Positions 1 through 32,000 of a DNA stretch of 32,000 nucleotides are shown one piece after another. The notes beneath the pieces are model-generated. The model did no database searches. It was not told where the DNA came from and saw only the letters and a program-made list of their open reading frames with translations. Made by a program: the position numbers and the translations under genes. Source of the DNA: Vibrio vulnificus CMCP6 (GTDB taxonomy: Bacteria > Pseudomonadota > Gammaproteobacteria > Enterobacterales > Vibrionaceae); assembly GCF_000039765.1 (NCBI RefSeq), contig NC_004460.2:30001-62000 (forward strand), given 5' to 3'. The first letter of the stretch is position 1. Every line of letters starts with the position of its first letter.

Positions 1-867
1 CAAGCGATCAGTCAGACGCTGTCAGGCAAAAATGTTGGTGTTTATCGTGAAGGTGATGACTTAATCCCGATTGTGCTGCGAGCGCCCAAAGAAGAGCGCC
101 AGCATGCTAGGGCGATCGAAAACACCTTGGTTTATAGTCACGCGGTTGGGCAGTCAGTGCCAGTAAGTCAACTGATTGAATCGGTGGATGTGGTTTGGCA
201 AGACGCCATACTACGCCGCATTGATCGTGTCCCGACGATTTTAGTTCAAGCAGATCCTGCACCAGGTGTGCTCACGGCGGACGCGTTCAATCAAATACGC
301 AATAAAATCGAAGCTGTTCCTTTGCCTGCGGGTTACGAGTTGACTTGGTATGGTGAGTACAAAGCATCTAAGGATGCCAATGAAGGTCTGGTCATTTCGG
401 CACCTTACGGGTTTTCCGCAATGATTTTGTCGGTCATTTTCATGTTTAACGCGTTAAGACAGCCGTTGGTGATCTGGCTAACAGCGCCTTTAGCAGTGAT
501 TGGTGTCACGGTTGGCCTGATTGTCTTCCAAACGCCCTTCGAATTCATGGCGATTCTCGGCTTTCTTAGCTTGATCGGCATGATGGTGAAAAACGCCATC
601 GTCTTGGTGGATCAAGCTGACGTGGAAATTCGACAAGGCAAGTGGCCATTCCAAGCCATCATCAATGCGGCGATGAGTCGCGCTCGTCCTGTGCTTCTTG
701 GCGCATTGACCACGATATTAGGTGTCGCACCACTGTTGGTTGATCCCTTCTTTAAAAGTATGGCGGTCACCATCATGTTCGGTCTGCTGTTTGCGACCTT
801 GTTGACACTGGTGGTGATCCCGCTTTTCTATGCCATGTTGTTTCGCATAAAAGTGGAGCAAATGTAA
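1..867 (+). CDS. RND (AcrB/HAE1-type) efflux permease, C-terminal part; the 5' end lies outside the window
   Basis: Frame 1 is open from base 1 (QAISQTLSGKNVGVYREGDDLIPIV...) to TAA at 865-867. The C-terminal TM bundle carries typical RND strings (GFLSLIGMMVKNAIVLVD, SRARPVLLGALTTILGVAPL). A strong terminator follows directly. Confidence 0.85.
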   Translation, partial: QAISQTLSGKNVGVYREGDDLIPIVLRAPKEERQHARAIENTLVYSHAVGQSVPVSQLIESVDVVWQDAILRRIDRVPTILVQADPAPGVLTADAFNQIRNKIEAVPLPAGYELTWYGEYKASKDANEGLVISAPYGFSAMILSVIFMFNALRQPLVIWLTAPLAVIGVTVGLIVFQTPFEFMAILGFLSLIGMMVKNAIVLVDQADVEIRQGKWPFQAIINAAMSRARPVLLGALTTILGVAPLLVDPFFKSMAVTIMFGLLFATLLTLVVIPLFYAMLFRIKVEQM

Positions 868-880
868 CGTGACGAACGAA

Positions 881-908
881 CGCTACTCAGTTGAGTAGCG
901 TTTTTTTT
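881..908 (+). terminator. Rho-independent terminator of the RND gene
   Basis: Stem CGCTACTC/GAGTAGCG (881-888 / 893-900) followed by T8 (901-908). Confidence 0.8.
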
Positions 909-1023
909 GGTGAGGCGTTTTCTGCGATTTTTGCACAATTCTTTATGCAACTGACGCCACTTCACAGAACCTTTCACATAACGCGCTAAACTAACATTAA
1001 CCCTTCGCCACAGGAGTCTTTTT

Positions 1024-2295
1024 ATGGATTTCAATCAACTGGTTAGTGGTCAACATCCCGTGTGGAATGTCATTATCGCGTTGCTGCTCGGGGCTATCAT
1101 TGGCACACAGCGTGGCTGGGTGATGCGAAACAGTGCTGAAGGCAGTCGTGTGGCGGGAATTCGCACCTTCTCTTTAGTTGGCTTACTGGGTGGGTTAACG
1201 GCATTGCTCGCCAGTCACACATCGCCTTTCGTGCTTGGTTTTGCTTTACTCGCCTTGGTGGCGCTGGCTTCTATTGCCTTCATTATTCAGCAGAAAAACA
1301 GCCAAGATATCAGCATTACTGGCGTTGTCAGTTTGCTGGTGACGTTTGTGATTGGCAGCTTAGCCGTAGTGGGAGAGGCCGTATTGGCGGCATCGGCAGC
1401 GGTAATTACTGCCGTCGTATTAGATAACAAAAGAGAGCTTCATCAAGGATTGCAGCGTCTGCAAGAATATGAATTGGATGCTGCCTTACGCTTGATGATG
1501 ATCTCTGTGGTGTTGCTGCCTCTGCTGCCAAATCAAACCTATGGCCCATGGAATGCCTTGAACCCGTATGAGATTTGGTGGATGGTGGTGCTGATCGCCA
1601 GCATTTCCTTTGTGGGGTACTTTGCGATCAAAATCGGCGGTGCCAAACGTGGAGTGCTATTTACCTCCGTTTTTGCCGGATTGAGTTCGTCAACGGCACT
1701 GACACTGCAATTTTCCAATCTTTCTCGAGAACAACCAACGATTAGCCCCTTGCTTGCCAGCGGCATACTGCTCAGCTGTGGCACCATGTTCCCACGTTTG
1801 CTGGTGGTGCTTTCGGTGTTAAACCCGGCCTTGGTGACACAGTTGTGGCCGATCGTGCTATTGATGATGGCAGCCTTGTATCTTCCAGCTTGGTGGATCT
1901 GGCGCTATAGCGATGTGGAGTTTAACGAGCAAGCGGGCAAACAAACCAACCCTCTTGCTCTGCAATCGGCGCTGTTTTTTGGGGTCATTTTAGCGGTGAT
2001 TATGCTGCTTTCTCACGCGTTATCTGAGTGGTTTGGCAGCGCGGGTACACTCATCCTTGCTGCGTTGTCGGGTATTACCGATGTGGATGCCATTTCTCTT
2101 GCGCTTGGTCGTCAAAGTACTCAAGGGTTGAGCGTAACCACCGCTGCGCTTGGGGTGTTTATCGCCGCTTCCGTCAATACGTTAGTCAAAATGGGCATGG
2201 TGGTGGCGATTGGTGATCGCAAGTTGTGGAAACGCGTGGCGCCGGTGATGCTCGCCAGCGTAGCGATTGGCGGCGTGACATTTTGGGCCCTCTAG
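1024..2295 (+). CDS. MgtC/SapB-family N-terminal domain fused to a DUF4010-type polytopic membrane protein
   Basis: 423-aa ORF with AGGAG 8 nt upstream of the ATG. It is highly hydrophobic with many TM segments. The N-terminal pattern (GAIIGTQRG...AGIRTFSLVGLLGG) resembles MgtC-family proteins. Assigned by recalled family resemblance only. Confidence 0.65.
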   Translation: MDFNQLVSGQHPVWNVIIALLLGAIIGTQRGWVMRNSAEGSRVAGIRTFSLVGLLGGLTALLASHTSPFVLGFALLALVALASIAFIIQQKNSQDISITGVVSLLVTFVIGSLAVVGEAVLAASAAVITAVVLDNKRELHQGLQRLQEYELDAALRLMMISVVLLPLLPNQTYGPWNALNPYEIWWMVVLIASISFVGYFAIKIGGAKRGVLFTSVFAGLSSSTALTLQFSNLSREQPTISPLLASGILLSCGTMFPRLLVVLSVLNPALVTQLWPIVLLMMAALYLPAWWIWRYSDVEFNEQAGKQTNPLALQSALFFGVILAVIMLLSHALSEWFGSAGTLILAALSGITDVDAISLALGRQSTQGLSVTTAALGVFIAASVNTLVKMGMVVAIGDRKLWKRVAPVMLASVAIGGVTFWAL

Positions 2296-2303
2296 TCAAA
2301 CAG

Positions 2304-2325
2304 AGGCCCAGCATTCACTGGGCCT
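2304..2325. terminator. Intergenic hairpin between convergent genes (possible bidirectional terminator, no clear U-tract)
   Basis: AGGCCCA / TGGGCCT 7-bp stem with an 8-nt loop, lying between the stops of the 1024-2295 (+) and 2359-4122 (-) genes. Confidence 0.4.
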
Positions 2326-2358
2326 AGGACATTATGGAAGGTCGACAATATGACTCGG

Positions 2359-4122
2359 CTAGTTTTGGTGAACAAAAGGCCCCGCAGTGGCGCTAGATGC
2401 CACATTGCCAGCAGAATCATAGACTTTCGAGGTGACGTAATACTCGTAAGCCACCCCTTTGGAACCGTTGAAATTATACGAATGTGACGTCACTTGCTCA
2501 TTTTTTACATACGTGCCGCAGCAAGAAAAGGTTACTTCCGTCGATGAGGCGACATCCGTATCCCAGCTGATTTGGAATTTCACCCCTTTGATGACACGGC
2601 TGCTGACATTGGAAATGGTGATATCGCCCCCCGTGCCAGAGCCCCCTCCATCACCTCCTCTGGCGCAGAGATCACTGCTGACGCCCACTTCATCCCAAGC
2701 GTCAAGGACGTTGGCCGAGTGGGTACTAGCAACGGCGTCAGTGGCGGCGCGCGCTAAACAGAAATCTGCATTGGGCGGCAGGGAGGTAAAACCGTTATAT
2801 ACGATTTGCGTTGCGGCATCCAAACCGATACCCGCCACATCGGTACCTGAGGCAAATTGTCCATCAGAATTTTGCCCGCCATTGACTAATAAGTAATACC
2901 AGTGGTTGATGATGCCACTGTTGATGTGCACACCACCATTGTCGCCAGTGCCTGTGTATCGTTCATTGTAATGAGAGGGATCGCCATCTTCTCCTGGATC
3001 AGCCATATTGCGGATGCCGTTTGAGTTTGGCGTGATGTCTTCACCGATGGTCCAGTTGCCACTGCCATAATAAAACTCAATGTTGGTGCCCATGATGTCG
3101 GAAAACGCTTCATTGAGTGCACCAGATTCATTTTGGTAAATCAGATCGCTGGTTGCGTCGGTCAATCCGTGTGAAAGTTCGTGTCCCACCACATCTAAAT
3201 CACCGGATAAATTAATGAAGGAGATGCCGTCTCCATCTCCGTAAGCCATTTGATAGCCATTCCAATAGGCGTTGTTATAGTTGCGTTTAACATGAGCGGT
3301 TGACACCATCCCCTGCGAATAGTGATTTAGCCAGTTGAATTGCAGCACGCTCAAAAAGTAACTGTCAGTCACATTGGCAAAGAAATGGGCATCGACCATA
3401 GCCGCTTGGCCAGGGGAAGTGCGGCCAGGTTCCACCCACTGATCATCACTATCCGTGGCCAGATCTCCGGGTAATCGACTGCGGCCGCCCGCATCGTAGG
3501 TAGAAAGGCGACCATTTGCAGAAACCATTTCGAAATTGCCGCGATTAAATGTGGTCAGCCCGGAAAGGTCTTTGCTATCCCCATGAACGCCCGTTCCGCT
3601 GCCAGTGGTTAACCCGTCATAAGCATTGAGCACTTCGCCAGTTTCGGCATCAATCCAATAGTGCCAACGGCTGTCAGCACGTTGATTTTCTACGATATAA
3701 AAGAACAGTCCATTGGAAGGGTTAATAAACAGGTTAGTCGTCCACCGTCCATGGCCACCAATTTTCATCATCACGATGCCTTTGGCCGTTTCGGCTTTCA
3801 GTTTGACGGAATTACTTGAGAGTAAATGGTCATAGCGACGACCAATCACCGCGACAACATCGCCACTGGCCGCCGTGATGAGACTGATTTCTCCGCCAAA
3901 TACAATGGCATTTTGAAAGTGCTGCTGAAAGCGCTGTGTTTCCATTCCGGAATGACCAAGCGCAAAGCGTTTCACCAAGGTGGCGTTGTCTGGAAGGATA
4001 AAGTTTTTCGCTTGAAGACCTTTCAAGCTAGGACTTGGATGCGCGTTGGGACCATTTGCTGCCATGCTTAAAGGAGCGGCTGCGAGCAGGCAAGTGGCAA
4101 TGATGGTGGTTTTGAAAGTCAT
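2359..4122 (-). CDS. Secreted M4 (thermolysin-like) zinc metalloprotease precursor with a Gly-rich linker and a C-terminal FN3-like beta domain
   Basis: Contains HEXXH (VVGHELSHGLTD) plus the downstream Glu ligand motif (GALNEAFSDIMG) typical of M4. I place the start at ATG 4122 (MTFKTTIIATCLLAAAPLSMAANG, a signal peptide) because GGAGG lies 5 nt upstream; the longer ORF to 4185 lacks this. The C-terminus is GGDGGGSGTGG followed by ITISNVSS...ISWDTDVASSTEVTF.... Confidence 0.85.
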   Translation of the reverse strand: MTFKTTIIATCLLAAAPLSMAANGPNAHPSPSLKGLQAKNFILPDNATLVKRFALGHSGMETQRFQQHFQNAIVFGGEISLITAASGDVVAVIGRRYDHLLSSNSVKLKAETAKGIVMMKIGGHGRWTTNLFINPSNGLFFYIVENQRADSRWHYWIDAETGEVLNAYDGLTTGSGTGVHGDSKDLSGLTTFNRGNFEMVSANGRLSTYDAGGRSRLPGDLATDSDDQWVEPGRTSPGQAAMVDAHFFANVTDSYFLSVLQFNWLNHYSQGMVSTAHVKRNYNNAYWNGYQMAYGDGDGISFINLSGDLDVVGHELSHGLTDATSDLIYQNESGALNEAFSDIMGTNIEFYYGSGNWTIGEDITPNSNGIRNMADPGEDGDPSHYNERYTGTGDNGGVHINSGIINHWYYLLVNGGQNSDGQFASGTDVAGIGLDAATQIVYNGFTSLPPNADFCLARAATDAVASTHSANVLDAWDEVGVSSDLCARGGDGGGSGTGGDITISNVSSRVIKGVKFQISWDTDVASSTEVTFSCCGTYVKNEQVTSHSYNFNGSKGVAYEYYVTSKVYDSAGNVASSATAGPFVHQN

Positions 4123-4585
4123 GAACGCCTCCAAAGTGAAGTCCATTTTGTTCCCACCATAGGATTGCAAAACTGCGCACTTCATGACTGTGTGAGAACT
4201 TGCTATTTATGAGTTTGTCACTAAAGATAAGTGTAGGCAGGAAAAGGGCTGCCATCAAACCACATCACGGAATTGATAATAATTTATCTGAATAATGAAA
4301 TGGATATATTGTTAAATGTGTTATTTATGAGACGGATAGATGACAAGGATTGATGTGATTAATAAAAGCACTATAATCATGGCAAATTTTAATAAGATGT
4401 CCCATAAATCAGTTTGCTCTACAAATCGCCTTGGTGAAGAATTACTTGCTTAATGTAGAGTTAAAACAAGGAAGTCATTTTTAGACGTCTTAATCAACCG
4501 AAATAACAAGTTGGCTTGTATTGTGTATTTGGACTGATTGAGGTTTCACGTTTTGTTTTCTGTATCAAACTCTTTTATTTCCTCT

Positions 4586-5656
4586 TTGAAGCGAAACGCT
4601 TTGGGGGGATTACTTCTTGCTGCGATGAGCTTTCCATTGGCCGCCGCCCCTGAAACAACGGTATTAACACCCGATCAAGATTGGATGCCAACCACGGATT
4701 TGAGCTTGCCACGACAAATGAAAATAGGTGCGCTCGAAAACGGCATTCGTTATGTTGTCATGCCATCACGCTATAGCCAAAAGACGGTGTCACTTCGCTT
4801 CGAATTGCAAACGGCATCCAATCAGACTTGGCTTGTGGCCAACGAAGCAGACCTGAACTCGCGCTCTCTCAAAGAGGCCCTTGTTGAACTGCGCGACAAA
4901 GTCTTGGTGAACGACAAAGTCCCAGCGGCTCCTCAAAGTAAGCTGACGGTGATTTTGGTGGGGGATATTCAGGTTCGCGATGCGATCGATCAAATCGACA
5001 TCGTTTTTGGTGGAGCCAAGATTGGCAACTCGATTCCCGGTCGTTTGTTTGCTGAAAAGCCAAGTCCAAGTCTTGAGCAACCAGAGGATGCTGAGACGTC
5101 AGCTCAGCCTGTGGCCGCCAACATCTATTTGAAAACACGCCTGACTGATGACCAAGAAGACAGCAAAATGCGTCGTAAAGAGCTGACAGCAAGTCAGTTG
5201 GCTGATGATGTTTTGATGGCGCGATTGGAAAAGCAACTGTTAGAAGCCAACATCGGTCTAGTAGCGGTTGAGATGGAAGAGAGTTGGTCTCGCCAGCAAT
5301 TGGTCAGCACGATTACAGTGGCACTGAGTAACGAAGAAGAGTTAGATAGTGCAAAAACCATCGTTACCAAGGTGCTGGAAGGGGCAAAAAATGGCAATGT
5401 GACGGCGGATGAGTTTGCGACACAAGTTCAATTGAGACACGACTTGTTTAAGCGCCATCTTAAGGTTTCACCTTCGCAACAAGCCGATGGTATTGCACAA
5501 GCAATCCGCTTTAATCGCGTTTATGTGCAGCCATCTGATGAGTTGAGATTATTTGAGTTCCATATCGCGCATATGACTGAGAGCGACGTCAGTGAGTCGA
5601 TGATCGTCAACTGGTCAAAAGGCACTGAAATGCTTAGTCACGTCACTGGTCAATAA
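4586..5656 (+). CDS. Secreted hypothetical protein with degenerate M16 (pitrilysin/insulinase)-like ends and no HxxEH motif
   Basis: The ORF is open from 4538 with only TTG starts before the first ATG (4628). TTG at 4586 gives the signal peptide MKRNALGGLLLAAMSFPLAAAPE; TTG at 4538 or 4553 are alternatives. The N-terminus (IGALENGIRYVVMPS...TVSLRFEL) and C-terminus (VTADEF...HIAHMTESDV) resemble M16 N- and C-domain patterns, but no HxxEH is present. Confidence 0.55.
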   Translation: MKRNALGGLLLAAMSFPLAAAPETTVLTPDQDWMPTTDLSLPRQMKIGALENGIRYVVMPSRYSQKTVSLRFELQTASNQTWLVANEADLNSRSLKEALVELRDKVLVNDKVPAAPQSKLTVILVGDIQVRDAIDQIDIVFGGAKIGNSIPGRLFAEKPSPSLEQPEDAETSAQPVAANIYLKTRLTDDQEDSKMRRKELTASQLADDVLMARLEKQLLEANIGLVAVEMEESWSRQQLVSTITVALSNEEELDSAKTIVTKVLEGAKNGNVTADEFATQVQLRHDLFKRHLKVSPSQQADGIAQAIRFNRVYVQPSDELRLFEFHIAHMTESDVSESMIVNWSKGTEMLSHVTGQ

Positions 5657-5676
5657 TTCTCCAGACTTTGATAAAG

Positions 5677-5704
5677 CCAACTTGTTGTTCGAGTTGGTTT
5701 TTTT
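5677..5704 (+). terminator. Rho-independent terminator
   Basis: CCAACT / AGTTGG stem with a 9-nt loop, then T7 (5698-5704), 20 nt after the stop at 5656. Confidence 0.65.
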
Positions 5705-5792
5705 ATATTTCCTATTCCTCTGTGGTATGACTCTTGCTTTAATACACTCGTGAGCGTTATCTGCCATTAAAAATGGCGCCTTGCCTTGATAA

Positions 5793-5809
5793 ATTCTCAA
5801 ATTGAGAAT
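5793..5809. promoter_or_regulatory. Perfect 17-bp palindrome (candidate operator) overlapping a candidate promoter of the PilZ gene
   Basis: ATTCTCAA-A-TTGAGAAT has 8+1+8 perfect dyad symmetry. It overlaps TTGCCT(5781)-N17-GAGAAT, about 55 nt upstream of the PilZ start. The cognate regulator is unknown. Confidence 0.35.
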
Positions 5810-5868
5810 GGTTTTAGGAAAGAAAAGGGCGCTTTGATAGGCAGAAGCGATACAGGGAGGCAATGACG

Positions 5869-6237
5869 ATGCAAAATCATGACGATCAAAAGCGAAAGTA
5901 TTACCGCTTAAAATATCCTGTGAAGGCACTACCACGTGTCCGTATCAACGGTAATGTGTACCACGTGAATGAAGTTTCCGAAGGGGGCTTACGGGTCACA
6001 CTCTCTAGCATCCACCAATTTCATCAGGGTCTGATGATTCGGGGAACGTTGCAGCTGCTCAACTGTGTGTTGGCTATCGAAGGGCGTATTTTGCGTTTCG
6101 ATCAAGATGAAGTGGTGTTAAAGCTCTCTAAAGGCCCGAGTTTCAAGCATATGGCTGCAGAGCAACGTTATCTCTTGCAGCATTTTCCGACTCATATACA
6201 TATGCTGCGCCGAGCCGCGGCCAATCAAGTCGCGTGA
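5869..6237 (+). CDS. Single-domain PilZ (c-di-GMP-binding) protein
   Basis: RxxxR motif (RKYYR) is followed about 20 residues later by EVSEGG, which fits (D/N)xSxxG with E for D. The size of about 122 aa is typical of stand-alone PilZ proteins. AGGGAGG at 5854-5860 favours ATG 5869 over ATG 5863. Confidence 0.7.
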   Translation: MQNHDDQKRKYYRLKYPVKALPRVRINGNVYHVNEVSEGGLRVTLSSIHQFHQGLMIRGTLQLLNCVLAIEGRILRFDQDEVVLKLSKGPSFKHMAAEQRYLLQHFPTHIHMLRRAAANQVA

Positions 6238-6285
6238 TCGGATTTTCCCAAATACACTTCCCAACGACATTTCTCAAGGTCATTA

Positions 6286-6327
6286 AAACAAACGCGAAGC
6301 GGATTAACACGCTTCGCTTTGTTTTGT
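6286..6327. terminator. Bidirectional terminator shared by the PilZ gene (+) and the STAS-like gene (-)
   Basis: AAACAAACGCGAAGCG / CGCTTCGCTTTGTTTT long stem (one bulged C) with an 8-nt loop. It is A-rich on the left and T-rich on the right. Confidence 0.65.
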
Positions 6328-6390
6328 CGTTCACTTCAGTACCGATAGGGCAATAATGCCGATAGAGTAATTTGGATCGAGTCTGATCCG

Positions 6391-6771
6391 TTAATCCGCC
6401 AACCATGTGATTGCCGAGTCATAATCGCTAAATGATTTCATCTCGCCAGAAATAAACCAGCTGCCAACTTTGGCTGCGAGTTCTTGCCAATTTTTGTCGC
6501 CATAAACAGCAACTTTATTGACGTTGAAGCCGATTTTGAGACCCAGTTGGAAGTCATCCCAGGCCGCTCTAGGCTCCCAGCCTGAAAACTCGCTAATGTC
6601 TGCGAGCATATTCATCTGTTGTCGATTGATGCCCGCAAGGGCGGCTTCCAGAACTGGAACGATCGCTTGATAATCTTGATGGGTGAGTGTGCCTGTTGCT
6701 TTAAAAACCAATATGGTTTGTGAGCCAATACGCTCAATGCCAAACGTGATGCCGTGACGTTGATTATTCAC
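6391..6771 (-). CDS. STAS/SpoIIAA-like (DUF3478-type) small protein
   Basis: About 126 aa. The pattern ILVFKATGTLTHQDYQAIVPVLEAAL...ADISEFSGWEPRAAWDD...NKVAVYGDKNWQ matches my recollection of SpoIIAA-like DUF3478 proteins. The GTG at 6771 has AGGAG 7 nt upstream; the ORF also extends to GTG 6786. Confidence 0.55.
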   Translation of the reverse strand: MNNQRHGITFGIERIGSQTILVFKATGTLTHQDYQAIVPVLEAALAGINRQQMNMLADISEFSGWEPRAAWDDFQLGLKIGFNVNKVAVYGDKNWQELAAKVGSWFISGEMKSFSDYDSAITWLAD

Positions 6772-6896
6772 CTCGTGTCTCCTCACTCTATGGTTTGTTT
6801 GTAAGAGCTTAGAGGAGATTCAAACCCTAAAGTGGGAGCCGATTCAGACTTTCGCTATCTCTGTTGGAGTCAATGCTGTTGCGATGTTGGGGTGTT

Positions 6897-6925
6897 TTGA
6901 TAATTTCACTCAACTGTCATAAAAA
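6897..6925 (+). promoter_or_regulatory. Candidate sigma-70 promoter for the small-ORF unit
   Basis: TTGATA (6897-6902), a 17-nt spacer, then TAAAAA (6920-6925). Confidence 0.3.
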
Positions 6926-7013
6926 TTTAATCTTGTTATGCGTTGTGTTCCGAACGGGAAATAATAATACTGTCAACACAAACTGAAAAAACAATAATAT
7001 GAGGAGAGTGGAT

Positions 7014-7115
7014 ATGCAGCATCAAGAAATGATTCAACCAACCCATCTTGGCGTAATTGGCCGAACTTGCATTTTATCTCTCGGTATTGTTGCAAGTTTC
7101 CTATTTCTGATTTGA
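7014..7115 (+). CDS. Candidate 33-aa hydrophobic small protein (below the ORF-track cutoff)
   Basis: ATG at 7014 is preceded by GAGGAGAG (7001-7008). Translation: MQHQEMIQPTHLGVIGRTCILSLGIVASFLFLI, with one predicted C-terminal TM helix. A strong terminator follows 27 nt later. Confidence 0.35.
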   Translation: MQHQEMIQPTHLGVIGRTCILSLGIVASFLFLI

Positions 7116-7142
7116 ATGCGCTAAGTTGCCGCGAACAAAATG

Positions 7143-7178
7143 AACAAGGGCTCCCACCATGGGAGCCCTTGTTGTTTT
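7143..7178. terminator. Strong bidirectional terminator
   Basis: AACAAGGGCTCCCA / TGGGAGCCCTTGTT 14-bp stem followed by TTGTTTT. An A-rich left flank serves the convergent permease gene, whose stop is at 7182. Confidence 0.8.
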
Positions 7179-7181
7179 CGG

Positions 7182-8435
7182 TTAGACAATCGCGAACAGC
7201 AACGCAGAAACGGCCAGTAGCCCTGTCAGCAAAACAAACACAGTCGTGGCTTTACCACGATATATTTTTAATGAATCAACTCGGTAAATGGCGTAAACCG
7301 GCATGATAAACAGGATCATAGCGATGACTGGGCCAGATAAGGTTTCCATCATGCCGAGAATGCTCGGGTTGATCACCGCCGCAATCCAAATTGAGATAAA
7401 CAAGCTGACGATGGTCATTTTATCGGCGCGTTGAATAGGCATTGATGTGTGCTTGGTTAGCAATCCGTTAAGGCTTTCTCGTGCACCTAAAAAATGGCCA
7501 AGGAATGACGACGTAATGGCGATAAAGGCAACCAGAGGACCAAAAGTCGCAATAAATGGGTTCTCCGTTGCGTTGGCTAAATAAGAAAGTACCGACACAT
7601 TTTGCGCTTTTGCTTGCGCCAATTGCTCTGGGCTTAAAGAGAGCACGCAGGAGAAAACAAACAGCAGTACAAAAGCAATCAACATGATGCTGGTACGCTG
7701 AAGAATCTGTTCTGATTTACCATTCGCCTGCTCGCCGTAATGGCGTTTTTGCACGCCAACGAAGCTGGAAATGGCTGCGGCATGGCTAAATGAGAAGATC
7801 ACCACAGGCACGGCTAACCAGACCGTTTGTAGAAAATCGCCGGCAGAAGGCAGAGCCAAAGAAGGCAGTTGCCAACTTGGGATGAGATAAAGCGACAAAA
7901 ACGCCAGTATGGTGGCGAGTGGGTAAACCATGGCTGCAAACGCACGCAGCATCAGCTTTTCACCGCCGAGCATGATGGCAATTAGGCTGAAAACCAAAAC
8001 ACCAGACAGCAGCACTCGAGGTAATGACTCCATTCCCGCTTGATTGACCATAAAGCTGTCAACCGTGTTGGTGATGCCCACGCCATAAATGAGCAGAATG
8101 GGGAATATCGACAAGAAATAGAGCAAGGAAATCAGACGACCTGCTTTCGCTCCAAAGTGCTCCTCGACGACATCGGTAAAGTCCGCATCGGCTTGTTTTG
8201 ACGAGAGCACAAACCGCGCAAGTGCACGATGACCCCAAAATGTCATGGGAAACGCCAAAAGCGCTAACAGTACCAAAGGCCAAAAGCCGCCGATTCCTAG
8301 GTTGATAGGCAGAAAGAGAATGCCAGCCCCCACGGCGGTGCCAAATAAACTCAATACCCAATGAGTGTCGTGTTTTGTCCAAGTTTTAGTGGGCAGCGTG
8401 TCACTAAAATTTAACGTTTCTCGAGATTCTTTCAC
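7182..8435 (-). CDS. HAAAP-family amino-acid permease (SdaC/TdcC-like serine/threonine transporter)
   Basis: 417-aa polytopic protein. The N-terminus (W.KHDTHWVLSLFGTAVGAGILFLPINLG) is the hallmark of the hydroxy/aromatic amino acid permease family. GTG start. Confidence 0.8.
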   Translation of the reverse strand: MKESRETLNFSDTLPTKTWTKHDTHWVLSLFGTAVGAGILFLPINLGIGGFWPLVLLALLAFPMTFWGHRALARFVLSSKQADADFTDVVEEHFGAKAGRLISLLYFLSIFPILLIYGVGITNTVDSFMVNQAGMESLPRVLLSGVLVFSLIAIMLGGEKLMLRAFAAMVYPLATILAFLSLYLIPSWQLPSLALPSAGDFLQTVWLAVPVVIFSFSHAAAISSFVGVQKRHYGEQANGKSEQILQRTSIMLIAFVLLFVFSCVLSLSPEQLAQAKAQNVSVLSYLANATENPFIATFGPLVAFIAITSSFLGHFLGARESLNGLLTKHTSMPIQRADKMTIVSLFISIWIAAVINPSILGMMETLSGPVIAMILFIMPVYAIYRVDSLKIYRGKATTVFVLLTGLLAVSALLFAIV

Positions 8436-8794
8436 TTAATACTCGCATGTATAAGAATTATAATTTTGCAAATGTTATCGACTTTAGAGATATATATCAC
8501 ATCGATGTTGTAGCGATATGTGCTGTGATTTGTCACATTATGTAAATTATCTCGCCGTCACTTTTTCATCAAATTGGTTATATGAGCTGATTCTGTTTTT
8601 ATATGTGGTTTATTGTTCTGAATTTTTGTTATTTTCTGGATGTAGGTGTTGTGTTCGAAGTGGTGAAAAACACATCATTTTTGATGGAAAGTGGCCTGTT
8701 TGTTATGCCTCTTCTTGCTTAAGGTGTGACGATGGAGATTCCGTTACACTGCCATTTTTACGCTAGCGGATGAATACATCAAAAGGATTTGAAG

Positions 8795-9533
8795 ATGGAA
8801 TTTATGCATCGGTTTATCGATGGAAGCCGATATCAACGGATTTTTGTGATTGGTGATATCCACGGCAAATTGGCCTTGTTGCAGGACACACTAAAACGAG
8901 TGGATTTTCACGGTGAACGTGATCTGTTGATCTCTGTCGGTGATCTGATTGATCGCGGCCCCGACTCGGTTGGCGTCTTGGATTACTATCAAGCGCATCA
9001 TTGGTTTGAAGCGGTGATGGGAAACCATGAATGGATGATGGTCAACGCGTTGGATGCACAAAACAAATTGGAGCATTCAGAGAAGGAAGCGTACTTCATT
9101 AAAATATGGCATCGAAATGGCTGTGAATGGTCACAAAATCTAACCGATGCTGATAAACGGAGGTTGCGGGATACGGTTGCCCAACTGCCAAGTGTGATTA
9201 CGGTGGAGTTGGAAGATGGCCGCCGCTTTGGCATTTCACATGCTCAGCCCCACTCACTAGATTGGAACGAAATGATCGATTGGCAAGGAGATATGTGGGA
9301 CAACCCCTCGGTGGATTTGGGGAAGAACGCGCATTGCGGAAGAAGAGCCACAAGCGATTGCCAATGTTGATTTAACACTACACGGCCACACTCGCAGTGA
9401 AGGGGTGAAAAGAGTGGCCAATAGTCTTTTTATTGATACCGCCTCCAATGACGACTATCAGGGCGCATTCAGCCTTTATGAACTGCGTACAGGAGAGGTT
9501 TTTGTTGGGGTAAAACAGAGCGCACTCGTTTAA
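8795..9533 (+). pseudogene. Lambda/PrpA-PrpB-type Ser/Thr metallophosphatase, interrupted by a +1 frameshift (or a sequencing error)
   Basis: GDIHG, GDLIDRG and GNHE motifs lie in frame 2 (ORF ending 9370). The C-terminal part (RWIWGRTRI...LHGHTRSEG...LFIDTA...) continues in frame 0 to TAA at 9531-9533. The span is 739 nt. Removing one C from CCCC at 9304-9307 gives one 245-aa ORF. Confidence 0.8.
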
Positions 9534-9628
9534 CGGTTATCAGTGATTGAGAACCGAACACGATGCAGGTACATTAGTGCCAGCGAACTATTTTTCCGTT
9601 GTATTGAGTGGTAGAGGAAGAGACCAAG

Positions 9629-10341
9629 ATGCCTGAAACATCTGTATTGTTAGCGGTTTTTTTGATTTTTCTTGGCTCGTTTGTGCAAACAGCAATTGGC
9701 TTTGGTTTGGCTATTGTGTCGGCACCCTTGCTGATTATGGTTGCTCCAGAATACGTGCCTGCGCCTATCTGTCTAGTGGCACTGTTTATTTCCATTCTCA
9801 ATGCGTTGAAGCACAAAAGCAGTGTAGAAATTGGCGGCCTAAAAATGGCGTTGATCGGTCGAGTGCCAGGCTCGATTGCAGGCGGGGCTTTATTGGTATT
9901 GGTCAGCACCAATGTATTGGCCTTGTGGATCGGCATACTGGTATTGTTTGCTTGGCGGTAAGTTTGCTGCCATTTCGCATCGAACCTACTCCCATGCGTA
10001 TGACGATCGCTGGTTTCTTCTCTGGCTTGTTTGGCACTAGTTCTGGGATTGGTGGGCCACCAATGGCATTACTGCTGCAGCATCAAGAAGCCAATCAACT
10101 GCGTGGCAATCTTTCGGCCTTTTTCGTGTTTAGTTCGTTGATCTCCTTAGCGATCCAAATTCCCGCGGGCTTTTTCACGCTATACCATCTCAAAATCACG
10201 CTTCCTTTAATTCCAGCGGCTTGGCTGGGTTACAAACTGGCTCTATTAACAACGCGCAGTTTACCCAAGGAAAAGATCCGAATCGGTGCCTTATCTTTGT
10301 GTTGCATTAGTGGCATTGGGGCAGTTTGGCAAAGTTTTTAA
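9629..10341 (+). pseudogene. TauE/SafE (TSUP) family anion exporter, interrupted by a frameshift (or a sequencing error)
   Basis: Two overlapping ORFs (9608-9961 and 9925-10341) together encode one TSUP-like protein (FVQTAIGFGLAIVSAPLL... then ...FGTSSGIGGPPMALLL...). The span is 713 nt. Adding one base near 9945-9952 (TTTGCTTGG) gives 237 aa. Confidence 0.75.
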
Positions 10342-10535
10342 TGACTTAGGTTCATTTCATAAAATAAACAAATAGTTTCATATAAAATTAGTTTTATATT
10401 TTCCCATACCCTAGCTATGTTTATAGAGTTGGCTGGGTGTGCTTTTGGTTCCATATCAGTGTTTGCTGAGCATAATTAAAAACTAGGCACTCCCTAAATA
10501 ATCGATATCTGACTATAGGATAGTTAGGGGGAGTT

Positions 10536-12443
10536 ATGACTTTAGGCTTCAAATCTCGTATCTACACGAGCGTTGCTTTATTGGTGGCGCTGTCATTAGG
10601 AATATTAGGCACGCTAAACATCATTTCGCTCAAAGAAAAGATGGTGGCGTCGTTGGTCTCTGAAACACAAAACAAGCTCAATTATCACGTTGATGAACTG
10701 CAACATGCGATTGCTATTCAGCTCAAAGCGGTAGAGGTCGGGTCCAAACATTTTAACGCCTCATTAAGCGACGAGCAGAATGTCAATTTGGTGCGCTTAT
10801 TGGCAGAAAGTGCAGGCATCTCCAATATTATTATGGCGTATGAGGACGGACGCTCTTATATGTCTCTCCATGCCAGTGGTATCACCACTGAGGAGCAAAA
10901 TTTCTCTCAGCGTGATTGGTATCGAATGGCGAAAGGCAGCCAAGGAGTCAAGCTCACCGATATTTACATTGACAAAATCACTGGGGAAAAGGTGGTTAGC
11001 GCCATCATGCCTGTTTATAACGGCAGTGAGTTCCAAGGAGTATTGCTGGGCGATATTCCGCTAGCGGCAATCATCAAAATGGTCAGCAATATGCGATTTG
11101 CTGGTGGGGCCGCCACCTTAACCGACAAAAATGCGGTCTTTTTTGCCAGTGACGATCCCAATGACATCGGTAAAACCCCGTCGCAAGTGAGCCCTGTGTT
11201 CAGCGATATGGAGCGCGCGTTTTTTAATCAGCAGCAGGGGCATTTGCAATTTCCCTATCTGGGCATTGAGTTTGATGGCTACTTCCAACGCGTCAATTTA
11301 ACCCAAGATCAATATTGGACCTTGATGGTGTTTGTCGATCAGGACACCGCGTTGGCGGGAGTACGAGAAGCGCAAAATGAAGCGGTCGTGACAGGGGTGA
11401 TCTTACTGCTGGTCAGTGCGGTGGTGATGGTGTTAACACTGGAGCATGCTTATAAACCATTGCTCAAATTGAAAAAAGCCGTACTAGGACTATCAAAAGG
11501 TTCTGGCGATTTAACCGCGAGACTGACGGTTGAAGGGGGAGATGACCTTGCGCAGATCAGTGAAGGTTTCAACCGCTTTGTGCAGAGCTTACAGGGCATG
11601 ATGTTGCAAGTGTCTGAAGCAAGCCAAAATATTTCCTCTAACATTGTGCAGCTCAATCAAACGGCGGTGGAAAACGAAAAAGTGTTGATCACCCATTCAG
11701 CAGAAACCGATCAGGTGGTAACGGCAATTACCGAGATGAGCGAAAGTGCGCGCTCAGTGGCGGAGAACGTCACTCAGTCGAATAGAATTACCGAAGGAGC
11801 GAGTAAAGAAGCCAAGCAATCTCTAGAGATCGTCAACAACGCGGTGAGCACAGTCAGCGCCTTGGTCAACGATGTGGAGGAGATGTCCGATCGCATTGTC
11901 AGCATGAACCAAGACGCCAATAAAATCAGTGAAGTGCTGAACGTGATTGGTGAGATTTCTGAGCAAACCAATTTGCTGGCATTGAACGCCGCAATTGAAG
12001 CGGCACGTGCTGGTGAGCAGGGCCGTGGATTTGCCGTTGTCGCCGATGAGGTGCGCGCTTTGGCTGCGAGAACGCAGAACAGCACCACAGAAATTTCAGA
12101 AATGTTGTCAAAATTGCTTGATGGCACCTCTAGTGTGGTGGCATCAATGGAACGCACCAAACAGCAATGCCAATCAACTGCCAGCAAGACGTCGGAAGTT
12201 TCCAACAGTCTCAACTTAATGAGCGGTTCTGTACGAGATATTGATGATGTCAGTACGCAAATTGCCGCAGCGACGGAAGAGCAAAGCACCGTGGCGGCTG
12301 AGCTAAGTCGCAATATGCTGGCCATTCGAGATATTGTCACCAATCTGGTGGCAAGTGGCCGTCAAACGGTTGCTGCGACGGAGTCGTTGGCCGATTCTAA
12401 CCACGAACTCGATAAACTCGTGTCCAATTTCAAACTGCAGTAA
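10536..12443 (+). CDS. Methyl-accepting chemotaxis protein with a periplasmic dCache-type sensor, HAMP and MA signalling domains
   Basis: The N-terminal TM, about 260-aa periplasmic region and second TM are followed by HAMP. The signalling hairpin is highly conserved ([35 protein letters not shown]). GGGGGAG lies upstream of the ATG. Confidence 0.9.
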
Positions 12444-12458
12444 CGGTTGTCACTTTGT

Positions 12459-12492
12459 AGCGGGCTGTATAGGCCCGCTATCGTTTCTTTGT
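12459..12492 (+). terminator. Rho-independent terminator of the MCP gene
   Basis: TAGCGGGC / GCCCGCTA stem followed by the T-rich TCGTTTCTTTGTT. Confidence 0.7.
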
Positions 12493-12505
12493 TAGGAGCG
12501 AGTTT

Positions 12506-14185
12506 ATGACGAAATTAATGGTTCATGCTTGGCTAGAGAAACAAAATAACCAGATATCGCAGCATTTTGCCTATTGTCACCAAAAACTGGTCAAGCAGTT
12601 CTTTTCCCGCGATCCCAATTTGTGGCCGATTTACAAAATCAAGCAAGTGGCTGAACTGGTTGGGCATAAACGTAATCTCACCATGCCAACCAATCCGATT
12701 TTGTCCAAACGGCTGGCGGCAGACAGTTACATTCCACACGCTTCCAGCCAAGTGATAAAGCCGTTCGAGCCGTTAGCACTTTTTGCGGCTGGACACAGTA
12801 AAAACTGGGATGATCCAAGCGCAGTGGAAAACGTCATTTCAACGCCGAGCGATCCTGCCATTCATGGTGCGCTGTTGGCCACCATCGCAAATCCCAATTT
12901 GGTTTACAGCGAGTACGCTGGGCGGGCCACCGAATTAGAAAGTGTCGTGGTGCGGCAAATTGCAAACCTAGTGGGATACGATGACCAAAAAGCCACAGGA
13001 CTTTTCACGCAAGGTGGGACGTTTTGCAATCTCTACGGTTATCTACTTGGGTTACGAAAGTGTTTCCCTGATTCAGCCACAACGGGTATTGGGGATAAGA
13101 AACTGGCGTTTATCAATTCCCAAGCGGGGCACTACTCCAACGTCACCAATCTTTCACTGCTTGGTGTAGATATAGGTAAACAACTGCTTCGCATCAAGGT
13201 GAATGAAAACAACCAAATTGACCTCAATGATCTGACCAAGCAATTTGAGTATTGCATCCGCCATGACATCATCGTCCCGACGATTTTGTTGACCTTTGGT
13301 ACCACCGATACTTTTGCCATAGACGACGTGGCTGCTGTTTACCTGCTACGAGAGCGCTTATGTCGCCAGTATGGTTTGAACTATCGGCCACACATTCATG
13401 TCGATGCTGCCGTCGGTTGGACACTGCTCTTTTTTAAAGAATATGCTTTTGAGCGGAATGAATTGGCGATCAATACCGCGACCTTAGAAGGGTTAGAAGT
13501 CACCAACTCTTTAGTCAAGGGTCTGCGCTACGCCGATTCCATCACCATTGATTTTCAGAAGTGGGGCTATGTCCCTTACACCTCCAGTTTGATTTTGGTG
13601 AAAGATCGTCAGGATATGCAGGCGTTACAACACGATGCAGACTATTTCTCCTATTTCGAAGCGCAACAACGGAATCAAACGCATCTTCAATCCACCATCG
13701 AATGTTCCCGCAGTGCAGTGGGGGTATTTTCCGCTTATTCTGCGTTAGAAAGTATTGGAATTGAAGGCTATCAAATGCTGATCGCACACGGCTTGCAGAA
13801 CGCCAATTACCTGCGCTGTTTGCTCTCTAAATTACGCAATTGCAAAGTGGTCTCCGGCAGCAATCAAGGCCCTTGTGTCACTTTTCGTCTCTATCCGCCA
13901 GAGATGGAAGAGAGTGCGCAAGCGCTGTTTTACCGAGAGCGACGGCTTATCAGGCAAAAGGCGTATATGGAAAGTCTCGTCAGCAGCGCGACCTACCATC
14001 GCAACAACTTCTTAGCAAGAAAAGGTCGCTATTTGAAAACCAATTGGGTCGATTCGATTGCCAGAACCGATTACAACGAAGCAGGGCATTGCCTTTTTCT
14101 ACCCGGCGAAAAAGCGGTGTTCCTTAACCCCAACACACAGCGGCGAAGCATTGAGCTGTTTGTGGCCAATTTGAATGCCACTTAG
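12506..14185 (+). CDS. PLP-dependent group II decarboxylase-family protein with a long N-terminal extension
   Basis: 559 aa with AGGAG upstream. Fold-type I decarboxylase patterns are present (TQGGTFCNLYGYLLG; HVDAAVGW; candidate PLP lysine in DFQKWGY). The substrate cannot be told from sequence alone. It may resemble the PLP-dependent aspartate decarboxylase (PanP) described in Vibrionaceae, but that is unverified. Confidence 0.7.
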   Translation: MTKLMVHAWLEKQNNQISQHFAYCHQKLVKQFFSRDPNLWPIYKIKQVAELVGHKRNLTMPTNPILSKRLAADSYIPHASSQVIKPFEPLALFAAGHSKNWDDPSAVENVISTPSDPAIHGALLATIANPNLVYSEYAGRATELESVVVRQIANLVGYDDQKATGLFTQGGTFCNLYGYLLGLRKCFPDSATTGIGDKKLAFINSQAGHYSNVTNLSLLGVDIGKQLLRIKVNENNQIDLNDLTKQFEYCIRHDIIVPTILLTFGTTDTFAIDDVAAVYLLRERLCRQYGLNYRPHIHVDAAVGWTLLFFKEYAFERNELAINTATLEGLEVTNSLVKGLRYADSITIDFQKWGYVPYTSSLILVKDRQDMQALQHDADYFSYFEAQQRNQTHLQSTIECSRSAVGVFSAYSALESIGIEGYQMLIAHGLQNANYLRCLLSKLRNCKVVSGSNQGPCVTFRLYPPEMEESAQALFYRERRLIRQKAYMESLVSSATYHRNNFLARKGRYLKTNWVDSIARTDYNEAGHCLFLPGEKAVFLNPNTQRRSIELFVANLNAT

Positions 14186-14214
14186 GGCGGGGAAATAACA
14201 GGTTTACGCGAGAT

Positions 14215-14244
14215 AAAAAAAGCGATGCCAATTGGCATCGCTTT
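14215..14244 (-). terminator. Terminator of gbpA (also usable from the + strand)
   Basis: AGCGATGCC / GGCATCGCT stem with loop AATT. On the minus strand it is followed by T7-8 (the A-run at 14215-14220 on +). Confidence 0.75.
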
Positions 14245-14284
14245 GGTCGTTATGCATGTGATAAATCACATATAGGGGAAAGGT

Positions 14285-15742
14285 TTACAGTTTGTCCCAC
14301 GCCATTTGCCAGTGTGAGCCAGTACCCGGCTGGTATTGAGTTGCGGTTGGTGTCCATTGAACACAGTAACCAGAGTATGGGAATGGCTTACATTGGTAGA
14401 TCGCACCGTCGCTGGCGAGCACTTTGGTGTCCGCCGTGTATGAGCTCAAGCCATCTGGAAAGACAAAGTCGTAATCATCACTTGGCGGTGGTGTTTGCGT
14501 TTCCGTCAGCATGAAGTCAGACGTTTGCTGCTTTTGCAGCGTGCCGTCTTTGTCTAGGACTTTGGTTACCAACATATGGTGGCCTGCTTCTGATTTGCTT
14601 AATGTCATGCTGACCGCTTTGTTCTCACCGTCTGTCATTGCAACCGTTTCAAAAGCAAGCGGCTCTTTGTGGTGGTTATAGATGGTCAGTTCCGTCGTAA
14701 TATCGCCAGTTGCTTGTAAGCCTAAATCGAGCGTTACAGGCGCATCACCAATTTGATACTCAGAGGCCAAACCCGATAGGGTGACGTCGTACTCAGGTGC
14801 AGGCGTTTCAATTTTGTAGCCGATCTCGACACGCTGCAGGTTGCTGCCAGACTTAAGGAAAATTGGGTTAGTACCATAAACCGGAACGAACTGATTTTGC
14901 TCGTTGAGCTGGCCTGCTGCGATCTCGCTTTGGGTTTGGTTAATTTTCACCGCTAGAGCGTGTGACCAATTGTTTGCTACCGTCAACGCGTCGCTGTCGA
15001 TCGCCAGTTCTGTCGTGTAGGCTGGATTCTCCCCCGCGAGATCAAATACGCGTGTAAAGACGGTGTCACCGACATTGAGGTTCATGGTTGGAATGATCTG
15101 GCCGCCTTGTTGCCAATCTGGCAGAGCAGGGCCATCGCCATCGAATTTGACATCAATGACATTGTAGAAAGAGGCGGCGGTGTCACCCACATCCCAAACC
15201 GCCAAAATCACTTGGTAACCTTCGCGTTCAGGTACATTACATGTGTGGCTAACGCGCTTCGGCGGTTGAACCATGCCACCGTCCACGACGCAGAAAGGGG
15301 TGAGATCGAATGAGGCGCGGGCAAGTGGTTGATTTGGATTCCAATCTGGTTTGGTGATGTAATATTTCCAATCTTTGGTCACGTGATTGGCGGTAAAGGT
15401 CCACTCAAAGTTTTGCGCACCGGCTTGAATCGGGCGTTTTACCCAGCGGTCTGCGGTTTGCTCATCAAGTGCGTTGGCTAACGCGCTCTCGGCGCTGGCA
15501 ATTTTGCCATCACGCGGACCGGACGCGGGGAAGCCATCTGGCCCTTCAACGCTTTGCGGTTCATATTGAATTGCGCCACAGTTGGTGTTTTTCTCTCCAG
15601 TTGACGCAGCGAACTTACACAGTGTCACACGAGCTTCTGCGACACCATTTTCCACTGCAGAAACATAACCATGGCTCATTGCGGTTCCGCTTACGACGGA
15701 TAGAGCAATGGCCAGTAAGGTTTTTTGCGGTTGTTTTTTCAT
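14285..15742 (-). CDS. gbpA: GbpA, N-acetylglucosamine/chitin-binding colonisation factor (AA10 lytic polysaccharide monooxygenase, four-domain)
   Basis: 485 aa. The signal peptide is followed by [13 protein letters not shown]..., the mature N-terminal His of AA10. Long colinear similarity to V. cholerae GbpA as I recall it includes the C-terminal chitin-binding domain ([20 protein letters not shown]...[16 protein letters not shown]). Confidence 0.92.
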
Positions 15743-15877
15743 AACATACTCTTTTTGATTGCTGACTTTATTTGGCTATATTGCCAATCTTCAACCACAG
15801 CATACGCATGTTATTCCCAAGGCGATGAATGGCTCGTAAAGAGCGCACTGACGTGCTTGGTGAGAACACTCTCTAGT

Positions 15878-15972
15878 GAGAGCGGCGGCCCCGCTATCTT
15901 GGGTATGATAAAAATACCGACAGACCGGAAGCTTTGCGTCCCATCTTTTCAGAAGGTTTGCCTATGTGTGAT
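15878..15972 (-). promoter_or_regulatory. c-di-GMP-I (GEMM-I) riboswitch aptamer in the gbpA 5' leader
   Basis: Minus strand reads CACACAUAGGCAAACCUUCUGAAAAGAUGGGACGCAAAGCUUCCGGUCUGUCGGUAUUUUUAUCAUACCCAAGAUAGCGGGGCCGCC. It carries the GEMM-I signatures GGCAAACC, a GAAA tetraloop, GGGACGCAAAGC, CCGG and AUAGCGGGG in the right order and spacing. The aptamer ends about 135 nt upstream of the gbpA ATG. A GEMM-I element (Vc1) is known upstream of V. cholerae gbpA. Confidence 0.85.
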
Positions 15973-16248
15973 GTCAGGCATAATTTAGGATGAGAATAAC
16001 GATGAGGCGAATTAATTGATTGGATTTGGAATTAATTTCTCGAAAAAGTGTGATGAAAAAAAGAGATGATTTAGAAGCGTTATTTATAGGTGTGAATATA
16101 TTAATTTAATCAATCAAATTCTGTGTTTAATATAAGCAATCTATGTAAGAGATGATATTTTGTGATTGTATGTATTTGCAAAATATCATAGCGAAAAATG
16201 GAGTGTAGAGTTAGAATTGCCACGTCTTTACTATGTCATTGAGCACTT

Positions 16249-17148
16249 ATGAAAACCACCAGCTATGGCAATATCATGGCGGCCATCTCTTTTCTTATTT
16301 GGGGCCTGACACCAATCTATTACCGTTTGATGCCGTCTGCTCAAATGGATGAGCTGTTGGCCATGCGCGTCATTGCTTCTGTCCCTGTCGGCTTGGTGCT
16401 TGTGTACTTTATTACAGGCAAGTTGCCTGAATTTCGTCGAGTGTGGCACGACAAGCGATCGCTACTTTATACCCTGATCGCCGCGTTGCTGATGTGTATC
16501 TCTTGGTCCACCTTCACTTGGGCGCTGACCAATGATCGCGTGATTGATGCCAGCCTTGGTTTTTTCATTAGCCCGTTAATGATGGTGGCGCTTGGTGTGT
16601 TGGTGCTCAAAGAAACGCTCTCTCAGGGTAAAAAGCTGGCGATCATTTTTGCCGCTTTAGGGCTGGGGTATCAAATTGTCCATTACGGTGAAATTCCGTA
16701 CGTTGCATTAACCATGGGGGTATTTTTTACCCTCTACGGTTTTTGTAAAAAGAAAATAGCCTACGATTGGAGCACGACATTATTTTTTGAAGCATTGCTG
16801 CTTGCTCCTGTGGCCTCCATTTATATGGCGATGAAATACGCGCAAGGCGACGCGGTTTCTCTTTCCTCCGATCTTTCAACGCTTTTATTATATTTGGGTA
16901 GCGGACCTGTCACCATCGCGCCCCTTATTTTTTATTCCATTGCTATTCGTTATACCAATATGACGAACATTGGCCTGATGCAATATATTGAGCCAACGTT
17001 ACAGTTTCTCCTCGCCGTGTTTATTTTTGCTGAGTATTTCGATCAAGTGAAAATGGTGAGCTTTGGCTTGATTTGGTTTGGCTTACTGTTGACGATTGCA
17101 GAGACATTGGCAAACAGAGCCAAACGCCGCTCTATTCGCTTAATGTGA
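16249..17148 (+). CDS. rarD: RarD (EamA/DMT-family) permease
   Basis: 299 aa and 10-TM-like, colinear with E. coli RarD as recalled (FLIWGLTPIYYRL..., SLGFFISPLMMVALGVLVLKE, YGFCKKKI). Confidence 0.85.
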   Translation: MKTTSYGNIMAAISFLIWGLTPIYYRLMPSAQMDELLAMRVIASVPVGLVLVYFITGKLPEFRRVWHDKRSLLYTLIAALLMCISWSTFTWALTNDRVIDASLGFFISPLMMVALGVLVLKETLSQGKKLAIIFAALGLGYQIVHYGEIPYVALTMGVFFTLYGFCKKKIAYDWSTTLFFEALLLAPVASIYMAMKYAQGDAVSLSSDLSTLLLYLGSGPVTIAPLIFYSIAIRYTNMTNIGLMQYIEPTLQFLLAVFIFAEYFDQVKMVSFGLIWFGLLLTIAETLANRAKRRSIRLM

Positions 17149-17203
17149 GTGGATAACGGATAACGATAACGTATGACGAGTAGCGGATAATGATCGTTTG
17201 AGG

Positions 17204-17845
17204 CTACTCAGAAATGTGTGGATGCCGAAGGTGTTGAAAACGCGGTAACTGCTCACGTAAGCCTTCAAAGGTGGCGCGTGCACTTTCTTTGGCCAGCTTG
17301 TTCACCAACCAATCGGGTAGGGCGCCGCCAGGATTTGCAAACGCGGTGTATTCAATGTGAGTGGTGTCGTTGGTGAGCTTATTCAGCACCCAGATCGCTT
17401 TGACTTGTGTGATGCGAATGTAGTCAGGATCCCGAGGGAAAGCGGTCTCAGGTGCATCGCTGATCTGCAAGGTGAATCCGGCTTCATCTAGGCTGTACTT
17501 TGAATAAGTCAGCATATCGCGATTTTGTGCAGGCCAGGGCGCAGAAAATTGGGTGTAAACGATGTTTTCTCGCGGTGATAACTGTTGCACGACATGGCTG
17601 TGAGCAACATTGTCAATCCAGTTAGGCACGTTGTCAGTGTCTTCCAGTAATTTCAAAAACGCGGCATAGCTGGTGGGGAAAAACATTTGCGCACGAATCT
17701 CCACCAAGCCATCTGTGTGCTCACGATAATGGATGGTGATACCATTGTCGCTGGAGTCAAAAATCCAACCTTGCTGTGGTGATGCCAAAGTTGCAGGGTT
17801 GAATAGAAATAAACAAAGGCTTAGCAGTAGAATTATCCGTTTCAT
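17204..17845 (-). CDS. Exported START/Bet v1-like (lipid-binding fold) protein
   Basis: 213 aa with the signal peptide MKRIILLLSLCLFLFNPATLASP. The body resembles bacterial START-domain proteins (NVPNWIDNV...FSAPWPAQNRDML...PGGALPDWLVNK). Family assignment is from memory. Confidence 0.5.
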   Translation of the reverse strand: MKRIILLLSLCLFLFNPATLASPQQGWIFDSSDNGITIHYREHTDGLVEIRAQMFFPTSYAAFLKLLEDTDNVPNWIDNVAHSHVVQQLSPRENIVYTQFSAPWPAQNRDMLTYSKYSLDEAGFTLQISDAPETAFPRDPDYIRITQVKAIWVLNKLTNDTTHIEYTAFANPGGALPDWLVNKLAKESARATFEGLREQLPRFQHLRHPHISE

Positions 17846-17988
17846 ATCAGCTCTTTCCGTGTTTTAGGTTACTCATTCAAACACATATACAACGTTATGA
17901 AAATGCGCATTGCATCAGTTCACTGATTTAAGTGTATGACGAATGCATTCTAATGCCCCTTTTGGCTGATCAAATAGAAGAGGTAGTG

Positions 17989-18303
17989 ATGACAGCACCA
18001 ACCAAAATGACTTTTTTCTCACGTTTTGAAGCAGACATTCTTGCAGGCAAGAAAACCATCACAATTCGCGACGAGTCAGAAAAGGACTATCAACCAGGAA
18101 CCACCGTTGAAGTCTCAACACTAGAGGAAGGGCGTGTTTTCTGCCAACTGAAAATCTTAAGCGTGGAACCTATAGCGTTCTCGGCGTTGAACGAGTTTCA
18201 TGCAGAGCAAGAAAACATGACGCTGGAAACGTTGAAAGAAGTCATTCAAGAAATTTACCCTGGGATAGAGCAGTTGTACGTCATCCAATATCAGCGAGTA
18301 TAG
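17989..18303 (+). CDS. yqfB: YqfB-like ASCH-domain protein (N4-acetylcytidine amidohydrolase family)
   Basis: 104 aa from ATG 17989. It is strongly colinear with E. coli YqfB as recalled (TFFSRFEADILAGKKTITIRDESE...HAEQENMTL..LKEVI..IYPG). The upstream extension to 17932 is not homologous. Confidence 0.85.
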   Translation: MTAPTKMTFFSRFEADILAGKKTITIRDESEKDYQPGTTVEVSTLEEGRVFCQLKILSVEPIAFSALNEFHAEQENMTLETLKEVIQEIYPGIEQLYVIQYQRV

Positions 18304-18323
18304 CTTGTTGAACTTCGCGGTAA

Positions 18324-18357
18324 TTGCATAATGCAAATCTGTTTTTGCAATTTGCAT
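18324..18357 (+). promoter_or_regulatory. Two LuxO-type upstream activator sites for the qrr promoter
   Basis: TTGCATAATGCAA (18324-18336) and TTGCAATTTGCAT (18345-18357) both fit TTGCA-N3-TGCAA. They lie about 125-155 nt upstream of the predicted qrr start. Confidence 0.75.
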
Positions 18358-18453
18358 TATATTGGCTTGGTTTATCGACCAATATGAACCTTGTTTATCT
18401 GCATTTTGGTTAAAAATGTAGCAAATAATAGGGTTGGTGTACGTTTTTAAAGT

Positions 18454-18469
18454 TGGCACGCTTTCTGCT
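18454..18469 (+). promoter_or_regulatory. Sigma-54 (-24/-12) promoter of qrr
   Basis: TGGCACG-CTTT-CTGCT compares with the consensus TGGCACG-N4-TTGCW. GG at 18455-56 and GC at 18467-68 place the start at about 18480 (UGACCC...). Confidence 0.75.
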
Positions 18470-18479
18470 TTAATAAGAT

Positions 18480-18588
18480 TGACCCTTTTTAAGCCGAGGG
18501 TCACCTAGCCAACTGACGTTGTTAGTGAACCTGATTGTTCACAAATATATACAGCCAATCACCTCTTATTGTGATTGGCTTTTTTTTT
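18480..18588 (+). ncRNA. qrr: Qrr quorum-regulatory sRNA (Hfq-dependent, LuxO/sigma-54 controlled)
   Basis: TGACCCTTTTTAAGCCGAGGGTCACCTAGCCAACTGACGTTGTTAGTGAACCTGATTGTTCACAAATATATACAGCCAATCACCTCTTATTGTGATTGGC plus T8. It contains the Qrr core GGTCACCTAGCCAACTGACGTTGTTAGTGAA. There are three hairpins (TGACCCT/AGGGTCA, GTGAAC/GTTCAC, AGCCAATCAC/GTGATTGGCT) and a T8 terminator tail. No ORF explains the region. Confidence 0.9.
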
Positions 18589-18661
18589 ATTCTCAATGTC
18601 ACCCAAATGGTTTGGTGCACAGTTTGGCGCAAACATTAGCTTGTTTGTGATGAGGTACTTC

Positions 18662-19201
18662 ATGAAACGTTGCTGTTTAACAACGCTTACTGCAGGCGCA
18701 TTATGTGCTGCGCCTGTTTATGCTCAAGGTTCTAAAGGGTGGGAGACGTTTAGTGACATCGGAGCGTACGGCTTGGTCGCCACCGCAGCGGCAGTACCAC
18801 TCTATAAAGACGATTGGCAAGGCTTTTGGCAAGCAGGGTTGAGTATTGGCACCGCGTCTGCCGTCGGTCTATTGGGAAAAGTGACCATTGAAGAAGAAAG
18901 GCCGGATAAATCAGGTTTTGATAGCTTTCCCTCTAATCATACCGCCAATGCATTTGCTTCCGCGACGACGCTGCAAATTCGCTACGGTTGGCAGGCGGGT
19001 TTGCCTGCCTACACGATTGCAACCTTGGTTGGCGTGGGGAGAGTGGAGGCTAAGAGGCACTACTGGCGTGATGTGATCGCAGGTGCTGCTTTAGGCACGC
19101 TGTCAGCGTGGATCTTTACTGACGCCTACGATGAAAATATCCAAGTGCTGCCATGGGTGAGCCATGATGGCGCAGGTATCCATATTGCTTATCAGTTCTA
19201 A
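18662..19201 (+). CDS. PAP2-family (type 2 phosphatidic acid/lipid phosphatase) exported protein
   Basis: ATG at 18662 with GAGG upstream, and signal peptide MKRCCLTTLTAGALCAAPVYA. PAP2 motifs are present: K(x6)RP (KVTIEEERP), PSNH, and GRVEAKRHYWRD (SRx5Hx3D-like). Confidence 0.8.
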   Translation: MKRCCLTTLTAGALCAAPVYAQGSKGWETFSDIGAYGLVATAAAVPLYKDDWQGFWQAGLSIGTASAVGLLGKVTIEEERPDKSGFDSFPSNHTANAFASATTLQIRYGWQAGLPAYTIATLVGVGRVEAKRHYWRDVIAGAALGTLSAWIFTDAYDENIQVLPWVSHDGAGIHIAYQF

Positions 19202-19270
19202 ATGAGGGTTTAACCCCAAGCTCTGAATCCGGCACCTTGAAGTCACTTGGGCATATCTACAAGAGTTGGT

Positions 19271-19305
19271 AAAAAGGGCGATTGGTGTTGCCAATCGCCC
19301 TTTTT
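19271..19305. terminator. Bidirectional terminator between convergent genes
   Basis: AAAGGGCGATTGG / CCAATCGCCCTTT 13-bp stem, with A5 on the left and T5 on the right. Confidence 0.8.
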
Positions 19306-19312
19306 GTGTGAT

Positions 19313-20311
19313 TTATGCGTGAATCAATCTCACCACAAGTGCGCCTGCAGCGCGCATGGATTCAATATTGTGACTGAGCACGATACCGGCTTTCGGCGCG
19401 TGATAACGCCAAACTTCATCACCGAAGCTGTCGTATTGAATCGCCAGCAGCGCTCCTTGTTCGACCGATTGCATCATCGCCACTTGTGGGAGGATAAAGC
19501 CACCGAGCTCGGCGCGAATAGAGGTCACGCTTTGCCCTTCAAAAGCCGGCTTAGGTGCGATGCTATCGCCTTGGATGACGTTATGATGTCTCAGAATATT
19601 GGCGATACCAGAAGCGGTGCGAGCAACCAAGTCGCTTTCGGTATAACGCCCCATGCCCACTTCAATGGTGATGCTTGGGATACCATGCTGATTCCATACC
19701 GTTTCCAATACGCCCGCGTCGCCAGGATCATTCAAAATCGCATCGGGCCCTGCAAGGCGCGCCATTTCCAATGATTGAGCAAGACGAAAATCGGCGAAAA
19801 TATACAGTGGGTAGATAGCGCCACTGGTTTGAGTGTGTAAATCGATCGCCAGTTCAGCATTGGGCTTTAATAAATGGTGCCAAATAGCGTGCAGATAGCG
19901 CTGTGCTTCATTACCTTTGTCGTCACCCGGAAAAAAGCGGTTTAGATTCGCAGGAGAAACATCTGGATCGGCAGAGTAAAAATCGCGGCTGTGATTGAGC
20001 ATGCCCGTTAGATTAATGGTTGGCACGATGGTCACGCAGCCTGCCATAGACTGGCCCACTAAATCGCGTGCAACCTGCTGGGCCGCCAGCACGCCATTGT
20101 ATTCATCACCATGAACACCAGCGGTAATGACAAACTTCTTCCCTGATTCGGTGCCTTTGAAAACGAGGACAGGCATGTGTTGCCACTGACCAAGTGCATT
20201 GGTTGCAATGCGGAACCAAAATTTGTGCTCTCCCGCGGGAAGATCATCCACGTTGAGAGATTGGATTACTTGGTGACTTTGAATAACGTCATCTAAGTAG
20301 TGTGTTGTCAT
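19313..20311 (-). CDS. Succinylglutamate desuccinylase/aspartoacylase (AstE/AspA, M14-like) family zinc hydrolase
   Basis: 332 aa. The characteristic ITAGVHGDEYNG zinc-binding motif and overall length fit the family. The substrate is unknown. Confidence 0.75.
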   Translation of the reverse strand: MTTHYLDDVIQSHQVIQSLNVDDLPAGEHKFWFRIATNALGQWQHMPVLVFKGTESGKKFVITAGVHGDEYNGVLAAQQVARDLVGQSMAGCVTIVPTINLTGMLNHSRDFYSADPDVSPANLNRFFPGDDKGNEAQRYLHAIWHHLLKPNAELAIDLHTQTSGAIYPLYIFADFRLAQSLEMARLAGPDAILNDPGDAGVLETVWNQHGIPSITIEVGMGRYTESDLVARTASGIANILRHHNVIQGDSIAPKPAFEGQSVTSIRAELGGFILPQVAMMQSVEQGALLAIQYDSFGDEVWRYHAPKAGIVLSHNIESMRAAGALVVRLIHA

Positions 20312-20375
20312 GAAACGGTAAACTCCAAATTAGTCATCACTCGCGAGCGTTACTCAATCGCCACGGAGCAAAATT

Positions 20376-20404
20376 AAAAAAAGGCGAGAATGGATCTCGC
20401 CCTT
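20376..20404 (-). terminator. Rho-independent terminator downstream of yfcC
   Basis: Minus strand reads AGGGCGAGATCCATTCTCGCC followed by T7. Confidence 0.7.
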
Positions 20405-20467
20405 ATCAATTGGGATGGCTAAGCCCAGCCGTCTTTTTGCCGACTGGCTTGCAACAAACGGTTTTGC

Positions 20468-22000
20468 TTACGCAAAGCCCATCAAATGCGCTGCGACCAC
20501 AACAATGCTCGATAGAGTAAAGAGTAACAGCATAAAGCGCCAGCAGAATTTCGCCCAGTCACCCCAGTCAATGCGGCATACGCCCAGCGTCGCCATGAGA
20601 GAGGCTGAAGTTGGCACAATCACGTTGGTAAACCCATCACCAAGTTGGAATGCCAGTACCGCGACCTGACGAGTAACTCCCGCGATGTCTGACAGTGGTG
20701 ATAGCAATGGCATGGTGAGTGCCGCTTGGCCAGAACCTGACGTCACAAAGAAGTTGAACACCGATTGGAATACGTACATTAACCACGCGGCCATCACATC
20801 AGGCAGACCGCTGATCACACCGCCAGCACTGTTGAGAATAGAGTTTAGGACGCTCGCTTCATCTGTAGTACCGCCACCAAGAATCAACAATACGCCTTTT
20901 GCGCAGCCAACCAACAGAGCGGGGGCAAGCATGATGCTCGCGCCTTCTTTAAACGCGTCTGCGGCATCATTAAGAGTCATGCCATTGAGACGGAAAACAG
21001 TACCAATAATGGCAACGACAAAACCCATGGTGAAGAACTGCGAAGCAATTTCAGGAATATACCAAGCATGCACGACCACGCCCCATACTACCCAAATGGT
21101 GACCGCAATCACCGTGAGAATCACCAGCGTATCACCTAGGTTCCAACGCGAGTCATGGCTTCCTAACTCTTGCTGACGGAAATAGGCATCGGTACGACGG
21201 CTGTAGGAAAATTCTGGATTGGCCTTGATGCGCGCCGCGTAGATCATGGTGAAAGCAATACCAATTAGCGTGAAACCTACCCATAGCGCCATACGTACAG
21301 TCATGCCTGAAAGCACGGGAATGCCGGCAATCCCTTGGGCAATAGCCACGGAAAATGGGTTCATCCAAGAGGTGGCGAAACCAATTTGTGTCGCAACGTA
21401 AGTGACCATCACGGTGGTAATACCGTCGTAACCCAGTCTCACCATCAAAGGCGCGATGATAATGGCGAACGCAACGGCTTCTTCGCCCATACCAAACACG
21501 GCACCACCAAGTGAAAACAACAAAAACAGCACAGGAATGAATAAAGCCTCACTCCCTTTGGTTTTATCGATCAGGCGCAGAATGCCATTGTCGATTGTAC
21601 CCGTGCGCATCACAACACCGAACGCACCACCAATCACCAGCATAAACATGATGACGCCAATCGCGCTGCCCCATTTTGAGCCAGAAACCAGCCCTTCAAA
21701 TGGGAAGTTCATCAAGCCAATGCCACCGCCAGAGGCGAAAAGCCCCACACGGTTGTAGACCAGTTCGCCCTGTTCATCGGTGGCATAGCTGAAAGAGGAT
21801 GGGTCGATAACGGTGCGTGTTTTTTCTGCACCATCAACCATATAGCTAACTTGTTGGCTGTCGAAGTGACCCGCAGGAATAAGATAAGTAAGAATGGCTG
21901 CGAAAATACCAACAATAAAAATCAGAATAAGCGTATCTGGCATTTGCCAAGATTTCTTGCTCACGGCTGCGTCAACCGAGTGAGAATGTGTGTGAGACAT
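20468..22000 (-). CDS. yfcC: YfcC-family (DcuC/C4-dicarboxylate anaerobic carrier superfamily) transporter
   Basis: About 510 aa and polytopic. The N-terminus (SKKSWQMPDTLILIFIVGIFAAILTYLIPAGHFDSQQVSYMVDGAEKTRTVIDPSSF) is colinear with E. coli YfcC as recalled. ATG at 22000 is preferred over GTG at 22012. Confidence 0.8.
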   Translation of the reverse strand: MSHTHSHSVDAAVSKKSWQMPDTLILIFIVGIFAAILTYLIPAGHFDSQQVSYMVDGAEKTRTVIDPSSFSYATDEQGELVYNRVGLFASGGGIGLMNFPFEGLVSGSKWGSAIGVIMFMLVIGGAFGVVMRTGTIDNGILRLIDKTKGSEALFIPVLFLLFSLGGAVFGMGEEAVAFAIIIAPLMVRLGYDGITTVMVTYVATQIGFATSWMNPFSVAIAQGIAGIPVLSGMTVRMALWVGFTLIGIAFTMIYAARIKANPEFSYSRRTDAYFRQQELGSHDSRWNLGDTLVILTVIAVTIWVVWGVVVHAWYIPEIASQFFTMGFVVAIIGTVFRLNGMTLNDAADAFKEGASIMLAPALLVGCAKGVLLILGGGTTDEASVLNSILNSAGGVISGLPDVMAAWLMYVFQSVFNFFVTSGSGQAALTMPLLSPLSDIAGVTRQVAVLAFQLGDGFTNVIVPTSASLMATLGVCRIDWGDWAKFCWRFMLLLFTLSSIVVVAAHLMGFA

Positions 22001-22237
22001 GTCTGTTTTCACGTTAAGTTAAAGGAGAATGGAATATCATTAAATTAGAATAAAAAGTCAAACCATCTGCCTTTTGTAAACACAATATTCGACAATTTAT
22101 TGATCTAAAGACAAATAGTTCGTGTGGCACGAATTAAATGGATGTATCAAAATGCGCAAATCATCACCGTCATTTATTGAACAAATACTCAAATAATGCG
22201 TATAGTGGTTTGGTCAGCATTTATAAGGAGTAGGCGC

Positions 22238-23719
22238 ATGGAGTTAAAACAGCGATTGAGTCAACAGCTCAAAGAAAGTCGCGATGCGTTTCTAAGAAAC
22301 CCATACCCCACCTACCAAAAAAGACTCGAGAACCTCAACAAACTTGAATCGCTCATCAAAGCGCATCAAGCCGAGATCATCTATGCCATCGAACAAGACT
22401 TTGGTACTCGTTCAATCAGTGAAACGGGATTACTCGAGCTGTTTACCAGTATTGAAACCATTCGAGATGCAAAAAAACAACTTAAGAAATGGATGAAGCC
22501 AAGCCATCGACATACCTCTGTCTGGTTTTTTCCTGCTAAAAACAGAGTTGTTCCTCAGCCGTTAGGTGTGGTGGGCGTGATTGTGCCTTGGAACTATCCG
22601 CTGATGCTCACCATTGGTCCGCTGGTTGCGGCGCTGGCGGCAGGAAATCGCGTGATGCTCAAAATGTCGCAAAATTCACCTCATTTAGCTCAGTTGTTGG
22701 TCGAGCTGTTTGAAGCGCAGTTTAATCGTGATGAAGTGGCCATTTACGCGGACGAAGCCGAGATGGGGCCAGAGTTTTCTAAGCTCAAGTTCGACCATTT
22801 ACTGTTTACTGGCTCAACGAAAACGGGACGCGCGGTGATGCAATCCGCAGCCAATAATTTGGTGCCAGTGACTTTAGAGCTGGGTGGAAAATCCCCAGTG
22901 ATCTTAGATGAAAAATTTGATGTGAAGATCGCACTAGAACGCTTGCTTGGTGGCAAATTGTATAACTGTGGCCAAACGTGTATCGCGCCTGACTATCTGT
23001 TTGTGCCTCAATCTCGATTGAACGAAGTCGTCGAAACCACCAAAGCCATCATGGCGAAACGCTTTCGCACAATTCAACATCAAGATTACACCTCGATTAT
23101 CGATGCCAATGCCTTTGAGCGTTTAACGCACCTGCTCAGCGACGCTAAGGAAAAAGGCGCGAAGCTCATCAACTGTATTCCAGATTCTGAACCAGAGCGA
23201 GGCAGTCGAAAACTGCCATTTTATCTAGTGACGGAGGTGGAGAGCGACATGGCAGTGATGCAAGAAGAGATCTTTGGACCGATACTGCCTATCATCACTT
23301 ATCAACATATTGACGAGGTGTTCCATTACATTGCTCAGAGGCCGCGTCCTTTGGCGTTATACCTCTTTAGTGAGGATAAGTGGTTACAGAAAAAGTTCAC
23401 CCAAGAAACACTGTCTGGTGGTTTGTGTATCAACGACGTCATGCTGCATGTCGCACAACACGACTTGCCGTTTGGTGGTGTCGGTGAGAGTGGCATGGGG
23501 CATTATCATGGTCGAGAAGGCTTTAACACCTTTTCGAAGTTAAAGCCCGTGATGACTCAATCTCGGTTTGCTCTCACACCACTGTTTTATTCCCCTTACA
23601 GCGGTTTCGCAAAATCGATTCTTAATGTCATGATCAACCGAAAGATTGGCAATTATGAGTCGGCCATTCAGCAGAAACTAACGAGTTTGCTGCGCATAAT
23701 AGGCCGCGACGTCTCTTAA
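22238..23719 (+). CDS. NAD(P)-dependent aldehyde dehydrogenase (coniferyl-aldehyde dehydrogenase-like subfamily)
   Basis: AAGGAG lies upstream of ATG 22238. ALDH motifs are present (VTLELGGKSP; catalytic Cys context YNCGQTCIAPDY; EEIFGPILP). The last 42 nt overlap the convergent cytochrome c gene. Confidence 0.85.
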   Translation: MELKQRLSQQLKESRDAFLRNPYPTYQKRLENLNKLESLIKAHQAEIIYAIEQDFGTRSISETGLLELFTSIETIRDAKKQLKKWMKPSHRHTSVWFFPAKNRVVPQPLGVVGVIVPWNYPLMLTIGPLVAALAAGNRVMLKMSQNSPHLAQLLVELFEAQFNRDEVAIYADEAEMGPEFSKLKFDHLLFTGSTKTGRAVMQSAANNLVPVTLELGGKSPVILDEKFDVKIALERLLGGKLYNCGQTCIAPDYLFVPQSRLNEVVETTKAIMAKRFRTIQHQDYTSIIDANAFERLTHLLSDAKEKGAKLINCIPDSEPERGSRKLPFYLVTEVESDMAVMQEEIFGPILPIITYQHIDEVFHYIAQRPRPLALYLFSEDKWLQKKFTQETLSGGLCINDVMLHVAQHDLPFGGVGESGMGHYHGREGFNTFSKLKPVMTQSRFALTPLFYSPYSGFAKSILNVMINRKIGNYESAIQQKLTSLLRIIGRDVS

Positions 23720-23998
23720 GTCTTGGTCATTCAGGCGTTGTAATTGTGCCTGCATCATATCGGCTAGTGGACCTGTCCGTTGGCCGTTTTGATAGCTTTT
23801 CATGGAATCAAACAGATATTGTTCGTTTTGGCCTGCCAGATGCGGGTAAGCATTATTGGCCGCTACGCCAGATGCGCCGTGGCAAAAGACGCAACTTGGA
23901 CTTTTGACTTTGCCGAGTTCAGGATTACCTTGAAGAGCGTTTGCGTGAGCGGTGAAGGTGAAAGCAGTGGCGACTAGGCACAGAATTGGTCTTAACAT
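23678..23998 (-). CDS. Small periplasmic class I c-type cytochrome (c-553/c-554-like)
   Basis: 106 aa with signal peptide MLRPILCLVATAFTFTAHA and a single haem motif CVFCHG. GGAG lies 5 nt upstream of the ATG. Confidence 0.8.
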   Translation of the reverse strand: MLRPILCLVATAFTFTAHANALQGNPELGKVKSPSCVFCHGASGVAANNAYPHLAGQNEQYLFDSMKSYQNGQRTGPLADMMQAQLQRLNDQDLRDVAAYYAQQTR

Positions 23999-24034
23999 GG
24001 CGGCTCCAAACTAAACGTGTTGTGTCGCAGCATA

Positions 24035-24057
24035 GAGCTTCCCCTAAGGGGAAGCTC
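24035..24057 (-). terminator. Strong GC hairpin downstream of ltaE (terminator-like, weak U-tract)
   Basis: GAGCTTCCCC-TAA-GGGGAAGCTC is a perfect 10-bp stem, 14 nt after the ltaE stop. Confidence 0.45.
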
Positions 24058-24070
24058 AAGAGTAAAGACG

Positions 24071-25078
24071 TTAGCCGAGGAAGAATCGCAACTTTTCTAG
24101 AAATAGATCAATATCTTGGCGAGAAATATCTTTGTGAGTCACAAAACGAATCGGATTTCCTGGGGTAATGATGATCGATTCTTCCGCCAATTTTTGCGCA
24201 ATCGCGTTGATGTCGACATTGTCATCCAGTTTGGCAAACACAATGTTTGTTTGCACGAAATCAGGATTGACATGCACACCTGGCAACTCAGACAAACCCT
24301 GCGCTAATGCTTTGGCATTGGCATGATCGACTTTTAACTGAGCTACTTGTTCGGTCAAAGCAAGCTTACCCGCTGCGGCTAAAATACCCGCTTGGCGCAT
24401 ACCGCCACCGACCATTTTGCGTAAACGTCGTGCTTTTGCGATGTATTCTTTAGAACCCAGCAGCAGAGAACCCACCGGAGCGCCTAATCCTTTGGAAAGA
24501 CAAATGGTCATTGAATCAAAATACTGAGCGATGTCTCTTACTGGAACATCCAACGCCGTTGCTGCGTTATAAACACGAGCACCATCAAGATGGAGTTTTA
24601 GATTGTGTTTATCGACGAAAGCGCGTGCCTCTTGCAAATAGCTCAAAGGCAGCACTTTACCATTGATGGTATTTTCAAGGCTCAGCAGCTTAGTGCGCGC
24701 AAAGTGGCTGTCATCGGGTTTGATGGCGGCGGCTAGCTTGTCAAACGGTAAAGTGCCATCGGGATTGTTCTCAACCGGTTGAGGTTGGATGGAACCTAAT
24801 ACTGCCGCGCCTCCAGCCTCGTAACGATAGTTATGCGCTTGTTGGCCACAAAGATACTCGTCACCGCGTTCACAATGCGCCATCAAACCTAGCAGGTTTG
24901 CTTGCGTACCTGAAGTAGTAAAGAGCGCCGCTTCAAAGCCGGCTTCTTTGGCGGCAAAAGCTTCCAGCTCATTTACGGTTGGGTCATCACCGTAAACATC
25001 ATCGCCGACGATGGCGTTAGCCATGGCTTCGCGCATGGCGGGAGTAGGGCGAGTTACGGTGTCAGAACGAAAATCCAT
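24071..25078 (-). CDS. ltaE: Low-specificity L-threonine aldolase
   Basis: 335 aa. MDFRSDTVTRPTPAMREAM...GDDVYGDDPTVNELE...SGTQANL is the canonical LtaE N-terminus. GAGGAG lies upstream. It sits 18 nt downstream of the Nudix gene, so they are probably an operon. Confidence 0.9.
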   Translation of the reverse strand: MDFRSDTVTRPTPAMREAMANAIVGDDVYGDDPTVNELEAFAAKEAGFEAALFTTSGTQANLLGLMAHCERGDEYLCGQQAHNYRYEAGGAAVLGSIQPQPVENNPDGTLPFDKLAAAIKPDDSHFARTKLLSLENTINGKVLPLSYLQEARAFVDKHNLKLHLDGARVYNAATALDVPVRDIAQYFDSMTICLSKGLGAPVGSLLLGSKEYIAKARRLRKMVGGGMRQAGILAAAGKLALTEQVAQLKVDHANAKALAQGLSELPGVHVNPDFVQTNIVFAKLDDNVDINAIAQKLAEESIIITPGNPIRFVTHKDISRQDIDLFLEKLRFFLG

Positions 25079-25096
25079 AGTGTCTCCTCATGTTGG

Positions 25097-25612
25097 CTAT
25101 ATATAGCCGCAAAGCTTGGCTTTGCTTAAGCAAGCAATGGTTTTGGCGTCGCTAATGCTGCCATCTCTTATTTTTTCTTCGAGTTGTTCAAGGGATAAGC
25201 TGACCACTTGAATCACTTCATCTTCATCGCATTGATAGCGATTGGTTTGTGTCAGTTTCTTGGCCACAAACAAATATTGAATTTCGTCGCAAAATCCCGC
25301 AAGCGGTGTGACTTGGCCTAACGAGATAAACTCCTCTGCGCTGTAGCCGGTTTCTTCTTCCAGCTCACGTTCTGCACAGTGTTGAGGATCTTCACCTTGT
25401 TCTTTGGTGCCAGCAGGGAGTTCTAGTAACCATTTTTTTAGGGAAGGACGAAATTGATTAATCAGTATGATGTTGCCCTCTTCCGTGACGGGAAGGATGA
25501 CAGAGGCGCCCGGGTGTTGAATCGTTGTGTGCGCGATGGCATGTCCGGTCGGGAGTAGCACCTCTTCTTCTATTAGGGCGATGTTTTTCCATTTATGTAT
25601 GACGGTGCTCAT
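25097..25612 (-). CDS. Nudix hydrolase (ADP-ribose pyrophosphatase-like)
   Basis: 171 aa with a Nudix box (GTKEQGEDPQHCAERELEEETGY). AGGAA lies upstream. Confidence 0.8.
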   Translation of the reverse strand: MSTVIHKWKNIALIEEEVLLPTGHAIAHTTIQHPGASVILPVTEEGNIILINQFRPSLKKWLLELPAGTKEQGEDPQHCAERELEEETGYSAEEFISLGQVTPLAGFCDEIQYLFVAKKLTQTNRYQCDEDEVIQVVSLSLEQLEEKIRDGSISDAKTIACLSKAKLCGYI

Positions 25613-25818
25613 AGATGTGTCATTTTCCTAGCTAACTGTCTCATGATGAGAAGTCAACAAGATACGCACAAAAGCCGATAAACGAAAGTTCTTATTAGAG
25701 AACTGCCCAGATATCGTTTGCGTAATCAGTGATTTTTCTCCCATAATTGCAATCTTTGTTTGCTGCGGAACACTGAAAAATCAGTTCTGCTATAAGAGCT
25801 TGTCAATAAAAAATGCAC

Positions 25819-25847
25819 TTGTAACAAAGTGATAACAAATGTATAAA
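25819..25847 (+). promoter_or_regulatory. Candidate sigma-70 promoter of ravA-viaA
   Basis: TTGTAA, a 17-nt spacer, then TATAAA, about 40 nt upstream of the ravA ATG. Confidence 0.3.
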
Positions 25848-25887
25848 AGTACGTATACCATAACTGAAGAGAATTAGGAGTAACGTA

Positions 25888-27555
25888 ATGATTCGCCCTT
25901 CTTTTGCGTCTAATGCAGATAAAGCGTTACTTTCTGAAAGAATTAACAAATTGTCGGCCGCGTTAGCCGACGGCGTGTATGAAAGAGAGTACACCATTAA
26001 ACTCTGTTTGCTGGCGGCATTAGCTGGTGAAAGTGTTTTCTTACTTGGCCCTCCTGGTATTGCAAAAAGTTTAATCGCTAAACGCCTTATTCAAGCCTTT
26101 GATAACAGTAGTTATTTCGAATACTTAATGACTCGCTTTTCAACCCCTGAAGAGGTGTTTGGTCCGCTCAGTATCCAAGAGCTCAAAGATAACGGGCGTT
26201 ACGTCCGTTTGACAAAAGGCTACCTACCCACTGCGCAAGTGGTGTTTCTTGATGAGATTTGGAAAGCAGGTCCTGCCATTTTGAACACCTTGCTGACCGT
26301 GGTGAATGAGAAAACATTCAAAAACGGCAGCGATATTGAACGTGTTCCAATGCGTTTGCTTATCTCGGCTTCCAATGAATTGCCTGACGAAGACAGCGGC
26401 CTAGAAGCACTTTATGACCGTATGTTGGTGCGCGTGTTTGTTAACCGTATTCAGAACAAACAGAATTTTAAATCGATGCTGACGGTTGGCACACCGGAGG
26501 AAGCGCGTATTCCTGAAGGGCTTGCGATCACCGACGAAGAGTATCATCAGTGGCAGAAGGCTTTAGAGTCGCTGAAATTAAGCGATCGCGTGTTTGAAAA
26601 ACTGTTCCAACTGAAAACCATGCTGGAAGAGAAAGCAGAAGCGGTGGGTGCTGATGTTGCGGAGACGGATCTCTACGTTTCTGACCGACGTTGGAAAAAA
26701 GCCGTGCGTTTACTCAAAGCCAGTGCGTTCTTTAATGGTCGCGACGAGATCAACCCTCTCGATTTGTTGCTGTTGCAAGATTGCTTGTGGAACAGCCCAG
26801 AGTCGCGTGAGGTCGTGACCTCGGTTATCCAAGAGTTTGCGCTTAACTACGCATTTGATCAAAAGGAAGTACAAAGTCAAATCGACTATTGCCGAGAAGA
26901 GTTGGCGGACATCCAACAAGAGCTGGAAGAGCAATATGGCATTGTGCTTTCGATGGAATCGTCGGCTGGTCTGCTGCGTAAGGGTAAAGAGGTGCATACT
27001 TTTGACACGTCAGAAGCTCGTATTTACAGCGTTGGCCCAACGCGCAACTTGGTCAAATTGGTGCTGCTACAAAGCAACATGTCTGTTTCTGAATCTGAAC
27101 GTGGTGATAGCCGCTGGGTGTACGTACAGAAAGATGAACTCGATCGAGTGATCAAAGAAGGTCAGGGCGAGCTTTACGGTTTCGTAAACCAAAACACCAA
27201 TTTATGTCGCTTGAAGTTTGATCTGGATGCATCCAACAACTTGGTGATCAGAGACATTGCCAACCGTGCGGTGTTGGTTAGCTTGGTGACTAAAGATGGT
27301 CTAAATGAAGAACATTACCAGAAATGGGCAGAAAAATGTGACAGCGCGTTCAGTAAGCTCACTGACGCAGAACACCATTTACGTAAGGTTCGCTCGGATT
27401 TCCACGGTGCGTTGCCGCACAACTTTATCGACCCTGAGTTACCAAGAATGATGGAAGCGACGATCCAACAGGTATCGCATACGTTGGAAAGTGTGAAAAG
27501 CGAGAGTGAGAAAACCATGTTCCGTATTAAACACCTCAACGAATACTTCTCGTAA
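25888..27555 (+). CDS. ravA: RavA, MoxR-family AAA+ ATPase
   Basis: Colinear with E. coli RavA as recalled ([29 protein letters not shown]; [21 protein letters not shown]; [19 protein letters not shown]). At 555 aa it is longer than the 498-aa E. coli protein. AGGAG lies upstream. Confidence 0.92.
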
Positions 27556-27564
27556 GGAATTAAT

Positions 27565-29010
27565 ATGTTAGGAGCCGATGGTTTAAACCTTGCCTTAATG
27601 ATAGCAGACTCAGGGATTGTTGAGTCTGCGGTGAACGATCTGATGGCACGCTCACAGTTAATGGTGATGGCGGAAAACCGAGGAGTGAAAGCCTCGGTGA
27701 AAAACCATTTGTCCAAATGGCGTGGCAGTGTAAAGCGCCGCATTACCAAAGTGTGTGAAACAGAACGCTTCCAACAAGAATTGTCGCTCTATCAAGAAGT
27801 GATTCACCTGACGGAAAATGAGTTTTTCGAACGTATTGATGATGTCGTGCGTAAGTTGGAATGGCATTCCGCCTTCTATCTACAAGCAAGACGTTTGCTC
27901 GACAAAAACAAAGGGTTAAATAACCCAATGTTTCCTCACTATTTCTGCGATCAGTGGTATCAAAGTCTGTTTGAAGCCATCAAACAAGCCCAGGTGACTG
28001 AACTGGAAGTCAATAAAGAGAAAGTCCTCACCGATCTTTATCAACGCATGGAAACCATGAAGAACATGGACAAAGTGACGGATTCTGGTGATGAAGGAAG
28101 CGTTGGGCGACTTTGGGACATGGCATCGGCCAAGCTCAGTAAAACAGACGTTTCTGTCATGAAGCGTTACGCTGAGTTTCTGAAAAAGAACAATGGATTA
28201 CAGGAAATTGCTGAGCAGTTAGGTCGCATGGCCAACGAAGTGGATGATCCCGATCTACAACGCACTCCGGCAGAAGAGTTGCAGATGGTCGAGGAGAAAA
28301 GCGACGAAGCGACGGATGATATCGTCGGCATCCATGAAAGTGATGATCTCAACAAATTGCTGCCAAACGAAACCATGTTTTTGGCCTACCCAGAACTGGA
28401 AGTGGTGTTCTACAAACATTTGGCTGACAAACGTTTGATGAATTATCGCGTGCAGGGCAAGTCGAGAACGCTGCGCAAGGTAAGAGCGCAAAAGCCGGAT
28501 AATCAGCAAGTAGAGATTGAGAAAGGGCCGTTTGTGCTGTGCGTTGACGCGTCGGGTTCGATGAGTGGTTTCCCTGAGCAGAGTGCCAAAGCAATGGCTT
28601 ACGCGCTGATGCAGATTGCGTTAGCTGAAGGGCGTGACTGCTATGTCATGTTATTCTCAACAGAGCAAATTACTTACGAGCTGACCAAGCAAGATGGCCT
28701 GCGTGAAGCGGCGGATTTTCTCACCTATACATTTCACGGCGGCACGGCATTTGAACCTGTACTGATGAAATCGATCGAACTCATGAGCGGGGATAAATAC
28801 CGTAATGCAGATTTGGTGGTGTTATCGGATTTTATTGCTCCTAGACAGTCAGAAGAAATGCTGGCTAAAGTAGAGGCTTTGAAAGAGCAAAAGAACCGTT
28901 TCCACGCCGTAAGTTTGTCGAAATATGGTAACCCTGCGTTGATGTCGATGTTCGACCATTGTTGGGCTTATCACCCAGGCCTAGTTGGACGCTTATTGAA
29001 AAAGTGGTAA
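27565..29010 (+). CDS. viaA: ViaA, VWA-domain partner of RavA
   Basis: It starts 9 nt after the ravA stop. The C-terminal VWA domain has a MIDAS motif (CVDASGSMSG), and the size of 481 aa fits. Confidence 0.9.
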   Translation: MLGADGLNLALMIADSGIVESAVNDLMARSQLMVMAENRGVKASVKNHLSKWRGSVKRRITKVCETERFQQELSLYQEVIHLTENEFFERIDDVVRKLEWHSAFYLQARRLLDKNKGLNNPMFPHYFCDQWYQSLFEAIKQAQVTELEVNKEKVLTDLYQRMETMKNMDKVTDSGDEGSVGRLWDMASAKLSKTDVSVMKRYAEFLKKNNGLQEIAEQLGRMANEVDDPDLQRTPAEELQMVEEKSDEATDDIVGIHESDDLNKLLPNETMFLAYPELEVVFYKHLADKRLMNYRVQGKSRTLRKVRAQKPDNQQVEIEKGPFVLCVDASGSMSGFPEQSAKAMAYALMQIALAEGRDCYVMLFSTEQITYELTKQDGLREAADFLTYTFHGGTAFEPVLMKSIELMSGDKYRNADLVVLSDFIAPRQSEEMLAKVEALKEQKNRFHAVSLSKYGNPALMSMFDHCWAYHPGLVGRLLKKW

Positions 29011-29016
29011 ACGAAG

Positions 29017-29040
29017 AAGAGCTCCTCGAGCTCTTTTTTT
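29017..29040 (+). terminator. Rho-independent terminator of ravA-viaA
   Basis: AAGAGCTC-CTC-GAGCTCTT stem running into T7. Confidence 0.8.
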
Positions 29041-29135
29041 GTGCCGTTTCACAATCTTGCATGTCGTGATTTAACTTCAACTTAAGCCGTGGCATGGTAA
29101 GTACAATGTAAGCCATAAAAACGGTTGAAGGATTG

Positions 29136-29480
29136 ATGATGACCACCAAAGAACTTGAAGCCTACCTTGATACTTTTGTTTGCGCAGAAAGCAGCTTTCC
29201 ATTTGGCCCGGAAGCCTTAGTCTTTAAGGTCAAAGACAAAATGTTTGCGATTCTAGCCAGCCGAGAAGGGCGAGAATACATTACACTTAAAGCGAAGCCC
29301 GAAGATGGCGAAGTGTTAACGTCTCAGTTTGAATCCATCACACCGGGTTACCACACCAATAAGCGCCACTGGATCACTGTGTACTTAAATGGCGATGTGG
29401 AATCGGGTTTGATTGAAGATTTGTGCCAACGTTCATATCAATTGGTGGTGGACAAGCTGCCTAAGTCGCAGCGTCCTTAA
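29136..29480 (+). CDS. MmcQ/YjbR-family protein
   Basis: About 114 aa with the family pattern (FPFGPEALVFKV.DKMFA...ITLK...ITPGYHTNKRHWITVYLNG). GAAGGA lies upstream. Start is ATG 29136 or 29139. Confidence 0.75.
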   Translation: MMTTKELEAYLDTFVCAESSFPFGPEALVFKVKDKMFAILASREGREYITLKAKPEDGEVLTSQFESITPGYHTNKRHWITVYLNGDVESGLIEDLCQRSYQLVVDKLPKSQRP

Positions 29481-29516
29481 ATCAAGTGATGCAATAAGAC
29501 TATTGGGGGTAAGGGG

Positions 29517-29954
29517 ATGCGCTCATTAGAACAATGGCTGGATGCCTACGGTGAAAGTCATCAAAATTCGACCAATCAAAAAATCCATACCTTTGCTGTG
29601 CCGGGGATTTTCTTTTCGATCGTAGCGCTGATTTGGTCGCTGCCTTCGCTTCCTCTGCCTGTTCTGTCGCTGAACTGGGTCTGGGTTGCCGCTTTGCCAG
29701 TTTGGTGGTTCTACTATCGGCTGTCGCTTAGTGTTTTTTTGATGATGCTGGGTTATACCCTTGCCAGTATCGCGCTCGCTTGGAGTGTTGAACTGTTGGG
29801 GCTGCCCTTAACTGAGATGGCTGTTGGTCTTTTTGTTGTCTTGTGGATTTTTCAGTTTGTCGGCCACAAGATTGAAGGGAAAAAGCCTTCGTTTTTTGAG
29901 GACCTGAAGTTTTTGCTGATTGGTCCGGTTTGGGTGTTTATGCGTCATAAATAA
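29517..29954 (+). CDS. DUF962 (Mpo1/YGL010w-like) membrane protein
   Basis: 145 aa with the conserved HQNSTNQKIHTFAVPG and QFVGHKIEGKKPSFFEDL motifs. Confidence 0.75.
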   Translation: MRSLEQWLDAYGESHQNSTNQKIHTFAVPGIFFSIVALIWSLPSLPLPVLSLNWVWVAALPVWWFYYRLSLSVFLMMLGYTLASIALAWSVELLGLPLTEMAVGLFVVLWIFQFVGHKIEGKKPSFFEDLKFLLIGPVWVFMRHK

Positions 29955-29966
29955 TGGCGCATAAAC
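29936..29966. terminator. Hairpin between convergent genes (weak terminator candidate)
   Basis: GTTTATGCG / CGCATAAAC 9-bp stem with a 13-nt loop spanning the DUF962 stop codon. There is no clear U-tract. Confidence 0.3.
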
Positions 29967-29986
29967 AGATTCTCTTATAGAAGGCT

Positions 29987-30607
29987 TTAGCTGAAAAACA
30001 ACCAGATACCGACGCCAATCATCAAACTACCAGCAATTCGGTTCAAGCGACGCACGTTTTGTGATTGACCAAGCAAGCGTTTCAAACCTTTACCACCAGT
30101 GGCGTAGAGCGTCATACACACAAACTCTGAAATCAGAATAATTCCGACCAGCAGAAAAAGCTGTGGTGGTAGTGGCGCGCTTTTGTCGATAAAAGGGGGT
30201 AAGAGAGAAATCATAAATGCCCAGCCTTTCGGATTGGCAATGGCAGTAATGAACCCTTGCATAATCAATTGCCAATTATTCGCGCGGCTGACAGGGCCTG
30301 TTTCAGCAGAAAGAGACAGCTTTCCACGAGAGCGCCACATTTGGATGCCTAAGTAAACCAAATAGGTCGCGCCCAATATTTTGAAACTAATGAACAGCAT
30401 AGGGTAATTGAGCATAACGGCGGCAATACCGACGACCGCTGCAACGGAAACAACCGCAACACCAACCAGCTCTCCGAGCATCATCCAAAGTGTGCGTTTA
30501 TATCCAATGCTCATACCAAGGGTTAAGGCTAAAGTCATACACATCCCCGGGGTGATAGAGACAAAGAAAAAGGTTGGGATGAAAGCAGAAAGTAGCGCGA
30601 AGTTCAT
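29987..30607 (-). CDS. LysE/RhtB-family amino-acid exporter
   Basis: About 206 aa from ATG 30607 (MNFALLSAFIPTFFFVSITPGMCMTLAL...), with six hydrophobic segments and a typical ...NPKGWAF... motif. Confidence 0.8.
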   Translation of the reverse strand: MNFALLSAFIPTFFFVSITPGMCMTLALTLGMSIGYKRTLWMMLGELVGVAVVSVAAVVGIAAVMLNYPMLFISFKILGATYLVYLGIQMWRSRGKLSLSAETGPVSRANNWQLIMQGFITAIANPKGWAFMISLLPPFIDKSAPLPPQLFLLVGIILISEFVCMTLYATGGKGLKRLLGQSQNVRRLNRIAGSLMIGVGIWLFFS

Positions 30608-30817
30608 GGAGCGAAAATGCCTCACAATATGGGACAAAAGTAACGTAAAGATACAATTACTAACAAATAACTCTGCATAGCATACTCAATTCGTGACATT
30701 TGTCGAAATGTATTTGTGACTAATCACGCTGTTTTCTTTCCCCATTCCACTTCGAAAACGATCTCAATCACACATTGATACAAAGGCGATAGAAAATTTT
30801 CATTCGCGTTCTATTAT

Positions 30818-30839
30818 CTCATCGAAACGTTTCGATGAG
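30818..30839. promoter_or_regulatory. RbsR (LacI-family) operator upstream of rbsD
   Basis: Perfect 22-bp palindrome CTCATCGAAACGTTTCGATGAG. Its core CGAAACGTTTCG matches the E. coli rbs operator core as recalled. It lies about 50 nt upstream of the rbsD ATG. Confidence 0.8.
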
Positions 30840-30890
30840 ATTTTTTCTCTAACGCGAATCGATAGAGTTCACCCAAATTGAGAAACAAAA

Positions 30891-31310
30891 ATGAAAAAAA
30901 GTGCCCTGCTAAACTCTGAACTTTCCTACCTCGTGGCCACCTTAGGTCACACGGACGAGATCACGATTTGTGATGCTGGTTTGCCGATCCCAGATGGCGT
31001 CTCTCGCATTGATTTGGCGTTGACTCACGGTGTGCCAAGTTTTATTGAAACCGTACGAGTGATGCTCTCTGAATCGCAAATCGAAGGGGCAATTGTGGCC
31101 ACGGAGTTTGCAGAGGTAAGCCCTGAGCTTTATCAGGCATTAGTGGCTGAGCTTCAATGTGAAGAAGAAAAAACAGGCAAAGTGTTGTCACTGACGCATG
31201 TTTCTCACGAAGAGTTCAAGCAACGTACGGAGTCGAGCAAAGCGGTGGTGCGCACCGGTGAATGCACCCCTTACGCCAATGTGATTTTTCAAGCTGGCGT
31301 TGTGTTCTAA
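30891..31310 (+). CDS. rbsD: D-ribose pyranase
   Basis: 139 aa. MKKSALLNSELSYLVATLGHTDEITICDAGLPIP is the canonical RbsD N-terminus. Confidence 0.92.
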   Translation: MKKSALLNSELSYLVATLGHTDEITICDAGLPIPDGVSRIDLALTHGVPSFIETVRVMLSESQIEGAIVATEFAEVSPELYQALVAELQCEEEKTGKVLSLTHVSHEEFKQRTESSKAVVRTGECTPYANVIFQAGVVF

Positions 31311-31353
31311 CCCATTGACAGGTTTCACCAAGTTAGGTGGTTGAGGAGAGAGT

Positions 31354-32000
31354 ATGAACCAAGCGATTTTACAGCTCAGTGAAATTGAAAAAGCATTTCC
31401 TGGCGTGAAGGCGTTAGATAAGGCCTCGCTCAATGTCTACCCAGGAAGAGTGATGGCTTTAATGGGAGAAAATGGAGCAGGAAAATCCACCTTGATGAAA
31501 GTGCTTACCGGTATCTATTCACGAGACGCAGGTGAGATAGTTTATCAAGGTCAATCAGCGCAGTTCAAAGGGCCAAGAGATTCACAACAAGCTGGTATCA
31601 GCATTATTCACCAAGAACTAAACCTTATTCGTGAACTGACCATCGCAGAGAACATTTTTCTTGGTCGAGAGATTACCTCGGCGTTTGGGCGTATTGATTG
31701 GCCCCAAATGTACGCGGAAGCGGACAAACTGCTCGCGCGCTTGAAAGTGAAGCACAGCTCAAAGACGTTACTTGGTCAGTTAAGTCTGGGTGAGCAGCAG
31801 ATGGTGGAAATCGCTAAAGCGCTCTCTTTTGAGTCCAAAGTCATCATCATGGATGAACCAACAGACGCCTTGACGGACACCGAAACAGAGGCGCTGTTTT
31901 CGGTTATTCGAGAGCTGAGAGAGCAGGGGTGTGGCATTGTTTACATCTCCCACCGTTTGAAAGAGATCTTCGAAATTTGTGATGACATCACGGTGTTGCG
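31354..32000 (+). CDS. rbsA: Ribose ABC transporter ATP-binding protein, N-terminal part (3' end outside the window)
   Basis: GAGGAGAG lies upstream of ATG 31354. Contains Walker [10 protein letters not shown], the [15 protein letters not shown] signature and Walker B IIIMDEPT. The ORF is open to the window end. Confidence 0.9.

Follow-up and report, generated by a model that had tools for sequence, protein, structure and literature searches.

A PAP2-linked small RNA gene on Vibrio vulnificus chromosome II that is very probably the orthologue of qrr5

V. cholerae carries four Qrr copies that act redundantly and follow the same sigma-54, LuxO and Hfq logic that is set out below for the V. vulnificus gene, and the core of these RNAs pairs with the luxR/smcR, luxO and aphA mRNAs. 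Qrr1-4 of V. cholerae, reportedly described by Lenz et al. in 2004, are said to be the founding members of the RNA family RF00378. A further copy, Qrr5, has been reported in the Harveyi, Parahaemolyticus and Vulnificus groups but not in the Cholerae group (PMC3262071). For V. harveyi/campbellii, Qrr5 is credited to Tu and Bassler (2007) where PMC3262071 and bioRxiv 10.1101/2020.03.31.019307 cite that work. In V. harveyi BB120, qrr5 was reported to be repressed under normal growth conditions (PMC3262071), and the laboratory activity of an orthologous copy elsewhere is therefore not guaranteed. Tague et al. 2021 (PMC8630636) and Zha et al. 2022 (PMC9610228) described qrr5 of V. parahaemolyticus; the locus, as identified below through published primers, lies directly upstream of a gene for a PAP2-family phosphatase, with an EamA gene farther upstream. 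Five V. vulnificus qrr genes have been published, Qrr1 on chromosome I and Qrr2-5 on chromosome II, with RNA-seq reads for all five (PMC10840491, PMC8764119); an earlier note on the DNA analysed here, which had spoken of a multi-Qrr species and of no novel biology, agrees with that literature. A V. vulnificus plasmid and temperate phages of about 40 kb carry Qrr genes too, among the phages Aliivibrio phage vB_Alvi_H905 and its relatives in IMG/VR.

The locus described here lies in a 32,000-nucleotide stretch of V. vulnificus chromosome II (the window), between yqfB and a PAP2 gene. With the yqfB stop at 18303 and PAP2 start alternatives at 18650 or 18662, the gap measures 346-358 bp, and its only ORFs are antisense or shorter than 45 aa, much as the earlier note had put it (about 360 bp, no credible ORF). 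The following features were placed in and around the gap; promoter positions are relative to U18480.

17989-18303, plus strand: yqfB (ASCH domain, N4-acetylcytidine amidohydrolase; PF04266, 78.7 bits), the upstream neighbour, outside the Qrr unit.
18324-18336, no strand assigned: distal LuxO-type dyad TTGCATAATGCAA, a perfect TTGCA-W3-TGCAA, centre at -150.
18345-18357, no strand assigned: proximal LuxO-type dyad TTGCAATTTGCAT, with one mismatch (TGCAT), centre at -129.
18408-18414, plus strand: GGTTAAA, a conserved motif in the stretch that separates the dyads from the promoter, -72 to -66.
18454-18469, plus strand: sigma-54 promoter TGGCACGCTTTCTGCT, one mismatch to TGGCAC-N5-TTGCW.
18480-18588, plus strand: Qrr sRNA gene of 109 nt, a match to RF00378 and positional orthologue of Qrr5.
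18480-18503, plus strand: stem-loop 1 (5' stem-loop), from the Rfam consensus structure and the minimum-free-energy fold.
18499-18529, plus strand: invariant core and seed GGTCACCTAGCCAACTGACGTTGTTAGTGAA, read directly from the letters.
18525-18542, plus strand: stem-loop 3, GUGAAC/GUUCAC, from the Rfam structure and the fold.
18553-18588, plus strand: Rho-independent terminator with a 10-bp stem, 8-nt loop and U8, from the fold and a terminator scan.
18662-19201, plus strand: PAP2-family phosphatase gene (Pfam PF01569), the downstream neighbour.

The covariance search that the earlier note had proposed as the test of its reading returned 115.9 bits for RF00378 (Qrr) at 18480-18588 on the plus strand, against a gathering score of 50, with model positions 1-108 of 108 aligned (E = 4.6e-22). 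Other V. vulnificus assemblies contain an identical or nearly identical Qrr (115.9 bits at locus L001, 115.1 bits at L002), and RNA, promoter and dyads are invariant among the assemblies of this species. The Qrr core of about 30 nt that the earlier note had recognized (CCUAGCCAACUGACGUUGUUAGUGAA plus flanks) is exact at 18499-18529, and its 31 nt are unchanged in all six aligned Qrr sequences. A 26-nt version of the core occurs once in the window (0 expected from shuffles), and neither RF00378 nor core scans found a second Qrr copy or a degenerate core there. The predicted fold of 18480-18588 has four hairpins, the family arrangement that had been suggested from two hairpins flanking the core, with a free energy of -35.1 kcal/mol (z = -5.83; none of 200 shuffles as stable); few non-canonical pairs appear in the Rfam structure alignment. 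All six pairs of stem-loop 3 are preserved in four species. The strong plus-strand terminator claimed earlier is present, as a stem-loop at 18553-18580 followed by T8 at 18581-18588, and its stem is likewise preserved in the four species with a single change of U-A to U-G. The four orthologues resemble each other too closely for covariation to be informative, and no compensatory base-pair changes were found among them. The sRNA retains intact pairing regions, and the target genes lie outside the window.

Stem-loop 1 can be equated with region I, the aphA-pairing stretch that Qrr1 lacks (PMC3262071); this placement is our own, and PMC3262071 does not assign region I to a particular stem-loop. 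The window contains no luxO, and none of its large ORFs has a sigma-54 activator domain, in keeping with the earlier statement that the locus, flanked by yqfB and PAP2, does not adjoin luxO. The complete stem-loop at 18480-18503 and the position away from luxO would thus make the gene a copy of the Qrr2-5 type, as the earlier note had proposed; synteny and published primers, discussed below, sharpen this to the orthologue of V. parahaemolyticus qrr5. The upstream neighbour is yqfB by an NCBIfam equivalog match as well (NF003443, 165.9 bits against a cut-off of 93). PAP2 shares 97% identity with a V. vulnificus protein, and 22 contigs encode PAP2 in exactly this form.

The sigma-54 box TGGCACGCTTTCTGCT places GG at -25/-24 and GC at -13/-12, in register with the RNA 5' end as had been claimed, and the register is the same in V. 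vulnificus, V. parahaemolyticus, V. campbellii and Vibrio sp. CAU 1672. Both dyads align with dyads in the other three species, and the centre-to-centre spacing is 21 bp in all four. TTGCA-W3-TGCAA is the consensus for LuxO sites (PMC11443567), and from their sequences the two dyads are putative LuxO binding sites. The earlier note had described both as perfect and placed them at about -155 and -125; the first is indeed perfect, the second carries the mismatch in TTGCAATTTGCAT, and the measured centres are -150 and -129. Counted over the window, neither LuxO-like sites (2 found, 3.7 expected) nor sigma-54-like sites (2 found, 1.9 expected) exceed the chance level, and these motifs owe their significance to their co-location, to lying exactly in register with the 5' end of the RNA and to their conservation at orthologous loci.

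Between dyads and promoter, the motif G(G/A)TTAAA recurs at -62/-56 in V. parahaemolyticus and V. campbellii and at -61/-55 in Vibrio sp. CAU 1672, so that GGTTAAA stands 10-11 bp farther upstream in V. vulnificus than in these three. A DNA-bending protein or a regulator specific to qrr5 might bind there. Within 18304-18480, consensus matches to IHF and Fis boxes are at chance level, no convincing Fur box was seen (best consensus match 12/19), and no plus-strand sigma-70 promoter was found by scan. The best match to the SmcR/LuxR consensus is 14/20 at 18407-18428, where 0.28 matches as good or better are expected by chance, and it does not make a convincing box; a consensus scan of this kind is weak evidence. 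A LuxR/OpaR/SmcR feedback loop on qrr promoters has been reported for qrr2-4 only, with which this outcome is consistent.

The locus was compared with its counterparts in V. parahaemolyticus (L007/L008), V. campbellii DS40M4 (L009) and Vibrio sp. CAU 1672 (L094). All four species have the Qrr and the PAP2 orthologue on the same strand, the Qrr being 61-95 nt upstream, and a PAP2-linked Qrr is present in the window and at loci L001-L009, L094 and L098. Across the three other species, identity to V. vulnificus is 86-89% for the RNA, 58-77% for the promoter and 65-71% for the dyads, against 34-40% for the spacer and 10-41% for the flanks; these values clearly point to purifying selection on RNA, promoter and dyads relative to spacers. 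The EamA gene serves as an upstream anchor and is orthologous over its full length (59-61% identity), whereas the gene immediately upstream of the Qrr differs: yqfB in V. vulnificus, a MAPEG gene in V. parahaemolyticus and EamA itself in CAU 1672.

V. parahaemolyticus qrr5 encodes an RNA 89% identical to that of the window, with an identical core and the same sigma-54 register; both loci have two dyads 21 bp apart and an RNA of about 108-109 nt. The dyads at -150/-129 in V. vulnificus are 12 bp farther from +1 than those at -138/-117 in V. parahaemolyticus, GGTTAAA is 10 bp farther out, the perfect and the imperfect dyad are swapped, and the gene after PAP2 differs. The V. campbellii DS40M4 copy, which is compared here by its PAP2 linkage and not by a published qrr5 name, has 87% RNA identity and the same promoter architecture, but its -24 box is TGGCAT and each of its dyads has one mismatch. 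With V. cholerae Qrr1-4 the window gene shares RF00378, the invariant core and the four-stem-loop layout. The Cholerae clade has no positional counterpart: in V. mimicus and V. metoecus no Qrr was found upstream of the PAP2 orthologue, which has a different gene neighbourhood there. A check of position only found no Qrr upstream of PAP2 in V. harveyi DSM 19623, V. kyushuensis, V. mediterranei and two other Vibrio species, and the V. harveyi result means that Qrr-PAP2 linkage is not universal. An alignment search of genome contigs with PAP2 gave, among the matches listed, PAP2 proteins that for the most part were distant and belonged to other phyla; the informative Vibrio loci among them were two, those of V. 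harveyi DSM 19623 and V. kyushuensis, neither with a Qrr.

The paralogue was assigned by synteny and published primers, since similarity alone fails to separate Qrr5 from Qrr4. Assignment by sequence similarity was rejected; the best match in V. campbellii LJC015 is to a Qrr4-like locus that has no PAP2 beside it. At the PAP2-linked V. parahaemolyticus locus, the Qrr5F/Qrr5R primers of Tague et al. have their matches at 3589-3612 and 3804-3823 and bracket 235 bp, the published product size; together with PAP2 synteny this identifies the window gene as the positional orthologue of Qrr5, a name given experimentally in V. parahaemolyticus RIMD 2210633. The qrr2, qrr3 and qrr4 promoter (EMSA) primers (Zhang et al. 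2012, Tague et al. 2021) found no match at that locus, and the only other published primers that match it lie inside the conserved RNA body. The phyletic pattern reported for Qrr5 is matched here at the PAP2-linked position. We conclude that the qrr gene in the yqfB-PAP2 gap is very probably complete and functional and, by its position, orthologous to qrr5, a copy found only in the Harveyi/Vulnificus group. Most probably the locus is the fifth copy (Qrr5) of earlier descriptions, its number being taken from the V. parahaemolyticus position and not from V. vulnificus numbering.

Two readings would deny this identity. It is improbable that the gene, though a genuine Qrr, is the orthologue of another paralogue such as Qrr4, with its PAP2 linkage a coincidence of rearrangement. 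That reading draws on a whole-region megablast against V. campbellii LJC015 chromosome II, whose best place (87.7%) is the Qrr4-like locus with no PAP2 nearby; this locus contains the V. parahaemolyticus qrr4 primer-extension sequence CACATTGTTCACAAGTATAT, and the window RNA is about equally identical to it and to the PAP2-linked copies, with stem-loop 1 and core the same. The LJC015 copy departs from the window gene in its stem-loop 3 stem (GUGAAUAC...), its terminator foot ACCGCC and its promoter, which has a cluster of overlapping TTGCA/TGCAA repeats instead of two dyads 21 bp apart, whereas the window agrees with the PAP2-linked group in two short signatures, GUGAACC in stem-loop 3 and ACAGCC at the terminator foot. 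The dyad spacing and GGTTAAA common to the PAP2-linked promoters, the PAP2 and EamA anchors common to four species, the exact 235-bp qrr5 primer product beside the unmatched qrr2-4 promoter primers and the absence from the Cholerae clade all argue for Qrr5. The other reading, that there is no RNA gene and that the hairpin with its T-run terminates yqfB while the upstream motifs arose by chance, is effectively refuted. In its favor, no plus-strand terminator occurs between 18303 and 18553, which leaves yqfB without one of its own before that of the Qrr, and the LuxO-like and sigma-54-like motif counts taken alone are at chance level. Against it stand the full-length covariance-model match, 66 bits above threshold, the invariant 31-nt core and the recurrence of the Qrr upstream of PAP2 where the neighbour is MAPEG or EamA.

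The gene can be placed in the established Vibrio quorum-sensing pathway, from which we infer its dependence on LuxO, RpoN and Hfq, its targets and its conditions of expression. At low cell density, phosphorylated LuxO would bind the dyads at -150 and -129 and loop to sigma-54 RNA polymerase on the -24/-12 promoter to bring about the open complex. A transcript of about 108-109 nt would run from U18480 or G18481 to the U8 terminator. Its core, with Hfq, would pair with the mRNAs for SmcR (the LuxR/HapR homologue) and LuxO and repress them, and the core together with the 5' stem-loop region would activate aphA.

Two alternatives concern expression. An intact-looking but silent copy with no part in V. 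vulnificus quorum sensing, a prospect raised by the repression reported for BB120, is unlikely. Against it speak the clear purifying selection on RNA, promoter and dyads relative to spacers and their invariance among V. vulnificus assemblies, as well as V. vulnificus RNA-seq, in which an RNA called Qrr5 had a mean read depth of 376 in cells (PMC10840491). V. parahaemolyticus Qrr5 was reported to be infection-induced and to have phenotypes (PMC9610228), and a V. campbellii DS40M4 strain with qrr5 as its only qrr is dark, so that qrr5 of DS40M4 is active. It is very improbable that transcription comes mainly from an overlapping, RpoN-independent sigma-70 promoter, as in V. parahaemolyticus qrr2, whose dual promoter (-35 TTGAAA, -10 ATAATA; bioRxiv 10.1101/2021.07.01.450815) is the precedent. 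By eye, the A/T-rich TTTAATAAGAT just upstream of +1 and TTTAAA 17 bp further up could be read in this way. The scan of 18304-18480 described above found no such promoter on the plus strand, V. parahaemolyticus qrr1, qrr3, qrr4 and qrr5 have no sigma-70 promoter (Tague et al., bioRxiv 10.1101/2021.07.01.450815), and the sigma-54 elements are conserved where the candidate hexamers are not.

The conserved position also suggests a further, improbable interpretation, in which Qrr5 and PAP2 form a conserved two-gene module with control specific to Qrr5. Three observations suggest it: the Qrr keeps its place 61-95 nt upstream of PAP2 and its shared strand although the neighbours on either side vary; no sigma-70-like promoter was detected between the Qrr terminator and the PAP2 start; and G(G/A)TTAAA is present in all four promoters and displaced together with the dyads by about one helical turn (10-12 bp) in V. 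vulnificus. A factor that keeps V. harveyi qrr5 silent could act at this motif, and read-through of the terminator could couple PAP2, possibly a lipid or undecaprenyl-pyrophosphate phosphatase, to quorum sensing.

Taken together, the annotation of a Qrr gene is correct and useful, yet the gene was already known and is no discovery, and the knowledge of quorum sensing is unchanged by it. It is the main regulatory element of this stretch of V. vulnificus chromosome II, and annotation by ORFs only would miss it. Qrr5 orthology gives the gene a precise name and ties it to the least understood Qrr, one restricted to a subset of vibrios, and the four-species comparison provides a map for mutagenesis: the dyads at a fixed 21 bp, GGTTAAA and the one-turn displacement in V. 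vulnificus.

Scanning of the whole window with Rfam placed a Qrr match (RF00378) at 18480-18588 on the + strand, with a score of 115.9 bits over model positions 1-108 of 108 (E = 4.6e-22). The gathering score of the family is 50, and a score below it had been named beforehand, in an earlier note on this DNA, as grounds for abandoning the identification. The core and the terminator that the note had described, the latter a 10-bp stem followed by T8, were both located; the 31-nt core GGTCACCTAGCCAACTGACGTTGTTAGTGAA occupies 18499-18529. No second Qrr copy was detected in the window by the Rfam scan or by a core search. Shuffling gave 0 matches to the 26-nt core expected by chance, and the RNA fold is more stable than that of shuffled sequences (z = -5.83). 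The Rfam structure alignment and the minimum-free-energy fold are concordant for four stem-loops:

18480-18503, + strand, stem-loop 1 (Rfam structure alignment and minimum-free-energy fold)
18506-18524, + strand, stem-loop 2 (Rfam structure alignment and minimum-free-energy fold)
18525-18542, + strand, stem-loop 3 (Rfam structure alignment and minimum-free-energy fold)
18553-18580, + strand, terminator with a 10-bp stem and 8-nt loop, then T8/U8 (sequence and fold)

The gene shows every sequence-level hallmark of the Qrr family. The complete 5' stem-loop is taken to include region I, the aphA-pairing region, which Qrr1 lacks (PMC3262071).

The gene lies between the yqfB stop codon at 18303 and the PAP2 start at 18650 or 18662, a gap that had been described as devoid of credible ORFs; only an antisense ORF overlapping yqfB and ORFs of <45 aa were found there. 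The predicted sigma-54 promoter and two LuxO-type dyads were identified upstream of the RNA 5' end (U18480, from which positions are counted):

18454-18469, + strand, sigma-54 promoter motif TGGCACGCTTTCTGCT (motif scan)
18324-18336, distal dyad of the TTGCA-N3-TGCAA type, centre at -150
18345-18357, proximal dyad TTGCAATTTGCAT with one mismatch, centre at -129

The presence of two dyads had thus been correctly anticipated, but the second is an imperfect TTGCA-N3-TGCAA, and the centres differ from the approximate -155 and -125 that had been proposed. By count alone neither motif exceeds chance in the window (2 LuxO-type dyads vs 3.7 expected; 2 sigma-54 motifs vs 1.9 expected); they carry meaning because they occur together, are precisely in register with the 5' end of the RNA, and have been conserved in other species. 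Consensus scans of the control region for Fur, SmcR/LuxR, Fis, and IHF boxes gave nothing convincing, nor did a scan for a sigma-70 promoter overlapping the sigma-54 promoter. The result for LuxR-type boxes is consistent with published statements that LuxR/OpaR feedback targets qrr2-4 but leaves out qrr1 and qrr5 (PMC3323551).

The control region was compared among V. vulnificus, V. parahaemolyticus, V. campbellii, and Vibrio sp. CAU 1672. Each of them has a sigma-54 box with GG at -25/-24 and GC at -13/-12, and the two dyads are separated by exactly 21 bp centre to centre, corresponding to two helical turns. A G(G/A)TTAAA motif is located between the dyads and the sigma-54 promoter in each of the four PAP2-linked qrr promoters (18408-18414 in the window; -62/-55 in the V. 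parahaemolyticus L007, V. campbellii L009, and CAU 1672 L094 loci), and no known binding consensus was found to account for it. The V. vulnificus dyads are 12 bp further from +1 (-150/-129 vs -138/-117), and its G(G/A)TTAAA motif is 10 bp further out (-72 vs -62); the extra V. vulnificus DNA therefore amounts to about one helical turn, roughly preserving face-of-helix relations. The elements are invariant among V. vulnificus assemblies, except for one extra proximal-dyad mismatch in one strain.

Segment identities, with V. vulnificus as reference
RNA, 86-89%
sigma-54 promoter, 58-77%
dyads, 65-71%
spacer, 34-40%
flanks, 10-41%

These identities form a clear phylogenetic footprint, which marks the region as a functional unit.

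In order to assign the paralogue, PAP2-orthologue loci of other species were compared and scanned for Qrr above the Rfam threshold. A Qrr gene immediately precedes PAP2 and shares its strand in V. parahaemolyticus (L007/L008), V. campbellii DS40M4 (L009), CAU 1672 (L094), and one further assembly (L098). It is absent from this position in V. metoecus and V. mimicus, both of the Cholerae clade, and in V. harveyi DSM 19623, V. kyushuensis, V. mediterranei, and two further Vibrio species. The gene immediately 5' of Qrr differs among the loci (yqfB, a MAPEG gene, or EamA), and further 5' the loci keep an EamA transporter orthologue, with 59-61% identity across the full length. The Qrr5F/Qrr5R primers that Tague et al. 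used on the qrr5 regulatory region of V. parahaemolyticus (supplement, PMC8630636) match L007/L008 at 3589-3612 and 3804-3823, spanning exactly the published 235 bp; the published qrr2, qrr3, and qrr4 promoter-region primers have no match at this PAP2-linked locus. According to Tague et al., qrr1-4 sit at the same sites in both V. parahaemolyticus and V. cholerae, which fits the presence/absence pattern of the PAP2-linked Qrr. The published distribution of Qrr5, in Harveyi, Parahaemolyticus, and Vulnificus lineages but not in the Cholerae clade (PMC3262071), fits this pattern too.

An assignment by similarity alone was rejected: in a chromosome II record from V. campbellii, the best megablast match is Qrr4-like and has no PAP2 nearby, and only two short signatures, GUGAACC in stem-loop 3 and ACAGCC at the terminator foot, favour the PAP2-linked group. 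The distribution of PAP2-linked Qrr genes, the EamA anchor, the 235-bp primer span, and the published location pattern together make it very probable that the window gene is the positional orthologue of qrr5, and it occupies the position expected of Qrr5. No large ORF of the window contains a sigma-54 activator domain of the LuxO type, so the gene is not the luxO-linked qrr1. The proposed non-adjacency to luxO and membership among the dispersed Qrr2-5-type paralogues are borne out by this result, by the complete 5' stem-loop, and by the qrr5 position.

On chromosome 2 of V. harveyi DSM 19623 (L014, ~3850-4000), similarity to V. campbellii resumes just past the expected end of the Qrr terminator, and an unrelated gene with its own terminator lies upstream of that point. 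These two features place a rearrangement breakpoint at the Qrr 3' end, and in this strain qrr5 must be elsewhere or lost. Guanidine-II (mini-ykkC) riboswitches were observed at L009 6294-6340 (+), L014 6539-6585 (+), and L098 2469-2515 (+); in L009 and L098 they lie 5' of an SMR-family transporter gene two genes downstream of PAP2, a known arrangement that is absent from the window.

The upstream gene yqfB encodes an N4-acetylcytidine amidohydrolase (NCBIfam equivalog, 165.9 bits; cut-off 93). Transcripts of yqfB probably stop at the Qrr terminator as well, since a terminator scan found none belonging to yqfB before 18553. The PAP2 protein encoded downstream shares 97% identity with a V. vulnificus cluster representative, and the exact protein occurs in 22 assembled contigs. 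Other genes near Qrr in the window include gbpA, an M4 metalloprotease gene, and a DcuC transporter gene. The gbpA gene (14285-15742, -; GbpA equivalog, 763.6 bits) has a c-di-GMP-I class riboswitch in its leader (15880-15971, -), and V. cholerae gbpA is also preceded by an equivalent riboswitch, Vc1. The top model, the GGC variant family RF03167, barely passes (59.8 bits vs 59), and ligand-pocket differences may merit a look. A TauE/SafE sulfite-exporter gene is apparently split into overlapping ORFs in different frames (9608-9961, +, and 9925-10341, +), which match the intact V. parahaemolyticus protein at residues 4-109 and 112-236 with ~82% identity; either the gene is a frameshift pseudogene, or the sequence contains an error. 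The M4 (thermolysin-type) metalloprotease (608 aa; 2359-4185, -) is encoded ~14 kb from Qrr, and an M4 protease gene lies two genes downstream of Qrr5-PAP2 in V. parahaemolyticus and CAU 1672, which suggests that the window is a rearranged form of one shared ancestral neighbourhood. The V. vulnificus elastase VvpE, a candidate identity for this protease, is of about this size and SmcR-regulated.

Following the established Vibrio pathway, LuxO-P would bind the dyads at low cell density and activate sigma-54 RNA polymerase at the -24/-12 promoter. The product would be a Qrr of ~109 nt that, together with Hfq, represses smcR and luxO mRNAs and activates aphA. All five V. vulnificus qrr genes are reported to be repressed by Fur-iron (PMC8764119, citing Wen et al. 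2016). V. harveyi qrr5 is silent in normal growth and functional when expressed (PMC3262071), V. parahaemolyticus Qrr5 is reported to be infection-induced (PMC9610228), and RNA-seq reads in V. vulnificus are reported for five RNAs, Qrr1-5, of which Qrr2-5 lie on chromosome II (PMC10840491). The tight same-strand linkage, the failure to detect a promoter between Qrr and PAP2, and the conserved GGTTAAA prompt the idea of Qrr5-specific regulation with PAP2 expression coupled to quorum sensing, which we regard as highly doubtful.

Qrr genes were also found on mobile elements. Plasmid pFORC54 of V. vulnificus FORC_054 (NZ_CP019123.1, 32.6 kb) carries a full Qrr (L101 2536-2639, +; 93.9 bits, Rfam) that adjoins umuDC; its -24 box is TTGGCACG, its -12 region (TTGAT) is atypical, and LuxO-like dyads are present as well. 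Two more plasmids match, one of 68 kb from V. parahaemolyticus and one of 220 kb from V. tritonius. In four ~40-kb IMG/VR viral contigs, a Qrr that includes the full 26-nt core exceeds the Rfam threshold (62-75 bits):

L168, 7674-7770, - strand, Qrr (Rfam)
L135, 1090-1182, - strand, Qrr (Rfam)
L138, 5833-5925, - strand, Qrr (Rfam)
L144, 1752-1848, + strand, Qrr (Rfam)

The L168 gene has a late transcriptional regulator (phrog_536) on one side and genes for endolysin, spanin, and terminase on the other, and an integrase is encoded upstream; by analogy, this slot may correspond to the pR'-tR' leader slot of lambdoid phages. A weaker Qrr-like gene (L100 2487-2574, +; 43 bits, E = 1e-6) occupies this slot, upstream of lysozyme, in Aliivibrio phage vB_Alvi_H905 (PP986400.1). 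The Qrr-bearing phages are temperate, and no publication on Qrr genes of phages came up in a literature search. If a phage produced a Qrr mimic, it could shift the host to the low-cell-density state, and the mobile-element Qrr genes are a more novel lead than the Qrr gene of the window itself.

The finding on the window gene is already known, because the Qrr family, the five-gene set of V. vulnificus (PMC10840491, PMC8764119), and V. vulnificus Qrr5 have all been published, as was expected of a gene described beforehand as not novel and as belonging to a multi-Qrr species. It is of value for annotation and for the map it gives of qrr5 control sequences across four species.
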